This document shows, piece after piece, positions 1 through 64,000 of a stretch of DNA of 64,000 nucleotides. Positions within the stretch are counted from its first letter, which is position 1, and every line of letters starts with the position of its first letter. The stretch is from an uncultured bacterium (GTDB taxonomy: Bacteria > Zhuqueibacterota > QNDG01 > DTFT01): the NCBI GenBank assembly GCA_963736115.1, contig CAVTNR010000002.1, forward strand, positions 96,001-160,000. Reading direction: 5' to 3'. The notes beneath the pieces were generated by a model. That model was not told where the DNA came from, ran no database searches, and worked only from the letters and a program-made list of their open reading frames with translations. A program made the translations under genes and the position numbers.

Positions 1-497
1 CCGAACGCGAACAGAATGCCGGCCACCGGATGGGCCAGACGCATTGGCGTCTCGCCGGACGGCCTGTCGATCACGACCAAGGCGATTCCGGCCAGCGTCA
101 GAGCCATCCCCGCGAAGGACAGGACCGACAGCCTTTCCCCGAGCACAAGCCATCCGAGCAGGGCCGTGATCGGTGGAGCGAGCGCCATGATCAGCATCGA
201 AACCCGGGAACCGATGAGAACAAAGGAGCGGAATAGAAACAGGTCACCCAGCACGAACCCGACGAAACCGGAGAGGGACAGCCAGAACCAGGCGTGGGCG
301 CTCGCGTCCAGGGGCAGGAAAAGACCCCTCTGAATCCGGGTGAACACTGAAAGGAAGACCAGCCCCAGAACAAGCCGTATCCAGTTGACGGGCAGGGAGC
401 CCACCTTTTTGGATGCGGACTCGAATGCCAGGGCCGTGACCGTCCAGAATACGGCTACTGCGAGGGAAGCGATCTCCCCGATGTGAGAATGCGGCAC
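1..497 (-). CDS. DMT/EamA family transporter (partial, runs off window start)
   Basis: Manually translated, not in ORF track. AAGGAG SD, then GTG at 497: MPHSHIGEIASLAVAVFWTVTALAFESASKKVGSLPVNWIRL...SGFVGFVLGDLFLFRSFVLIGSRVSMLIMALAPPITALLGWLVLGE, a typical EamA repeat. Confidence 0.85.
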   Translation of the reverse strand, partial: MPHSHIGEIASLAVAVFWTVTALAFESASKKVGSLPVNWIRLVLGLVFLSVFTRIQRGLFLPLDASAHAWFWLSLSGFVGFVLGDLFLFRSFVLIGSRVSMLIMALAPPITALLGWLVLGERLSVLSFAGMALTLAGIALVVIDRPSGETPMRLAHPVAGILFAF

Positions 498-784
498 CCG
501 ACTCTCCTTTTCAAGCCGCCGGCCTTCCGAAATCCGGCGAACCACGGTCTGCATCATACGAAAACCGTCCGTGAATAGCAAGCCGGATTTGGGGTTTTTT
601 CAGCGGCCCGGGGTTCCCGGTTCGGGCGCCGGCCCGTCGCGTTTTGACGGAATGGATCGGTTCCGGACCGGACCGGCACCGTCCGCCGGTCCGCGGATCC
701 GCCAAAAAACCGCTTGACTGTTACGATTTTTTTCGGTATTTCAGTACAAAGGCAATTCTACCTTTTTCACAACCGGAGGAGCGC

Positions 785-2305
785 ATGATCCTTCATCATC
801 AGTTCGTACGGACGGCCAAGCGTCAGGGTGACAAGCTGGCCATCGTGGACCGGATGCTCGAAAAACGGGTGACCTATTCCAAGGCGCTCATCGCATCCCT
901 CATCCTCTCGAAGAAAATCGGCAAATTCAGGGAAGGGTACATCGGCATCATGATACCGACTTCGGCCGGAAGTTTTCTGGCCACGATCGGCACTCTGATG
1001 GCCGGCAAGGTTCCGGTGATGATCAACTATTCCACCGGCGCCGCGGATAACTGCGTGTACGCGCAGAACAAATGCGGATTTAAAACCATCCTGACGTCCC
1101 GGGCGCTTCTCGAAAAGATCGGATGCCGGCTCGTGCCCGGCATGATCTGCATCGAGGACGTCATGGACCGCATCACCGCCGCGGACAAGCTCAAGGCGGC
1201 GCTGAAGTCGAAGCTCCCCACTTCCATGATCATCCGCTCCTTCCCTCTCGCCCATCCGAACGACAACGTGGTGATCCTCTTCACCAGCGGCAGCGAGAAG
1301 GATCCCAAGGCCGTCCAGCTCACCCACCGGAACATCACGTCAAACATCGCGGACGTGAAGGAAATTTACGGCCTGAGCGACAAGGACATCATCATGTCCT
1401 GCCTGCCGCTTTTCCACGTGTTCGGCTACACCGTGAATTGCTGGCTCCCGATGACGATCGGCATGACCGCCGTCACCTACGCGAACCCGCTGGACTACAA
1501 GCGCATGCCCGTCCTCATCCGCGAGGAGAAGGTGACCATGATCGCGGCCACGCCGATATTCTTCTCCGGGTACGTCCGCGAATCCAAAACAGGCGACTTC
1601 TCCACGGTGCGCCTGATGGTGGCCGGAGCTGACAAGACGCCCGACTCCCTGCGAGACGAGTACATGAAAAAGCACAACATCGAACTGCTCGAGGGATACG
1701 GGTGCACCGAAACGAGCCCGGTGGTGTCGGTCAACCGGCCCGGCGCCAACCGTCCCGGCAGCATCGGCCAGGTCATCCCCAGCGCCCAGGTCCGCATCGC
1801 CGACATCGCCACGGGCCAGGACCTGCCGCCCGGGTCGGAAGGCAAGATTCTCGTCAAGGGCAACTGCGTGATGAAGGGGTATTACGACGACATCGAGGAG
1901 ACAACCCTGCGCATCCGGGACGGCTGGTACGACACCGGCGACATGGGGATGATGGACGCCGACGGATTCCTCTGGCACCGGGGCCGCCTGAAGCGGTTCG
2001 TCAAGATCGGCGGAGAAATGGTTTCCCTCGTGAAGACGGAGAGCGTGCTCGAGGAACTGCTGCCCGAAGGCGTCGACTGCTGCGTCGTGGAGGTTCCGGA
2101 TTCGCTCAAGGGCGCCCGCATCGTGGTCGTCATCACCCGCGAGGTCGACGAGAGGGACATCCTGAAGAAAATGGGGCAGAAACTCACTCCCATCGCCCTG
2201 CCGAAGCAGTTCATCGTGGTCCCGGAACTGCCCAAGCTCGGCAGCGGCAAGATCGACTTCCGTTCCGCCACGGAACTGGCGAAGTCCAAAGTCGCGGTTA
2301 AATAA
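785..2305 (+). CDS. AMP-binding acyl-[ACP]/acyl-CoA synthetase (stand-alone Aas C-terminal-like domain)
   Basis: Motifs LFTSGSEKDPKAV, EGYGCTETSP, WYDTGD, GRLKRFVKIGGEMVS and PKLGSGKIDF. ATG 785 follows GGAGG. Confidence 0.85.
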   Translation: MILHHQFVRTAKRQGDKLAIVDRMLEKRVTYSKALIASLILSKKIGKFREGYIGIMIPTSAGSFLATIGTLMAGKVPVMINYSTGAADNCVYAQNKCGFKTILTSRALLEKIGCRLVPGMICIEDVMDRITAADKLKAALKSKLPTSMIIRSFPLAHPNDNVVILFTSGSEKDPKAVQLTHRNITSNIADVKEIYGLSDKDIIMSCLPLFHVFGYTVNCWLPMTIGMTAVTYANPLDYKRMPVLIREEKVTMIAATPIFFSGYVRESKTGDFSTVRLMVAGADKTPDSLRDEYMKKHNIELLEGYGCTETSPVVSVNRPGANRPGSIGQVIPSAQVRIADIATGQDLPPGSEGKILVKGNCVMKGYYDDIEETTLRIRDGWYDTGDMGMMDADGFLWHRGRLKRFVKIGGEMVSLVKTESVLEELLPEGVDCCVVEVPDSLKGARIVVVITREVDERDILKKMGQKLTPIALPKQFIVVPELPKLGSGKIDFRSATELAKSKVAVK

Positions 2306-2325
2306 GGTCGGAGAGGACGCTGAGC

Positions 2326-3018
2326 GTGCCCAGACACATCGGCATCGTCGCCTGCAGCGCGGAGGGAGCGGCCCTGTGCTACCGCACCATCTGCGCCGAG
2401 GCGCCGTCCCTCATGGCGGAGTACCGGCACCCGGAAATCTCAATGCACACGTTCCCGCTCGCCGATTACATGGGGCCGATCCGGAGCGGGGACTGGGACG
2501 CCGTGGCCGGACTCATGTCCGAATCGGCGCGCAGACTCGCGGCCGCGGGCGCGGAATTCGCCGTCTGTCCGGACAACACCATCCACCAGGCCTACGACGC
2601 CGCTGTGAAGGATTCCCCCATCCCCTGGCTGCACATCGCGGAGGAAGTGGCCAAGGCGGCCCATTTCCGGGGTTTTTCCAGACTGGGCGTTCTCGGCACC
2701 GAGGTTCTCATGAACGGGCCGGTGTATCCCGACACGCTCGAAAAATTCGGGATCTCCTGCCGGATGCCGGAACCGAAGGACCGGGTTAAAATCGACGGCG
2801 TGATCTACACGGAACTGATCAACGGCGTCATCCGCGGCCGTTCGCGCTCCCTGCTCAACCGGATTATCGGGAAGCTGAAAGACCAGGGATGCGAAGCGGC
2901 CGTTCTCGGTTGCACGGAAATCCCCCTGCTCATCGTGCCGGAAGAAAGCCCTCTGCCGGTTCTGGATTCAACCCGGATTCTCGCGCGGGCCGCACTTCGG
3001 GAGGCGCTGAAGGAATAG
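2326..3018 (+). CDS. aspartate/glutamate racemase family protein
   Basis: CPDNTIH and LGCTEIPL catalytic motifs; C-terminal DSTRILA. Confidence 0.85.
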   Translation: MPRHIGIVACSAEGAALCYRTICAEAPSLMAEYRHPEISMHTFPLADYMGPIRSGDWDAVAGLMSESARRLAAAGAEFAVCPDNTIHQAYDAAVKDSPIPWLHIAEEVAKAAHFRGFSRLGVLGTEVLMNGPVYPDTLEKFGISCRMPEPKDRVKIDGVIYTELINGVIRGRSRSLLNRIIGKLKDQGCEAAVLGCTEIPLLIVPEESPLPVLDSTRILARAALREALKE

Positions 3019-3120
3019 ACGCGCATCTCTGCGATCACTGAAATTTGTCGACGGTTCGGCGGTATCAGATGAAAACCACAGCCCGGTTCCGCAAAGCGGA
3101 CCGGCGCCCGGAGGGAAGCA

Positions 3121-3795
3121 ATGGACGTCAAAAAACTCTCCATTCTGTTCGGTCTGATCGTGACCGGCCTGGCGGGATTCAATTCCTATTTCTACCTGGG
3201 CCGACACAAACCCCTGGCCGAGAAGGCCGCTGCGGCCGAACAGCAGGTCCAGGCCGTTCAGCAGGAACTGGACCGGAAGGTGACTGAGCTCTCGAAAACA
3301 GTGGAGTCCAAGCAGGCAGAGATCCAGACCGTTCAGTCGACCAAGGATTCCCTGATCTTCGAGATGCAGGAGGAAATCCGGAACAATCAGATCCAGATCA
3401 CCCAGATGGCCGATAAGCTCAAGCTCAGCATCGTGGACAAAATCCTCTTTCCTTCCGGAGAGACGGACATCTCCCCGGAAGGCCTGCTGGTGCTGGAACG
3501 GATCGGCAACATCCTGAAGAACACGAAAGACAAGGCCGTCCGCGTGGAAGGGCACACGGACAATGTCCGGATCGGCGGACGGCTGAAAACCGTGTTCCCG
3601 ACCAACTGGGAACTGTCCACTGCCCGCGCCACTCATGTCGTCCGCTTCCTCCAGGAAAAGACAGGCATGGACCCCAAGCGGCTCGAAGCAGTCGGCATGG
3701 GTCAGTACCAGCCCGTGGCAACGAACGACACACCCGAGGGCCGGGCTCAGAATCGCAGGATAGAAATACTTCTACTTCCAACGGATCTTCATTAA
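3121..3795 (+). CDS. OmpA/MotB family peptidoglycan-binding protein with N-terminal TM and coiled coil
   Basis: VEGHTDN, NWELSTARA and GRAQNRRIEI motifs. Confidence 0.85.
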   Translation: MDVKKLSILFGLIVTGLAGFNSYFYLGRHKPLAEKAAAAEQQVQAVQQELDRKVTELSKTVESKQAEIQTVQSTKDSLIFEMQEEIRNNQIQITQMADKLKLSIVDKILFPSGETDISPEGLLVLERIGNILKNTKDKAVRVEGHTDNVRIGGRLKTVFPTNWELSTARATHVVRFLQEKTGMDPKRLEAVGMGQYQPVATNDTPEGRAQNRRIEILLLPTDLH

Positions 3796-3892
3796 TAACA
3801 TACGGTTGGGCTTCCGCAACCGACTATCCCGTTCCCCGTATTCTAATGGGGGCGGGATTTGTGCGTCCCGAGGCTGAAAATGTGGGGTTGGA

Positions 3893-3948
3893 TTGAAGCT
3901 CCCCGCCGCCCCGCTATTCGGGACCGGGGAATGCGCTCGCTGTCAGAT
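3893..3948. repeat. short (internally deleted) copy of the TTGAAGCTCCCCGCCG...CGCTCGCTGTCAGATTC palindromic repeat
   Basis: Both ends match the element at 9864-10116; carries a remnant CCCGCT...CGGGACC of the 44-bp module. Confidence 0.7.
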
Positions 3949-3970
3949 TCGGTCAACAGGAGGATTCCGA

Positions 3971-4900
3971 TTGAATAACCTTTCCATTCGAAACGTCTGC
4001 AAGTCTTTCGAAACGGTCCAGGCAGTCCGGGACCTGTCGCTGGACGTGCCCAAGGGGCAGATCTTCGGACTTCTGGGTCCGAACGGCGCGGGAAAGACCA
4101 CCACGATACGCATGATCATGCGCATTCTCCTGCCGGACAGCGGAACCATCGAACTGTTCGGGAAACCGCTCGAACCATCCACGACCGATCGGATCGGGTA
4201 TATGCCCGAGGAGCGCGGCCTGTACCAGAAGATGAAAACGCTCGACGTCGTCGCCTTTTTCGGCGAAATCAAGGGCATGCCCCGGGCGAAAGCCGTCGAA
4301 GAGGGCCGGCGCTGGATGAAAAAGCTGGATCTTCAGGACTGGACGGACAAGAAAGTGGAAACCCTGTCCAAGGGCATGCAGCAGAAAATACAGTTCATCG
4401 GCACCATTCTTCACCGTCCGGACCTTCTGATTCTCGACGAGCCGTTTTCGGGCCTGGATCCGGTGAACGTAAACACCTTGAAAGACGCCATGCTCGAGCT
4501 GAAGGACGCCGGCACCACCATCATTTTTTCGACGCACCAGATGGAGCAGGTCGAGAAACTCTGCGACGCGTTGTGCCTGATCAACCGCGGGAAATCGGTC
4601 CTTCAGGGAAGGCTGGCCGAGGTCAAGGCGCGCTTCGGCAGGGGCCGCGTGCAGATGCAGTACGAGGGAGACCTGACGGCCTTCCTGGGGGACAAACGCT
4701 GGGTCGAAGCGTCCGACGACTTCGGCAAGTACGTCGAGATCAAGCCCGCGGCCGGCGTTTCCGCCCAGGACCTGCTGAAGCGGGCCATGCAGGACGTCTC
4801 CATCGTCCGCTTCGAGGTCGCGGAACCCTCGCTCAATGAAATTTTCATCCAGCTCGTCCGGCCGGGCGAAGCCGGTCCCGGGGAAGGAGAAGCCGCGTGA
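3971..4900 (+). CDS. ABC transporter ATP-binding protein (YhaQ/NatA-like, C-terminal DUF4162-like)
   Basis: Walker A GPNGAGKTT, LSKGMQQK signature, ILDEPFSGLDP. TTG start after AGGAGG. Confidence 0.9.
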   Translation: MNNLSIRNVCKSFETVQAVRDLSLDVPKGQIFGLLGPNGAGKTTTIRMIMRILLPDSGTIELFGKPLEPSTTDRIGYMPEERGLYQKMKTLDVVAFFGEIKGMPRAKAVEEGRRWMKKLDLQDWTDKKVETLSKGMQQKIQFIGTILHRPDLLILDEPFSGLDPVNVNTLKDAMLELKDAGTTIIFSTHQMEQVEKLCDALCLINRGKSVLQGRLAEVKARFGRGRVQMQYEGDLTAFLGDKRWVEASDDFGKYVEIKPAAGVSAQDLLKRAMQDVSIVRFEVAEPSLNEIFIQLVRPGEAGPGEGEAA

Positions 4901-6168
4901 ACAAGACCTGGACCATATTCAAGCGCGAACTGCTCACGCGCGTCAAGACCCGGGGATTCGTCATCGGGACGTTCGTATCCCCTCTGTTCCTCCTGCTCGT
5001 CGTCCTTCTGCCGACCCTGCTCATGCGGCACGGCGCCGAAGCCGTTTCGACGATCGCGGTCGCGGACTTCACCGGCCGCCTGGTCGCGCCGATGCAGGCC
5101 TGGGCGCAGGGACACAAGAAGGACGCGGCCGGCAACGTTCTGTACACGATCAGCGCGGTGGAAGCCGATTCCAGCCGGATCGATTCTCTCAAACGCCGAA
5201 CAAACGACGACATCCTGGCCGGACGGATCAATGTGTTCCTCATCCTGCCCGCCGACATCTTCACGAAGAACGGATTCGAACTGTACGCCAGGAACCTCGG
5301 CAATTTCGAGCTCAACTATTCAATCAACGAAATGGTGACAAAGTCGGTGTCTGGAATCCGTCTGGCCGGGAGCGGGCTCGATCCCTCGCGCATGGAGGCG
5401 CTGACCCACGAAGTGTCCGCGGCGACGTTCAAGGTCCTCAAGGGGGGCGCGAAGGAGGAAAGCGGGGAGGCGGCTTTCTACCTCTCGTACATCATGGTCT
5501 TCATGCTCTACATGGTTCTCGTTTTCTACGGTACCTTCGTGATGCGCGGCGTGATCGAGGACAAGCAGTCGCGCGTGGTCGAGGTGATGCTGTCTTCCGC
5601 GCGTCCGTTTCAGATCATGGCGGGAAAGATACTCGGCATCGGGGCGGCGGGCCTGATCCAGATGGCGGTGTGGGCGCTGTGCATCCTCGCCGTGACCGCC
5701 ACCGGCGCGACGTTCGCTTCGGCGGCCGATTTCTCCCTGCCCTCGGTCTCGCTCTGGACGCTGGCGGCGTTTCTGCTTTTCTTCCTGATCGGGTATTTTC
5801 TCTATTCGGCCACATACGCGGCCATGGGCAGCATGGGGAACACCGAGGCCGAGATGCAGGCGCTCCAGTGGCCGGCCCTGGCCCCCCTGATCTTCTCCCT
5901 GGTCGTCATGATGATGGTCGTCCGCAATCCCGAGGGCACGGCGGCCGTGGTGCTGTCGATGATCCCCTTCTTCAGCCCCATGCTCATGTTTCTGCGGATC
6001 TCCATGAACGCGGCCCCGCTCGGTCAGGTGCTCGTGTGCATCGGGCTCTGCCTGCTCACCATTGCCGGCATGATCTGGCTCTCGGCCCGTATTTTCCGGG
6101 TGGGAATTCTCATGGTCGGAAAGCGTCCGACTCTGCCCGAAGTGCTCAAGTGGATCCGGCAGGACTGA
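4897..6168 (+). CDS. ABC-2 type transporter permease (YhaP/NatB-like)
   Basis: GVIEDKQSRVVEVMLSS, GKILG and SMIPFFSPMLM motifs; multiple TM segments; GTGA overlap with the ATPase gene. Confidence 0.9.
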   Translation: MNKTWTIFKRELLTRVKTRGFVIGTFVSPLFLLLVVLLPTLLMRHGAEAVSTIAVADFTGRLVAPMQAWAQGHKKDAAGNVLYTISAVEADSSRIDSLKRRTNDDILAGRINVFLILPADIFTKNGFELYARNLGNFELNYSINEMVTKSVSGIRLAGSGLDPSRMEALTHEVSAATFKVLKGGAKEESGEAAFYLSYIMVFMLYMVLVFYGTFVMRGVIEDKQSRVVEVMLSSARPFQIMAGKILGIGAAGLIQMAVWALCILAVTATGATFASAADFSLPSVSLWTLAAFLLFFLIGYFLYSATYAAMGSMGNTEAEMQALQWPALAPLIFSLVVMMMVVRNPEGTAAVVLSMIPFFSPMLMFLRISMNAAPLGQVLVCIGLCLLTIAGMIWLSARIFRVGILMVGKRPTLPEVLKWIRQD

Positions 6169-6746
6169 TGCCCCTCCTGCCCCGCATTCTCAACTGGTAC
6201 GCAGGCCGCCCATCGAGCCGGTCCCGGGAGATCATGGACCGGCTGGAACTGCGTCCGGGCCACTCCGTGGCCGACATCGGCGCCGGCGGGGGATACTTCA
6301 CGTACGAATTCGCGCGACGGGTGGGTCCGTCCGGCGCGGTTTACGCGGTGGACGTGAAAATCGCCTGGCTGGACGCCATCCGCAGGGAGTCCTTCCGGCG
6401 CGGCCTCCTTCAGGTCGTCCCCGTGTTCGTCCGCAGGGGCGACTTTGTCCTGCCCGAAGGGAAAATCGATCTGGTTTTCATGCGCGATGTGGTCCACCAT
6501 CTGCCCGATCCGGCCGCGGTCTTCAGTAAACTGCTCCACCACCTGTCCGCATCGGGACGTATCGCGATCGTCGATTTCAAGCCCGGAAAAAGCTTCGGAA
6601 GGGTTGGACACTGCGTTGATCCGAAGAAGCTCCGCTCCGACATGGACCGGTGGGGGTACCGGATGATCCATGACTTGGATTTCATCCCGAATCAGCATTT
6701 CCTGGTTTTCGAACCAAAGAAGAAAATGGAACACGGATTGAACTGA
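6168..6746 (+). CDS. class I SAM-dependent methyltransferase
   Basis: VADIGAGGGYF motif I, VYAVDV, DLVFMRDVVHHL; TGATG coupling to the permease. Confidence 0.85.
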   Translation: MPLLPRILNWYAGRPSSRSREIMDRLELRPGHSVADIGAGGGYFTYEFARRVGPSGAVYAVDVKIAWLDAIRRESFRRGLLQVVPVFVRRGDFVLPEGKIDLVFMRDVVHHLPDPAAVFSKLLHHLSASGRIAIVDFKPGKSFGRVGHCVDPKKLRSDMDRWGYRMIHDLDFIPNQHFLVFEPKKKMEHGLN

Positions 6747-6840
6747 TGAAGAAGAATGGAACGCGGACAGCGCGGACGTCATGGCGGCGCGGATTGACAC
6801 GGATAGACGGGCAATATGGTAATGCATTAATTGTAGGGCA

Positions 6841-6893
6841 TGTCATCCCCGCGGAAGTGTCTTTTTCATCCGCGTCAGCGGACGGGGATCCAG
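6841..6893. repeat. TGTCATYCCCGCG(G/A)AAG...CGGGGATCCAG REP-like repeat, copy A, with 25-bp insert
   Basis: Matches copies at 11485-11538 and 12211-12263. Confidence 0.8.
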
Positions 6894-6950
6894 AGCGGGG
6901 TGAGGGGCTGTTGAGTGGCTTTCTATAACAACTCCCCCGCAATCACATTG

Positions 6951-6991
6951 AAAACACAAGGGCCCGTCCCGGACATCGGAACAGGCCCCTT
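6951..6991 (-). terminator. probable intrinsic terminator
   Basis: Minus strand AAGGGGCCTGTTCCG-loop-CGGGACGGGCCCTT then GTGTTTT, 30 nt after the stop at 7023. Confidence 0.6.
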
Positions 6992-7022
6992 CCATTTTCT
7001 TGAATAGACAGACCGCCTCGCC

Positions 7023-7445
7023 TCACGGCGTCACTGGGGCGGACTCCATGACCGATTCCGGGACCCCCGCATACGCCCGCATCGTGCGGAGCAGGTCGTC
7101 GATTTCGGCCTGGGTGATCTGCTGATCCGACAGAACGGCGAAAACCCGTGCCCCCAGTAGCTGGACGTCGTCCGGCGTGATGCGGTTTTCGGAATACGCC
7201 CGCGCGAAGGCCTGGGCCGTCACCGCGATGTCGTCCTGCTTCTGCCCGATGTATTCCTTCGGAGCCGTGGCCACGGTTTTCTCTATCATCCGACTGACCT
7301 GCGGATACGCCACCTTCGTCATCACGGCCTGCGGATTTTTCATGACGTATCGCGCCGCAAGAATACCGGCAAGCGACAGAAGGAGGATGCCGGTGAAAAA
7401 TCCGACAAAGAACATGCCTGCTTTGGAAAAATGACCGTTGCTCAT
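7023..7445 (-). CDS. hypothetical membrane-anchored protein
   Basis: ATG 7445 after AAGGA; N-terminal hydrophobic helix FFVGFFTGILLLSLAGILAA, then a helical soluble domain. Confidence 0.65.
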   Translation of the reverse strand: MSNGHFSKAGMFFVGFFTGILLLSLAGILAARYVMKNPQAVMTKVAYPQVSRMIEKTVATAPKEYIGQKQDDIAVTAQAFARAYSENRITPDDVQLLGARVFAVLSDQQITQAEIDDLLRTMRAYAGVPESVMESAPVTP

Positions 7446-7603
7446 TTTTCTTCCTTTCTGATGTAACAGAATGACTCTTCGGTGAACGCGGACCCGGTCC
7501 GCCGTGCTCCGTGCTCCGTGCGCATTGCGTATTGCGCTATGAGATATGCATGAATAATCCCGGCCTTCGGACGCCCTTCCGGGCCGGGCCTCCGGAAAAC
7601 CCC

Positions 7604-8617
7604 CTACCACACCCCGTCGATGACCGACGCGCATTTCGGGCACCGGCCCTCCCGGATGCGGTTCGCGGTCACCTGAAACCCCTCCCGCTCGACAAGAACT
7701 GCGTTGCATTTCCAGCAGAACGTGATCTCGCTCTCGTCCCCGGGCATGTTGCCGGCGTACCGGTACCGCAAACCCTCGCGGCGCCCGATCTCCAGCGCCT
7801 TGCGCACGGATCCGGCCGGCGTGGCCGGACGGTCCGTCATCCGGTACTGGGGAAAAAACCGGCTCACATGCCAGGGGATGGCCGGATCCACGGACCGGAT
7901 AAAACCCGCGATGTCGGACAGTTCGGACTCGGAATCATTGATCCCGGGGATGAGCAGGGTCGTGACCTCAACCCATACGCCGAGGGCCCGCATCAGCCGG
8001 ATGGCGTCCAGAACAGGTTTGAGCGTGGCCCCGCAGATCCGGCGGTATGTTTCTTCCCTGAACGACTTGATGTCCACGTTCGCGGCGTGCAGAACAGGAG
8101 CCGCGGCCCGTATTGATTCCTCGCTGAAATACCCGTTCGTGACAAAAGTATTGAAAAGGCCGCGCCTGGCGGCCAGGGTCGCAGTATCCAGGGCGTAATC
8201 GAAGAATACCGCGGGTTCCGTGTAGGTGTAGGAGAGGATGCGCGCCCCGGAAGCCACGGCCGCCTCGACGACCGCCTCAGGCGGGAAGTCGTGTCCTTCG
8301 TCCGGGATCCAGGCCCTTCCGCGCGGCGCCTGCGAGAGTTCCGAATTCTGGCAGTTCAGGCAACTCATGTTGCATCCCGCCGTGGCCACGGAAAACGCCT
8401 TCTCACCGGGATGGAAGTGGAAAAATGGTTTCTTCTCGACGGGATCCGTGTGCGCCGCGACGGCGCGGCCGTACACGAGGCTGAACAGGGCGCCATCGTG
8501 GTTTTCCATGACTCCGCAGACGCCCCGTTTTCCCTCCGCAATCACGCACCTGTGGGCGCAGGTGAAACAAGAGACGCGTCCGCCTTCCATCCGGGTGTAA
8601 TGTCGGGCTTCCTTCAT
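7604..8617 (-). CDS. amrS: AmmeMemoRadiSam system radical SAM enzyme
   Basis: N-terminal CxxCxHxC...GVCGV, DPVEKKPFFHF, GCNMSCLNCQN (CxxxCxxC), YTYTEP, PWHVSRFFPQY, C-terminal CxxC...CPKC. Confidence 0.9.
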   Translation of the reverse strand: MKEARHYTRMEGGRVSCFTCAHRCVIAEGKRGVCGVMENHDGALFSLVYGRAVAAHTDPVEKKPFFHFHPGEKAFSVATAGCNMSCLNCQNSELSQAPRGRAWIPDEGHDFPPEAVVEAAVASGARILSYTYTEPAVFFDYALDTATLAARRGLFNTFVTNGYFSEESIRAAAPVLHAANVDIKSFREETYRRICGATLKPVLDAIRLMRALGVWVEVTTLLIPGINDSESELSDIAGFIRSVDPAIPWHVSRFFPQYRMTDRPATPAGSVRKALEIGRREGLRYRYAGNMPGDESEITFCWKCNAVLVEREGFQVTANRIREGRCPKCASVIDGVW

Positions 8618-8633
8618 TCCGGTCTCCGCCCGT

Positions 8634-9191
8634 TCAGGCGTCTCCTTCGGACGCCACCGTCAGATCCTTGAAACGTTTTTCGAAAACCTCGAAGGCGGCG
8701 CGATCGACGAGGCAGAAAACCACATGACCGATGGACCGGTGCGAACGGACGAATTCCAGGACGGTTCCGAGCATAACCGCGGCGCAGCGTTCCATAGCCA
8801 CGCCGAAGACGCCGGTGCTGACCGCGGGAAAGGCGACCGACCGGAGATTGTGCTTCTCCGCGGTTTCGAGGCAGGACAGCGTGGCCAGCCGGAGCTTGAT
8901 GTCCTCGTCCCCCTCGCCCATGCGCGGCCCGACCGTGTGAATGACGTACCGGGCCGCCAGTTTCCCGGCGCCGGTGATCGCGCAGGAGCCCGTGGGCACC
9001 GTGCCCCGGATCGTCACCCAGAGATCGCTCTCCTCCTGAATGGTCGGCCCGCCTTTCATGGCGATGGCGGCCGCCACCCCGCCGCCGTGGGAGAGCCGGG
9101 AATTCGCGGCGTTCACGATGGCATCGGTTTCCATTTCCGTGATGTCGCGGACCGCGATCTCCACGACCGTTTCACCGATGGTCCGCTTCAT
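8634..9191 (-). CDS. macro domain (ADP-ribose binding / O-acetyl-ADP-ribose deacetylase) protein
   Basis: DITEMETDAIVNAANSRLSHGGGVAAAI, VIHTVGP, AFPAVSTGVFG; ATG 9191 overlaps the PAP2 stop. Confidence 0.9.
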   Translation of the reverse strand: MKRTIGETVVEIAVRDITEMETDAIVNAANSRLSHGGGVAAAIAMKGGPTIQEESDLWVTIRGTVPTGSCAITGAGKLAARYVIHTVGPRMGEGDEDIKLRLATLSCLETAEKHNLRSVAFPAVSTGVFGVAMERCAAVMLGTVLEFVRSHRSIGHVVFCLVDRAAFEVFEKRFKDLTVASEGDA

Positions 9192-9787
9192 GCCGGTTCC
9201 CCGGAACGGTTCCGGTTGCGGTCTTTCCGAACGCCCCTGCGGGAAGCCAGGTCCTCCGCCGTCCGCCAAACCCTCAGCACGGCCCATGCAATCAGAACGC
9301 CCGCCAGGAACCCGACCGCGACATCGGACGGATAATGAACGCCCACGACAATGCGCGAGAGACCGATGCAGAACGCGATGAAGGCAACGGGCCATCCCCA
9401 CCGGCCGTGTCGGACGCAGAACAGGCAGGCCATGGCCGCGGTGTTGGCGGCATGGGAGGAGGGAAAGGACCGGGAGTGCGGCTGGGAGATGAGAAGCCTC
9501 ACGTGTTCCAGCGTGTAGCACGGCCGGTCGCGGCCGACGAGCGGCTTGATGACGAAATTCACGATCTGGTCGGAGAAAACCAGAATGACCACCGCGAGCG
9601 CGGCCGTGATGCGCCCTTTTCTCCCGCCGAACACCACCAGCGCCAGAACGCCCAGGACAATGGGCGCGATCCAGTGCTCCTCTTCCGTAATGAACGGCAT
9701 CACGGCGTCGAGCACCGGATTCGCGATGTTCCGGTTCAGGAAATGAAAAACGGCCTTGTCGACGGAATACAGGAAATCGGCGATCAT
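9188..9787 (-). CDS. PAP2 family phosphatase
   Basis: KxxxxRxRP, SFPSSH and SRIVVGVHYPSD motifs. Confidence 0.9.
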   Translation of the reverse strand: MIADFLYSVDKAVFHFLNRNIANPVLDAVMPFITEEEHWIAPIVLGVLALVVFGGRKGRITAALAVVILVFSDQIVNFVIKPLVGRDRPCYTLEHVRLLISQPHSRSFPSSHAANTAAMACLFCVRHGRWGWPVAFIAFCIGLSRIVVGVHYPSDVAVGFLAGVLIAWAVLRVWRTAEDLASRRGVRKDRNRNRSGEPA

Positions 9788-9863
9788 CAGGCTTTTCCCT
9801 GCCCCAGTGCTTGATAAATTCCCGACCTTCTAAAAAGAACCCCGCCGGAGGCCTGGCAGCTGA

Positions 9864-10116
9864 TTGAAGCTCCCCGCCGTCCCGCTGCGCGGGACCAAGC
9901 AATTAGATGCCTTCTGATTGAAGGCAAGCGGCGGGGAATCTTCTATCTGTAGAGAAGAAACATCTGAGATTCGCTCGCATAACCCCGCGGCCCCGCTGCG
10001 CGGGATCTAGCAATCATACTTACGAATTATTGAAGACAAGCCGCGGGCCTTCAACAAGAAAAGATCTTGTTGCTTGGTCCCGCGCAGCGGGGGAATACGC
10101 TCGCTGTCAGATTCAA
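9864..10116. repeat. composite palindromic repeat (TTGAA...TTCAA ends, two CCCCGCSGCAAGCSGCGGGG hairpins) carrying three 44-45 bp inserts
   Basis: Removing the inserts at 9881-9924, 9992-10036 and 10048-10091 restores two GC hairpins; the ends match copies at 3893 and 20937. Confidence 0.8.
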
Positions 10117-10136
10117 CGGGGATATCGATCCTTCAT

Positions 10137-10165
10137 AAATTAGCATTTGTTCGGGCGGGAGTCAA
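10137..10165 (-). promoter_or_regulatory. sigma70-type promoter for the PAP2-macro-amrS genes
   Basis: Minus strand TTGACT-N17-TAATTT with TG extension. Confidence 0.6.
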
Positions 10166-10173
10166 CACATTCC

Positions 10174-11442
10174 TTACGCGAACACAACGCGCTTGTGACG
10201 TTTCTTGCCCGCAGACAGGACCAGGGCCCCGTCTTTCAAGTCCGCGGACGAGATCTCGAGGGAGGGGTCGCTCACGGGCCTGTCGTTGATGTAGGCGCCG
10301 CCGCCCTGGATGAGACGCCGGGCCTCGCCGTTCGAGGCGCACATTCCGGACTCCACGAACAGCTTCACCACCCAGAGCTTCTTGTCCAGGAGGGAGACGG
10401 GCAGGGTCACGGCAGGCAGTTCCGCCTGGCCGGACTCCACGCCGAGAATGCCGGACGATGTGGCGACCTTTTGTTCCGGGTCCGCGGAGCCGAACTGCGA
10501 GGTCATGGAGCGGTATGCGGCCACGGCCTGCTCACGTCCGTGGGACAGCCGGGTTGCTTCGTAAGCGAGAATCTCCTTGGCCCGGTTGACATTCTCCCCG
10601 GTCAGCCGCCGGACCTCGTCCATGGGGAGCCGCGTGAAGAGGCCGAGATACCGCTCGACATCCCGGTCGTCGGTGTTGCGGAAGTACTGGTAGAAGTCCA
10701 CGACGGGCGTGCGGGCCGCGTCAAGCCAGACGGCATTGCCCGCGGACTTGCCGAATTTTTCGCCCGACGCGGTGGTGATGAGCGGGAAGGTCATTCCGTA
10801 CACCTGGCGGTTGAGCTTGCGCCGCGTCAAGTCGGACCCCGCCACGATGTTGCCCCACTGGTCCTGGCCGCCCATCTGAAGCAGGCAGTCATGGTCGCGG
10901 GCCAGCACGTAGAAGTCGTACGCCTGAAGCAGCATGTAATTGAATTCGATGAAGGACAGCCCGGTCTCAAGCCGGAGCTTGACGCTTTCCGCCGTAAGCA
11001 TCTTGTTGATGCTGAAATGCACCCCCACGTCGCGCAGGAATTCGATGTAGTTCAGTGGAAGAAGCCAGTCCGCGTTGTTGAGCAGAAGCGCCCGGTCGGC
11101 GGTGAAGTCGAGGTACCGGGCGAACTGGCTTTTGATTTTCAGGCCGAACGCCTGGATCTTTTCGACGGTGAGCATCTGCCGCATTTCGGACTTACCGCTC
11201 GGATCGCCCACCATGGTCGTACCGCCGCCCAGAAGCGCGATCGGCCGATGGCCGCAGGACTGCATGTGGACCAGGGCCATGATGGGCACCAGACTGCCGA
11301 TGTGCAGGGAATCCGCGGTCGCGTCGAATCCGATATAGCAGGTCACGGGCTTCGAGCCGAGCATGGCGTCGAGGCCGTCGTCGTCGGTCGTCTGGTGGAG
11401 GAAACCCCGTTCTTTCAGGATGCGGAAGGCGTTGCCCGTCAT
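10174..11442 (-). CDS. tyrS: tyrosine--tRNA ligase
   Basis: YIGFDATADSLHIGS (HIGH), QMGGQDQWGNI, KFGKS (KMSKS), C-terminal S4 domain SNGEARRLIQGGG. Confidence 0.97.
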   Translation of the reverse strand: MTGNAFRILKERGFLHQTTDDDGLDAMLGSKPVTCYIGFDATADSLHIGSLVPIMALVHMQSCGHRPIALLGGGTTMVGDPSGKSEMRQMLTVEKIQAFGLKIKSQFARYLDFTADRALLLNNADWLLPLNYIEFLRDVGVHFSINKMLTAESVKLRLETGLSFIEFNYMLLQAYDFYVLARDHDCLLQMGGQDQWGNIVAGSDLTRRKLNRQVYGMTFPLITTASGEKFGKSAGNAVWLDAARTPVVDFYQYFRNTDDRDVERYLGLFTRLPMDEVRRLTGENVNRAKEILAYEATRLSHGREQAVAAYRSMTSQFGSADPEQKVATSSGILGVESGQAELPAVTLPVSLLDKKLWVVKLFVESGMCASNGEARRLIQGGGAYINDRPVSDPSLEISSADLKDGALVLSAGKKRHKRVVFA

Positions 11443-11484
11443 TCGGTCTCCGGTGTCATGAGTGATTTCCGAATCTACACTTCA

Positions 11485-11669
11485 TGTCATTCCCGCGAAA
11501 GTTTCATTTTGAATCCGCGTCAGCGGACGGGGATCCAGTCTTTGTATTACTTCTATAATAGCCTCGGCAGACCCTTCCCCCGCACCTGGACCTTCGGCCG
11601 CTTAAAAATCGCGGGCCTTCAATATATCGAGAATATAATCGCTTGGTCCCGCGCAAGCGGGGCATGACA
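11485..11669. repeat. REP-like element TGTCATTCCCGCG...GCATGACA (copy B) with a 26-bp insert and a 46-bp insert
   Basis: Terminal inverted TGTCAT/ATGACA; inserts at 11502-11527 and 11616-11661. Confidence 0.75.
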
Positions 11670-11719
11670 TACCGTATTTGCTCATTAGAAACGGAGAAAT
11701 GTGATGAATCCTGCCTTCG

Positions 11720-12181
11720 TCACCCCTTCTTCCGCATCGCACGCTCGATGGCCCGCTTGGCGTCGCGCTCGGCCAGGTCTTCCCGGCGGTCGTACAGTTT
11801 CTTGCCGCGTCCCACCGCGAGCTCGACCTTGGCCTTGCCTCCTTTAAAATACACCTTCAGCGCCACCAAAGTCAATCCCTTTTCCTGTATCTTCCCGGTC
11901 AGTTTTCGGATTTCCTTGCGGTGCATCAGCAGTTTCTTCACGCGGAGAGGCTCGTGGTTGAACCGGCCGGCCTTCTCATAGGCGCTGACATGGAAATTAT
12001 ACAGAAAGACTTCGCCGTTCTCGATGCGGGCGTAACCGTCCTTGAGATTGGCGCCCCCGGCCCTGAGCGATTTGACCTCGGTGCCGTGCAGAGCCAGTCC
12101 AGCCTCGAAAGTGTCGAGGATGGTGTAATCATGCCTCGCCTTGCGGTTCTGTGTGACGATTTTTATATTGTCATCAGACAT
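11720..12181 (-). CDS. smpB: SsrA-binding protein
   Basis: NRKARHDY, EAGLALHGTEVKSLR, KLLMHRKEI, GKKLYDRRE. Confidence 0.97.
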   Translation of the reverse strand: MSDDNIKIVTQNRKARHDYTILDTFEAGLALHGTEVKSLRAGGANLKDGYARIENGEVFLYNFHVSAYEKAGRFNHEPLRVKKLLMHRKEIRKLTGKIQEKGLTLVALKVYFKGGKAKVELAVGRGKKLYDRREDLAERDAKRAIERAMRKKG

Positions 12182-12210
12182 TCAGTCTAATCCTAAAAAT
12201 ATCAGCAGCT

Positions 12211-12263
12211 TGTCGTTCCCGCGAAAGTGTATTTTCCATCCGCGCCAGCGGACGGAGACCCAG
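12211..12263. repeat. REP-like repeat copy C with 25-bp insert
   Basis: TGTCGTTCCCGCGAAAG-TGTATTTTCCATCCGCGCCAGCGGA-CGGAGACCCAG. Confidence 0.75.
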
Positions 12264-12307
12264 GGGTTAGGGAGGGGGGGTTATATGATACAACTCCGAC
12301 AAAACCC

Positions 12308-12336
12308 TTGACATTTCCCCCTGAAATCTTTATTTT
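12308..12336 (+). promoter_or_regulatory. sigma70 promoter of tRNA-Leu
   Basis: TTGACA-N17-TATTTT ending 9 nt before the tRNA. Confidence 0.75.
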
Positions 12337-12345
12337 ACAGCCCTT

Positions 12346-12429
12346 GCCGAAGTGGTGGAATTGGCAGACGCGCTGCGTTCAGGGCGCAGTGTCCTTAAGG
12401 ACGTGTGGGTTCAACTCCCACCTTCGGCA
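12346..12429 (+). tRNA. tRNA-Leu(CAG)
   Basis: GCCGAAG/CTTCGGC acceptor stem, D-loop GGAATTGGCAGAC, anticodon arm CTGCG-TTCAGGG-CGCAG, long variable arm, GGTTCAACTCC T-loop. CCA is not fully encoded. Confidence 0.95.
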
Positions 12430-12435
12430 CCCTTG

Positions 12436-12465
12436 GCCCCGGGCTTTCAGTCCGGGGCTTTTTTT
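12436..12465 (+). terminator. intrinsic terminator after tRNA-Leu (convergent with polA)
   Basis: GCCCCGGGCT-TTC-AGTCCGGGGC followed by T7. Confidence 0.85.
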
Positions 12466-12472
12466 ATCGTCC

Positions 12473-15259
12473 TTAATGCGCCTCAAACCAGTTCTTTCCG
12501 AAGCCCACATCCACTTTCACCGGCACGGAAAGCGTAATCGCTCCCTCCATTTCATCCCGGACCATGGCCGAAAGCCTGTCCTTTTCCCCGTCCGGCGCCT
12601 CGAACACCAGCTCATCGTGTATCTGCAGGATCATCTGGGCCTTCCAACCTTCCTGCTTCAGGCGTTTCTCGATCCGGATCATGGCGATCTTGATCAGGTC
12701 CGCGGCCGCGCCCTGTATCGGCGTATTGACCGCGGTACGCTCCGCGAAATCCCGCAGGTTCCGGTTGTCGCTTTTCAGCTCGGGCAGGTAACGCCTGCGG
12801 TTCAGGATGGTCGTGACGTACCCGTTCCGGTGCGCCTCCGCGACCGTGCGGGCAATGAACTCGCTGACGGACGGGTACCGGGCGAAATACGCGGTGATGA
12901 AGCGCTGGGCCTCGTCGTTCGGAATGCCCAGCCGCGTCGCCAGGCCGAACGCGCCCATGCCGTACAGCACACCGAAGTTGATGGTCTTGGCCTGCCTGCG
13001 CTTCTCGTCCGTGACCTCCTCCGGCGCGAGGCCGAACACCTCGGCCGCCGTCCTGCGGTGCACATCCTCGCCGCTCCGGAACGACGCGGTGAGCGTCTCG
13101 TCGCCGGACAGGTGCGCCATGATGCGCAATTCGATCTGGTTGTAGTCCGCCGACAGGATGCTCCAGGACCGGTCCCGGGGAACGAAAGCCTTCCGGATCT
13201 CGCGGCCCAGGTCGGTCCGGACCGGAATGTTCTGCAGATTGGGGTCGCTGGACGACAGCCGGCCCGTCGCGGCCACGGTCTGGTTGAACGAAGCGTGCAC
13301 GCGGCCGGTCAGGGGGTTGACGAGCGCCGGGAGCGCGTCGACGTAGGTGGATTTCAGTTTCTGAAGCTGGCGGTAATCCAGAAGCCTGCGGGGAAGCGGA
13401 TGGCCGGAAAGAGCCTCGAGCACGCTCACGTCCGTGGCGTATCCGGTCTTGGTCTTCTTCGGTTTCTTCCAGCCCGCGGCCTCGTGGACTTTCAGCTTTT
13501 CGAACAGAATGCGGCCGAGCTGCTGGGTCGAATTGAGGTTGAACGGCTCGCCCGCGATCGACAGGATGTCGGCCCGTATGGACTCCAGCTCCTTTTCCAT
13601 GTCCCGCGACATCCGGCCGAGCAGGTCCGTGTCCAGTGAGACGCCGTTCTCCTCCATATCCGCCAGTACGCTGACCAGGGGCATTTCCACGTCGTGGAAA
13701 AGGGATTCGAGGGATGCCGCCTTGAGCCGCGGCTCGAAAACGCCGCGGAGCCGGAAGGCGGTTTCCGCGTCCTCGCATGCGTATTCCGCGATTTTTTCCA
13801 GTTCGACTTCGGCCATCGAAATCTGCTTCGCGCCCGATCCGATCAGCGACTTGGTGGAAATTTTCTCAAGGTTGAGATATTCAAGCGCGAGCGCGTCGAT
13901 TCCGAAAGCCCTGGCCGATGGATTGATCACATAGGCCGCCACCATGGTGTCGAAATCCACGCCGGCCAGTTCAATGCCGTGGCGGCGCAGGACCAGCATG
14001 TCGTACTTGATGTTCTGCCCGCATTTCCGCACCGCCGGATTCTCCAGAACCGGTTTCAGCCGCCGGAGCGCGGAAACGGAATCAGCGCCCTCATCCGACG
14101 TGAACAGATCGCCGCGGAAATGCGTCCCCGGAAGACGGACCGGCACGTACCACGCCTCGCCCGCCTTCCACGAGAAGGACAGGCCCACGATCTCCGCTTC
14201 CATCGGACGCAGGGAGGTCGTTTCAAGGTCCACCGAGAATACAGGGACGGACGCCAGCGAGGCCGCCAGGCTGTCGATTTCAGATTCGGTTTGCGCGATC
14301 CGGTAGTCCCGGCCAGCCGACGATCCGGCCCCCGTAGCGGCCGGACCGGATCCGGATTTTCCGGAATCCAGATCGACCAGGGCGTTGATAAACCGCGTGA
14401 ATTCCAGGTCCTTGAACAGCGCAATCGCCTTTTCCCGGTCAGCGGACCGGGCCGCGAGATCCTTCAGATCAACAGGGAGCGGAAGGTCGGTGCGCAGGGT
14501 GACCAGATCCCTGGAGAGCATGGCCTGCTCCCGTCCCGCGGCCAGCTTGTCCCGCAGTGCCTGTCTGGGGATGCGGTCCAGCTTTTGATAGACCGCGTCG
14601 ATGGATCCGAATTCCGTGATCAGCTCGCCGGCCGTCTTGGGCCCGATGCCCTTGACCCCGGGCACATTGTCCGAAGCGTCACCCATGAGGCCGAACAGGT
14701 CGACGATGCGGTCCGGCTTCACGCCCCATCTGGCCTCGACTTCGGATGGTCCGGTAATCTCCGCCTCGCCTCCTGTGCCGGCCTTGCTCAGGCTGTACAT
14801 TCGGATCCGCTTCGATACAATCTGCATCATGTCCTTGTCCGCGGTCACCAGATACACGTCCAACCCCTGTTCCGCCGCGCGCAACGCCAGAGTGCCCATG
14901 ACGTCGTCCGCCTCAAAGCCTTCGGATTCGATAACGGGAATATTGAAGGCCCGGACCAGATCGCGGATCACCGGCATTTCCGAGGCCAGTTCTTCCGGCA
15001 TTTTCTCGCGGGTGGCCTTGTATTCCGGAAAGGCCTTGTGACGGAAGGTCGGGGCGGCCATGTCAAAGGCGCAGGCGATGTAGTCGGGTTTTTCGTCGCG
15101 TAGGATTTTCAGGAGGGTGTTGGTGAATCCGAAAGAACCGCTCGTGTGCATGCCTTTGGAATTGACCAGCGGGTTCCGGATGAACGCAAAATGCGCCCGA
15201 TAGGCCAGGGCGGTTCCGTCCAGCAGAAACAGCCGCTCAGGACCGCGGTTGGAAGCCAT
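12473..15259 (-). CDS. polA: DNA polymerase I
   Basis: 5'-3' exonuclease (LLDGTALAYRA, EADDVMG), 3'-5' exonuclease (DLETT), polymerase motifs ADYNQIELR, RQAKTINFGVLYG and QIHDELVFE. Confidence 0.97.
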   Translation of the reverse strand: MASNRGPERLFLLDGTALAYRAHFAFIRNPLVNSKGMHTSGSFGFTNTLLKILRDEKPDYIACAFDMAAPTFRHKAFPEYKATREKMPEELASEMPVIRDLVRAFNIPVIESEGFEADDVMGTLALRAAEQGLDVYLVTADKDMMQIVSKRIRMYSLSKAGTGGEAEITGPSEVEARWGVKPDRIVDLFGLMGDASDNVPGVKGIGPKTAGELITEFGSIDAVYQKLDRIPRQALRDKLAAGREQAMLSRDLVTLRTDLPLPVDLKDLAARSADREKAIALFKDLEFTRFINALVDLDSGKSGSGPAATGAGSSAGRDYRIAQTESEIDSLAASLASVPVFSVDLETTSLRPMEAEIVGLSFSWKAGEAWYVPVRLPGTHFRGDLFTSDEGADSVSALRRLKPVLENPAVRKCGQNIKYDMLVLRRHGIELAGVDFDTMVAAYVINPSARAFGIDALALEYLNLEKISTKSLIGSGAKQISMAEVELEKIAEYACEDAETAFRLRGVFEPRLKAASLESLFHDVEMPLVSVLADMEENGVSLDTDLLGRMSRDMEKELESIRADILSIAGEPFNLNSTQQLGRILFEKLKVHEAAGWKKPKKTKTGYATDVSVLEALSGHPLPRRLLDYRQLQKLKSTYVDALPALVNPLTGRVHASFNQTVAATGRLSSSDPNLQNIPVRTDLGREIRKAFVPRDRSWSILSADYNQIELRIMAHLSGDETLTASFRSGEDVHRRTAAEVFGLAPEEVTDEKRRQAKTINFGVLYGMGAFGLATRLGIPNDEAQRFITAYFARYPSVSEFIARTVAEAHRNGYVTTILNRRRYLPELKSDNRNLRDFAERTAVNTPIQGAAADLIKIAMIRIEKRLKQEGWKAQMILQIHDELVFEAPDGEKDRLSAMVRDEMEGAITLSVPVKVDVGFGKNWFEAH

Positions 15260-16532
15260 CTCGACGCACCCCCTCTTTCTCCGGATCGATGAAACGGAAC
15301 ACATCTCCGTCGGTCTCACGGCACCACGCGTGCCACGAACCCCTCGGCAGCAAATTGAGGGAGGCGAGGGCTTCGAAAGCCGCCCGCACATCCGTCGAGG
15401 CGGGAAGCCGGAGGGCATAACCCATGGGAATTTCCTTCTCCCCGGCCAGCACGGCTTTCCGAAACGCCGGATTCAATGCGGCCAGCGTGTCACCGTCCGC
15501 GCCGAAAACCCGCTTGACCGTTTCCAGCTTCAGCGGCACCGGAAGCGCCACAACCGCGAACCGGTCCGGAGGCATGGGGCTAAAAGAGCCGAAATGGGTC
15601 TCCGGATCGGAGGCCACACGCACCGCCGCCAGAAATTCCGCGTAAAAGTTCTTGGAGGCGAATCCGAACGGCTTGGCCTCATAGGCGTGGATGATTTCCA
15701 TGAGGTCGTCGGTGTTCAGCTCCTGCATGGCCTTCCGAATGGAAACCAGTCCATGGTTGTATGCGGTCACGGCCAGGGGCCACCGGCCGGTCTTCTCATA
15801 ATTGCGTTTCAGCAGACGCGCCGCCGCGTCCGCGGACAGCAGGGGATCATAACGTTCGTCGATCGCGTCGTCCACGGTCATGAACAGCCGGCCCGTATCC
15901 CGCGTGAACTGCCAGGCGCCCGCGGCGCCGGCCTTGGACAGGGCTTTGTGATTGAAGGAAGATTCCACGTGCGGCAGGTAAACCAGCGCATCGGGCAGGC
16001 CCCTGTCACGGAAAATCCTCCGGATTTCCCCGAGATACCGTCCGGACCGGATCAGGCCCTCCAGGAAGGATTCGGCCAGGCCGGACTGAGGCCGGATGCG
16101 CTCAGCCGAGCGGCGGAGCGTCTCCGGCGTCGGCGAAGATCCGAACAGCCGGATCAGGCGCTTTTCCTCGTCCGTTCCCGTCGTGTCCCCAGCGACGCGT
16201 TCCGCCAGCCGCTTGAGCATGGAGGCGATGCGGTCCCGCTCCTCCGCCGCCTTTTTCTCCCGCTTTTTTTTCTGGTTCGTAATATCGGGGGACAGGCCGG
16301 TGACGTCCACAATCGCATAGATCCGTCCGGGCTCGTCCATGTCGTGCAGGAGAATCCGGTCCCGCGAAGTGCGCGTGAAGACGTCCACCCAGAAGCGGAC
16401 GCTGGACTCCAGCTCGGGCGGAGAGGGAAAATCCGGACCGGCCGCGCTTCCGGCCGGACAGACAGCCGGAACCAGCCCCAGCGCAACGGACGCGGCGAGC
16501 CCAACGGCCAGCCGCCTGATTCCACATTTCAT
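15237..16532 (-). CDS. lytic transglycosylase (SLT/MltD-like) with signal peptide
   Basis: PHVESSF, AAGAWQF, AVTAYNHG and FASKNFYAEFLAA motifs. Confidence 0.85.
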   Translation of the reverse strand: MKCGIRRLAVGLAASVALGLVPAVCPAGSAAGPDFPSPPELESSVRFWVDVFTRTSRDRILLHDMDEPGRIYAIVDVTGLSPDITNQKKKREKKAAEERDRIASMLKRLAERVAGDTTGTDEEKRLIRLFGSSPTPETLRRSAERIRPQSGLAESFLEGLIRSGRYLGEIRRIFRDRGLPDALVYLPHVESSFNHKALSKAGAAGAWQFTRDTGRLFMTVDDAIDERYDPLLSADAAARLLKRNYEKTGRWPLAVTAYNHGLVSIRKAMQELNTDDLMEIIHAYEAKPFGFASKNFYAEFLAAVRVASDPETHFGSFSPMPPDRFAVVALPVPLKLETVKRVFGADGDTLAALNPAFRKAVLAGEKEIPMGYALRLPASTDVRAAFEALASLNLLPRGSWHAWCRETDGDVFRFIDPEKEGVRRDGFQPRS

Positions 16533-17986
16533 CCGTTTCCGCTCCGCTCCAGGGCTTCGGCCACGAACCTGCGGCATTTTTCGCGCCCCAGGATCTCGGC
16601 TGTTTTCGGAAGCTCCGGACCGTGCGCCTGGCCGGTCAGCATGACGCGGATCGGCATCCAGAGGTTTTTGCCCTTGATTCCCGTTCCCTTCTGGATTTCC
16701 TTCATCACCGCGAGAAAGAGCTCGGGATCCCATGCAACCAGGGGCCCCGTCCGTTCGAGAAAATCAACGCCGATGCGCCGCGCCTCCGGAGACCGGAGAA
16801 TCGCTTCGGCTTCGGCATTCTCCGGAACAACGGTTTCGGCGGAGAAAACAGCCGCTTTCTCAGGCACCTGCGACAGCCGGTCCACCGCGCTCTGCAGTAG
16901 GTCCGTCACCTTCCGGATTTCGGCATGCGGCCCACCGGTCGCTCCAGCGTCCCCGAAGAAGGGGAGCGCGAGTTCGTAGAACCGGCCGGGGTCCAGGGCC
17001 CTCAGGTACTGACCGTTCATCCAGTCCAGTTTTTCGGTGTTGAACACGGCCGGGGATTCGGATACGCGATCGAAATCAAACTCCCGGACGAGGCGCTCCA
17101 TACCGAGAATTTCGTCCCCGGACGCGGAGGACCAGGACAGCAGGGAGAGAAAGTTGACGAGCGCCTCGGGCAGATAACCCGCCGCCCGGTACTGGTCGAC
17201 GGACGTGGCGCCGTGCCGCTTGGACAGCCGCTCCCGGTCCCCGCCGAGTATCATCGGGATGTGCGCGAAAGCCGGCGGCGTCCATCCCAGCGCGAGATAG
17301 AGCAGAACCTGCCTAGGCGTGTTCGAGACATGGTCGTTCCCGCGGATGACGTGGGTGATGTCCATATCATGGTCGTCCGCGACGCAGGCGAAGTTGTACA
17401 TCGGCATGCCGTCGCCGCGGGAGAGAACGAAGTCGCCGATGGTTTCGTTCGCGAAACCGATGGGCCCCTTGATGAGGTCGTGGAACCGGGTTTCGCCGGG
17501 TTCCACGCGGAACCGCATCGCGGGACTGCGGCCTTCGGATTCGAAGGCTTTTCGCTTCGCCTCAGTAAGGTCGCGGCATTGGCCGTCGTAGGCCGGCGAT
17601 TCCCCGCGGGCCAGCCGCTCCTGCCGCCTCGCCTCGAGCTCGTCCGGCTTGCAGTAGCAGGGATACACCCGGCCCGATTGCACCAGCCCGTCCATCCGAT
17701 CGTGGTACAGATTCAGCCGCTCGGACTGGCGGTAGGGACCGTGCGGCCCGCCGCAATCCGGACCCTCGTCCCAGTGAAGACCGAGCCAAGCCAGGTCCCG
17801 CAGAATCGACATCTCGCTCTCGCGGGTCGAACGCTCCCGATCCGTGTCCTCGATGCGCAGGATGAAGGAGCCCCTGTGGTGGCGCGCGACAATCCAGTTC
17901 ATGACCGCTGTGCGCGCGTTGCCGATATGCAGGTGACCCGTCGGGCTCGGCGCGAAACGGGTGCGGACATTTTTTTTAGTGGTCAT
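16529..17986 (-). CDS. gltX: glutamate--tRNA ligase
   Basis: RFAPSPTGHLHIGNART, LRIEDTD, CYC zinc knuckle, RLSKRHG. Confidence 0.97.
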   Translation of the reverse strand: MTTKKNVRTRFAPSPTGHLHIGNARTAVMNWIVARHHRGSFILRIEDTDRERSTRESEMSILRDLAWLGLHWDEGPDCGGPHGPYRQSERLNLYHDRMDGLVQSGRVYPCYCKPDELEARRQERLARGESPAYDGQCRDLTEAKRKAFESEGRSPAMRFRVEPGETRFHDLIKGPIGFANETIGDFVLSRGDGMPMYNFACVADDHDMDITHVIRGNDHVSNTPRQVLLYLALGWTPPAFAHIPMILGGDRERLSKRHGATSVDQYRAAGYLPEALVNFLSLLSWSSASGDEILGMERLVREFDFDRVSESPAVFNTEKLDWMNGQYLRALDPGRFYELALPFFGDAGATGGPHAEIRKVTDLLQSAVDRLSQVPEKAAVFSAETVVPENAEAEAILRSPEARRIGVDFLERTGPLVAWDPELFLAVMKEIQKGTGIKGKNLWMPIRVMLTGQAHGPELPKTAEILGREKCRRFVAEALERSGNG

Positions 17987-18108
17987 CTTGTCTTCAAATC
18001 CTTGAAATATCACTTCTTCATCAGGAGTTCTCTTTGTTCCGAATTCCGAGTTCCGGGTTTCGAGTTACGAACTTTTAAAACCCCCACCCACCCGGAACGA
18101 TCAACCGA

Positions 18109-18699
18109 CTATGACTTTTTCCTCTTCCTCAATATCCACCACGCAACCAGCCCGAGAACGAGGATGCCGAACGCGATCCGGTGATAGTTATCCACGATCA
18201 GCCGCCAGTTGTCGCCGGCCCACAGGCCCACGGCCATGAGAAGGCCGTTCCACAGCGTGCATCCGGCGAGTGCGTACAGAAAAACCTTCCGGCCGTCGAT
18301 CGCCGCAATGCCGGCGGCGAACGAAACCACGGCCCGGAACCCGGAGAGAAAACGGTTGAATACAAGCACCCGGTCGCCGTACCGGCTGAACCAGGCCTCG
18401 ACCCGGTCCAAGCGCTCCTGCGAGAAAAATCGCGCCCGCCGGCCCGTGAACCAGGCCCTTCCCCACTTCCGGCCGACCGCGTAGCATGCCATGAACCCGA
18501 GCACGCTTCCAGCCAGAGTCGACAGATAGGCGGGCAGAAAGGACAGCTTGCCCCGGCCCACGAGAAACGCGCCGAGCACCGTGACCGTGTCGCCGGGCGC
18601 GGGAGGGAACACATTCTCCGCAAAGGAACTGGCGAAGAGAATCACATATCCCCAGGGTTCGGCAACCGAAGAAAGCACTGCGCCGATCCGGTCGATCAC
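18109..18699 (-). CDS. DedA family membrane protein
   Basis: ENVFPPAPGD, FSRYG and NRFLSGFRAVVSFAAG motifs; GTGA overlap with the ispF stop. Confidence 0.9.
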   Translation of the reverse strand: MIDRIGAVLSSVAEPWGYVILFASSFAENVFPPAPGDTVTVLGAFLVGRGKLSFLPAYLSTLAGSVLGFMACYAVGRKWGRAWFTGRRARFFSQERLDRVEAWFSRYGDRVLVFNRFLSGFRAVVSFAAGIAAIDGRKVFLYALAGCTLWNGLLMAVGLWAGDNWRLIVDNYHRIAFGILVLGLVAWWILRKRKKS

Positions 18700-19175
18700 G
18701 ATCCGACTTCCTCGATCAGAGCGACCGCCCATACCGCGACCGCTTCGCCGCGGCCGGTCGCGTCGAATCCCTCATTGGTCTTGGCCTTGACCGAAACCGC
18801 GCCGGCGGGCGCATCCAGCGCGGCCGCGAGATTTTCGGCCATCCGGGCTTTATAGGGCGACAGCTTCGGCGCTTCCGCGACCACGGTCGCGTCCACATTC
18901 ACCACGCGGTATCCCGCGTCCCGGACCTTGTCCCGCACGGCCGTCAGCAGGACCAGACTGTCCGCGTCCTTCCAGCGGGGGTCGGTATCCGGGAAATGCT
19001 CTCCAATGTCCCCCAGGGCCGCGGCGCCCAGGAGCGCGTCGGACACGGCATGACACAGGGCATCCGCGTCCGAGTGCCCGGTTAAACCCCGCGGGAAGGG
19101 AACATGTACGCCTCCGAGCCGGAGCAGGCGGCCCTCCGCGAAGGCGTGCAGGTCGTATCCGAATCCGATTCTCAG
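18696..19175 (-). CDS. ispF: 2-C-methyl-D-erythritol 2,4-cyclodiphosphate synthase
   Basis: The frame extends upstream of the track start: (CTG)RIGFGYDLHAF...GHSDADALCHAVSDALLGAAALGDIGEHFPD...VSVKAKTNE. Apparent CTG start. Confidence 0.9.
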   Translation of the reverse strand: MRIGFGYDLHAFAEGRLLRLGGVHVPFPRGLTGHSDADALCHAVSDALLGAAALGDIGEHFPDTDPRWKDADSLVLLTAVRDKVRDAGYRVVNVDATVVAEAPKLSPYKARMAENLAAALDAPAGAVSVKAKTNEGFDATGRGEAVAVWAVALIEEVGS

Positions 19176-19867
19176 AGGCCCTCCGCCGCGAGCCGCTCGG
19201 CGACGATCCGGTCGAACGGCGTCGTGATCTTGATGTTCGTCTCCTCCCCCTCGACCACTTCGACCGGCAGGCCGAGGCGCTCGACCAGGGCCGCGTCGTC
19301 CGTGGCGACAAAACCGTCCTTGATGGCCGACTCATAGGCGCGGACCAGAATTTCCGCGCGGAACGCCTGCGGCGTCTGCACTTCCCATAGGAGGCGCCGG
19401 TCCAGAGTTTCTTCCGCCCGGTCTCCCTTTCCCCGCTTGATCGTGGCTTTCGGCCGCACGGCCAGTATGGCGGCTCCGCTCCGGGCCGCGGCCGCGATGG
19501 TTTCGCGTATCCTGGAAACGGATACGAAGGGCCTCACCGCGTCGTGCACCAGGATGAAGTCCACGTCCTCCGGTACGGCCCGCAGGCCGCGGTATACGGT
19601 GTCCTGGCGCTCCTCGCCGGCTTCGACGATGACCACCGGGAGGCCGGACGGATTGCGGCCGATCCATTCCCTGACCGCGTCCGCGCACTGGGGCGAGACG
19701 GCCGCCACAATGCACCGGACTTCCGGAGTGCCTGCGAGTTTTTCGAGGGAACGGACGAGCGCGGACCGGCCGCCGAGCGGAATCAACTGCTTGGGAAGGG
19801 GGCCGCCCATGCGCTTCCCGCTTCCCCCCGCGGCCAGGATGGCCGCCGTTCTGACGGCTTCCGTCAC
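19172..19867 (-). CDS. ispD: 2-C-methyl-D-erythritol 4-phosphate cytidylyltransferase
   Basis: AAGGSGKRMG...PKQ, VHDAVRPF, VQTPQAF, TDDAALVE, NIKITTPFD. Confidence 0.95.
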   Translation of the reverse strand: MTEAVRTAAILAAGGSGKRMGGPLPKQLIPLGGRSALVRSLEKLAGTPEVRCIVAAVSPQCADAVREWIGRNPSGLPVVIVEAGEERQDTVYRGLRAVPEDVDFILVHDAVRPFVSVSRIRETIAAAARSGAAILAVRPKATIKRGKGDRAEETLDRRLLWEVQTPQAFRAEILVRAYESAIKDGFVATDDAALVERLGLPVEVVEGEETNIKITTPFDRIVAERLAAEGL

Positions 19868-19876
19868 GGCTCCCCC

Positions 19877-20905
19877 CTACAGGATGAGCATGGCGTCCCC
19901 GTACGAGAAAAACCGGTAGCGGTCGCGGATGGCCTTGCGGTAGGCTTTGAGGATGAAGTCCCGTCCGCCGAAGGCGCAGACGAGCATGATGAGCGTTGAA
20001 TTGGGCATGTGGAAATTGGTGATGAGGGCGCCGGGCACGCGCACTTCATGGGGCGGATAGATGAACTTGTCCGTCCAGCCCTTTTCGGCCTTCACGTGGC
20101 CGTCCGAGGTGACCACGGTTTCGAGCACGCGCACGACCGTGGTCCCCACCGCGATGACGCGGCCACCGGCGTTGATCGTCCGGTTGATGGCTTCCGCGGA
20201 TTTCTCCGAGATCTCGAAGAATTCCGAATCCATCTTGTGCCGCGTGAGGTCCTCCACCACCACGGGCCGGAACGTGCCGAGGCCGACGTGCAGGAGAATG
20301 GGCACCACTTTCACGCCCCGGCTCTCCAGTTTCTTGATCATTTTCTTGTCGAAATGCAGGGCCGCGGTCGTCGCGGCGACCGCCCCTTCCTTTCTGGCGA
20401 AAACGGACTGGTAGCGTTCCTTATCCACGTTTTCAGGCTCGCGCTTGATATAGGGCGGCAGGGGGACCTTTCCGATTTTCTGGACGATGTCGCTGAAATT
20501 GCCCTTGCAGTGGAATCGGATCACGCGGCCGCCGGAGACCGTGTTGTCCACGACCTCGCAGGTGAGCAGGTTGCCGACATGCAGTTTGTTGCCCACACGG
20601 ACCTTCCGGGCCGGCTTGACCAGGACCTCCCACAGGTCCTTTTCGAGCTCCCGGAGCAGGAAAACCTCGACCTCGGCGTTGGTCTTGTCCTTGATGCCCG
20701 TCAGCCGGGCCGGAAACACCTTGGTTTCATTGACCACGAGGCAGTCGCCGGCCTTCAGGTACTCGGCCAGATCCGAAAACTGCCTGTCCTCGACCTGTTG
20801 CGTGTCGCGGTGGAGCACCATGAGCCTCGACTGGCCCCGTTTTTTGGGTGGGTACTGGGAAATCAGCTTCTCGGGAACCGCGTACTTGAAATCACTCAGT
20901 TTCAT
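19877..20905 (-). CDS. queA: S-adenosylmethionine:tRNA ribosyltransferase-isomerase
   Basis: MKLSDFKY start, PLPPYIKR, LHVGLGTFRP, TNFHMP, YRFFSYGDAMLI. Confidence 0.95.
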   Translation of the reverse strand: MKLSDFKYAVPEKLISQYPPKKRGQSRLMVLHRDTQQVEDRQFSDLAEYLKAGDCLVVNETKVFPARLTGIKDKTNAEVEVFLLRELEKDLWEVLVKPARKVRVGNKLHVGNLLTCEVVDNTVSGGRVIRFHCKGNFSDIVQKIGKVPLPPYIKREPENVDKERYQSVFARKEGAVAATTAALHFDKKMIKKLESRGVKVVPILLHVGLGTFRPVVVEDLTRHKMDSEFFEISEKSAEAINRTINAGGRVIAVGTTVVRVLETVVTSDGHVKAEKGWTDKFIYPPHEVRVPGALITNFHMPNSTLIMLVCAFGGRDFILKAYRKAIRDRYRFFSYGDAMLIL

Positions 20906-20936
20906 CTCGTGCTCCGGGATGATGATGGTTGACTGG

Positions 20937-20999
20937 TTGAAGCTCCCCGCCGCTTGCCTTCTGTTTGAAGGCAAGCGGCGGGGTAAGCGAGCGATCAGA
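20937..20999. repeat. copy of the TTGAAGCTCCCCGCCG repeat forming a perfect 17-bp hairpin
   Basis: CCCCGCCGCTTGCCTTC-TGTTT-GAAGGCAAGCGGCGGGG at 20945-20983. Confidence 0.8.
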
Positions 21000-21000
21000 T

Positions 21001-22023
21001 TTAAAACAGCGATTGCTGGGGCGCCGCGCCCGGTGTCAGGCCCAGGGTCCGGTAAGCCAGCACCGTGGCTTCCCGGCCCCGGGGAGTCCGCTTCAGAAAG
21101 CCTTCCTTGATCAGATAGGGTTCGTAGATCTCCTCGATCGTTCCGCCGTCCTCGCCCACGGCCACGCCGACCGTGCCGATCCCCACCGGACCTCCTCCGA
21201 ATTTTTCGATGATCACGGAAAGGATGCGCTTGTCCATGTCGTCGAGCCCATGCGCGTCAACGTCGAGCCGCTCGAGCGACCGGCCGGCGACATCCTTCGT
21301 GATACAGCCGTCTCCCTCCACCTGGGCGAAATCCCGGATGCGGCGGAGAAGGCGGTTCGCCACGCGGGGCGTTCCCCGCGAACGGACGGCGATCTCGGAA
21401 AGCCCGTCCTCGTCCGCCTCAACTTTCAGCAGCCCGGCGGTGCGCCGCAGAATCAGGCCGAGCTCCGCGGGCAGGTAGTAGTCGAGCCGGTTCACCACGC
21501 CGAAACGGGCACGCATCGGGGCAGTGATAAGCCCCGCGCGCGTGGTCGCGCCAACCAGCGTGAAATGGGGCAGGTTCAGGCAGACGCTCCGGGCGTGCGG
21601 GCCGTGGTCGATCACGATATCGAGGCGGAAATCCTCCATGGCCGGGTAGAGGTATTCCTCGACCACGGTGCTGAGACGGTGGATCTCGTCGATGAACAGG
21701 ACGTCCCGGGGTTTCAGGTTCGTCAGGATTCCGGCCAGGTCGCCCGGTTTCTCGAGCGCCGGCCCGGTCGTGGTCTTGATGTCCGACCCGAGCTCCTGGG
21801 CAATGATGTTCGCGAGCGTCGTCTTGCCGAGCCCGGGCGGCCCGTGAAAAAGAACGTGGTCCAGCGCCTCGCCCCGCTCGTTCGCCGCGCGGATGAACAC
21901 ACGGAGATTCGCGATGACTTTCTCCTGGCCGACGAACTCCGCGAAGGCCCGCGGCCGGAGGGTCTGGTCGAAAGCCTGTTCGCCTTCGAGTGGGACGGGA
22001 TCGGTGATCCGGGTGTCGGTCAT
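21001..22023 (-). CDS. ruvB: Holliday junction branch migration helicase RuvB
   Basis: LRP...[37 protein letters not shown]. Confidence 0.97.
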
Positions 22024-22066
22024 GGTCGCTTGTCTGGGTCTCCGGTTGATCAGGCCTGATCGCCGG

Positions 22067-22654
22067 TCACATCATCCGCAGCGCGGCCTTCAGCGCTTCC
22101 TCAAGCGATGCGGACCGGTTTGTCTTCAGGACCTTGCGAACAGCTTCCTGAGCCATGACGCGCTTGTAGCCCAGGGAAACGAGCGCCAGCACCGCCTCCT
22201 CCTCGACGGGGGACGCCGCGCCGGCCGGCGCGTCCGGGCCAGCCGCAGGGGCCTCGCCGATCTTGTCCCGCAGTTCCAGAACGAGCCGGTCGGCTGTTTT
22301 CCGGCCGACGCCCGGCACCTTGACCAGGGCGGCCGCATCCTGATTGCGGACCGCGGCCTCGAATTCATCCACGGATATGCCGGACAGGATGTTCTGAGCG
22401 AGCCTGGGGCCGACGCCGGAAACGGAAATGAGGAGCAGAAAAAGTCGGCGTTCCGCCTCGGTGGCGAATCCATAGAGCTGAAGCGCGTCCTCGCGCACAT
22501 GCAGATGGGTCAGCAGGCGCACATCCGATCCCGGCGCGCCGAGCGCGTTGAAGCTCGATACAGGGATAAAAACCTGGAATCCGACGCCGGCCGTTTCCAC
22601 GACCGCCCAAGTGGGCGATTTCGCCGCCAGTTTTCCGGTGATGAAGGCGATCAT
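22067..22654 (-). CDS. ruvA: Holliday junction branch migration protein RuvA
   Basis: [48 protein letters not shown]. Confidence 0.95.
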
Positions 22655-23148
22655 CGGACGTTTCCCCCGAAATCGGGTCCGCCGCTTCTGTACGCATGAC
22701 ACAACGCCGCGGCCAGCGCGTCCGCCGCGTCTTCCGACACCCGCGCCGGTTCCAGCTTCATCAGCTGGCAGACCATCCACTGCACCTGCGTCTTGTCCGC
22801 CCCCCCGTTGCCCGTCACCGAGGCCTTGATTTCCCGCGGCGCGTATTCCGCCGCTGGGACGCCCCGCAGGGCCGCGGCGAGCAGAATCACGCCTCGGGCG
22901 TGCCCCAGCCGGAGCGTGGTCTTGGCGTTGCTGGTGACATAGGTCTCTTCTACGGAAACCGCGTCCGGACGGACGCGGTCGATCAACTCCAGCACGGCTT
23001 CGTGAATGACTTTGAGCCGCTCGGGAAACACACAGGTCTGGGGCACACGGATCTCCCCGAATTCCGCCGCGGCCGCGGCTCCGCGCTCCATGCCGATTAC
23101 TCCGAAGCCCACGATCCGGGTGCCCGGATCGATGCCCAGAACCCGCAC
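22651..23148 (-). CDS. ruvC: crossover junction endodeoxyribonuclease RuvC
   Basis: LGIDPG, LGHARGV, GNGGADKTQV, DAADALAAALCH. Confidence 0.95.
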   Translation of the reverse strand: MRVLGIDPGTRIVGFGVIGMERGAAAAAEFGEIRVPQTCVFPERLKVIHEAVLELIDRVRPDAVSVEETYVTSNAKTTLRLGHARGVILLAAALRGVPAAEYAPREIKASVTGNGGADKTQVQWMVCQLMKLEPARVSEDAADALAAALCHAYRSGGPDFGGNVR

Positions 23149-23155
23149 GCGGCCG

Positions 23156-23896
23156 CTATCCTTCCATGTCCTTCAGGTCGGCGTCGAAATTCGAGTACAC
23201 GTTCTGCACATCGTCCAGGTCCTCGAGCGCTTCCATGAGTTTGACGATCTGCTCCACCTGCTTGCCCACAAGTTTGACGGTGGTCTTGGGGTGGTTCGTG
23301 AGCTCGGCCGACGCCACGGGAATTTTCTGCCCCTCGATCGCCTCCTTGACCTTCGGAAACGCGGACGGGGGGCAGACGATCTCATAGCCGTCCTCGTCCG
23401 CGGTCACATCGTCCGCGCCCGCGTCCAGGGCCAGCTCCATGAGCCTGTCCTCTTCGCAGTCCGGCCGGTTGACGTAGATCACGCCCTTGTTCTCGAACAT
23501 CCACGAGACGCATCCGCTTTCACCCATGTTTCCGCCCAACTTCGAAAGCGCGTGCCGCACCTCGGAGGTGGTCCGGTTCGGATTGTCCGTCAGCGTATGG
23601 ACCAGAATGGCCACGCCGCCGGGCCCGTATCCCTCATACATCTTTTCGTCGTACACGACGCCCGGCAGTTCACCGGTTCCTTTCTGAACGGCCCGGGTGA
23701 TATTGTCCTGCGGCATGTTGGATGCCTTGGCGGCCAGCAGAGCGGCTCTCAGCCGCGGATTGGCTTTTTCATCCCCTCCGCTCTGACGCGCCGCTGTGGT
23801 GATTTCGCGTATGAGCTTGGTGAATATCTTCCCGCGCTGCGCGTCAAGCTTGCCCTTTTTATGTTTGATGGTGCTCCACTTATTGTGACCGGACAT
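23156..23896 (-). CDS. yebC: YebC/PmpR family protein
   Basis: MSGHNKWSTIKHKKG, YEGYGPGG, TDNPNRT, LEDLDDVQNVYSNF. Confidence 0.95.
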   Translation of the reverse strand: MSGHNKWSTIKHKKGKLDAQRGKIFTKLIREITTAARQSGGDEKANPRLRAALLAAKASNMPQDNITRAVQKGTGELPGVVYDEKMYEGYGPGGVAILVHTLTDNPNRTTSEVRHALSKLGGNMGESGCVSWMFENKGVIYVNRPDCEEDRLMELALDAGADDVTADEDGYEIVCPPSAFPKVKEAIEGQKIPVASAELTNHPKTTVKLVGKQVEQIVKLMEALEDLDDVQNVYSNFDADLKDMEG

Positions 23897-24077
23897 GGAT
23901 CCTCCTCGATCAGGCCGTCAGATGCCTGTCGCTGATTCGTGTGCGTCCCATGATTGCATCGCCCACCGGTTTCTGACGACTCCGGCAGGTCCGATTCCTC
24001 CCGGATTGCGGCAGGAAAGAGGTTGTCCCGGCTCGCGTCATTTTCTCCGCGAAACCAGAAAACCGGTAACTTAAATA

Positions 24078-24106
24078 AATATAATCATTTTTTCAATTTT
24101 TTTCAA
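24078..24106 (-). promoter_or_regulatory. sigma70-type promoter of the yebC-ruvCAB operon
   Basis: Minus strand TTGAAA-N17-TATATT in an AT-rich patch. Confidence 0.6.
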
Positions 24107-24120
24107 GGACAAAATCACAG

Positions 24121-24178
24121 AAAAAAACTCACTCTCCATTCTTTCCGTAATGATGGAAAGGATTTGGAGGGTGAGTTT
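24121..24178 (-). terminator. probable terminator after the SPOR gene
   Basis: Long imperfect inverted repeat AAACTCAC..CTCCA / TGGAG..GTGAGTTT followed by a T-run on the minus strand. Confidence 0.55.
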
Positions 24179-24234
24179 GAGTGGTTTCGCCGGCTTTCAT
24201 TCCGTCCGGGTTCAGCCGGATGGACGAAAAGCCG

Positions 24235-24747
24235 TCATTCGCCGGATTCCACTGCCGCGACCACGTTCGATTTGACAATCCATGCGTCCTGAAAACCGCT
24301 GGTTATCACTTCCTGCTTGAGAAGCCTGGCTTCGTCAAAAGTCCGGCAATCACCGACGCGGACCTTGTAATTGGGTGATTCGAAAATCAGGTAAATTTTC
24401 GCTTTCAGCTTCAACATCGCTTCCTTTTTCAGGTCACGCGCGCGGTTTTCGTCCGTCGTGGCCGCGAGCTGGACGCGGTACCCCTGGATGGTCTCTTCCG
24501 CGCTGTCCGTTCTCCGGTTTGTTTTAGCGACCTTTACCGGCTCATTGTCCGCGCCCTTGCTTTCGGTCTGATCAGGCGGAATCACCTTGAATGTGTCGTC
24601 ATCCAGAGTCAGGGGATCGAAATTTTCATCATAGGCTCCGGTTCCAGGCTTGTTTTTTTCCGCATCCGGTTTTCCTCCGACTCGGCCGAGCGAACACGAA
24701 AGAAGCGGCAAAACAATAAATAACAATAGGATGGCGGTTTTTTTCAT
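24235..24747 (-). CDS. SPOR domain-containing lipoprotein
   Basis: Lipobox LLSC; C-terminal GYRVQL...PNYKVRVGD...GFQDAWIV. Confidence 0.85.
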   Translation of the reverse strand: MKKTAILLLFIVLPLLSCSLGRVGGKPDAEKNKPGTGAYDENFDPLTLDDDTFKVIPPDQTESKGADNEPVKVAKTNRRTDSAEETIQGYRVQLAATTDENRARDLKKEAMLKLKAKIYLIFESPNYKVRVGDCRTFDEARLLKQEVITSGFQDAWIVKSNVVAAVESGE

Positions 24748-25053
24748 GGCGGATCCTCTGTCGAATAACGAATGGATGCATGGAATCAGAATCGACTGTA
24801 ACGTAATTTACGGATGAAACCGCCTCGGTTCAAGCGGATTTTATCCCGGCCCATCCGTTTTCGCTCCAACGGATAGCCGGGCTCGGAGAAAAACCGGTTG
24901 ACAAATCCGAATTTTATTTTAAATTTAACAAAAATATTCCCATCAGGGAAGAAGGAGGTGAGCGCAGGAAGCACCCCTTTCTCGCGATTTCGAGAATGGT
25001 CAAGCGGAGTCTTTTATCCGCAAAGCGCAATCTCACACAAGGAGGAGGCTGTC

Positions 25054-26523
25054 ATGAGTCGTCGTATGCTGAGTGTTCTTATGCTTCTCGCACTCGTTTC
25101 GTCCGTTTTCGCCAGCAACGGCACGCAGATCGGAACCGTCGGCGCCAAGTCCACTGCCATGGGCAGCGCGTTCCGCGGCCTGGCCGATGACTGGAGCGCC
25201 GTGTATTTCAACCCGGCCGGCGCCACCCAGTTCGGCAAATGGGAAATCGGCTTTTCGGCCGGTATGATCATGCCGCGGGGCAGTTACGAAGCGTATCCGT
25301 ATCCGGCCGCTCCGTTCGCGGGGATGAAGACGGAAGAAGTGGATGCCGAAGCCAGAAACTTCCTGGTTCCGGCTCTGGGCATTTTCTACAAACCCTGTGA
25401 AAAATGGACGGTCGGTCTCGGAGTCTATGCCCCGAACGGCCTCGGCACCGAATGGGATCTGATGGACGTTCCGGCGGGGTACGGACCCTCCGCGATGACG
25501 AAGGAGAAAGAACACTTCAGCGACCACCAGGTTATCGACATTCAGCCGACCGTGGCCTACAAAGTGACGGACAAGTTTTCCGTGGGTCTCGGCGTGAAAT
25601 ACACGTGGGGGAAGATGGTCCTCGACCAGGTGGCCTTCCCGTTCAATCCGCTGCTCCCCCATGCGGCGACTCTTGCGACCTTCGGGCTCCCGTGGAGTGC
25701 AGACTACAATCGGCTCATCGCCGCAAGTAACCTCGACGGATCCGGATCCGCTTTTGGCGCGAACCTTGGACTCCTTTATAAATTTTCGGACAAGCTTTCG
25801 GTGGGTTTGAGCGGGCGTTACTCCACGGACCTCAAGCTCAAGGGCAGCATGAAAACGAAGGTTATTCTGCCCACAAATGCGGCTTATTACAGTGCATTGG
25901 TGGCTGCGGCTCAGAATCCGGCGTATGCCGCCTATGCGCCACTGCTTACCCAGGCCGCGGGCGCATTCTCCGGCGCCACCTATCTGGATGAGGACGTCGA
26001 CGGCATCGAAGCCGCATTGCCCCTTCCGTGGGTGGCCGGCATCGGCGTCGCTTTCAAGCCGATCAGCAAGCTGACTCTCACCGCGGACGTTTCCATGACG
26101 AACTGGAGCGCCTGGGACCAAGTCGAAGTTAAGAAGGGCGACGATGTGCTCCAAACCCTCCTGCTCGACTGGGAAAATACGCTGGAAATCGGAATCGGCG
26201 CCGAATACCTGGCCTGGGACGCCGGATGCAAGAAGCTGTTTGTCCGGGCCGGCGGATACACCGTGCCTTCCCCGGTGCCGGATGAAACGATGAATCCGAC
26301 ACTGCTCGATCCGAATACCCGCACGGTGATCACGGCCGGTCTCGGCCTGAACCTCGGCAAGCTCGCCCTGGACCTTGCGTACGAAAACGTCATGTTCGGG
26401 GAAAAGGAAATCGCGGAATACAATCCGGTCAATTCTCCGGACGGTATGTACGAAAATTTCGCCGGCAAGTACAATTTCAACGCGAACGTGTTCACGCTGG
26501 CGGTTTCGTATTCGATTCCGTAA
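25054..26523 (+). CDS. OmpP1/FadL family outer-membrane transporter
   Basis: Signal peptide, AMGSAFRGLADDWSAVYFNPAG hatch motif, GLGVYAPNGL, beta-strand pattern; SD AAGGAGG. Confidence 0.9.
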   Translation: MSRRMLSVLMLLALVSSVFASNGTQIGTVGAKSTAMGSAFRGLADDWSAVYFNPAGATQFGKWEIGFSAGMIMPRGSYEAYPYPAAPFAGMKTEEVDAEARNFLVPALGIFYKPCEKWTVGLGVYAPNGLGTEWDLMDVPAGYGPSAMTKEKEHFSDHQVIDIQPTVAYKVTDKFSVGLGVKYTWGKMVLDQVAFPFNPLLPHAATLATFGLPWSADYNRLIAASNLDGSGSAFGANLGLLYKFSDKLSVGLSGRYSTDLKLKGSMKTKVILPTNAAYYSALVAAAQNPAYAAYAPLLTQAAGAFSGATYLDEDVDGIEAALPLPWVAGIGVAFKPISKLTLTADVSMTNWSAWDQVEVKKGDDVLQTLLLDWENTLEIGIGAEYLAWDAGCKKLFVRAGGYTVPSPVPDETMNPTLLDPNTRTVITAGLGLNLGKLALDLAYENVMFGEKEIAEYNPVNSPDGMYENFAGKYNFNANVFTLAVSYSIP

Positions 26524-26553
26524 GGATTTGATGAAAACTCAGGGGTAACAGAG

Positions 26554-26591
26554 AAACGCTCCGGGAGGTTCCGAACCTCCCGGAGCGTTTT
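26554..26591. terminator. bidirectional terminator between convergent genes
   Basis: Perfect 17-bp stem AAACGCTCCGGGAGGTT-CCG-AACCTCCCGGAGCGTTT. Confidence 0.85.
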
Positions 26592-26677
26592 AATTATCGG
26601 ATCATCATGACCCACCCCGGGATATTTTGTTTCCGGAAGACCTGGAAGGCCGGCGGCCTTTCAGGTCAGACTCTTGC

Positions 26678-29600
26678 TCACCGCATCAGCAGCATCTTCC
26701 GCTGCTTCACGAAATCCCCGGCCTGAATCGAAATCACGTACACTCCGGACGCCACAGGCCGTCCGCTGTCGTCGCATCCATCCCATCTGGATTCGTAATA
26801 ACCGGGATGGAAAGGCCCGTCCTCGAGAGTCCGCACGGTTCGGCCCCTCAGGTCGAATATCCTGAGTTTCACGGGTCCGGGCTTCGCCACCTGGAAGGGC
26901 ACGGCCGTGGACGGGTTGAAGGGGTTCGGATAATTCGGCTCGAGCCCGAAACGATCCGGCGCTTCCCGACGGGTCTCCACGGCCGACGGTTCGAACCGGA
27001 AATGGTGGACATAATCGCACACCGTTGAATTGCCCTTGCTGTCCTGCGCCACCACGCCCCAGTAATAATCCCCCCCGGACCGCGGCGACACGAACAGCGT
27101 CGTGTCCGGAATGAGCGACATCTTGAAGATGCCGGGGCCGGTCAGGTCCGGCGAAGTGGTGAGGAGGAAGCTGTATTTCACGCCGTCCCCATGATCCGGA
27201 TCCTGCGCCGCGCGCCACCGGAATTCCAGGGGGATGGGCCAGAGGTCGAGGGTCGTATCCTGCTGGGGATAGATCAGGGCAAAACGCTCGGGCGGATCCT
27301 CCACCGGCAGGACCTTGACCGTGAAGGTGTCCGCGTCGCTGATGCCGTAGGGGTCGATGGCCGTGATCACCACAACTTCCGTCCCGTTCCAATCCCTGCC
27401 GGGACGGATGGTCATGGTCCGTTCAGGGTAACTGACATCAAAAAACAGGTGATACGATCCAGTGAATTCGAAAATCATCGTTTCGATGGGGTCGTTGCGG
27501 TCCGCGACGTACTGCGCCAGCCAGCTGAAGGAATACGTCTGCGGCTCATCCTCCCTGAGGATCAGGTCCGGAAATCCGCTGACCACGGGCGGATCGTCCG
27601 GCACGTAGAACCGCCCGGTGATCGACAGTGGTTTCGCCACTGTGACCGTCAGCGGGTTGTCCGCACTGGTGATGTCACCCCGCCAGTTCAGGAACGGGTG
27701 GGCCGTGTCTTCCGCAATAGCCGTCAGGGTCAGGCTGGTGCCGAGCGTGTACCAGTCGGCCGCCGGAGCCCGCAGAATACGCGCCCCCGGCACGCTGGCC
27801 GGAAAAACGGCCGTCTGCACCCGGCACTGGGCGTCCCAGCGGGCCCGTTCGATGATGGGGCCCTGGACCGTGCACCGGATTTCCGGGGACGCGGACGTCA
27901 CGGATCCCGGGCCCGTTCCGATCCATCCCGCGAACCGCTGACGCGTGACGGACGTCACGGAAGCGGCTGTATCGATGCGCACCGTGGCCGAAACGCCGGA
28001 GGCGTACCACCCCTCGCCGGTGTGAGTGCCGTAATCCGACTGCACGTCGAGAAAATACTGAGCCCCGAATGTCGCGGTGATCCGCTGGGTGGTCCCCGTC
28101 ACCGTGATGGTGTGGGTGCGCGGCAGGCCGTCGCTCCAGCCCTGGAAGGCGTACCGCGTCGACACGCCGTCACCCTGCAGGGAGTCGACGGACAGCGTGA
28201 TCTGGGCCCCGGCCGTCTCGTCGAATACGACAGGCGCCGCGGCTCCGACGCCGTTGACCTTGACGACCAGGCCCGTCGGATCCGTGTTGATGAACACATT
28301 GCCCTGCTTGAAATGGGCGGTCACGGACTTGGGGCCGTCCACGGCCAGAATCAGCGGATTGACCGTCCCCGAAGCCGCTCCCGACCAGCGGGAGAAACCG
28401 TATCCGAGATCCGCCCGCCCCACGGCCCGGAGCTCGACATTGCCGCCGGCCCTGCTCCATCCGGATCCGGAAGTGAAGGGCATGACCGAACCGGTTCCGG
28501 CCGGGTCGATCGTGATCGAGACCCGATACTCCACATTCCATTCGGCCTCTTCGGTCACGGGATTGAGCATCAGAACCTCGCCCGCGGCGTCCGGCCCGGT
28601 ATAGGACCCGGATCCGATTCCCTGCCAGCCGGCGAACCGGTTCCGGACTTCCGGACTGCTCTGCACCAGCGTGTCGCAGGAGAACTGCGCGCGCGTGCCT
28701 TCATTGTACCATCCCGTTCCCGCCGGCGTGCCGTATTCCGACACCACGACCAGCAGGTATTGCGTGCCCCACTGGGCGGTTTCGGTGATCGGCCCGCTGA
28801 CCGTCACTGTCTTCTCCCGGATCGGTCCGGTGTAAGCGCCGGTTCCGCTTCCGAACCAGCCCGTGAACCGGACGCGCTTGCCGGTCTGAATCGCGACGGT
28901 CGAGTCGCAGACGATGACAGCCGTGCCGCCCTCCGCGTACCACCCTTCACCGGAAGGAGTCCCGTGTTCGGACACGATATCCAGAAAATATTCCACGCTC
29001 CACTCGGCCGTTTCAACGATCGGCCCTTGAACCGTAATGGTGGAGGGGTTCTGCGCGCCCGTGTATGCGCCCGCGCCGGTTCCGACCCACCGCACGAAAC
29101 GGTTGCGCCGGCCCGGGCCGGTCGGAACGTCGGTGGTCACGGAAAACGTCGCCGTGCCGCCGGCCGCGACCCAGGCCGATCCGGTCGTCGTCCCGTACGC
29201 GCTGGTGACGCGTACATAGTATTCGCCCGCTCCCCAGAAGGCTTCCTGGATGATCGGGCCGTTCATCGTGACCGTGGCGTTCAACTGGGTACCGGAATAA
29301 GAGCCGCTGCCTGTGCCCTTCCAATGATTGAACTGGTAGCGCGTGGTGCCCGCCTCGTCCAGAGCCGTGGCGTCCACGGAGATCGGCACCTGCGTTCCCG
29401 CGTCGTAGAAATCCGATCCCCTGGGATGCGCGTTTTTCCCGCCGTCCAGCACGCCGAGGAAGTACTGGATCTTGTAATTGGCCGTATAGGTGGCCGGCGT
29501 GGTGCCCACCGTGATATTGTGCGCGATGAGCCCGAGGTCGCTCCAGGACGTGTACAGGTACCGGGTGTCATCGGTGATATTCTGGATGAGCGGCGCTTCA

Positions 29601-31111
29601 ATGGAATGGGTTGTGCCGTTGCCCCAGTAGAAGGTTTTCGGCGTGGTGTGCAGAACGCCGTCCACCTTGACCTGAAGCCCGGCGGGATTGGTCTGGAAGG
29701 TTACGGGAATGCCGGTGCCGACCTCCACTGTGGTGGCGTTTGTTCCGGATCCGCCGTCGTCGTCCGCGACCCTGAGTCCGATCGGGTAGGTGCCGACCGC
29801 GGTCCAGGTTTTCGTCGGATCCGGGCCGGTGAAATCGTCGTACTGGCCGTCATTGTCGAGATCCCAGGTGTAGGTCAGCACGTCCGCGGATCCCGGATCC
29901 GTCGCGGTTCCGTGGAGCTGGGCGGCGTAATTCACCACCGCGTAATAGGGCCCGCCCGCGTTCGCGGTCGGGGCCACGTTATTGATCGTGACGGACACGG
30001 TTTTCGGCGTGGAGCCGTCGCCGTCGCTGACGGTCACGACCGCGCTGAACGTGCCGTTGTCGGCGTATGCGTGCGTGGGGTTCTGAAGCGTCGAGGTGCC
30101 GCCGTCGCCGAATGCCCAGCTGTAGGTGAGCGGATCCGCGGCGCCCGCCGGATCCGTGGCCGTGCACGTGAAGGCGACCGCCGCGCCTTCGTTCTTGGGC
30201 GCATTGGACGAGGCTGTCACGGTCGGAAGGATGTTGTTGATAACGACCGAGATCGTCTTGCTTCCGGTTCCGCCGTCCCCGTCGCCCACCGTCAGCACCG
30301 CGGAATACGTCCCGTTGTCCGCGTACGCGTGCGTCGGATTCTGAAGCGTCGAGGTGCCGCCGTCGCCGAAAGTCCAGCTGTACGTGATCGGGTCCGCGGC
30401 ACCGGCCGGATCCGTGGCGCCTCCCGTGAAGGTCACGGTCTCGGTTTCGCCTTTCGGCGCATTGGACGATGCCGTCGGTATGGGCGCCACATTGGCGATG
30501 ACGGCCGTAGTCGAAGAGGAATCCTTGACGCCGCTTCCGTTCGTGACGATGAGTTTGACAGCGTACGAGCCGTTGTCCGCATATGCGTGTGTGGTCATCA
30601 CGCCCGTGCCCGTGGTGCCATCCCCAAAGCGCCAGAGGTACGAGACCGCGCCCGTGGAGCCCGATCCGTTGAACGAGACCGCGCTTCCCTCGTTTCCACT
30701 GTAGGGGCCGCCGGGAACCGCGTGCGGCGGCAGGTCCGGCACGTCGAGGTTGACGTTTTTAGGCACCAGATTGTTGAAAATGCTGTTGCCCGTGGCATTG
30801 GCGGTTTCGCCGTTGATGGTGAAAGTGATGGTGCCGCCCTCCGGAGCGCCCTCGTCGGCCGGGGGAGGGGTTGAGGCGTCGTCGCCCTTGACGTAGATCA
30901 GGAAGCTTCCGCCCGAGGCGATGTATACATCGGACGTGCAGTCCTGGCCGCCCGCGTCTAAAGCCCGGATCACGTCGCCCGAATTGACGACCCGCCCCTT
31001 GTAAACCGCAATGCCGCTGAACTCGCAGAATTCACCGATGGCGAGCGCGGCTTCAGGGACGAGCATGCCCAGGATCGCGAGCCATCCCGGGATGAGTATT
31101 TTTTTCAGCAT
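26678..31111 (-). CDS. large secreted protein: 4 PKD domains, multiple ~75-aa GxGWY repeats, cadherin-like and Fn3-like units, C-terminal FlgD-Ig/T9SS-type domain
   Basis: Signal peptide; WxFGDG...HAYADNG PKD motifs; repeats YFLxVxSxYGTxxGxGWY...RxRFxGWxGxGxGxYTG; tail PNYPNPFNP...WDGxDxxGxxVASGVY. Confidence 0.8.
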   Translation of the reverse strand: MLKKILIPGWLAILGMLVPEAALAIGEFCEFSGIAVYKGRVVNSGDVIRALDAGGQDCTSDVYIASGGSFLIYVKGDDASTPPPADEGAPEGGTITFTINGETANATGNSIFNNLVPKNVNLDVPDLPPHAVPGGPYSGNEGSAVSFNGSGSTGAVSYLWRFGDGTTGTGVMTTHAYADNGSYAVKLIVTNGSGVKDSSSTTAVIANVAPIPTASSNAPKGETETVTFTGGATDPAGAADPITYSWTFGDGGTSTLQNPTHAYADNGTYSAVLTVGDGDGGTGSKTISVVINNILPTVTASSNAPKNEGAAVAFTCTATDPAGAADPLTYSWAFGDGGTSTLQNPTHAYADNGTFSAVVTVSDGDGSTPKTVSVTINNVAPTANAGGPYYAVVNYAAQLHGTATDPGSADVLTYTWDLDNDGQYDDFTGPDPTKTWTAVGTYPIGLRVADDDGGSGTNATTVEVGTGIPVTFQTNPAGLQVKVDGVLHTTPKTFYWGNGTTHSIEAPLIQNITDDTRYLYTSWSDLGLIAHNITVGTTPATYTANYKIQYFLGVLDGGKNAHPRGSDFYDAGTQVPISVDATALDEAGTTRYQFNHWKGTGSGSYSGTQLNATVTMNGPIIQEAFWGAGEYYVRVTSAYGTTTGSAWVAAGGTATFSVTTDVPTGPGRRNRFVRWVGTGAGAYTGAQNPSTITVQGPIVETAEWSVEYFLDIVSEHGTPSGEGWYAEGGTAVIVCDSTVAIQTGKRVRFTGWFGSGTGAYTGPIREKTVTVSGPITETAQWGTQYLLVVVSEYGTPAGTGWYNEGTRAQFSCDTLVQSSPEVRNRFAGWQGIGSGSYTGPDAAGEVLMLNPVTEEAEWNVEYRVSITIDPAGTGSVMPFTSGSGWSRAGGNVELRAVGRADLGYGFSRWSGAASGTVNPLILAVDGPKSVTAHFKQGNVFINTDPTGLVVKVNGVGAAAPVVFDETAGAQITLSVDSLQGDGVSTRYAFQGWSDGLPRTHTITVTGTTQRITATFGAQYFLDVQSDYGTHTGEGWYASGVSATVRIDTAASVTSVTRQRFAGWIGTGPGSVTSASPEIRCTVQGPIIERARWDAQCRVQTAVFPASVPGARILRAPAADWYTLGTSLTLTAIAEDTAHPFLNWRGDITSADNPLTVTVAKPLSITGRFYVPDDPPVVSGFPDLILREDEPQTYSFSWLAQYVADRNDPIETMIFEFTGSYHLFFDVSYPERTMTIRPGRDWNGTEVVVITAIDPYGISDADTFTVKVLPVEDPPERFALIYPQQDTTLDLWPIPLEFRWRAAQDPDHGDGVKYSFLLTTSPDLTGPGIFKMSLIPDTTLFVSPRSGGDYYWGVVAQDSKGNSTVCDYVHHFRFEPSAVETRREAPDRFGLEPNYPNPFNPSTAVPFQVAKPGPVKLRIFDLRGRTVRTLEDGPFHPGYYESRWDGCDDSGRPVASGVYVISIQAGDFVKQRKMLLMR

Positions 31112-31125
31112 GACGGACCCCGACT

Positions 31126-32880
31126 TTATTTAAGCAGCAGGCATTTTCCGGTGCGGATTTCGCGGCCGGCTTTGAGCGCGTAAAAATAAACCCCGCTCGC
31201 CAGCGGGCGGCTCAGGTCGTCCTCCCCGTCCCACGACAGGGCGTGAAGACCCGGAGCCTGCGGGCCGGATGAGACCGTGCGGACACAGCGGCCCGCGGCG
31301 TCAAACACATCAAGCCGGACTTCCGCGGAACCGGACAGTTCGTACGTGAACTCGGTTCTCGAATTGAACGGGTTCGGGAAATTCCGGACCAACCGGATGC
31401 GGCCGGCCGCGGGATTCTCGCTCCGCTGACCGCGTATGCCGGAAGTGTCGGCCGCGAATTCGACCCGGTAGGATCCCTGCGGCGTCCAGACCGGTTTCGC
31501 ATCCGGGATGATTTCCGTCTCATAGCAGAGGGACGCGCCCGACACCGCGGCCGGACGGCCGTTCACCGTAAACCGGACCTCCTCGCCCGGGCTCGCGCCT
31601 TCGTCGATTTCGGGCGTCATGGGGTCGTCCCCGGCCGCGGCCACCAGAAATATGCCGCCTTCCACCGCCAGGGTGTCTCCCAGGAATACACCGGATTGAT
31701 CGTACACGCGTATCGTGTCGCCGGTCTGAAGCGCGCCGGGCTGCTGGCCCCAGAAATCGCACCATTCCGTCGTGACCGCGGGCGGCGATTCATCCAGAAC
31801 CTTCCCCGGCTGTCCGGGACGGGCGGCCGAGATTTTGGGTACATATCCGGAAGAGGGAAAAACCAAAGTGCCAAAACTGGACATCCGCACCCAGTAGGCG
31901 AGCAGGGACGAGAGCTTGGACAGCGGGTTGATGATCCTGTGCCTCTGCCAGCTTCTCGGCGAACCCGTGGCCGCGACAAAGGTCCAGACATAGGAGTAAA
32001 AAGTGTCGATCGAGGCGTACGCGTGCGTGATGGTGTCCTGGCTCGCGGGCAGATACCCGATGAGATTGAGCCCCTTGATCATCTGGATGGGCGTGTTCAC
32101 GGCGATTTCGGGTCCCGTCAGGGTCAGCGTCTGATTCGTTGCCGCGTTCAGCCGCATCCAGTACCCGTGCAGTCCGTCCAGGCTGGCCAGAGGATTGATC
32201 GGCCGGCCGAGCTGCCAGCTCTTCGGGTATCCGGAATAATAGCCCCATATATAGTTGACGGGAACGGACCCCAGAACCCCGGGCAAAGCGTCGTTCGCGG
32301 GCGTGACCGGAAAGGACACGAAATTGATGCCCGGGATCAGCTGAAGATTCACGGTTTTCGGCGAGGAACCGGCCGTGACCGTAAGCACGCCATTCGTCTT
32401 CGTGCCCATGGTCATCGCGCCCTGCAGATTGAACATCCGGACGTCGTGAATGCCGAGCGTATTCGTCTGGCCCACGGTATCCGTGACCAGGAACTGGAGC
32501 TTGACGAGAATGTAGGCGTCCGGTACGGTCCGTTTGCCGGGCTGGTTGGTGGTGATGCCCACAATGAGCAACGTATCCCGCTTGATGCCCGAGGTCCGCT
32601 TGTCCGGCTTGATGCCCACGGTGGGGGCTCCCCAACTCGCGGTCATAGTGCCGGCCCCGGTGGCGCCCACCGCCTGTACGGCCGTGGGATCGAACAGGAT
32701 GGCTGCCTGATAGGCGACGAGCGAGTCGGACACCAAGATCGTGTACCCGGAGGTCTGGAGCGGAATTTCGACCGTGGCGCCCCGCGCTACGCTGGTGTTC
32801 GGGATGGACACGGAAACCGCCGCCCGCAGGGATCCTGCGAGCGCCAGAATCAACGGCCAGACCCAATACTTTCTCGTCAT
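31126..32880 (-). CDS. secreted cohesin-like domain protein with C-terminal FlgD-Ig/T9SS-type domain
   Basis: VSIPNTSVARGATVEIPL...AYQAAILFDPTAVQ cohesin pattern; two GxNxxx...YWxR repeats; NFPNPFN...SGVYFY tail. Confidence 0.75.
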   Translation of the reverse strand: MTRKYWVWPLILALAGSLRAAVSVSIPNTSVARGATVEIPLQTSGYTILVSDSLVAYQAAILFDPTAVQAVGATGAGTMTASWGAPTVGIKPDKRTSGIKRDTLLIVGITTNQPGKRTVPDAYILVKLQFLVTDTVGQTNTLGIHDVRMFNLQGAMTMGTKTNGVLTVTAGSSPKTVNLQLIPGINFVSFPVTPANDALPGVLGSVPVNYIWGYYSGYPKSWQLGRPINPLASLDGLHGYWMRLNAATNQTLTLTGPEIAVNTPIQMIKGLNLIGYLPASQDTITHAYASIDTFYSYVWTFVAATGSPRSWQRHRIINPLSKLSSLLAYWVRMSSFGTLVFPSSGYVPKISAARPGQPGKVLDESPPAVTTEWCDFWGQQPGALQTGDTIRVYDQSGVFLGDTLAVEGGIFLVAAAGDDPMTPEIDEGASPGEEVRFTVNGRPAAVSGASLCYETEIIPDAKPVWTPQGSYRVEFAADTSGIRGQRSENPAAGRIRLVRNFPNPFNSRTEFTYELSGSAEVRLDVFDAAGRCVRTVSSGPQAPGLHALSWDGEDDLSRPLASGVYFYALKAGREIRTGKCLLLK

Positions 32881-32905
32881 TTTTATCTCCCATCTCGGGA
32901 TAAAC

Positions 32906-35679
32906 TCATCGGATCAACGTCGTTTTACGCAGAACGGCGCGGCCGCCCAGCACGATTCGCGCGGTGTAAACGCCGCTCGGCACGGATTCGCCTGCGTCGT
33001 TCCGGCCGTCCCAGGTGATGCGGTGAACACCGGACCGGAGAGCCGCGGGTGGCCATGCGCGGACCCGTGCGCCGCGGCTGTCGTAAACCGAAACGCGAAC
33101 CGTCTCGTCGGACGGCAGGGCGATTTCAAACGCGGTTTCCGGATTGAAGGGATTCGGGAATCCCGGGCTCACGGAAAATCGGACCGGAACGCCGGATCCG
33201 GATTCCGCGTCCGAGACTCCGGAAGTCCGGACCAGCCGGCGGGCCGGTCCGGCCGAGAGCATCAGTCCCTCGCCGTCAAATGCCTGGACGGTCCAGAAAT
33301 ACAGAAGGCCATTCGGCACGGACAGGTCGACGGACGTGCCGTCCAGAATCGTGTCGACCGCAGCGCCCGGACCGAGCCTGAGAGAATCCGCGTCGAGCGT
33401 GAAACGGTAGCGGACGAGATCTCCAGGGTCGGCGTTGGCTGATTCCGTCCAGGCGAAACGCATGACAATGCCTGAATCCGCGGCTTGTGCGCCGTCTTCC
33501 GGCGCCATCAGGCTGAAGGGACCGGGCGGATCAGTCACGGCTGTGACCGACAGGATGAACGTCTTCTCGTCCGAATCACCGGAAGGGTCCGTCACCCGGA
33601 TCCGGACCGAACCGAATCCGTTCCAGTCCATGGGCGGGCTGATCCGCCAGACGCCTGCGGCCGCGTCCCTCAGGACCTGGAGCGGCAATGCCGCATTCAG
33701 GGATACGGTCAGGACATTGAACGCATCGCCGTCGTCCCGCACGCGTTGCGCGATCCAAATGTCGGACAGAACCAGGGCGCTGTCTTCCAGCACCGTGGTG
33801 TCGGCAAGGTCCGCGACAACGGGCGGATGCCTGACAATCATTTCAAATAAAGCCGTCACAGCGACCGGATCATCCATAACCACGGTCAGACTGCCGTCCG
33901 CGTTCGGCGTCCCGGAGTCCCAGCCGGAAAAGCGGTACAGGGGATTGTCGGATTCCGCGGTTAATTTCACGGTCCGGCCCGCATTGAACCAGGGACCGGC
34001 CGGATCGGTGCGGATGACTAGGCCCGGAACCGTGTCCGGCAGAACGTGGAGCGTGAGGAGAAATTCGTTTTCGTATTTCACCGTCTGCGTCACCGGCCCG
34101 CCGAGGACCGTTTTAAATGACGGCGCATCGCCCGTGTAGCTTCCGATGCCGATTCCCGTCCACCCGGCGAAGGCCAGCCGTGTGCCCGCGCCCGCCTCCA
34201 CCACGGTGTCCGCGGAGACGGTGACGGTGGAGTCCGCAAAATGCCAGCCTTCCCCGGCTACGGCCTCGGGAAAAGGTTCGCCCGTGATTTCAAGCAGGTA
34301 CCGGAGCCCGTACCGGGCCGTGTACAGAGCCGCGGAGGGATCGGTCAGGATACGGCGAACCCGGTCTCCGCCGTCGTCCCATCCGGTGAATGCGTACGAC
34401 GCGCCACGGTCGACCGGATGATACGCCGCGGGCCTGACCCAGTGCGCGGAGCCGGCCGGCCAGTTCAGGTCCTGCGGTGTCCTGCGGGCCGAGCCGTCGA
34501 TCCGGATCAGAACGTCCTGCACCGGCTCGGACTCAAAACGGACGGCTGTTCCGCCGCTCCCCGACGGGACATTGAAGAAGAAAGCGCCGATGTCACACTT
34601 GGATCCGTCCGGATCCGGGAAAACACCTGCCACTCCGGCCTCGATGCAGGGAGATCCAGCGGCGAGGCGATAGTCGCCTGTGCCGGAATCGGCAAATTGC
34701 GGGTCATCATAGACGATGCCCTCGTGCCAGTCCGTCTCGTCCTGAATGCAGTTGTTCCGGAACAGGCCTGTGCCCGTATTCCCCACCTGGAAGTACAGTT
34801 CGTCGCCGTTATTCCACATAATATTGTTCAGAACGGTCGGCTCCGCGCCCGTGCGCATGATCACTTCGAACCCGCGCGCCCGTTCCGCGCCGCCGTTGTT
34901 CGCCAGCGTATTGTTCAGGATCAGGGCCAGGGAATACCGAACCGTGATGCCGCTCCCGCAATAACCTGAATTGTGAATAATCAGGTTCCTTTCCACAACC
35001 GGCCCCATGCCGTCGACATTTCCGAATGCGCCGTCCGCCCCGGTTCCGCCGGAGACCAGGATACCGCCCCCGGACCAGGAACTGACATTGTCCCGGATCA
35101 CATTGTTCCGGATCACGCTGAGCCAGCCGCCGGTAAGCACTCCCGCGCCGTTCGCCCCTCCGCCGTTCCGCACGGTGAAGCCGTCGAGCAGGGTGAAGTG
35201 GGACAGGGTGACCACGGACCGGGTTCCGTCTCCGATCAGAACGGTCGGATGCGCCGTCAATGTCGCGGTCCTCCAGATCGTCCTCCAGACCGCAGAATCC
35301 GCCGAACAGGCAGACGCGGGAGGGAAGGTCCACGGATTCCAGGTATTCTCCTTCCGCGACCCACACCCAGCCGCCTTCCTCGCCGAGCGCTTCCACGGCT
35401 TCGCGTATGCCGTGAAACGCGTCCAGCCAGCCGGAGCCGTCGCTGCCGTCCTCCGGCGCGTGGATCGACGTAAACGATGCGCATCCCGCCGTTCTGTTCA
35501 TAGAGGATCCGCATCATTTCTTCATAATTCCAGTACCGGTCCGACAGATCACGGCTGAGATCAAAGGCCCGGTACGCGGGCCCTGCGACATGACGCCACC
35601 GTTCGTCCGACACCGCCGGCTGCAACAAACCGAAAATGACGGTCAGAATGAAAAACCGCACCCATGCCCGCTTCCGCAT
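32906..35679 (-). CDS. secreted right-handed beta-helix (DUF1565-like) protein with repeats and C-terminal FlgD-Ig domain; two apparent frameshifts (~35460, ~35258)
   Basis: Three frames join logically: signal peptide...IVYVD / DGSGWLDAFHGIREAV...VWVAEGEY...LFGGF / HPTVLIG...LDGFTVRNG...DPQF...DYRLAAGSPCI...DIGAF; tail GFPNPFNP. Confidence 0.7.
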
Positions 35680-35769
35680 AAAGAACAGTTCCTTATAATT
35701 AAAATAAATGCCGACCGGTCAGTGCTCTGCCCCTGTTCGAAACGGCCCTGCCGGGTCCGCCCGATAGAC

Positions 35770-35810
35770 GGATTCTGGCCGGAGGCGTTCCGCCTCCGGC
35801 CAGAGTATCC
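35770..35810. other. GC-rich hairpin without U-tract downstream of the giant gene
   Basis: TCTGGCCGGAGGCG-TTC-CGCCTCCGGCCAGA, 14-bp stem. Confidence 0.55.
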
Positions 35811-35865
35811 AATTTATCAAACAGAAAGCGACAAATCAAGATTAAATGAAGATGATGAGACTTGA

Positions 35866-38800
35866 TTATTTCAGCTTGACCATCTTGAGGGTCCGATGCT
35901 GATCCGAACCGGACAGCCTGTAAATGTACACGCCCGTGGACGCTTCCTTGCCGCTCATGTCCCGTCCGTCCCATTCCGCGGAATAATAACCCGCGTCATG
36001 GTCGCGGTCCGCCAGCACGGCCACGCACCGGCCCATGACATCGTAAATGGTCAGTGTGACGCGCTGGTGTTTGGTGACCTGGTACCGGATGGTGGTCACC
36101 GGGTTGAACGGGTTCGGATAGTTCTGGGTCAAACCGAACATTTTCGGCACAGGCACGGAAGCCGTGATCGGGCCGTTGGCATTCCGATTGCCGTAAGCGT
36201 CCACATCATAGATCTTGTAGTAGTAATTGCGGCCCACCTGGATCTGGGTGTCTTCGTACCGGTATTCCCGGTCGCTCCGGCACGGAATCAAATCGGGCGT
36301 GATGATCCGGTATTCGCCGTCCAGGGAAGTGGCCCGGCCGATTTCGAATCCGGCCGTATGGGTCTCGCCTGCCGTGGACCATTCCACCGCGATGAAGATC
36401 CCGTCCTCGTCAAAGGACGCGGCCATTGCGGCCATCTCCACCGCCTTGGCGACCAGCTTGACATTCCATCGCCGCGATACCAGGATGAATCCGTCGCTGA
36501 TAAAGCAGTCCACGGTATGGTACCCCAGATTGGTTTCGCTCGGTTTATATTCGAGGAACGGAAGGTCCGATCCGACCGCGGTTCCGTCCCATTGCCAGGT
36601 GTAATGCAGGGCGTCGCCGTCCGGATCGCGCGCGTCCACCCGGAAGCTCAACCGGTCGCCTGCCTTGCATGTGGTGTCGTTCACGATGGGGGTCTTGCCC
36701 AGAACCACGGGCCCCTGATTGACATTCGCCACGCGTATGACGGTGGTGTCGGTGTCCACGCCGCCCCGGCCGTCTACGACACGGAGAGCGAAGGTGTAGA
36801 CGCCTGCCTGCTCGTACGTGGGCGTCCACCGGAATGTCGCTGTGGCCGTGCCCGGCCCGGATGTCAGAGGCTGAATCACGGACCCTTCCGGCGGGAACAG
36901 GTTCCCGATCTGGAAGGTGATCACGTCCCCGTCCGAATCCGTGCCGACCAGCGGAATCATGATGTCTTCCAACTCGTACAGGTCATAGCTGTCCTGGATG
37001 AGGTCCTTGCTGAGCAGGGGATTGTTCGGATTGATCACGGACTCGAGCGTGAAGGTCACAGTGGTTCCGGTGCCCCACCAGGCCCGCACCGCCGAAACTC
37101 CCGGCGTGCTCGCGCCGATGAAATGCACGGCCGCGATGCCGTTTGCGTCGCTGGTCACGGGCTGGGGCTCGATCACGGTGCCGCCGCCCGAATACTTCTC
37201 GAACACCACCTGGATGCCTGGCACGGGATTGCCGTACACGTCCAGCACGCGCACCCGGAGCGGGTCGACGAAGAGCATGCCCAGCCTGCCCTTCTGGTTG
37301 TCACCGGAAAATTTCTCGATGCTCGCCGCGTTGATGGTCCGGCCGAGGAGGTTGAACGTCACCGGAGACCCTTCGAGGAAGGGGCTGGTGGCCTCGATCA
37401 GCACCGGACCGCTTGTCTGGCCGAGCCGGACGCTGGCATAGGCCCTGCCCGCCCCGTCGCTGACCGCGGAAAGTGACGACTGGCCGCCGATCGTGGCGTC
37501 CCCGGAAATGACCGTGAAGCGCACGGCCACGCCGCTTGCCGCATTGCCGTATTTATCCGTGGTCGAGACGACGATCGGGTTCTGAATGGTTTCTCCGACG
37601 AATCCCGACTGACCGTCGCCCGAAACCCTGGCGATTCTCCGGGCCACGCCCGCGGCGCTGGTGACCGAGAACAGCTGCGGCGAGTTGCTGAGCGCCGCAT
37701 TCTCTGCCCGGATCCAGCAGGTCTGGCCGGCCAGCGAGGCGGTCTGCACGACGGCGCTGGCGTTGCCGAAGCCGTCGGTCATCGAAGGCTGGGGCGTCAG
37801 GATGGTGCCGATGCCGCTGTAAATCGTGAAGGTCACAGGCACGCCGTAAACCGGCTTGAGCTCCTTGTCCAGCACCTGCACCACCAGCGGCTGAGGCAGG
37901 GGATCCCCGGCCGGGCCGTTCTGCCCGCTTCCGGACACCATGCGCATCGCCACGGCTGTGCCGGTTTTACCCGTCGCTGAGAAGAAGAACGGACTGCCCA
38001 CCAGCGTGCCGGATGTGACCCGCACCACGTTTTCGCCCGGGTTGGGGCCGAGAATCAGCCTGGTCCACGCGAGCCCGTCCGCATTGCTGTGCACATCCGT
38101 GTCGCCGGAAATGCGGCCTCCGCCGCCGGTCACCTCGAAATGAACCGGACCGAAGCTGGCGGGGTTGCCGTTCACGTCCATGACCTTGACCACCAGGGAA
38201 TCGCGGAGCATGGTCCCGACATTGCCCGACTGGCCGCCGCCCGAATGAGCCTGAATCTTGTAGGCCCGGTCGTTCTCGAACATCACTGTGTCGCGCTGGA
38301 ACAGCCACTTGGCGTCATCCACCACATAGGCCCGGATGATTTTCTGGCCCGCGGATAGGGAACGGAGATAACCAAAGGCCTGCCCCTGGGCGTTGGTGGG
38401 GACGGTTGGGTCCTGCGGAAAATTGTTGGTTCCGCCCGTGACTTCGAGCCGGACGCGCTTGCCCTGCACCGGGTTGAGGAATCCGTCTAGCAGAGTAACC
38501 GTGATGCGGCTTGTGTCATACTCCGTCGCCTTCACCGGACCGGTCGCGGTCACGGTCGAGGTGATAACGCTGACCGAATCGGACCCGGCGCTGGCAGTGA
38601 ACACCACCGGCGAACCGTGCAGAGAATCCAGGCCGTTGAAGGCCGTGGCCCACAGCACGTTGTTGTCCGTTCCGGCCCTGGGCCCCAGGGTCCAGACCAC
38701 CGATGCCGTGCCGAAGGCGTTGTCGGTGTACACGGTCTTTGTCTTCGCCGCGGTTCCGTCGAGCACGCCGTCTCCGAGCACCACCGTGAACCGGATGCTG

Positions 38801-41800
38801 TCGTTCCCCACCGGGTTGCCGATGGCGTCGACGATCTGCGCGGAGATGGGAACGGCCAGCGGCTTGCCGGCCATGCCGGTAAGCCGGACGGCCGAGACGG
38901 GCTTGAGGGAATCCGCGTCGGACGATTTGCTCCAGATGTGAAACACGATGGGCGTGCCCGTGGAATCGGTGAGCACGTTCAGCCCGTTGTTCGCGTTGAC
39001 TTCAATGACATTGTCCACGCCGGCCTTGGTGCCGGCGATGTAGTCGATGGATGCAATGCCGTTCTCGTTGGTGTATACGGTCGCCTTCGGTGCTTGGTCG
39101 CCGGTGAAGCGGCCGTACCCCCCGTCCGGATTGCGAATTCCACGGGCTGGCCCATGACGGGCAGGCGCGACGCGTCGACCATCCGAACGGCCAGCGGATC
39201 GTCCGCCATTTCATTCACCACGACGGTCTGATTGTCGCCGGTGAGCTGGATGAGCCGGACGGCCTTGGAATAGGCCCGTATCGTGAACTTGACGGGCGAA
39301 CCGTCCACCGGCTTGAAGCCGTCCGAGACCTTGGCCTGAACGATGTCCGCATAGGAGCCGCAGATCGACCCGGTCCGGACATTGGTGGAGGCCCAGCCGT
39401 TCGCGTCGGTCAGAACGACGACGGAATCGGTGCTGTCCGTCGCGGTCCGGAAATAGAAGCCGTGTCCATAGGAGCGGAAAATGACAGGCTGGTTCCGGAC
39501 GGAGTTGCCGAAACGGTCCGTCACCCAGACCCGGAGCTTGTTCTGAAGGGAATCCGAAATGGGCGCGTTCTGGCGGTTACTGCCCGCGACCTGAACCCGT
39601 CTCGCCTTGTAGAAGCACGAATCCGTGCCCACGACCGCCTGCAGGGCGCCGATCCGGGCCGTGACCTGAACGATGCCGGCCGTGTTCCCCAGGCGCAGGG
39701 TATCCTGCACTTCGCCCGCCGCATTCGTCAACTTGGGCTGTTTCACGCCCGGCAGGGCCGAGCCCTGCGTCACCTGGAAGGTGACGGCCACGTTCGCCAC
39801 GGGCCGCGACGCGTCGTCCAGCACTTTGGCTTTGATGAAATTCGGCATGATGTCGCCGACATAGTGTTTCCCGGCCGGTACAACTCCGGTCATTTTCTGA
39901 ATGGTCCTGACCAGACCCGTGGTTGTCAGCGCCGAGAAGACGACGTCGGTGCCCGTATACCCGGTGAAAGCGGCCTTGACCTTGTTCGTGGCGCTCTGGA
40001 CGCCGAGTGTGAGCGTGGTCCGGGCCTGGCCGTTGGCGTCGGTCGTGTCCGCGACGGCGCTGAGCGTCCCGTCGCCCTCGGTGATCTGGAAGGTCACGCG
40101 GACGTTCGGCACCTTGTTGCCGTAGGTGTCGTACAGGGTGATGATGAACGGCTTGGGCAGAACGGCGCGGGCCACGCCCGACTGCTCGTCATTGCTCTTG
40201 AACATGGCAACGGGCGTTGCCGCGAGTCCCGTTTCAGTGAACACCGCGCCGTCCCCTTCGGCCACGCCGAAGGGCCGCGCCTGAACCTCGTAGTCCTTGG
40301 CCTTGATGCCCAGGGTCATCTTCGTTCCGACGATCCCGCGGGGGTCGGTGAAAAGCATGTCCACCGCTTCCATGGTGGTCGGCACATAGGTGCCGGACGG
40401 CGTCAGCAGGAGCTTGTCGACCGCGAGGTTCTCATGCAGGCTGGTCAAAATGATTTTATGCAGGCCCCTGGACAGCCTGGCCGTTGCGACCGTGCCGCTG
40501 CCGTTCCGGATGCGGCCCCACTGCCATTGGGACGACGGCGAACTCTGAAAGAGGTTGTTCGTCCAGGGTGTGCCCGACTCCTCCAGCTGGAACTGGAGGG
40601 CGTAATGCGAGGCGTCCGGCACGATGACCCGGATCCAGAAATAATACGTGGTGTCCTTGGGACTGTAGAATGTGAAGCTCGCCTTGCCTTCCCCGCCGCG
40701 TATCGGAGAAACGATGTACTTTCCGCCAGAGGCGCCCGGATTATCCGTGCGGACATAGTAAGGTCCGGAGAAAATGGCCCATTCGGCCTCGATGGGAAGC
40801 CGCTCCATGGGTTCGGGCGGAGCCGTGATCACGGCGCCGTCGGCCGGCGCCTTGATATTGAAAAACACGGGAACGCCGGACAGGGGCGTGTTGTTCGCGT
40901 CGAATACCTGCACCTTCAGGGAATCGGGCAGGTCGCTGCCGACCACGGCGGACTGGCCGTCGCCTCCGACTTTCTGAACACGCGAGGCCGTGGTGGCCTC
41001 GGCCACGGTGATAAAATCGGTCACGTTGTTGATCTGGTTGAGACGGCCCAGCATGATACCCGCGTACTTGGTGGTGCTGTTGTGGCGGATGTCCGGATCG
41101 AACAGGGCGCGGTCCGCGACAGGCAGTCCGTTGAGGTACACATCGAATTTGTGCCCGCCCTCGAAATTCCAGTCCATGACCACGGCCAGCGTGTCGCCGG
41201 CCCTGGGCGGACGGATGGCCCCGGTGTTGTCCCGCAGGGTGTAGGGCACTTCGTCGACCTGGCCGCTCGCGGAGCCATCCACCTCCCCGTTCTCGATGTT
41301 GTACAGGAAAACCCGGTTCGACTGGGTACGCACCCAGAGCAGGTATCCGTCCGCGGCCATGCTCGGAGCGGTGAGCATGAGCGCGAACCCAGCCTGGCCG
41401 ATGCCGGCCGTGGTCGACGACCGGCCCCACACCATTTTCACGATGGACGGGTTGGTGCGGCCCTGGTATACGGCCACGCGGCCCCAGTTGCCGTCCACCT
41501 GATAATTGGTGAGTTCGCCTTCATGTGTCGTGGAATTGTAATCGATGCGGTATTCCGTGCCGTCGATCAGCCAGTCGGAGCCTATGGTCCCGTCCGGCTC
41601 CGTGGGCCGGTTGAAGGTCTCGATGATCTGCCCGGCCGAATTGGTGCGTGCGTACACGGCCGGCGACAGGTCGCCTTTGTTGCCCCAGCCGTCCACCGCG
41701 CGCATGGCGAAGTAGTAGCCGGTGCCCGACTGGAGACCGGTGACGGAAAACACTTCCCAGGTGCCCGATTCCTTGGGCACGGGCGCGCCCGAAACGATAT

Positions 41801-43346
41801 TGGCCCTGGAGAAATCGTTCTCGTTCGTGATGGCGCTGGTGGAATAGCGGATGTCATAGCTCGATGCGGTTCCGATCGATTCGTCGTTTCCGGGCGCGGT
41901 CCACCCCAGAGTGATGGACGTGTTGGTGGTGAATTCCACGGACAGGTCGCCGATGCGGGAGGGCGGAATGATGTCCGGAAGCTGGGACTCGACCATAAAC
42001 CTGTCGATCACCGCGTTGTAGGCCGTTCCGCTTGAATTCTGGTTGAAGAGGATGCCCGAGTACAGGTCCGTCGTGTTGCCGGTCAGCTTGAACCGGTCCC
42101 TCAGGACAATGGCATTTTCATCATCATCGTTCACGACAATGGTGAAATAATTGGCGTCCAGCGCCTGGCGGTAGCTGACCTTGAACACGTCGCCCGGCGC
42201 AAGATTCGTCAGCGGCCAGTTGGTGACGTCCTGACCGTATCCCCAGCCCGCGCGGCCGCCAACCATTGTCTTGATTCGGACGGAATTGTTGTACACCCAG
42301 ACCAGGTATCCATTGGCCGTTGTGCTCGCCGCGTCCAGTCCGACGATGAGCCCGACCTTGTCCGTTTCCGCGGACGTGGTGGACGAGTGCATTTTCATCG
42401 AAACCGTGGTCAGATTCTTGGATGTTGACCAGATCGCCATGTGGTACCAGTCGTCGGCCCCCACGGTCGTGCATTTCAGGCCGCCGCCCGTAGGCGTCTC
42501 GCCCGTGTTGACGATCTGCACGCCCGGCCGGACAACCCATTCGGCCCCGATTGCGGCGCGGTTGAATTCATCCGTGTACGAAGGCTGCATGATCTGCGCC
42601 ACGTAATGATAGAAAATATTGGCCATGGCCAAGTATCCGGAGGAGTTCGGGTGAACCCGGTCGATGTCGTAGTTGTAATAGGTGGTTTTGTTGGCCGCGA
42701 ATGCGGTGTACATGTCGATGATCGTGACCTTGGCGCGCTCCATGGCGGTCAGCTCCGAAACCATGATTTCAAGCGCATTGTTGAATGCAAAGGTCTCGGT
42801 CTCCGTGCCCGGCGTGCTGTATTTCGGTATCACCTTGCAGAGCAGGAGGTTGTCGACATAGGAATTATTCGTGATCTTCTTGACCATGGTGTAGAGCTGG
42901 TTCATCATGGAATTGGGCGTATTGTACGTGCCGATGGCCTGGCCGCTCCCGATGTTGTTCGTGCCGATGTGCAGGATCACGATGTCGGGCTGAAAATTGG
43001 GCCCGTCGAGAACGGCTGCGATGTCTCCTTTCAGGCTGTCCGCACCCAGAAAATTACCGATGGTGCCGCCGTCCAGGTAATAGCCGCGGTTCAGGTCCGT
43101 GTTGTCCGGATCCGTGCCCACGAATACCGTGCTCATGCTGTTGTTCGTGAGCAGGGTATGGAGCGAGCCCCGGTATCCCGAATCGCCGGCTCCGGGCGGA
43201 TTCTGATTGACCTTGCCCCAGGTGATCGAGTCGCCCAGCGGCAGGATTCTGACCTGTGCGGAGATCTGCCCCCCTAAGAGCAAGACCATTCCGTACACGC
43301 GAATTGCGCGCAAAAAGGTCGTGGCGCGGATGTCGGATTTGAACAT
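35866..43346 (-). CDS. giant (~2,490 aa) secreted SGNH hydrolase / Fn3 / Ig-like (Big_1) repeat protein; apparent frameshift in G6 run at 39118-39123
   Basis: GDSIT, IGTNN and DRVHPN SGNH blocks; WTAPGND Fn3; many GDxQxG...PLxVxVxDxxGNPV...TDxxGxA repeats; QNYPNPFNP tail. ORFs 38979-43346 and 35866-39018 join within one Ig repeat. Confidence 0.8.
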
Positions 43347-43401
43347 GGTACCGAATCCTCCTCAGTTCTGCTTCATTTTGGAATAGGTCAAGCCCTTGGC
43401 A

Positions 43402-43417
43402 CGCAAAAGGAATGCCA
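43402..43417 (-). promoter_or_regulatory. sigma54 (-24/-12) promoter
   Basis: Minus strand TGGCATTCCTTTTGCG = GG-N10-GC, near the TGGCAC-N5-TTGC consensus, 56 nt upstream of ATG 43346. Confidence 0.7.
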
Positions 43418-43456
43418 TCTGCGGATAAATAATCTCAGCCGCCATAATTTATTATT

Positions 43457-43469
43457 AATCAAATACTTG
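43457..43469 (+). promoter_or_regulatory. IHF-binding consensus
   Basis: AATCAA-ATAC-TTG exactly matches WATCAANNNNTTR, with an AT tract on its 5' side, 40 bp upstream of the -24 box. Confidence 0.6.
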
Positions 43470-43572
43470 TCGGATGGCCGACAATCCGGGAACAAGCACT
43501 TGCGCTTTGTTTATTGGCGAAAACGAATCAGATGCGCGTTTTTCATCCATGCCGTATTGATGTCTTTTTTAT

Positions 43573-43612
43573 AAAAAAGAAGGTGTCCTTCTTCGAGAAG
43601 GTCACCTTCTTT
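43573..43612 (-). terminator. intrinsic terminator after the GT39-like gene
   Basis: AAAGAAGGTG.CCTTCT-TCG-AGAAGG.CACCTTCTTT stem with a T-run on the minus strand. Confidence 0.75.
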
Positions 43613-43651
43613 ACGATACCTGCGTGATCCCAGCCGCCGGTTCCCCGAATG

Positions 43652-45349
43652 TCACTCCAGGCGTTTGAGAATGGTGATTGTGGGATTGACATAGAACTCC
43701 TGCATGCCCCTGCCGGTGAACACGGCCGCGACCGCGTATCCAGCCGAACCGTCCGTCAATTCCCGGTAATAACGGCTGAGCTCAGGATGAAGCTCCGCGG
43801 TCCGGTTGGAGGCAGAGACCCTGTACCGGTCGTCGTAAAAGCTCGACAGAATGATGTATTCCGGATTCCGGCCCAGAAGCCCTTCCCGGGTGAAAGCCGA
43901 ACGGTTGTCACCCTGGCCGGAATCGGACGCTTCCGATCCGTCCGCACCGGATCCGGCGAGTCCGGGCGAATCCCCCACAAAATCCGGATTGATGCGTTCG
44001 AAAACCAGTCCGGATGGAATCCGCGGCAGGTACATCTTGTAGGAATAAGCCTCTATCCGGCTTCCGGCAGGCATGCGTTCCGCCATCCATTTCTCAGCCC
44101 GGACTCTGGAATCAGCCGTGAAGCTGAGCAGGTTCCGGAACGATCCGAAAGCGGAAAACACAAGAACAGCCGCGACAACAGCCAGAACAGGCCGCTTCAG
44201 CTTCGGTCCGGACAGGACCAGACGGTCGATCAGTATCGCGGCGGACAGGATCAGGAAAGGAACCATGGGCAGTACGTAGCGTATCGCGGTGATGCGCCAG
44301 GTGCCGATATAAAGATAGTAGATCAGGGGAGGAAAAACCGCCAGGGCTTCAACCGCGGACGGCCGAATCATCCATCGGATGAGGAGGCCGACCCAGGCGG
44401 CCAGGACAAGCGGAAACAGAACAGGCCCGAAACATACGCCGAGGAGCTCGAAATTCCCCGCCCAGGCTGAGACACCCGTGAACACCTTGTACCCTTCCTT
44501 CGCGATCACGCTTTGCCTGGAGAGGGTATCCAGAAAAGTGCGGTAATCGAGAAGAGCGAAAGGCGTGGTCATCAGGAATCCGGCGGCCATAAGGCAAGCG
44601 CAGAGAAGAGCCGGCCGGAACGGGATTGCGTCCAAAACCCGCCTGAAGCGGCTCTCCGGACGGCCTTTGCCCGCGCCCTCGGATCCGGCCGTTTTCATTG
44701 CCGCGGTTGTCATGGACGCCAGAAGAATGAACAGGATAACGGCAGTAAAAAGCGCGGCATTGTACTTGACGGACACCGCCATTCCGGCCGTGAAAGCGGC
44801 CAGGGCCAGATCGCGGGTTTTCCGTGTCTCGAGATGCCGAAGGCCGAAAAGCAGGCAGGCCAGAAGCATGGCCAGAAGCGGCACTTCCATGTAGGCGAAA
44901 TGACTGTACGCCGCGTATGCGAGATTGACCGCCAGAAAGAGCGCTGCCAGCCGGGCCGCGGCTTCGCCTGCCATCCGCTTCGCGACGCGGTGCATCAACA
45001 GCACACCGAAGACGCCGGCCATGGCCGTGGCGATGCGGCTGATCAAGCCGAGTTTTCCGACCAGGGCTTCATAATCCGCCGCGGAGATATGGAACAGTTT
45101 GATGGCCGCGAAAACCGGAGACAGGACAGCCAGAAGGAAATAATAATAGAGGGAACCCTTGTTGAAGACATGCGGGTTGAGATCCAGGCTGCGGGCCATG
45201 GGGATGACGATCTGCTCGAGCGTCTCAGGCTCGTCCGGATACCAGAGCGCGGGCAGGCCCCACCGGATTCCGATCAGGCCGAAAGCCAGGGCCAGCACGG
45301 CCGCGGCCGGGGGAAATAGCCGATTGAGCATGGGCTGTTTGCGGTTCAT
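43652..45349 (-). CDS. GT-C fold glycosyltransferase (family 39/ArnT-PMT like)
   Basis: WGLP..WYPDE first-loop motif, SVKYNA, TTPFALLD, RYVLPMVP; many TM helices. Confidence 0.8.
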   Translation of the reverse strand: MNRKQPMLNRLFPPAAAVLALAFGLIGIRWGLPALWYPDEPETLEQIVIPMARSLDLNPHVFNKGSLYYYFLLAVLSPVFAAIKLFHISAADYEALVGKLGLISRIATAMAGVFGVLLMHRVAKRMAGEAAARLAALFLAVNLAYAAYSHFAYMEVPLLAMLLACLLFGLRHLETRKTRDLALAAFTAGMAVSVKYNAALFTAVILFILLASMTTAAMKTAGSEGAGKGRPESRFRRVLDAIPFRPALLCACLMAAGFLMTTPFALLDYRTFLDTLSRQSVIAKEGYKVFTGVSAWAGNFELLGVCFGPVLFPLVLAAWVGLLIRWMIRPSAVEALAVFPPLIYYLYIGTWRITAIRYVLPMVPFLILSAAILIDRLVLSGPKLKRPVLAVVAAVLVFSAFGSFRNLLSFTADSRVRAEKWMAERMPAGSRIEAYSYKMYLPRIPSGLVFERINPDFVGDSPGLAGSGADGSEASDSGQGDNRSAFTREGLLGRNPEYIILSSFYDDRYRVSASNRTAELHPELSRYYRELTDGSAGYAVAAVFTGRGMQEFYVNPTITILKRLE

Positions 45350-45362
45350 GCGCTCTCTCCGC

Positions 45363-46184
45363 TCACCGGCCGGCCAGGCCGGAAAAAGTCGTAAACCGGA
45401 CGCCCTCCGTGCCGGACAGTCTTTTCAGAAATTCTTCCCACGGATCGAGCAGGGATTTCACGATTCGGCCTTTGCCGTCGAAAAAACGCCAGGAATGTAC
45501 CGGAAGCACGAGCGTGTCGGTCACGGAATCAAGCGCCGCTTCCGCGTTCGCTCCGGTCCGGTCGTCGGGAAAGCTGAAATCCACGCCCGGATGCTGGAGG
45601 AGCAGAAATCGTCCCCAGCGCATCACCATGCGGCCTTTCAGTTTATTCAGGAGAAACCGGGGCCACAACCGGGCCGGGATCAGGCCGTGCGGGAACCGGG
45701 ACAGGCAGATACCCGCGTACCGTTTGCGGATTTCCCTGAGCGCGGGACCGGACACCCGGTCGCGAGGAGGCACGAAAAAAACGGGTTTATTGCCGAAAGC
45801 CGCCTCGATCAGCGCCATTCCCCTTTCCAGCCTGGTCGCGATAGCGTCCCGGTCCTGTATGAGGAATTCCGGCGTGCCTGCCACGGCCCCGGCATGCGAC
45901 CATCCGTGCTGGCTGACTTCAATGAATCCGCGTCCGCGTATCGCATTCACCAGTCCGGCGTTCTCCCCGACCGGCCTGGGACCGGACCGGCCCGCAGTGC
46001 CGGCCGGCAGAAAGCCCTCGGGTTCTTCCGGGCCGTGCAGAGCCGAACCGTCCGCTTCCGGAATGACCGCCGCGTTGAACGGGATCCGGTTCCGGATAAG
46101 GAAATCGTGGGCCCGCTCGAATTGCCCGGGGTCCGTGAAAAAGGAGATGTCGTCGTCGCGCACGACGACCGCCATCCGCCTCAC
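45363..46184 (-). CDS. DUF2334 / polysaccharide deacetylase-like protein
   Basis: VRDDDIS, AVIP, QHGWSH and FVPP motifs; GTGA overlap with the GT4 stop. Confidence 0.75.
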   Translation of the reverse strand: MRRMAVVVRDDDISFFTDPGQFERAHDFLIRNRIPFNAAVIPEADGSALHGPEEPEGFLPAGTAGRSGPRPVGENAGLVNAIRGRGFIEVSQHGWSHAGAVAGTPEFLIQDRDAIATRLERGMALIEAAFGNKPVFFVPPRDRVSGPALREIRKRYAGICLSRFPHGLIPARLWPRFLLNKLKGRMVMRWGRFLLLQHPGVDFSFPDDRTGANAEAALDSVTDTLVLPVHSWRFFDGKGRIVKSLLDPWEEFLKRLSGTEGVRFTTFSGLAGR

Positions 46185-47398
46185 CCGTCCGCTCCGTTTT
46201 TCCGGTATAACGCCGCGGCTTTTTTCAGCACGGCCTCCATTTTCCGGCTGTGGCCGTCCCATGTGTACGATTCCAGAACCGTGCGCCTGGCGGCCAGGGA
46301 CAGGCGCTTCCGGAGAGCCGGGGTATCCGCCAGTTGAAGCACCTTTTCGGCGAACGCGCTGGCGTCATCAGGGTCGAACAGGAATCCGTTCCTGCCGTCC
46401 CGGATCACGTCCGTGACCTGGGGCACGGCGGAGGCGACAACGGCCTTCTGCGAAGCCATGTATTCGAACAGCTTCATGGACGAAGGATACCAGAAGGGAT
46501 GCTTCGGATACGGCACCACCACAACATCCATGACGTTGAGGTAACGGGGCACATCCGCGTACGGCACCGTGCCCGTCAGAAAGACGCGGCCGGCCAGTTC
46601 CTGATCCGGGAAATGCGACCGGATGACCTCGCGATTCCGGCCGCCGCCCACGAAAAGCAGAACGATGCGCCTCCGCATTTTCAGAACACGCCTGGAAATG
46701 GCCAGCAGGTTCTCGAGGCCGGACCAGCCGTACAGGGAGCCGATCCATCCGACGACCACGGCGTCCCCGGGTATGCCGAGGCTCCGCCGCGTTTCTTGCC
46801 CCCCGATCATGGGACGGAACTGGTCCGGATCCGCTCCGTTCGGCACCACGGTGATTTTGCCTTCCGGCACGCCGGACCGGACCAGGTAATCCTTCAGCAG
46901 GTCGGAAATGGTGATGATCGCCCGGCAGTTCTTCCAGTTCCAGCGCTCGATCCATTCAGGAAGGGCCGGCCACACCAGCCGCCGGTGCTTCCACATCCGG
47001 CGGTATTCATAGGCAGACGGGCAGTCCACTTCGAGCACCACGGGAACGCGAAGCAGGCGGGCGACCAGTCCGGCGGACAGGTTGTACAGCTCACCCCGGA
47101 GAAAAAGCACGTCGGGTTTTTCAGCGCGGAGAATGCGGAACTCGCGGACCGCGTCGGGCAGGTTGGCCAGGAGCTTCTTCGGGTCATGCAGAAGGTTGGA
47201 GAGCCGCTTTTTCAGCCTGGCCCGTATTTTCAGGCGGATCGAATCGCCTTCGAGATCTTCAGGTTGAACCGAGAGCCAGTGAACCGAAACCCGGTGGCCC
47301 AGCCGCCGCAGTCCGCCGGTGAAACCCAGCGCCTTGTTCGCGGACCCCGCGGAAATCCCCTTGATGTCATAAAGATAGCTGAAATAAGTGATATTCAA
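46181..47398 (-). CDS. glycosyltransferase family 4
   Basis: VVPNGAD, GWIGS, SSMKLFEYMA, DGRNGFL and YTW motifs; TTG start after GGAG. Confidence 0.9.
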   Translation of the reverse strand: MNITYFSYLYDIKGISAGSANKALGFTGGLRRLGHRVSVHWLSVQPEDLEGDSIRLKIRARLKKRLSNLLHDPKKLLANLPDAVREFRILRAEKPDVLFLRGELYNLSAGLVARLLRVPVVLEVDCPSAYEYRRMWKHRRLVWPALPEWIERWNWKNCRAIITISDLLKDYLVRSGVPEGKITVVPNGADPDQFRPMIGGQETRRSLGIPGDAVVVGWIGSLYGWSGLENLLAISRRVLKMRRRIVLLFVGGGRNREVIRSHFPDQELAGRVFLTGTVPYADVPRYLNVMDVVVVPYPKHPFWYPSSMKLFEYMASQKAVVASAVPQVTDVIRDGRNGFLFDPDDASAFAEKVLQLADTPALRKRLSLAARRTVLESYTWDGHSRKMEAVLKKAAALYRKNGADG

Positions 47399-47514
47399 GA
47401 CGGACTCCGAATCCCATTGTTCCGGCAATCGGCAAAGTAAGGAAAATATGGCCGTCCCGCAAGGTGTTTTTGGCGTCTGCCTGCCTGTTCAGGCCCGTAA
47501 AAGTACGGGTACCC

Positions 47515-47543
47515 TTTACTTCGTCCGATTTCTTTCGTATATT
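47515..47543 (+). promoter_or_regulatory. sigma70-type promoter abutting the thrA start codon
   Basis: TTTACT-N17-TATATT, then 6 nt to ATG 47550. Confidence 0.55.
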
Positions 47544-47549
47544 TATTCC

Positions 47550-50011
47550 ATGACAATGAAAATATTGAAATTCGGCGGTTCTTCAATTTCCACTCCTGAG
47601 CGCGTCCAGGGCGTCATGGACATCGTCCTCCGGTCCGCGAAACGCAACCGGAACCGCATCGCCGTTGTGTTTTCCGCATTCGGCGGGGTTACGGACAACC
47701 TCATCAGCCTGAGCCGCGAAGCCGCGGGACATTCGAACGATTACCGGTCCTCATTCGCGGCCCTGAAGAAGCGGCATTCGGACGCGGTGAGGGCCCTCAT
47801 TCCTCCGGAAAAACGGGAAACCGTACAGACGACCGTGTCCGCCATGCTCGACGAGTTGAAGGACACGGTGCACGGTGTGTACCTGGTCAAGGAATGCTCC
47901 GCCAAGACTCTGGATTTCATCATGAGTTTCGGAGAGCGGTTGTCGTCGATCATCATCGCCGAGTCTCTGGCCGGACGCGGGCTGAACGCCGAGTTCTGCG
48001 ACAGCCGGCCCCTGGTGCGGACGGACGACAATTTCGGATCGGCGCGCGTCGATTTCGACGTCACGAACCGGAGAATCCCCGCCCATTTCGCGAAGCAAAA
48101 GGCGATTCAGATCGTCACCGGCTTCATCGGCTCAACCGCCTCGAATGAAACGACCACGCTGGGCAGGGGCGGTTCCGATTACACGGCTTCGGTGCTGGGC
48201 GCGGCGCTGGGTGCATCCGAGATCGAAATCTGGACGGACGTCGACGGCGTCATGACCGCGGATCCGCGCAAGGTGGAAAAGGCCTTTCCCATGCCCTCCC
48301 TGACGTACGCGGAGGCGATGGAGCTTTCCCATTTCGGCGCCAAGGTCATTTATCCGCCCACCATTCAGCCGGCCATGGACAATCGGATTCCGGTCCGCAT
48401 CCTCAACTCCTTCCGCCCCGACTTCGAGGGCACGCTCATCGGCCGCCGGTCGTGTTCCCCTATCCGGTGCGCGGCATTTCGTCCATGGACGACATCGCCC
48501 TGCTCCTGATCGAGGGCGGCGGCATGTTCGGTGTGGTTGGATTCGCCAGCCGGCTGTTCGGCGTCCTGGCCCGCCACCGGATCAATGTCATCCTGATCTC
48601 GCAGGCCTCGTCCGAGCACTCGATCTGCCTCGCCGTGGACCCGCATTCCGGCCGGCCGGCCAAGGCCGTGATCGAGGAGGAATTCAGCCTGGAAATCCAG
48701 GCAAAGAAGCTCGAGCCCGTTTCCGTGGATCCGCACGCGTCCATCGTGGCCGTTGTCGGAGAGAACATGAAGCGGACGCCCGGCATTTCGGGCCGCCTGT
48801 TCCAGGCCCTGGGCCAGAACGGGGTGAATGTCCTGGCCATCGCCCAGGGCTCCTCGGAGCTGAACATCTCCGTAGTGGTACCGAAATCCGACGTTTCGAA
48901 ATCCCTGAACGCCCTGCACGACGCGTTCTTCCTTTCCGGCGCCAGAACCGTGAACCTGTTCGTGCTCGGCACCGGGCTCATCGGCGGCACTCTGCTCCGC
49001 CAGATCCTCGCGCAGAGCGAGTCGCTCCGCGAGGGGCGCGGCCTGGAACTGCGTGTCGTGGCGCTGGGCGACATCCGCGGAATGGTCTTCGACCGGAACG
49101 GCATCGCGCTCGGCTCCTGGCGGGAGACCCTGGACGCCTCGCCGGAGCGCATCGACCTGGAAGCGTTTTTGCACCGGATGAAGACCTTGAACCTGCCCCA
49201 TTCCGTCTTCGTCGACTGCACCGGGAGCGAGGATGTGGTGGGGGCCTACGAGGGCGTCCTCAAGCACAGCATTTCCATTGTCACGCCGAACAAGATCGCG
49301 AATTCCGGTCCTTACGCGCGGTACCGCAGGCTCCGGGAAACCGCTCTCAACCGCGGCGTCCGCTTCCTGTACGAAACCAATGTGGGCGCCGGGCTGCCGG
49401 TGATCAACACGCTGAACGACCTCACCGCAAGCGGCGACACCGTGCTGAAAATAGAAGCCGTGCTTTCGGGAACGCTGAGCTTCATCTTCAACACATTCGG
49501 CCGGGACAAGTCCTTCAGCCGGGCGGTGCGGGAGGCGAAGACGCTCGGCCTCTCCGAACCGGATCCGCGCGACGATCTGTCCGGACGCGACGTGGGCCGC
49601 AAACTCCTGATTCTCGCGCGCGAAACCGGCCTGGCACTCGAGCCTTCGGACGTGGACGTGGAAAACATCCTGCCCGAAAAGTGCCGGCGCGCATCCACGG
49701 TCGAGGCGTTCTTCCGCGAGCTGGAGAAATCGGACGGCCTCTTCGAGGAACGCCGTAGGCAGGCGGAGTCGCGGGGGAACGTCCTCCGGTACATCGGCAC
49801 GGTCGCGGACGGCAGGGCCGGCGTGTCCCTGTCCGAGGCGGGCCCGGACCATCCCTTCTTCTCGCTGTCCGGCAGCGACAACATGATCGTGTTTACGACC
49901 GAGCGGTACCGGGAAAGGCCGCTCGTCGTCAAAGGGCCCGGCGCGGGCGCCGAGGTCACGGCCGCGGGCGTATTCGCGGACATTCTGAGAATCGCCAGCG
50001 CGATGTCGTAA
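47550..50011 (+). CDS. thrA: bifunctional aspartokinase/homoserine dehydrogenase; apparent frameshift at ~48450
   Basis: KFGGSS, TTLGRGGSDYTA, WTDVDGV, two ACT domains (SQASSEHSI, AQGSSELNIS), GTGLIG, YETNVGAGLP, EPDPRDDLSG, GPGAGAEVTA. Confidence 0.9.
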
Positions 50012-50069
50012 ACCCCGGGGACCGCCGCGGACGGCCCGATCAAGAAACCTGCACAAGAGGAATCCATTG

Positions 50070-51176
50070 ATGTCATCGTTTCCGGAACAAAAACTGCGCG
50101 TGGGACTGCTCGGGGCCACGGGCACCGTGGGCCAGCGATTCGCCCTTCTGCTGGAAAGGCACCCCTGGTTCGAAGTCGTCCGCCTGGCCGCTTCGGAGCG
50201 GTCGTCGGGCAGACCCTATGCCGAAGCCGTGGCCGGCCGCTGGTCCCAGACCGCGCCGGTTCCGGCAGCTCTCCGGGACCTCCGCGTGTGTGAAGTGGAA
50301 AAGGACATGCGGGAACTCGCGGATTCCGTGGATCTGGTTTTCTCCGCAATGAGCCTTGATAAGGAGCGCATCCGTAAAATCGAGACGGATTACGCGGCCG
50401 CGGGCGTTGCGGTCGTGTCGAACAATTCCGCGCATCGGCTTACGGAAGACGTGCCCATGCTCATGCCCGAGGTCAATCCGGACCATATCGGCTTGGTGGA
50501 CATTCAGCGCCGGAATCGGGGATGGACCACGGGACTGATCGCGGTCAAGCCCAACTGCTCCATTCAGTCCTACGTGCCGGTGCTGGAGGCCTGGAAATCA
50601 TTCGGACCCGAGCGCGTCGTGGTCTCCACGTACCAGGCCATATCCGGCGCGGGAAAAACCTTCGAGACCTGGCCGGAGATGCGGGACAACGTCATTCCCT
50701 TCATTCCCGGCGAGGAGAAGAAATCCGAAGAAGAACCGCTGAAAATATGGGGGACGCTCAAGGCCGGGAAGCTCGTCCACGCCGATAAGCCCGTGATCTC
50801 CGCGACCTGCATACGGGTGCCGGTCACCGACGGCCACATGGCGTCCATCGCCGTGGCCTTCGGCCTCGGCCGCAAACCGAAGCGGGAAGATATGATCGAA
50901 GCCATCCGGTCTTTCCGCGATCCGCTCCTGCCGCTCGGGCTTCCCTCTTCTCCGAAGAAGTTCCTGACCTGGTTCGACGGGGACGACCGTCCCCAGACCC
51001 GGCTGGACCGGGACCTGGAAAACGGCATGGGCATTTCAGCGGGCAGACTGAGGGATGATTCGGTTCTGGACTGGAAGGTCGTCGCGCTGTCTCACAACAC
51101 GCTGCGAGGCGCGGCCGGCGGCGCGGTGCTCATCGCGGAATTGCTGGTGAAAAAGGGGCTTATCAAACCGCGGTAA
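50070..51176 (+). CDS. asd: aspartate-semialdehyde dehydrogenase
   Basis: GATGTVGQRF, PEVNPDH, KPNCS, YQAISGAG, CIRVPVTDGH, SHNTLRGAAGG. Confidence 0.95.
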   Translation: MSSFPEQKLRVGLLGATGTVGQRFALLLERHPWFEVVRLAASERSSGRPYAEAVAGRWSQTAPVPAALRDLRVCEVEKDMRELADSVDLVFSAMSLDKERIRKIETDYAAAGVAVVSNNSAHRLTEDVPMLMPEVNPDHIGLVDIQRRNRGWTTGLIAVKPNCSIQSYVPVLEAWKSFGPERVVVSTYQAISGAGKTFETWPEMRDNVIPFIPGEEKKSEEEPLKIWGTLKAGKLVHADKPVISATCIRVPVTDGHMASIAVAFGLGRKPKREDMIEAIRSFRDPLLPLGLPSSPKKFLTWFDGDDRPQTRLDRDLENGMGISAGRLRDDSVLDWKVVALSHNTLRGAAGGAVLIAELLVKKGLIKPR

Positions 51177-51211
51177 CAGGGAAACGCATTCCGCAGGGTT
51201 CTCGAAAATAT

Positions 51212-51254
51212 ACGGCTTCAGGAGGCGGTTCGCCTGCTGAAGCCGTTCTTTATT
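51212..51254. terminator. terminator between convergent asd and nitronate monooxygenase genes
   Basis: ACGGCTTCAG.AGGCG-GTT-CGCCT.CTGAAGCCGT followed by TCTTTATT. Confidence 0.7.
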
Positions 51255-51286
51255 CCGCGGAAATGGAAATCAGCCGGCTATACGGG

Positions 51287-52423
51287 CTAAGCGGCCTCGG
51301 CCTGCGGACTTCGGACGGATTGAACCGCTTCCGCATATTCCTTTTTCAGGGAGTCGAAGACCTCTTTCACGGTCGAGATGCGGTCCGCCCGATAGGCATT
51401 GGCGCCTGCGAACACAAATCCCTCGTTCAGGCGGCCCACCCGCGCGTTGGTCAGGGCGAGCGCGATGCAGTAGGGCGCGTTCACGAAATCGCATGTCTTC
51501 AGGCATTTCCAGGGGCACTTGAAAGGCTTCCTCACCCCTGCGGTCACATCCTCCAGAAACGGATTTCGGATGGCCCGTCCGGGCAGTCCAACCGGGCTGT
51601 CGATGAGAACCAGGTCCTCCCTGGCCGCGTTCACATACGCGGCCTTGAACGCGGAGTCCGCGTCGCATTCGGCCGTGGGCACGAAGCGGCTGGCCATCTG
51701 CACGCCCGCGGCGCCGAGGTTCAGAAACCGGAGTATGTCGGCGCCGGTGTAAATCCCTCCGGCCGCGATGACCGGAATAGCCTTTCCGGACGATTGCCTT
51801 GCCGGTTCCACGGCCTGTATCACTTCGGGGATAAGGCGCTCCAGGGCGAAGGCCGGGTCCGCGATCTGCTCCCTCTTGAATCCGAGATGACCTCCGGCCA
51901 GCGGTCCTTCCACGACGAACGCGTCCGGCGTGCAGCCGTATTTTTCCCACGATTTCAGAATGAGCGCCGCGGCCCGGCCGGATGAGACGATGGGCGCCAG
52001 CCGGGTGGCCCCGGCACGGATCCTTTCGGGCGTGAGCAGGGACGGAACCTTGAGCGGAAGCCCGGCGCCGAGCAGGAGCAGGTCCGCGCCTTCATCAACG
52101 GCCGCGACGAGCAATTCATCGAAATCGGAAAGTGCCACCATGATGTTGACGCCGATGAGGCCGGTCGAGAGGGCCCGCGCCTTTCGGATCTCCTTCCGGA
52201 GCGCCCGCGCGTTCGCCTCCTTGAAATTCGTGTTGAAATCCGGTTCGAGCATGCCCAGGCCGACCGCCGCGATCACGCCGATGCCGCCCTGGTTCGCCAC
52301 GGCCGAGGCCAGGCCCGAGACGGAAATGCCGACGCCCATTCCGCCCTGAATGACGGGCAGAGGCGATTCCAGGCCGCTGATGTTCAGGCCCGGCATCCGC
52401 GTTGTTTGTGAGTCCGTTTGCAT
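51287..52423 (-). CDS. nitronate monooxygenase / FabK-like FMN oxidoreductase
   Basis: PVIQGGMGVG, VEGPLAGGHLG, PVIAAGGI, GVQMASRF, SPVGLPGR, CxxxCxxxC...YCI. Confidence 0.9.
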   Translation of the reverse strand: MQTDSQTTRMPGLNISGLESPLPVIQGGMGVGISVSGLASAVANQGGIGVIAAVGLGMLEPDFNTNFKEANARALRKEIRKARALSTGLIGVNIMVALSDFDELLVAAVDEGADLLLLGAGLPLKVPSLLTPERIRAGATRLAPIVSSGRAAALILKSWEKYGCTPDAFVVEGPLAGGHLGFKREQIADPAFALERLIPEVIQAVEPARQSSGKAIPVIAAGGIYTGADILRFLNLGAAGVQMASRFVPTAECDADSAFKAAYVNAAREDLVLIDSPVGLPGRAIRNPFLEDVTAGVRKPFKCPWKCLKTCDFVNAPYCIALALTNARVGRLNEGFVFAGANAYRADRISTVKEVFDSLKKEYAEAVQSVRSPQAEAA

Positions 52424-52542
52424 CGGTTTTTTCCCTTTATTCTGAGTGTTTTCCGGCGTATTTTAGGGGTGTCGGAATCAGGCCGGCCGGGCCGGGTTTT
52501 CCGGTCATCTCGTTCAGTTTAATGAATTTCCACCGGATCGTT

Positions 52543-52560
52543 TGTAAAAGTACTGTAAAA
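52543..52560. promoter_or_regulatory. OmpR/PhoB-type tandem box
   Basis: TGTAAAA-GTAC-TGTAAAA, a perfect heptamer direct repeat with 11-bp period in the divergent gap upstream of the two-component genes. Confidence 0.55.
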
Positions 52561-52574
52561 CCGACGGACATCCC

Positions 52575-53609
52575 TTGCGAAAACGCCAATCCCTCCGGTA
52601 TCTCGTCATCTTCGTCCTGGCGCAGATGGCATGGCTGACCCTGCTGGGCCTGTGGATTTACCGGTATCTGACCGTTTATTACGCGGAAACGGGAAACGCT
52701 CTGCCCCACCCCCTGCTGTCTCCCCGAGCCAACGTGACGGCGCTTGTGGGCGGTCTGATCCTCCTCGTCGCCGTGTCGGTGGGCATGTCGCTTTTGTTCG
52801 CCCGGCTGAACAGCCAGCTGAAAACCACCCGAATGTACGACAATTTCATCGCGAATGTGACCCACGAGTTGAAATCGCCCCTGGCGTCCATCCAGCTGGT
52901 CCTGGAAACGCTGAGCGAAAGGGAGGTCTCCGGTGCCCAGCGACGTAAATTCCTGGCGTTGATGATGCGGGACGCCGGACGCCTGAACAACCTGATCAAT
53001 TCCATACTGAAGATCGCCGGGCTCGGCCAGAAGAACGTCGCCCACTATTTCGAAATCCTGTCCGCGGATCCGGTCGTGCGCGGCCTGTTGCGGGAGTCCG
53101 CCGACCAGTTCAAGCTCCCGCGGAGAGCTGTCCGGATCGAGGGCCGAGCGGCCTGCCGCATCGTCGTTGACCGCAACGCCCTGAAAATCGTATTCAACAA
53201 CTTCATCGACAACGCGATCAAATACTCGACCGGCAGGCCCCGCATCGAAGTCCAATACCACTGCAACCGGCAAAACCTGTCTGTGGCCTTCACGGACCAC
53301 GGCATCGGAATCGCCGCCAAGGACCAGAAGCGGGTTTTCGACAAGTTCCTCCGGCTGTCGGGTCCGGACATTCCGAATGTCCGGGGAACGGGACTGGGCC
53401 TGTACTGGGTGAGGGAAATCATGCGGATTCACGGCGGAAAGGTGTCCGTTTCGAGCCGGGGAATACGGAAGGGATCGACGTTCACCGTCGAAATACCCGT
53501 ATACCGCACGTCCGAGAGGCGGCTCGCCCGTCGGTTGATGAAAATGACGCGGGCCGGCAGTACACGGGGGAAAACCGGAGAGGAAGTGCGCCATGCGGAC
53601 GAAGGCTAG
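52575..53609 (+). CDS. sensor histidine kinase (2 TM, HisKA + HATPase)
   Basis: NVTHELKSPL H-box, NFIDNAIKYS, DHGIGI, GTGLGL. Confidence 0.9.
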   Translation: MRKRQSLRYLVIFVLAQMAWLTLLGLWIYRYLTVYYAETGNALPHPLLSPRANVTALVGGLILLVAVSVGMSLLFARLNSQLKTTRMYDNFIANVTHELKSPLASIQLVLETLSEREVSGAQRRKFLALMMRDAGRLNNLINSILKIAGLGQKNVAHYFEILSADPVVRGLLRESADQFKLPRRAVRIEGRAACRIVVDRNALKIVFNNFIDNAIKYSTGRPRIEVQYHCNRQNLSVAFTDHGIGIAAKDQKRVFDKFLRLSGPDIPNVRGTGLGLYWVREIMRIHGGKVSVSSRGIRKGSTFTVEIPVYRTSERRLARRLMKMTRAGSTRGKTGEEVRHADEG

Positions 53610-54432
53610 CATTCTGCTCGTGGAGGATGAGGAGTCCCTGTCGATCGGACTCGAATTCAATCTCCGAGAGGAAGGGTATACGGTCACCCGCGCGGCGGAC
53701 GGCCGGCGGGCCCTCGAGTTTTTCGCGGCCCGCGATTTCGACCTGATCGTGCTGGACCTCATGCTGCCGCACATCGACGGATTCGAGGTCGCGACCCGCA
53801 TCCGAGCCCGCTCGCCCCGCGTACCCATCCTGATGCTGACGGCCAGAACCTCGGCCGCTGACCGGATCCGGGGGCTGGAGATCGGCGCGGATGATTACCT
53901 GACCAAACCGTTTCACCGGAAGGAACTGCTCCTGCGGGTGGAGGGCATGCTGAGGCGGAAGGCATGGTACCAGTCATCGGTCGAAGCCTCGCCTGCGACC
54001 CGCATCGGCCGCTGCGAGATCCGATTCGACGAGCTGACCGTACGATCGGCCGGCCGGGTCGTCCGGATGACGCCGCGCGAAGCCATGGTGCTGAAATACC
54101 TCGCCGACCGCGAAGGAAAGGTCGTCACCCGCAGGGAACTGCTGGAGAAAGTCTGGCAGGTTCCCTCGGATGTCGAGACGCGCACCGTCGACGCATTCAT
54201 CGCCCGGCTGAGAAAGATGATCGAGCCGGATCCCGCGCATCCCGTGGTCATCCGGAGCATCCGGAGCGCGGGATATCTCTTCACTGCAAATCCAGAGGGG
54301 CCCGACGGAACCCCCCTGGAACCGGGTGCGAGCCGATCCGGCCGACCGGGCGAAAATGCGGTCCGCGGCCGGAGCCGGAAGAGGAAGACGAGCCCGGCGA
54401 CGAAACGCCCGATCCGCGGAACAACGCGCTGA
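53593..54432 (+). CDS. OmpR family response regulator
   Basis: LLVEDE, LDLMLP, LTAR, GADDYLTKPF; winged helix TRTVDAFIARLRK...IRSAGY. Confidence 0.92.
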   Translation: MRTKASILLVEDEESLSIGLEFNLREEGYTVTRAADGRRALEFFAARDFDLIVLDLMLPHIDGFEVATRIRARSPRVPILMLTARTSAADRIRGLEIGADDYLTKPFHRKELLLRVEGMLRRKAWYQSSVEASPATRIGRCEIRFDELTVRSAGRVVRMTPREAMVLKYLADREGKVVTRRELLEKVWQVPSDVETRTVDAFIARLRKMIEPDPAHPVVIRSIRSAGYLFTANPEGPDGTPLEPGASRSGRPGENAVRGRSRKRKTSPATKRPIRGTTR

Positions 54433-54483
54433 AAAAACCTGTCTTCAATACAGCGCCCACACCGTACTGAAAGGCGAACACGC

Positions 54484-56384
54484 ATGCGCATCCTGAGAAC
54501 AGCGCTCTGGGTTCTCGTCGCGGTCTTCGGCGCCGCATCCTATGCCGTGATCACGCGCCTGGTCCGGCCTTCCGAAACGATCAGCTCGCTCTGGCTCGTT
54601 ACGGCGGGCCTCTGCACGTTTTCACTGGCTTACCGGTTTTACGGCGCCTGGCTGGCTTCCCGTATCTTCGTGCTCGATGACCGGAATGTCACGCCCGCGG
54701 TCCGGATGGCGGACGGTCGGGATTATCACCCGACAAACAAATGGGTCCTGTTCGGCCACCATTTCGCGGCCATCGCCGGGGCCGGGCCGCTGATCGGCCC
54801 GGTGCTCGCCGCGCAGTTCGGCTACCTGCCCGGCGCCCTCTGGATCCTGATCGGCGCGGTGTTCGCCGGAGCCGTCCACGATTTCGTCATCCTGTTCGCT
54901 TCGGTCCGCCGCGACGGGCAATCCCTGGCCGAAATCGCGAAGGAGGAGGTCGGGCCCGGTCGCCGGCGCCGCCGCCTCGGTCGCCATCCTGTTCATCATC
55001 ATCGTGGCGCTGGCCGGTCTCGGCCTCGCGGTGGTGAATGCCCTCAACCACAGCCCGTGGGGAACCTTCACCATCGCCTGCACCATCCCCATCGCCCTGT
55101 TCATGGGCCTGTACCTGTACCGGATCCGGCGCGGCCGCGTCGGTGAAACCACGGTCATCGGCGTGACACTCCTCATCGCGGCCGTTCTCCTAGGCCATGA
55201 AGTGGTCGGCTCGCCCATCGAACACTGGTTCGTTCTCTCCCGGAACTCACTCGTGCTCTCCATGGCCCTGTACGGATTCATCGCGTCGATTCTACCGGTC
55301 TGGTTGCTGCTCTGCCCGCAGGGACTATCTCAGCACCTACATGAAAATCGGAACCATCGCCCTGCTCACGGCCGGAATCCTATTCGTCGCGCCCGACATG
55401 CAGATGCCGGCCCTGACTGTTTTCGCGTCCGGCGAGGGCCCGGTCATCCCAGGCCGGCTCTTTCCGTTCATGTTCATCACCATCGCCTGCGGCGCCATCT
55501 CGGGGTTCCACAGCCTGGTCGCCTCGGGAACCACGCCCAAGATGGTGAGCCGTGAAAGCGAGATCCGGGCGATCGGGTTCGGCGCCATGCTCGTCGAGGG
55601 ATTCGTCTCTCTCATGGCCCTGATTGCGGCGGGCATCCTGATTCCGGGCGATTATTTCGCCATCAATTCGACGCTCGGCCCGGATGCCCTGACGGCGCTG
55701 GGTTTTCCGCCCCAGCGCATCGCCGAACTGTCCCGGATGGTGGGGACGGATGTCATGAACCGTCCCGGCGGCGCCGTTTCTCTGGCGGTCGGCATGGCCT
55801 CGGTGTTCTCGTCCCTGCCGGGCATGCGGAACCTCATGGCCTACTGGTACAATTTCGCGCTCATGTTCGAGGCCCTGTTCATCCTCACGACCGTCGACAC
55901 AGGCACGCGCGTGGCGCGATTCCTCGTCCAGGAGGCCGGCGGCAAGTTGTACAAGCCGCTCGCCCGTCACAGCTGGATGCCGGGCACTCTGCTCACGAGC
56001 TTTCTGGTGGTCGCGGCCTGGGCCGGCCTGATCTGGTCCGGGAGCATTTCCACGATCTGGCCCATGTTCGGCGTGGCCAACCAGCTGCTGGCCGCCCTGG
56101 CCCTGTCCGTCGGCACCACGGTTCTGCTGAAAATGGGCAAGGCCAGGTTCACACCCGTCACTCTGATCCCCATGGTGTTCATGTTCTGCACCACCCTGAC
56201 CGCCGCCTGGCAGCTGGCCGGCCGTTTCACCCGCATGGCCGCGGAACAGCCGTCCGAGGCCCTGACGTACAAGGTGGATCGGGCCCTTATCGTGATCATG
56301 GCCTTTCTCGCGGTGATCATTCTGATCGATTCGATACGGAAGTGGGTGCCGATGTTCCGGGACGCGTTCCGGCGCTCCGGGTGA
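54484..56384 (+). CDS. cstA: carbon starvation protein A (peptide/pyruvate transporter); two apparent frameshifts (~54957, ~55318)
   Basis: DGRDYHPTNKWVLFGHHFAAIAGAGPLIGP, LPVWLLLCP/RDYLSTYMKIG, TIACGAISGFHSL, IWPMFGVANQLLA across three frames. Confidence 0.9.
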
Positions 56385-56450
56385 GAATATACGGCCGCTC
56401 TCCGGCCGGTGCGGTGTCGGGATTACATCGATCACTCCTTCATTGACATA

Positions 56451-56609
56451 ATGACGGACCCCGCGCAAGCAGCAGGGTATCACAAGAAGCTTGGATGATG
56501 GACGCCGCAAGCGGCGGGAAATCAGACCCGTCGGAGCGGCCAGAAGCCCAATCTCCGATCATCCAGAAAAATTGGAACCAGAATGAACAGGCTTCTGGCC
56601 GCCCGATTG
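56451..56609. repeat. palindromic repeat (ATGACGGACCCCGC...CGCCGCAAGCGGCG) followed by 81-bp hairpin module, copy 1
   Basis: 56529-56609 is highly similar to 62788-62868. Confidence 0.8.
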
Positions 56610-56733
56610 ATCCGAAGTCCGTATCTTGAATGACAGACGACTCTCCATCCCCTTCAGCTCGATTTCGCAGGACTCCGGACGCTTCCAACTCAGAGTCGCC
56701 TTTTCTCTACCTAAACAGACAGGGAGGATGACC

Positions 56734-59359
56734 ATGCGAATCCAGCCCCCTTCAGCCGGCTATTCCTTCTTCTTTCATTGACCGCCGCCGGTTCCTGGCT
56801 CCGCGGTCAGGAACCCGACACGCTTCGGCTGGACCGGAAACTGGTGCCGGCGCTGCAGACTGTCCGGCTCCATCTCGACCCGTCGCGGACGGATTACAGC
56901 GGCAGTGTGGAGATGACGCTGGCCATCCACGCCGAAGCCGCCGGCCTTCGCCTGCACGCGAAAGATCTGAAGATCCGCGACCTGCGGCTCAAAGATGCGA
57001 AAGGTGCGATTCCCGTACAGTGGTCGGCGCGGCCGGACGGAATCCTGCAGATCAGTCCGAAACGTCCTCTGTCGGCCGGATTCGGGGAACTCCATATTGA
57101 TTTTAAAGGGAATTACGGAAAAAACGGACTGGGTCTGTACCGCTCCGAATCGGATGGAAAGACGTACCTGGCCACCCAATTTGAACCCTCCTATGCCCGA
57201 ACCGCCTTCCCCTGCTGGGACGAACCGGGATTCAAGAATCCGTTCCGGGTCATCCTGACCGTGCCGTCCGATCTGGCCTGCTTCTCGAACGAACCCGTCG
57301 AAACCGTCACGGCCCGCGGGAAAATGAAAACCATGGTCTTCATGGAATCGAGGCCCCTGCCTGTGTATGCAGTGGCCTTCGCGGTCGGACCCTTCGACTC
57401 TGTTCCGATACCCGGCCTGTCCGTGCCCGGCAACGTCATCGTTCCGGCCGGCCGGTCCTCGTTCGCGGCCGAAGCCGTAAAAAGAACCCCTCCCTTGCTC
57501 GCCGCGCTTGAAAAGTGGTTCGGTCCTTATCCGTACCGGAAACTGGACCTGATCGCCGTACCGGACATGGGCGGAGCCATGGAGAATCCCGGACTGGTCA
57601 CCTTCGACCCCAACACCCTCCTGATGGATCCCGACGGCTCCACTTTCGATCAGCGCATGTCCTCTTCCGATATCATCGCCCATGAGCTGGCGCATATGTG
57701 GTTCGGCGATCTCGTCACCGCGTCCTGGTGGGACGACATCTGGCTGAACGAATCCTTCGCCACCTGGATAGGCCCGGAAGTCACGGACCGGGTTTTTCCC
57801 GAGTTCCGCGAATTCGCATGGACCATCCAGGGCCGGCACCGGGTCATGGGAAGCGATGCGCTCCCGTCCATTGCATCCATCCGCCGGACCGTCCGGGCCG
57901 ACGATAATCCCTGGCAGGTGTTCGATGAATTGTCCTACACCAAGGGCGGTGCGGTGCTGGGCATGGTGGAAAGCTGGGCAGGCCGGGAATACTTCCAGGA
58001 AGGTCTCGCGGATTACCTGCAGTCGCACCGGCACATGAGCGTGGACGCGGCCGCGTTGTGGAAGGCGCTGTCGAGAAGCACGGGCGGGGACGTGGATGCC
58101 ATGGTCGCTTCGTTTATCGAACAGCCCGGACTGCCCCTGGTTCGGGCCGATGTCCTGGCCGACGGCCGCGTGGCCCTCTCACAGACCCGTTTCGTGAATG
58201 CTGGATTCGAAGCGCGGGCACAAACCTGGCGGATTCCGATGACCTGGAAGTGTTCCGACGGACGGAACACCGTTCGGATGAAACGGGTTCTTCAAACTCC
58301 AGCGGACACAGTCGTCGTCGACGGCATTACCGCGCCCGCCTGGATAATTCCGAACGCGGACGAAAGGGGCTATTACCGGTGGATCGTTCCGGACAGCATG
58401 CTGTTCCGGATGGTCCGGGACGCCGGCCAGATCATGAACGTGCGTGAGCGGATCGGATTCCTCGGGAACGCCTCGGGCCTGCTCGATGGCGGATATCTCG
58501 AAGGGGGCGAGTACCTCGAAATCCTGCGGCGTTTCGCTTCGGATCCTGAGCCTGAAGTGCTCCAGGCCGTTCTGGCCGGCCTGAAAAAATCGGGGATCTC
58601 TTCGCGGGGAATCCGTTGAATCCTGATTTCTCAGCTTATGTCCGCCGCGTTTTGACTCCCGTGCTGGGCCGAATCGGTCATCAGAAACAACCGGTCGAGG
58701 ATCCAACCATCGCCCTTCTGCGTTCCGAACTGCTGTCGATTCTGGCCGATTGGGGAATGGACCCGGTCGCGCTCCAACTTTGCGATTCTCTCACCTTCGT
58801 GTACTTGACGAACCCGTCGGACGTGGATCCGGATCTCGCGGACGCCGCGCTCGCGTCATCCGCCCGGGGCGGGGACGAAGCCCTGTTCCGCCGTTACACG
58901 GCCGCTCTCGAATCAGCCGTGTCTCCGGACGTCCGCTCCAGGTTCAAGGCCCTGCTCGGCGCCTTCAGGAACAGGGAAATCCTGTCCCACGCCCTGGATT
59001 ATGGTCTCAACGCATCCGGCGACAACAGGGACGCTTTATGGTGGATCCCTTTTCAGGCGTCCGGATTCATGGAGAACCGTCCCTTCATCCTGGACTGGGT
59101 TCTGGCGAACGCGGACACGATCCGGGCCGATGCCGGCCCCATGATTTTGGATTACCTGATCCCGAGGCTCGTCCAGGTGCGGTCCGACTCGCTTTACAGG
59201 AAAGCCGTTGCCTGGGCCGCGGAGCCGTCCCACAGATCACAGCTCCTCGACGTGAATCTGCGGAAGGAAAGCGACCGGTTGACGACCCGGCTGAGATTGA
59301 TTGAAAGGGAGAGGGCGGCTGTGGAGGCGTATTTGAAGAGAGAATTCGGGGGCAAATAA
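56734..59359 (+). CDS. M1 family zinc aminopeptidase with ERAP1-like C-terminus; apparent frameshifts in C5 (56746-56750) and A6 (58584-58589)
   Basis: TQFEPSYARTAFPCWDEP, GAMEN, HELAH-18-E (WLNES), SYTKG. Adding one base to each run gives a continuous ORF with a signal peptide. Confidence 0.88.
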
Positions 59360-59386
59360 AGAGCGGGTTTTGGTTCTACAGTGAAC

Positions 59387-59484
59387 TCCAGACCCCGGGG
59401 TTCTGGATCCCCGACACAGGACCCCGGGGTCTCGGATTCCGCCCGAATGAATGCGAACGACGTTCAGACCCCGGGGTCTGAACG
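59387..59484. repeat. three GACCCCGGGGT palindromes
   Basis: Located at 59387-59407, 59420-59431 and 59461-59484; the last is a perfect 24-bp palindrome. Confidence 0.7.
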
Positions 59485-60543
59485 AACATCCCATATCCAG
59501 GCGGATCCGACGACATATTCCCCGTCGTAAAAAACCGCCAGCTGACCGGGCGTGACCGCGCGCTGAGGCCGGTCGAATGCCACATCCACTCCCCCGCCGG
59601 ACGCGGGTGAGACCAGGGCCCAGGCCGGCCTGTGGCGGTATCGAATTTTCACCCGCAGTCGGACCGGTTCAGACGGTTCCGGCACGCTGATCCACACCGG
59701 ATCCCTTCCGGTAAAACGGCCCGCAGCCAGCTCCCCCTCCCCTCCCAGGACCACGGTATTCGTCTCCGCATCCAGGCGCACCACATAGGTGCGCTTCCCG
59801 AAGGCAATGCCCAGGCCTTTCCGCTGGCCGATCGTGTATCTGGAAATGCCCCGGTGCCGGCCGACGATCCGGCCGTCCGCGGTCACGAAATCGCCAGCGG
59901 CCGCGATCTTTCCACGCTCCCGTTCGATAAAGGCCGCGACGCCGTCGTCCGGCAAAAAACAGGCCTCGACGCTGTCACGCTTCGATGCGACCGGAAGGCC
60001 TTGGCGCTCCGCCAGTTCCCGTGTTTTCCGCTTGGAGAGACGGCCGATCGGGAACATCGACCGGGAAAGCTGTTCCTGCGACAGCCTGCCGAGAAAATAG
60101 GACTGGTCCTTCCCTTTTTCCAGCCCTCGTTTCAGCCGGAAACGGCCGGATATCGGATCGCGGGACACGGACGCGTAGTGCCCGGTGGCGAGCACCGAGG
60201 CGCCGAGCGAAATCGCCTTATCGAGAAGGGGACCGAACTTGATTCGTGAATTGCATACCGCGCACGGGTTGGGCGTGCGGCCCGCCTCGTATTCGGAAAG
60301 GAAGTACTCGATGACGGCTTCGCGGAAGGGATCCTGCAGGGGGATGACGTAATGGGGAATGCCGAGCCCGGCCGCCACGGCCCGCGCGTCCCGGATGTCC
60401 TCAATCGAACAGCACCGGCTGGGTCCGGTGGACAGCTGAAGTGTGAGCCCGAACACGTCGAAACCCCGCGCCTTGAGCAGCGCGGCCGCGACCGAGGAAT
60501 CCACGCCGCCGCTCATGGCCACGGCGACCCGGCGCTCAGGCAT
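59464..60543 (-). CDS. mnmA: tRNA 2-thiouridine(34) synthase
   Basis: [48 protein letters not shown]. Confidence 0.96.
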
Positions 60544-61446
60544 ACGACAGCATCCGTTCGAGCGCGATCCTGGCCCTGTCCATCAGCGGGACGGGAAGCG
60601 TGATTTCATGCCGCATGTGTTTCAGGCTGTCGCGGACATCCTCGAGCCGGGTCTTTTTCATTGTGAGGCAGGTGCGGACCGGACCGAGCGAGAGGAATTC
60701 CTTGTCCGGATTTTCCTTCTTCATCCGATGGAGAATCCCCTGCTCCGTGCCCACGATGAAACGGCGGGCGTCGGATTCCGCCGCGAATTTCAGCATGCCG
60801 CTCGTGGACAGCACCTCATCCGCCAGGTCGGCCACTTCGGCCCTGCATTCCGGGTGGACCATGAGCACCGCGTCCGGATGCAGGCGCTTCGCCTGCGCCG
60901 CATCCGCGGCCGTGAACTGTTCGTGCACGTAGCAGAACCCCGGCCAGGGGATGATTTTCTTGTCCGTGAAGCGCGCCACCCATGACGCGAGATTGCGGTC
61001 CGGCAGGAAAATGACGGTGTCCGCTTCGAGCCGCTGAACGATGCGCACCGCGTTCGCGGACGTGACGCACACGTCCGATTCGGCCTTGACTTCGGCCGTG
61101 GAATTCACGTACGCGGCGACGACCGCGCCGGGATGGTCCGTCTTCAATTTCCGGAGCCCGGCGAGATCGGCCATTTCGGCCATGGGGCAAGAGGCGTCCA
61201 TCCTCGGCAGAAGGACGGTCTTTTCCGGCGAAAGAATTTAGCCGTCTCGGCCATGAAAGTGACGCCGCAGAACACGATGACCTCCGCGGCCGTGGACGCG
61301 ACCCGGCGCGACAGTTCGAGCGAATCACCGGTGAAATCCGCGGCGTCCTGTACTTCCGGCCGCTGATAGTTGTGCGCGAGGAGCACGGCCCGGCGCTCGT
61401 CCCGGAGGCGCCGGATCTCGGCGGTCAGGTCGGCGGTTTCCGTCAT
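60536..61446 (-). CDS. nadA: quinolinate synthase; apparent frameshift at 61237-61239 (A3 for A4)
   Basis: [25 protein letters not shown] / SCPMA, YVNS, CVTSANA, PDRNL, GFCYVH, HPEC. Confidence 0.92.
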
Positions 61447-62633
61447 GCCCGCCTCCCGCCGGAGGACATGGCCCTGAGCCGCTTCACGGATGAGACGACG
61501 GCGTCCGCGGCGCGGTCGCATTCCGCCCCGGTTGTGTTCCGTCCCAGGGTCAGGCGCAGACTTCCCCGCGCCGCGTCCGCGGAAAGACCGATGGCGGTCA
61601 GCACATGGGACGGACCGGAAGACCGCGAACTGCACGCCGATCCGGTGGAGGCGGCGATGCCGTCCAGGTCCAGGGAGATGACAAGCGATTCGCCCTCCAC
61701 GCCGTCGAAGGAGCAGTTCAGGTTGTTCGAAAGTCTCAGGGTCGCATGCCCGTTCAGCCGGACGCCGTCCAGACGTCCCCGGATTGCGTTCCATAACCGG
61801 TCACGCAGGCCGCGAATGCGTTCGTCCTCCCCGGCCATAACGGAGGCCGCTATCTCAGCGGCCTTCCCCAGGCCCACGATTCCGGGCACATTATGCGTGG
61901 AACTCCGCCGGCCGCCTTCCTGCCCGCCTCCTATCAGAAAGGGCTCGAAAGGCGTTCCCTTCCGGATGAACAGGGCGCCGACGCCCTTGGGTCCGTACAG
62001 TTTATGCGCTGACAGGGACAGCAGGTCGACGCCACAGGCCCGGACGTCGATCGGAATATGTCCCGCGGTCTGCACCGCATCGGTGTGGAATAGGGCGCCC
62101 GCTTCGTGCGCGGCCGCGGCGATTTCGTTGACCGGCTGAATCGTGCCGATCTCGTTATTGGCGTGCATCACGGAAACGAGCGCCGCCCCGCCCCCCGCGG
62201 CGGCGCGGCGCGCCGCGTCCACCGTGATCAGGCCGTCCGGATCCGGCTGCAGCACATCGAGTCCGACGCCCCGTTCGGCCAGCGCCTCCGCGCAGGCGAG
62301 CACGGCGTGGTGTTCGATGGCGGTCGTGACCAGACGTCCGGCCTTTTCCGATACGCCGGCGGCCGGCAGGATCCCGATCAGAGCCGCATTGTCCGATTCC
62401 GTGCCTCCGCCGGTGAATACGATCTCCGACGGGTCCGCGTTCAGCAGGGAAGCGACCCGGCCGCGCGCCGTCTCTATGGCCTGCAGGGCCTCCTGGCCGA
62501 ATGCGTGAATCGAGGAAGGATTGCCGAATCGTTCCGTGAAATAGGGCCGCATGGCTTCGGCGACGGCCGGATCCACGGCCGTCGTGGCCGCATGATCCAG
62601 GTAAATCCTGGGAGAATCGGGGGTTGTCGTCAT
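61443..62633 (-). CDS. iscS: cysteine desulfurase (IscS/NifS family)
   Basis: [48 protein letters not shown]. Confidence 0.92.
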
Positions 62634-62675
62634 GATCGGCTTTCCGGGGTTCCGTTACCTTTTTATAAGACTATC

Positions 62676-62704
62676 AATATAATCATCCCTCTTCCGAATC
62701 ACAA
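62676..62704 (-). promoter_or_regulatory. sigma70-type promoter of iscS-nadA-mnmA
   Basis: Minus strand TTGTGA-N17-TATATT. Confidence 0.5.
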
Positions 62705-62711
62705 GATGGAA

Positions 62712-62868
62712 TTGACGAACCCCGCCGCCCGCTTCGAGGGACCCAGTTATTTTTCAGTTATCGAAGGAACCGGCGGTGTATCAAACTCGTCGGAGCGGCC
62801 AGAAGCCCCAATCTCCGATCATCCAGAAAACCGGAGCCAGAACAACCAGGCTTCTGGCCGCCCGATTG
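62712..62868. repeat. palindromic repeat with degenerate 40-bp insert plus 81-bp hairpin module, copy 2
   Basis: TTGACGAACCCCGCCG start resembles 56451; insert at 62728-62767; hairpin module at 62788-62868. Confidence 0.8.
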
Positions 62869-62976
62869 GACTGCCGCGCCTTCCGGCTCGGGCCCGAATG
62901 CCGTCAGGGGATCCGGGAATTCGCTGAGGTGGCCACCGGCGCAAACGGCCGCGGACGGCGCGACCGGGCCCGCATG

Positions 62977-63002
62977 AAAAAGGCCCGCCTGCGGCGGGCC
63001 TT
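62977..63002 (-). terminator. intrinsic terminator
   Basis: AAGGCCCGCC-GCA-GGCGGGCCTT followed by TTT on the minus strand, 25 nt after stop 63028. Confidence 0.8.
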
Positions 63003-63027
63003 GCGCTACCGGAATCCGGGACTCAAG

Positions 63028-63588
63028 TCAGACCCGCCGGGTTTGAGTGTCCTCGATTTTCTTGATGGCGTCCCGCAGGCGGGCGGCGTCTTCGTACCGC
63101 TCGTCCTTGACCGCATTCTGCAGTTCGGACTGCAGGTGATGGAGCTCGTCGCCCTCGTCCGGCACGTCGGCTCCCTGCAAACCCAGTTCCTCGTTGATCG
63201 ATGCTTTCTGCATGACTTCCTCGTTTACGAATATGGGGGACTGCGTCCTTAGTGCGAGCGCGATGGCGTCGCTCGGACGGGCGTCTATCTTGGACTGGTC
63301 TCCGTTCCGCTTCAGGTCGATCTGGGCGAAATACGTGTTGTCCTTGAGATCATTGACCACGACCCGGAGTATGCCGGCGTGCATGGAATCCAGAATGTTC
63401 TTCAACAGGTCATGCGTCATCGGACGGGGTGGCTGAATATGCTCGAGCTGAAGCGCGATGGCCTGCGCTTCCGAGGGTCCGACCACGATGGGCAGCCAGC
63501 GCCGGTTGACCTCATCCTTGAGGATCACCACGAACCGGTTGTTTTCCGTATCCAGCGTAACCCGTTCGACCTGAACGGAGATCATCAT
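63028..63588 (-). CDS. bifunctional nuclease (DUF151) family protein with C-terminal UVR domain
   Basis: LPIVVGPSEAQAI, PRPMTHDL, IDARPSDAIALALR, ERYEDAARLRDAI. Confidence 0.92.
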   Translation of the reverse strand: MMISVQVERVTLDTENNRFVVILKDEVNRRWLPIVVGPSEAQAIALQLEHIQPPRPMTHDLLKNILDSMHAGILRVVVNDLKDNTYFAQIDLKRNGDQSKIDARPSDAIALALRTQSPIFVNEEVMQKASINEELGLQGADVPDEGDELHHLQSELQNAVKDERYEDAARLRDAIKKIEDTQTRRV

Positions 63589-63615
63589 GATACCAATCCT
63601 TCCTTTTGCACCGGA

Positions 63616-63644
63616 AGCATAGGATAAAATATCGAGAAAATCAA
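63616..63644 (-). promoter_or_regulatory. sigma70-type promoter of the DUF151 gene
   Basis: Minus strand TTGATT-N17-TATGCT; the -35 overlaps the upstream stop codon. Confidence 0.5.
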
Positions 63645-64000
63645 GTAAAATCTTGTCCCTCAGTAAGCGCCTTAAAGCTCCTTAACTCCACGTGGTACAG
63701 TGATTTAAATACGTTGTTCCGCAGATCAGCGTGTTTCTCGGTCCTCTGCAGCTGGCGTATCAGCCCCTTCACCGCCGTCCGTCTGGAGCTGCCGTCCATC
63801 GGACACAGCCTCGGAAGCGCGGGCAATCCGCATTCCCCGGCAAATCTCTTGATCCGGGCCTCTTCTATATAGACAAACGGACGGATCAGAGTCAGCCGGT
63901 TCCGAAAGATGGGCTGAACCGGATACAGGGTGCCGATTTTCCGGCCGTACAGGATGTTGAGCAGGAGGGTGTCGATGATATCGTCCCGGTGATGGCCGGT
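63641..64000 (-). CDS. ttcA: tRNA 2-thiocytidine biosynthesis TtcA-family protein (3' part only)
   Basis: Manual translation: TGHHRDDIIDTLLLNILYG...LIRPFVYIEE...CPMDGSSRR. Confidence 0.8.
   Translation of the reverse strand, partial: TGHHRDDIIDTLLLNILYGRKIGTLYPVQPIFRNRLTLIRPFVYIEEARIKRFAGECGLPALPRLCPMDGSSRRTAVKGLIRQLQRTEKHADLRNNVFKSLYHVELRSFKALTEGQDFT

What the first reader, a model, noticed from the sequence alone, without database searches (positions are those of the whole stretch)
9881..11661. A ~44-bp module with fixed ends and a variable core that recurrently interrupts other palindromic repeats
Seen: consensus CCCGCTGCGCGGGACCAAGC-(N17-18)-TTGAAGG at 9881-9924 (+), 9992-10036 (+), 10048-10091 (-) and 11616-11661 (-). 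A degenerate copy sits at 62728-62767 and a remnant near 3910-3925. The ends are conserved but every AT-rich core differs (AATTAGATGCCTTCTGA, AATCATACTTACGAATTA, CAAGAAAAGATCTTGTT, TATATCGAGAATATAATC). Every copy lies inside the GC hairpin of a larger repeat, either at the CCCCGCSG^CAAGC apex or after CGCGGG. Three different host repeat families are hit, in both orientations, with no obvious target duplication. Established: HUH enzymes (IS200/IS605 TnpA, RAYT) act on ssDNA hairpins without creating target duplications. Inference: this is a minimal non-autonomous element that targets other repeats, mobilised in trans by an enzyme encoded elsewhere. I do not recognise a described element with this architecture.
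Basis: partly seen in the sequence, partly recalled or inferred. Interest (0 to 1): 0.8.

Follow-up and report, generated by a model that had tools for sequence, protein, structure and literature searches.

The report
Tiny hairpin-seeking mobile DNA module
A 44-47 base non-coding DNA module that has copied itself about 150-200 times into this bacterium's genome, always landing at the same spot in or beside small GC-rich hairpins, often inside other repeats, is a new variant of the known REP/BIME type of bacterial mobile repeat.

Summary
The module is real. All four window copies match the pattern, against 0 expected by chance. The genome holds 147 copies at E<1e-3.

It is a discrete insertion. 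For 102 of 135 full-length copies, cutting the module out restores a sequence found elsewhere in the genome. Sister species and a metagenome contig carry empty orthologous sites. There is no target duplication.

It does not target repeats as such. It lands just 5' of C: ^CAAGC in hairpin loops, or ^CCCGC at a hairpin foot, including a unique site between smpB and tyrS.

The "variable cores" are diverged subfamilies, not cargo.

New clue: the module's last base covaries in Watson-Crick fashion with a base two positions past the hairpin, 208 of 216. This resembles guide/cleavage-site pairing in Y1 HUH transposases.

Three RAYT genes exist, each with its own GTAG-type REP family. None is flanked by modules, so the enzyme is inferred, not shown.

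REPs inside palindromes are already in print (PMC3733652). This scan has noted similar self-nesting hairpin modules in other phyla.

Verdict: new variant of a known kind, moderately interesting.

The parts
9865..10117 (+). Composite insertion: one two-hairpin host element (about 110 bp without its passengers) carrying three modules. It lies between tyrS and a PAP2 gene.
   Evidence: The whole block is absent at the orthologous site of G001 and G003. A metagenome contig also bridges 9864 to 10118. Paralogous host copies with and without modules are aligned. Flanking genes were identified.
9880..9924 (+). Module 1 (45 nt, C:G type), inserted between the 5' arm and the CAAG loop of host hairpin 1.
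   Evidence: Empty paralogues are (query m11). A 45-nt skip from 9878 to 9924 appears in a contig, but its short side means it comes from a paralogous host.
9991..10036 (+). Module 2 (46 nt, T:A type), at the same position in host hairpin 2.
10048..10092 (-). Module 3 (45 nt, C:G type), on the opposite strand. On its own strand it sits at the 5' foot of host hairpin 2 (^CCCGCGG).
   Evidence: 45-nt skips from 10044 to 10090 appear in contigs of two runs.
11616..11662 (-). Module 4 (47-nt insertion, C:G type) at the foot of a small unique hairpin between smpB and tyrS. It has the same orientation as those genes.
   Evidence: The orthologous site in G001 lacks exactly this stretch. Genes were identified.
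62727..62767 (+). Degenerate module in the loop position of a hairpin of a second host family.
   Evidence: nhmmer E=0.76; sequence read.
3893..3950 (+). Host element with an internal deletion. It keeps only a stub of a module hairpin (about 3909-3926).
20938..21005 (+). Host-type hairpin holding only the 3' part of a module (20955-20973). The 5' side has become its exact complement, giving a long perfect hairpin.
   Evidence: It was also matched as an 'empty-site' neighbour (query m93).

Best explanation
The module is a very small, non-autonomous mobile DNA element.

Anatomy, on its own strand: an optional T or C; a 5-bp GC hairpin (CCCGC, 3-4 nt loop, GCGGG); A-Y-CAAGC; an AT-rich stretch of 13-18 nt; then TTGAAG-R.

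Shown:
- It is a discrete unit of 42-47 nt that is present or absent at otherwise identical sites, with no target duplication.
- It lands immediately 5' of a C. The sites are ^CAAGC (the loop plus 3' arm of CCGCSG hairpins), ^CCCGC (the 5' foot of a GC hairpin), or ^C-NNN-GCSGG (the loop of another module's own hairpin).
- What lies 3' of the insertion point defines the site, because a second module can land again at ^CAAGC behind an earlier one.
- Repeated hits build nested, BIME-like mosaics.

Inferred:
- It moves as folded single-stranded DNA, cut and rejoined in trans by a Y1 HUH enzyme of the RAYT / IS200-IS605 kind. The genome encodes three RAYTs.
- The dinucleotide G-R at the module's 3' end is chosen by base pairing with Y-C next to the hairpin foot, as guide and cleavage-site sequences pair in IS608 and in some RAYT/REP pairs.
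- Which strand is the active one, and which enzyme acts, are open.
For: Discreteness and mobility:
- 102 of 135 full-length modules regain a sequence found elsewhere in the genome when excised. 45 do so without any gap; most of the rest show a 1-nt gap, which is the optional 5' T or C.
- There are 35 empty CCGCSG-CAAG-CSGCGG hairpins. Of 48 matches to the filled pattern, about 39 are module-filled by my reading of the listing.
- The orthologous site of module 4 is empty in G001.
- The whole composite is absent in G001, in G003 and in one metagenome contig.
- Other solo copies are kept at orthologous sites in sister species, so the family is old as well as active.

Target:
- The next base is C in 124 of 135 copies.
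- Site classes: loop ^CAAG 64, loop ^CTTG 3, foot ^CCCG 32, inside another module's hairpin 16, other 20.
- Second insertions at the same ^CAAGC occur (queries m98, m101, m120).

Constraint on the ends:
- The same hairpin, AYCAAGC and ATTGAAGRC occur in the genus (49-111 pattern hits per genome) and in another family of the order (G026, 14 hits). 29 of 41 genomes have none.
- Hairpin pair 5-13 switches from C:G (193) to G:C (20).

Guide-like pair:
- Columns 17/46 read C:G 109, T:A 99, T:G 4, C:A 4. This is the highest mutual information of all column pairs.
- The neighbouring pair C18:G45 holds in 214 of 216.
- On a tree built from the other 45 columns, the two columns change 26 and 25 times but the joint state changes only 30 times.
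- Two identical cores carry both states. 14 core pairs that differ by at most 1 nt are C:G versus T:A.

Enzyme candidates and precedent:
- All three Y1 proteins score above the cut-off of NF047646, REP-associated tyrosine transposase.
- Cleavage sites are chosen by complementarity to a guide beside the hairpin in IS608 (PMC3201880, abstract) and in a RAYT (PMC8266576, sections 21 and 28).
Against: - No RAYT gene is flanked by modules: 3 loci in this genome and 20 loci in G001, G002, G003 and G026. Among those 20, one module lies 1.3 kb away and there is one marginal hit.
- Each of the three RAYTs has its own GTAG-type REP family. The module has no GTAG tag.
- RAYT homologues occur in 26 and 36 of 41 genomes, so there is no discriminating co-occurrence. 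The C17 RAYT has no close homologue in the three sister genomes.
- In known Y1 systems the guide lies 5' of the hairpin and the recognised target lies 5' of the insertion point. On the module's top strand both are the other way round. On the bottom strand they fit, but the paired dinucleotide then lies on the element side of the cut.
- Orientation shows no bias against GC skew (37/39/33/27, p=0.49). Many copies are passengers of host elements, so this test is weak.
- The 17/46 coupling could partly reflect two old lineages. The tree rests on 45 columns and is rough.
- The genome is a draft, 87% complete.
Confidence: 0.55

Rival explanations
1. There is no dedicated transposase. The mosaics arise from replication template switching, hairpin-mediated slippage or gene conversion among GC hairpins, and the 'module' is simply the piece most often copied.
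For: - A palindromised hairpin at window 20938-21005 shows that intrastrand templated copying happens in these repeats.
- Junctions often share runs of C, which leaves 1-4 nt of ambiguity.
- No enzyme gene lies beside any module.
- Tandem arrays with a 38-40-nt period exist (L096, L101, L111).
Against: - The same boundaries, within 1 nt, recur in at least five unrelated contexts, including a unique orthologous site.
- There is a strong preference for ^CAAG over ^CTTG in the same palindromic hairpins, 64 to 3.
- The ends are conserved across families of the order.
- The 17/46 coupling is maintained through many switches.
Confidence: 0.15
2. The module is moved by another kind of site-specific recombinase that needs no target duplication and is known to home to hairpin repeats. 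Candidates are an IS110-family enzyme with its guide RNA, or an integron-type tyrosine recombinase acting on folded single strands.
For: - One IS110-family gene is present.
- IS110-family elements insert into REPs (PMC12288879, abstract in the listing; PMC3184786, passage).
I did not check it.
Against: - No module lies within 1.5 kb of the IS110 gene (hit list compared with the locus).
- A 44-nt element cannot encode a guide RNA.
- The module's ends show no attC-like paired boxes.
- I made no direct test.
Confidence: 0.15
3. The module is mainly a functional motif kept by the host, such as a protein-binding site, a transcript-stabilising or terminating structure, or a small RNA. Its spread is secondary.
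For: - The ends and hairpin are conserved across families of the order. In the G026-like lineage the module is a fixed part of a larger conserved repeat.
- The hairpin shows compensatory change.
- Module 4 lies in the transcribed orientation between smpB and tyrS.
Against: - No Rfam family matches, at gathering score or at E up to 5.
- The modules occur in both orientations, nested in each other and truncated.
- The 3' domain has no consistent fold: mean z -0.59, and only 18% of copies fall below -2.
- Presence or absence at housekeeping loci differs between sister species.
- This reading does not exclude mobility.
Confidence: 0.1

Closest known systems
REP / BIME / REPIN repeats with RAYT (TnpA-REP) Y1 HUH enzymes
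   Same: Short, high-copy, intergenic GC-hairpin repeats that form mosaics. They leave no target duplication. RAYT genes are present in the genome. In a RAYT the cleavage site is chosen by complementarity to a motif beside the hairpin (PMC8266576, sections 21 and 28).
   Different: - The module has no GTAG or CGTC tag.
- It has one hairpin plus an AT-rich tail with a conserved TTGAAGR end, rather than a palindrome or an inverted doublet.
- It does not flank any RAYT gene examined.
- The genome's three RAYTs each have their own classical REP family.
REPs embedded in target palindromes (e.g. Thermomicrobium roseum GTAG-23 inside CCGSSCC-n3,4-GGSSCGG; Di Nocera et al. 2013, PMC3733652 section 7, passages read)
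   Same: A small palindromic repeat sits inside another small GC-rich palindrome, and that palindrome also exists in many empty copies.
   Different: - Those are GTAG-tagged REPs, and the paper states the issue was not studied in detail.
- Here the insertion point is defined to the base.
- The element also nests in itself and in unique sites.
- It carries an internal long-range covarying pair.
IS200/IS605 elements and their single-strand 'peel and paste' transposition (IS608)
   Same: No target duplication. Hairpin recognition. A sequence-specific insertion point. Base pairing between a guide beside the hairpin and the cleavage site (PMC3201880, abstract).
   Different: - IS608 has a hairpin at each end, guides 5' of the hairpins, and a target 5' of the insertion point.
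- The module has one strong hairpin and the geometry differs.
- No IS200-type TnpA scores above its cut-off in this genome; only RAYT-type proteins do.
Insertion sequences that home to REPs (IS1397, IS621, ISPpu9)
   Same: Mobile DNA that specifically targets hairpin repeats (PMC3184786 passage; PMC12288879 abstract in the listing).
   Different: Those are autonomous, kilobase-sized elements that encode their own enzymes. The module is 44-47 nt and non-coding.

Membership tests
REP/REPIN-RAYT system | Short, GC-rich, hairpin-forming repeat in high copy number, mostly between genes | tested here: met
   75 strict and 147 profile hits (E<1e-3) in 3.34 Mb. Hairpin pairs are Watson-Crick in 201-214 of 217 unique copies.
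REP/REPIN-RAYT system | Conserved GTAG (or CGTC) tag at one foot of the hairpin | tested here: not met
   The alignment of 75 copies shows no such tag. The base before the hairpin is G, C or T. The bases after it are A-Y-CAAGC.
REP/REPIN-RAYT system | A cognate RAYT gene flanked by the repeat (REPtron) | tested here: not met
   The 3 RAYT loci in G000 are flanked by three other REP families. None of 20 RAYT loci in four genomes is flanked by modules.
REP/REPIN-RAYT system | RAYT encoded in the genome | tested here: met
   Three proteins score above the NF047646 cut-off.
IS200/IS605-derived miniature element | Subterminal hairpins at both ends | tested here: not met
   Only the 5' hairpin is conserved. 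The 3' domain folds weakly (mean z -0.59).
IS200/IS605-derived miniature element | Insertion without target duplication at a specific short sequence | tested here: met
   However, the conserved sequence lies 3' of the insertion point on the module's strand.
IS200/IS605-derived miniature element | Guide/cleavage-site complementarity | tested here: inconclusive
   Columns 17/46 covary (208 of 216 Watson-Crick) and pair 18/45 is fixed. Whether this reflects cleavage-site choice was not tested.
Classical MITE (DDE transposase type) | Terminal inverted repeats and a fixed-length target site duplication | tested here: not met
   The ends are not inverted repeats. Empty and filled sites differ by the module alone.
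Rfam RNA family | Match to a curated covariance model | tested here: not met
   Only a tRNA reaches gathering score in the window. Over 9780-11720 nothing scores better than E=2.5.
CRISPR-like repeat/spacer array | Constant repeats separated by unrelated spacers | tested here: not met
   The cores are homologous to each other: 155 of 217 are linked by at most 3 mismatches. They are only 13-18 nt long.
IS91-type rolling-circle element (target CAAG/GAAC is recalled, not from a call) | Y2 HUH transposase in the genome | tested here: inconclusive
   PF04986 was not found, but the control genomes gave no hit either, so the search says little.

The most novel reading that the evidence does not exclude
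The module represents an undescribed class of single-hairpin, single-strand micro-transposon.
- It is about 45 nt long and carries its own guide/cleavage-site pair (positions 17-18 with 45-46).
- It is moved in trans by domesticated Y1 enzymes.
- It homes to the loop or foot of GC hairpins, so it can nest without limit and build BIME-like mosaics.

The self-nesting hairpin modules that this scan noted in Omnitrophota, Poribacteria, CPR, Nanoarchaeota and Bacteroidota (unchecked) would then be members of the same general class.
Probability: 0.3. Interest if true: 0.8.

Novelty: new variant of a known kind. Interest (0 to 1): 0.6.

Why it matters
How REP-type repeats spread is still poorly understood. 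RAYT activity has been shown in vitro, but no full transposition cycle has been demonstrated.

This family offers an unusually clean substrate for that question:
- The unit is very short and its boundaries are exact.
- Filled and empty sites exist both within one genome and between sister species.
- The insertion point is defined to the base.
- A two-state covarying pair predicts which single and double mutants should break and restore cleavage.

It also shows how nested mosaics can be assembled stepwise from one small unit. For annotators it is a warning: such modules create spurious long reading frames, and they change intergenic spacers next to housekeeping genes such as smpB and tyrS.

Tried and rejected
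- **Variable core as captured foreign DNA or spacers.** Rejected. The cores are homologous to each other and fall into subfamilies. I therefore did not map them to phage or plasmid collections.
- **Autonomous parent bracketed by the two end motifs.** I found 8 candidate pairs of orphan halves. I examined the 3 shortest. They hold an LVIVD-repeat protein, a weak transglutaminase-like hit and a T9SS-tail protein, with no transposase. The other 5 were not examined.
- **RAYT co-occurrence across 41 genomes.** Uninformative, because RAYTs are nearly everywhere.
- **Orientation against GC skew.** No bias.
- **IS91-type Y2 enzyme.** No hit, but the control was silent too.
- **Rfam.** Nothing.
- **Sequencing runs.** No RNA holder is listed, and the best DNA holders share at most 0.10 of the words. 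The laid contigs gave one bridging contig over the composite and three short-sided 45-nt skips. Parts without cover mean nothing.
- **Global scan of 185,579 species genomes.** 79 stretches, nearly all from seven unnamed MAGs. Five single hits in other phyla are about what chance gives; my estimate is roughly 8 for this pattern. One of the five, L083, does show the full hairpin and may be real or a binning error.
- **Anchor script.** My first orthologue script mishandled strand. I redid it, where only one of three subject genomes per locus gave paired anchors.
- **Literature.** Searches for nested REP/REPIN/RAYT hairpin elements and for MITEs inserted into REPs found no paper describing this anatomy. 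Supplements were not read. The library is partial.
Full report
**What is there**

The window is G000:C2:96001-160000, part of a 3.34-Mb draft genome of 31 contigs at about 60% G+C. Completeness is 87%.

I read all four copies. On its own strand the module reads as follows:
- an optional T or C;
- CCCGC, a 3-4-nt loop, GCGGG;
- A-Y-CAAGC;
- an AT-rich stretch;
- TTGAAG-R.

Genome-wide, a strict pattern finds 75 copies. A profile built from them finds 214 hits: 147 at E<1e-3, 32 more at E<0.1 and 35 more at E<10.

The cores are not free. The alignment shows a long type (17-18 nt) and a short type (13 nt), each with a consensus. 155 of 217 unique modules are linked by at most 3 core mismatches.

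**It is a discrete insertion**

An alignment of ten copies of the surrounding repeat shows a host element of roughly 110 bp with two hairpins. Each hairpin occurs with and without a module. One copy carries the module reversed, and three carry a further module at a hairpin foot.

- There are 35 empty CCGCSG-CAAG-CSGCGG hairpins. Of 48 matches to the filled pattern, about 39 are module-filled by my reading; the rest span two hairpins of a second host family.
- I excised each of 135 full-length modules and joined 25 nt of flank from each side. For 102 of them a sequence spanning the junction exists elsewhere in the genome. 45 of these are gapless, and most of the others show a 1-nt gap that corresponds to the optional 5' T or C.

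Between species the picture is the same:
- The whole composite at 9865-10117 is missing at the orthologous site of two sister genomes.
- A 1,062-nt sediment metagenome contig also bridges 9864 to 10118.
- Module 4 (11616-11662) is a clean 47-nt difference from G001 at a unique site.
- Three other solo modules are kept, some decayed, at orthologous sites in at least one sister species.

The family is therefore old as well as recently active. No target duplication appears anywhere. Where the junction is ambiguous, it is because both the module and the target begin with C.

**Where it lands**

Of the 135 modules, the next base is C in 124. The site classes are:

| Site class | Copies |
|---|---|
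| ^CAAG in a hairpin loop | 64 |
| ^CTTG (same loop on the other strand) | 3 |
| ^CCCG at the 5' foot of a GC hairpin | 32 |
| loop of another module's own hairpin | 16 |
| other, mostly decayed versions of the above | 20 |

Hosts include the following:
- the 110-bp element;
- a second two-hairpin element;
- two classical GTAG-type REP families;
- other modules;
- unique DNA.

A second module can land again at ^CAAGC behind an earlier one (queries m98, m101, m120). So the sequence 3' of the insertion point, not the 5' arm, defines the site.

In the window the elements lie in co-directional spacers of the gene order smpB - tyrS - PAP2 phosphatase - Macro-domain gene.

**Distribution**

With one pattern, the hit counts per genome are:

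| Genome | Hits |
|---|---|
| G000 (this genome) | 111 |
| G001, G002, G003 (same genus) | 71, 66, 49 |
| G026 (another family of the order) | 14 |
| seven further genomes | 1-3 each |
| remaining 29 of 41 | 0 |

The reversed-pattern control gave 0-1 hits per genome.

In the G026-like lineage the module is a fixed part of a larger repeat, next to an AT-rich hairpin.

A scan of one genome per species (185,579 species) returned 79 stretches, nearly all from seven unnamed MAGs. Five single hits in other phyla are about what chance would give (the estimate is mine).

**A new clue to mechanism**

I collected 217 unique modules from this genome and the fetched loci.
- The base two positions after the hairpin (column 17) and the last base of the module (column 46) read C:G 109, T:A 99, T:G 4 and C:A 4. 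This is the highest mutual information of any column pair.
- The neighbouring pair, C18:G45, holds in 214 of 216.
- On a tree built from the other 45 columns, the two columns change 26 and 25 times but the joint state changes only 30 times. Shuffled labels give a mean of 72 changes.
- Both states occur in the long and the short core types.
- Two identical cores carry both states. 14 core pairs differing by at most 1 nt are C:G versus T:A, against 10 pairs that include a half-switched state.
- Hairpin pair 5-13 also switches, from C:G (193) to G:C (20).

The rest of the 3' domain has no consistent fold (mean z -0.59). The commonest subfamily, however, pairs GYCTTC with GAAGRC.

A terminal dinucleotide that stays complementary to a dinucleotide beside a hairpin is how IS608 picks its cleavage sites (PMC3201880, abstract). 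A Marinomonas RAYT behaves the same way (PMC8266576, sections 21 and 28).

**Who moves it**

The genome has three Y1 proteins, all above the cut-off for REP-associated tyrosine transposase. It also has one IS110-family gene.

Each RAYT is flanked by its own REP family, and two of these are clearly GTAG-tagged. None of the three, and none of 20 RAYT loci from four genomes, is flanked by modules.

RAYT homologues occur in 26 and 36 of 41 genomes, so co-occurrence says nothing.

No transposase is bracketed by module ends in the 3 of 8 candidate brackets I examined. Orientation is unbiased against GC skew.

The enzyme and the active strand therefore remain inferred.

**Comparison with what is known**

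The closest kind is REP/BIME/REPIN. REPs sitting inside small GC palindromes that also occur empty are in print for Thermomicrobium roseum and others, with the remark that the matter was not studied in detail (PMC3733652, section 7). Insertion sequences that home to REPs are also known (listing).

The module fails the REP membership tests for a GTAG/CGTC tag and for a flanking RAYT. It fails the IS200/IS605 test for two end hairpins. It fails the MITE tests for inverted ends and target duplication. It has no Rfam match.

My two literature searches found no description of this anatomy. The library is partial and supplements were closed.

This scan has noted similar self-nesting hairpin modules in several other phyla. 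I did not check those notes, and they share no sequence words with this module.

**Verdict**

It is wrong about a free core and about repeats as the target. It is unproven about the enzyme.

I file the module as a new variant of a known kind. The base-exact target rule and the terminal covarying pair are the points worth a bench test.

**Caveats**
- The assemblies are draft MAGs.
- Many copies are passengers of larger repeats and so are not independent.
- The covariation tree rests on 45 columns.

Noticed in passing
G000:C19:57396-57962, G000:C2:71373-71945 (about 24 kb before the window starts), G000:C17:75009-75827: Three RAYT genes, each flanked by its own REP family. One family begins GTAGGTCCGA (56 exact copies, often as inverted doublets), one begins GGTAGCCGC, and one is a GC-rich hairpin followed by ACTCCC. 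These are three REPtron-like loci in one 3.3-Mb genome.
   Followed up: partly
window 9865-10117 and about 40 other places in G000 (e.g. C27:116634-116741): A host element of about 110 bp with two CCGCSG-CAAG-CSGCGG hairpins, and ends that read TTGAAGC... and ...CAGATTCA. It is itself insertion-polymorphic between sister species. Its target and its mode of movement were not worked out.
   Followed up: partly
window 20938-21005: A host hairpin in which the 5' side has become the exact complement of a module's 3' end plus the loop. The result is a perfect stem of about 17 bp. It looks like intrastrand templated copying (palindromisation).
   Followed up: no
L096 6010-6127, L101 2116-2237, L111 815-925 (MAG records); G000:C9:80399-80540: Head-to-tail runs of three or more short-type modules with a period of 38-40 nt. 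Each sits in the hairpin of the next.
   Followed up: no
L037, L049, L094, L106 and others (G026-like MAG): In another family of the order, the module is always preceded by an 11-bp AT-rich hairpin. It is followed by AAAAGAAC, which repeats the end of that hairpin's 3' arm, and then by a GCC-TTTTT-GCC stretch. This is a fixed larger repeat of unknown nature.
   Followed up: no
G000:C30:76023-76172 and C30:72907-73056: Some GTAGGTCCGA-type REPs carry the module's hairpin as their apex. This would arise if a deletion removed the rest of a module that had inserted into the REP.
   Followed up: no
window 8634-9902 (-): The list of open frames shows a 422-aa frame running into module 1. Its Macro domain is real. 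The PAP2 gene (9188-9787) overlaps it in another frame, so the long frame's 5' part is probably spurious. The repeats inflate open frames here.
   Followed up: partly
L083 1930-1973 (record titled as a Leptospirales MAG): A full short-type module with its hairpin, in a MAG labelled as another phylum but from the same study series as one of the module-rich MAGs. It may be a binning error or a real transfer.
   Followed up: no
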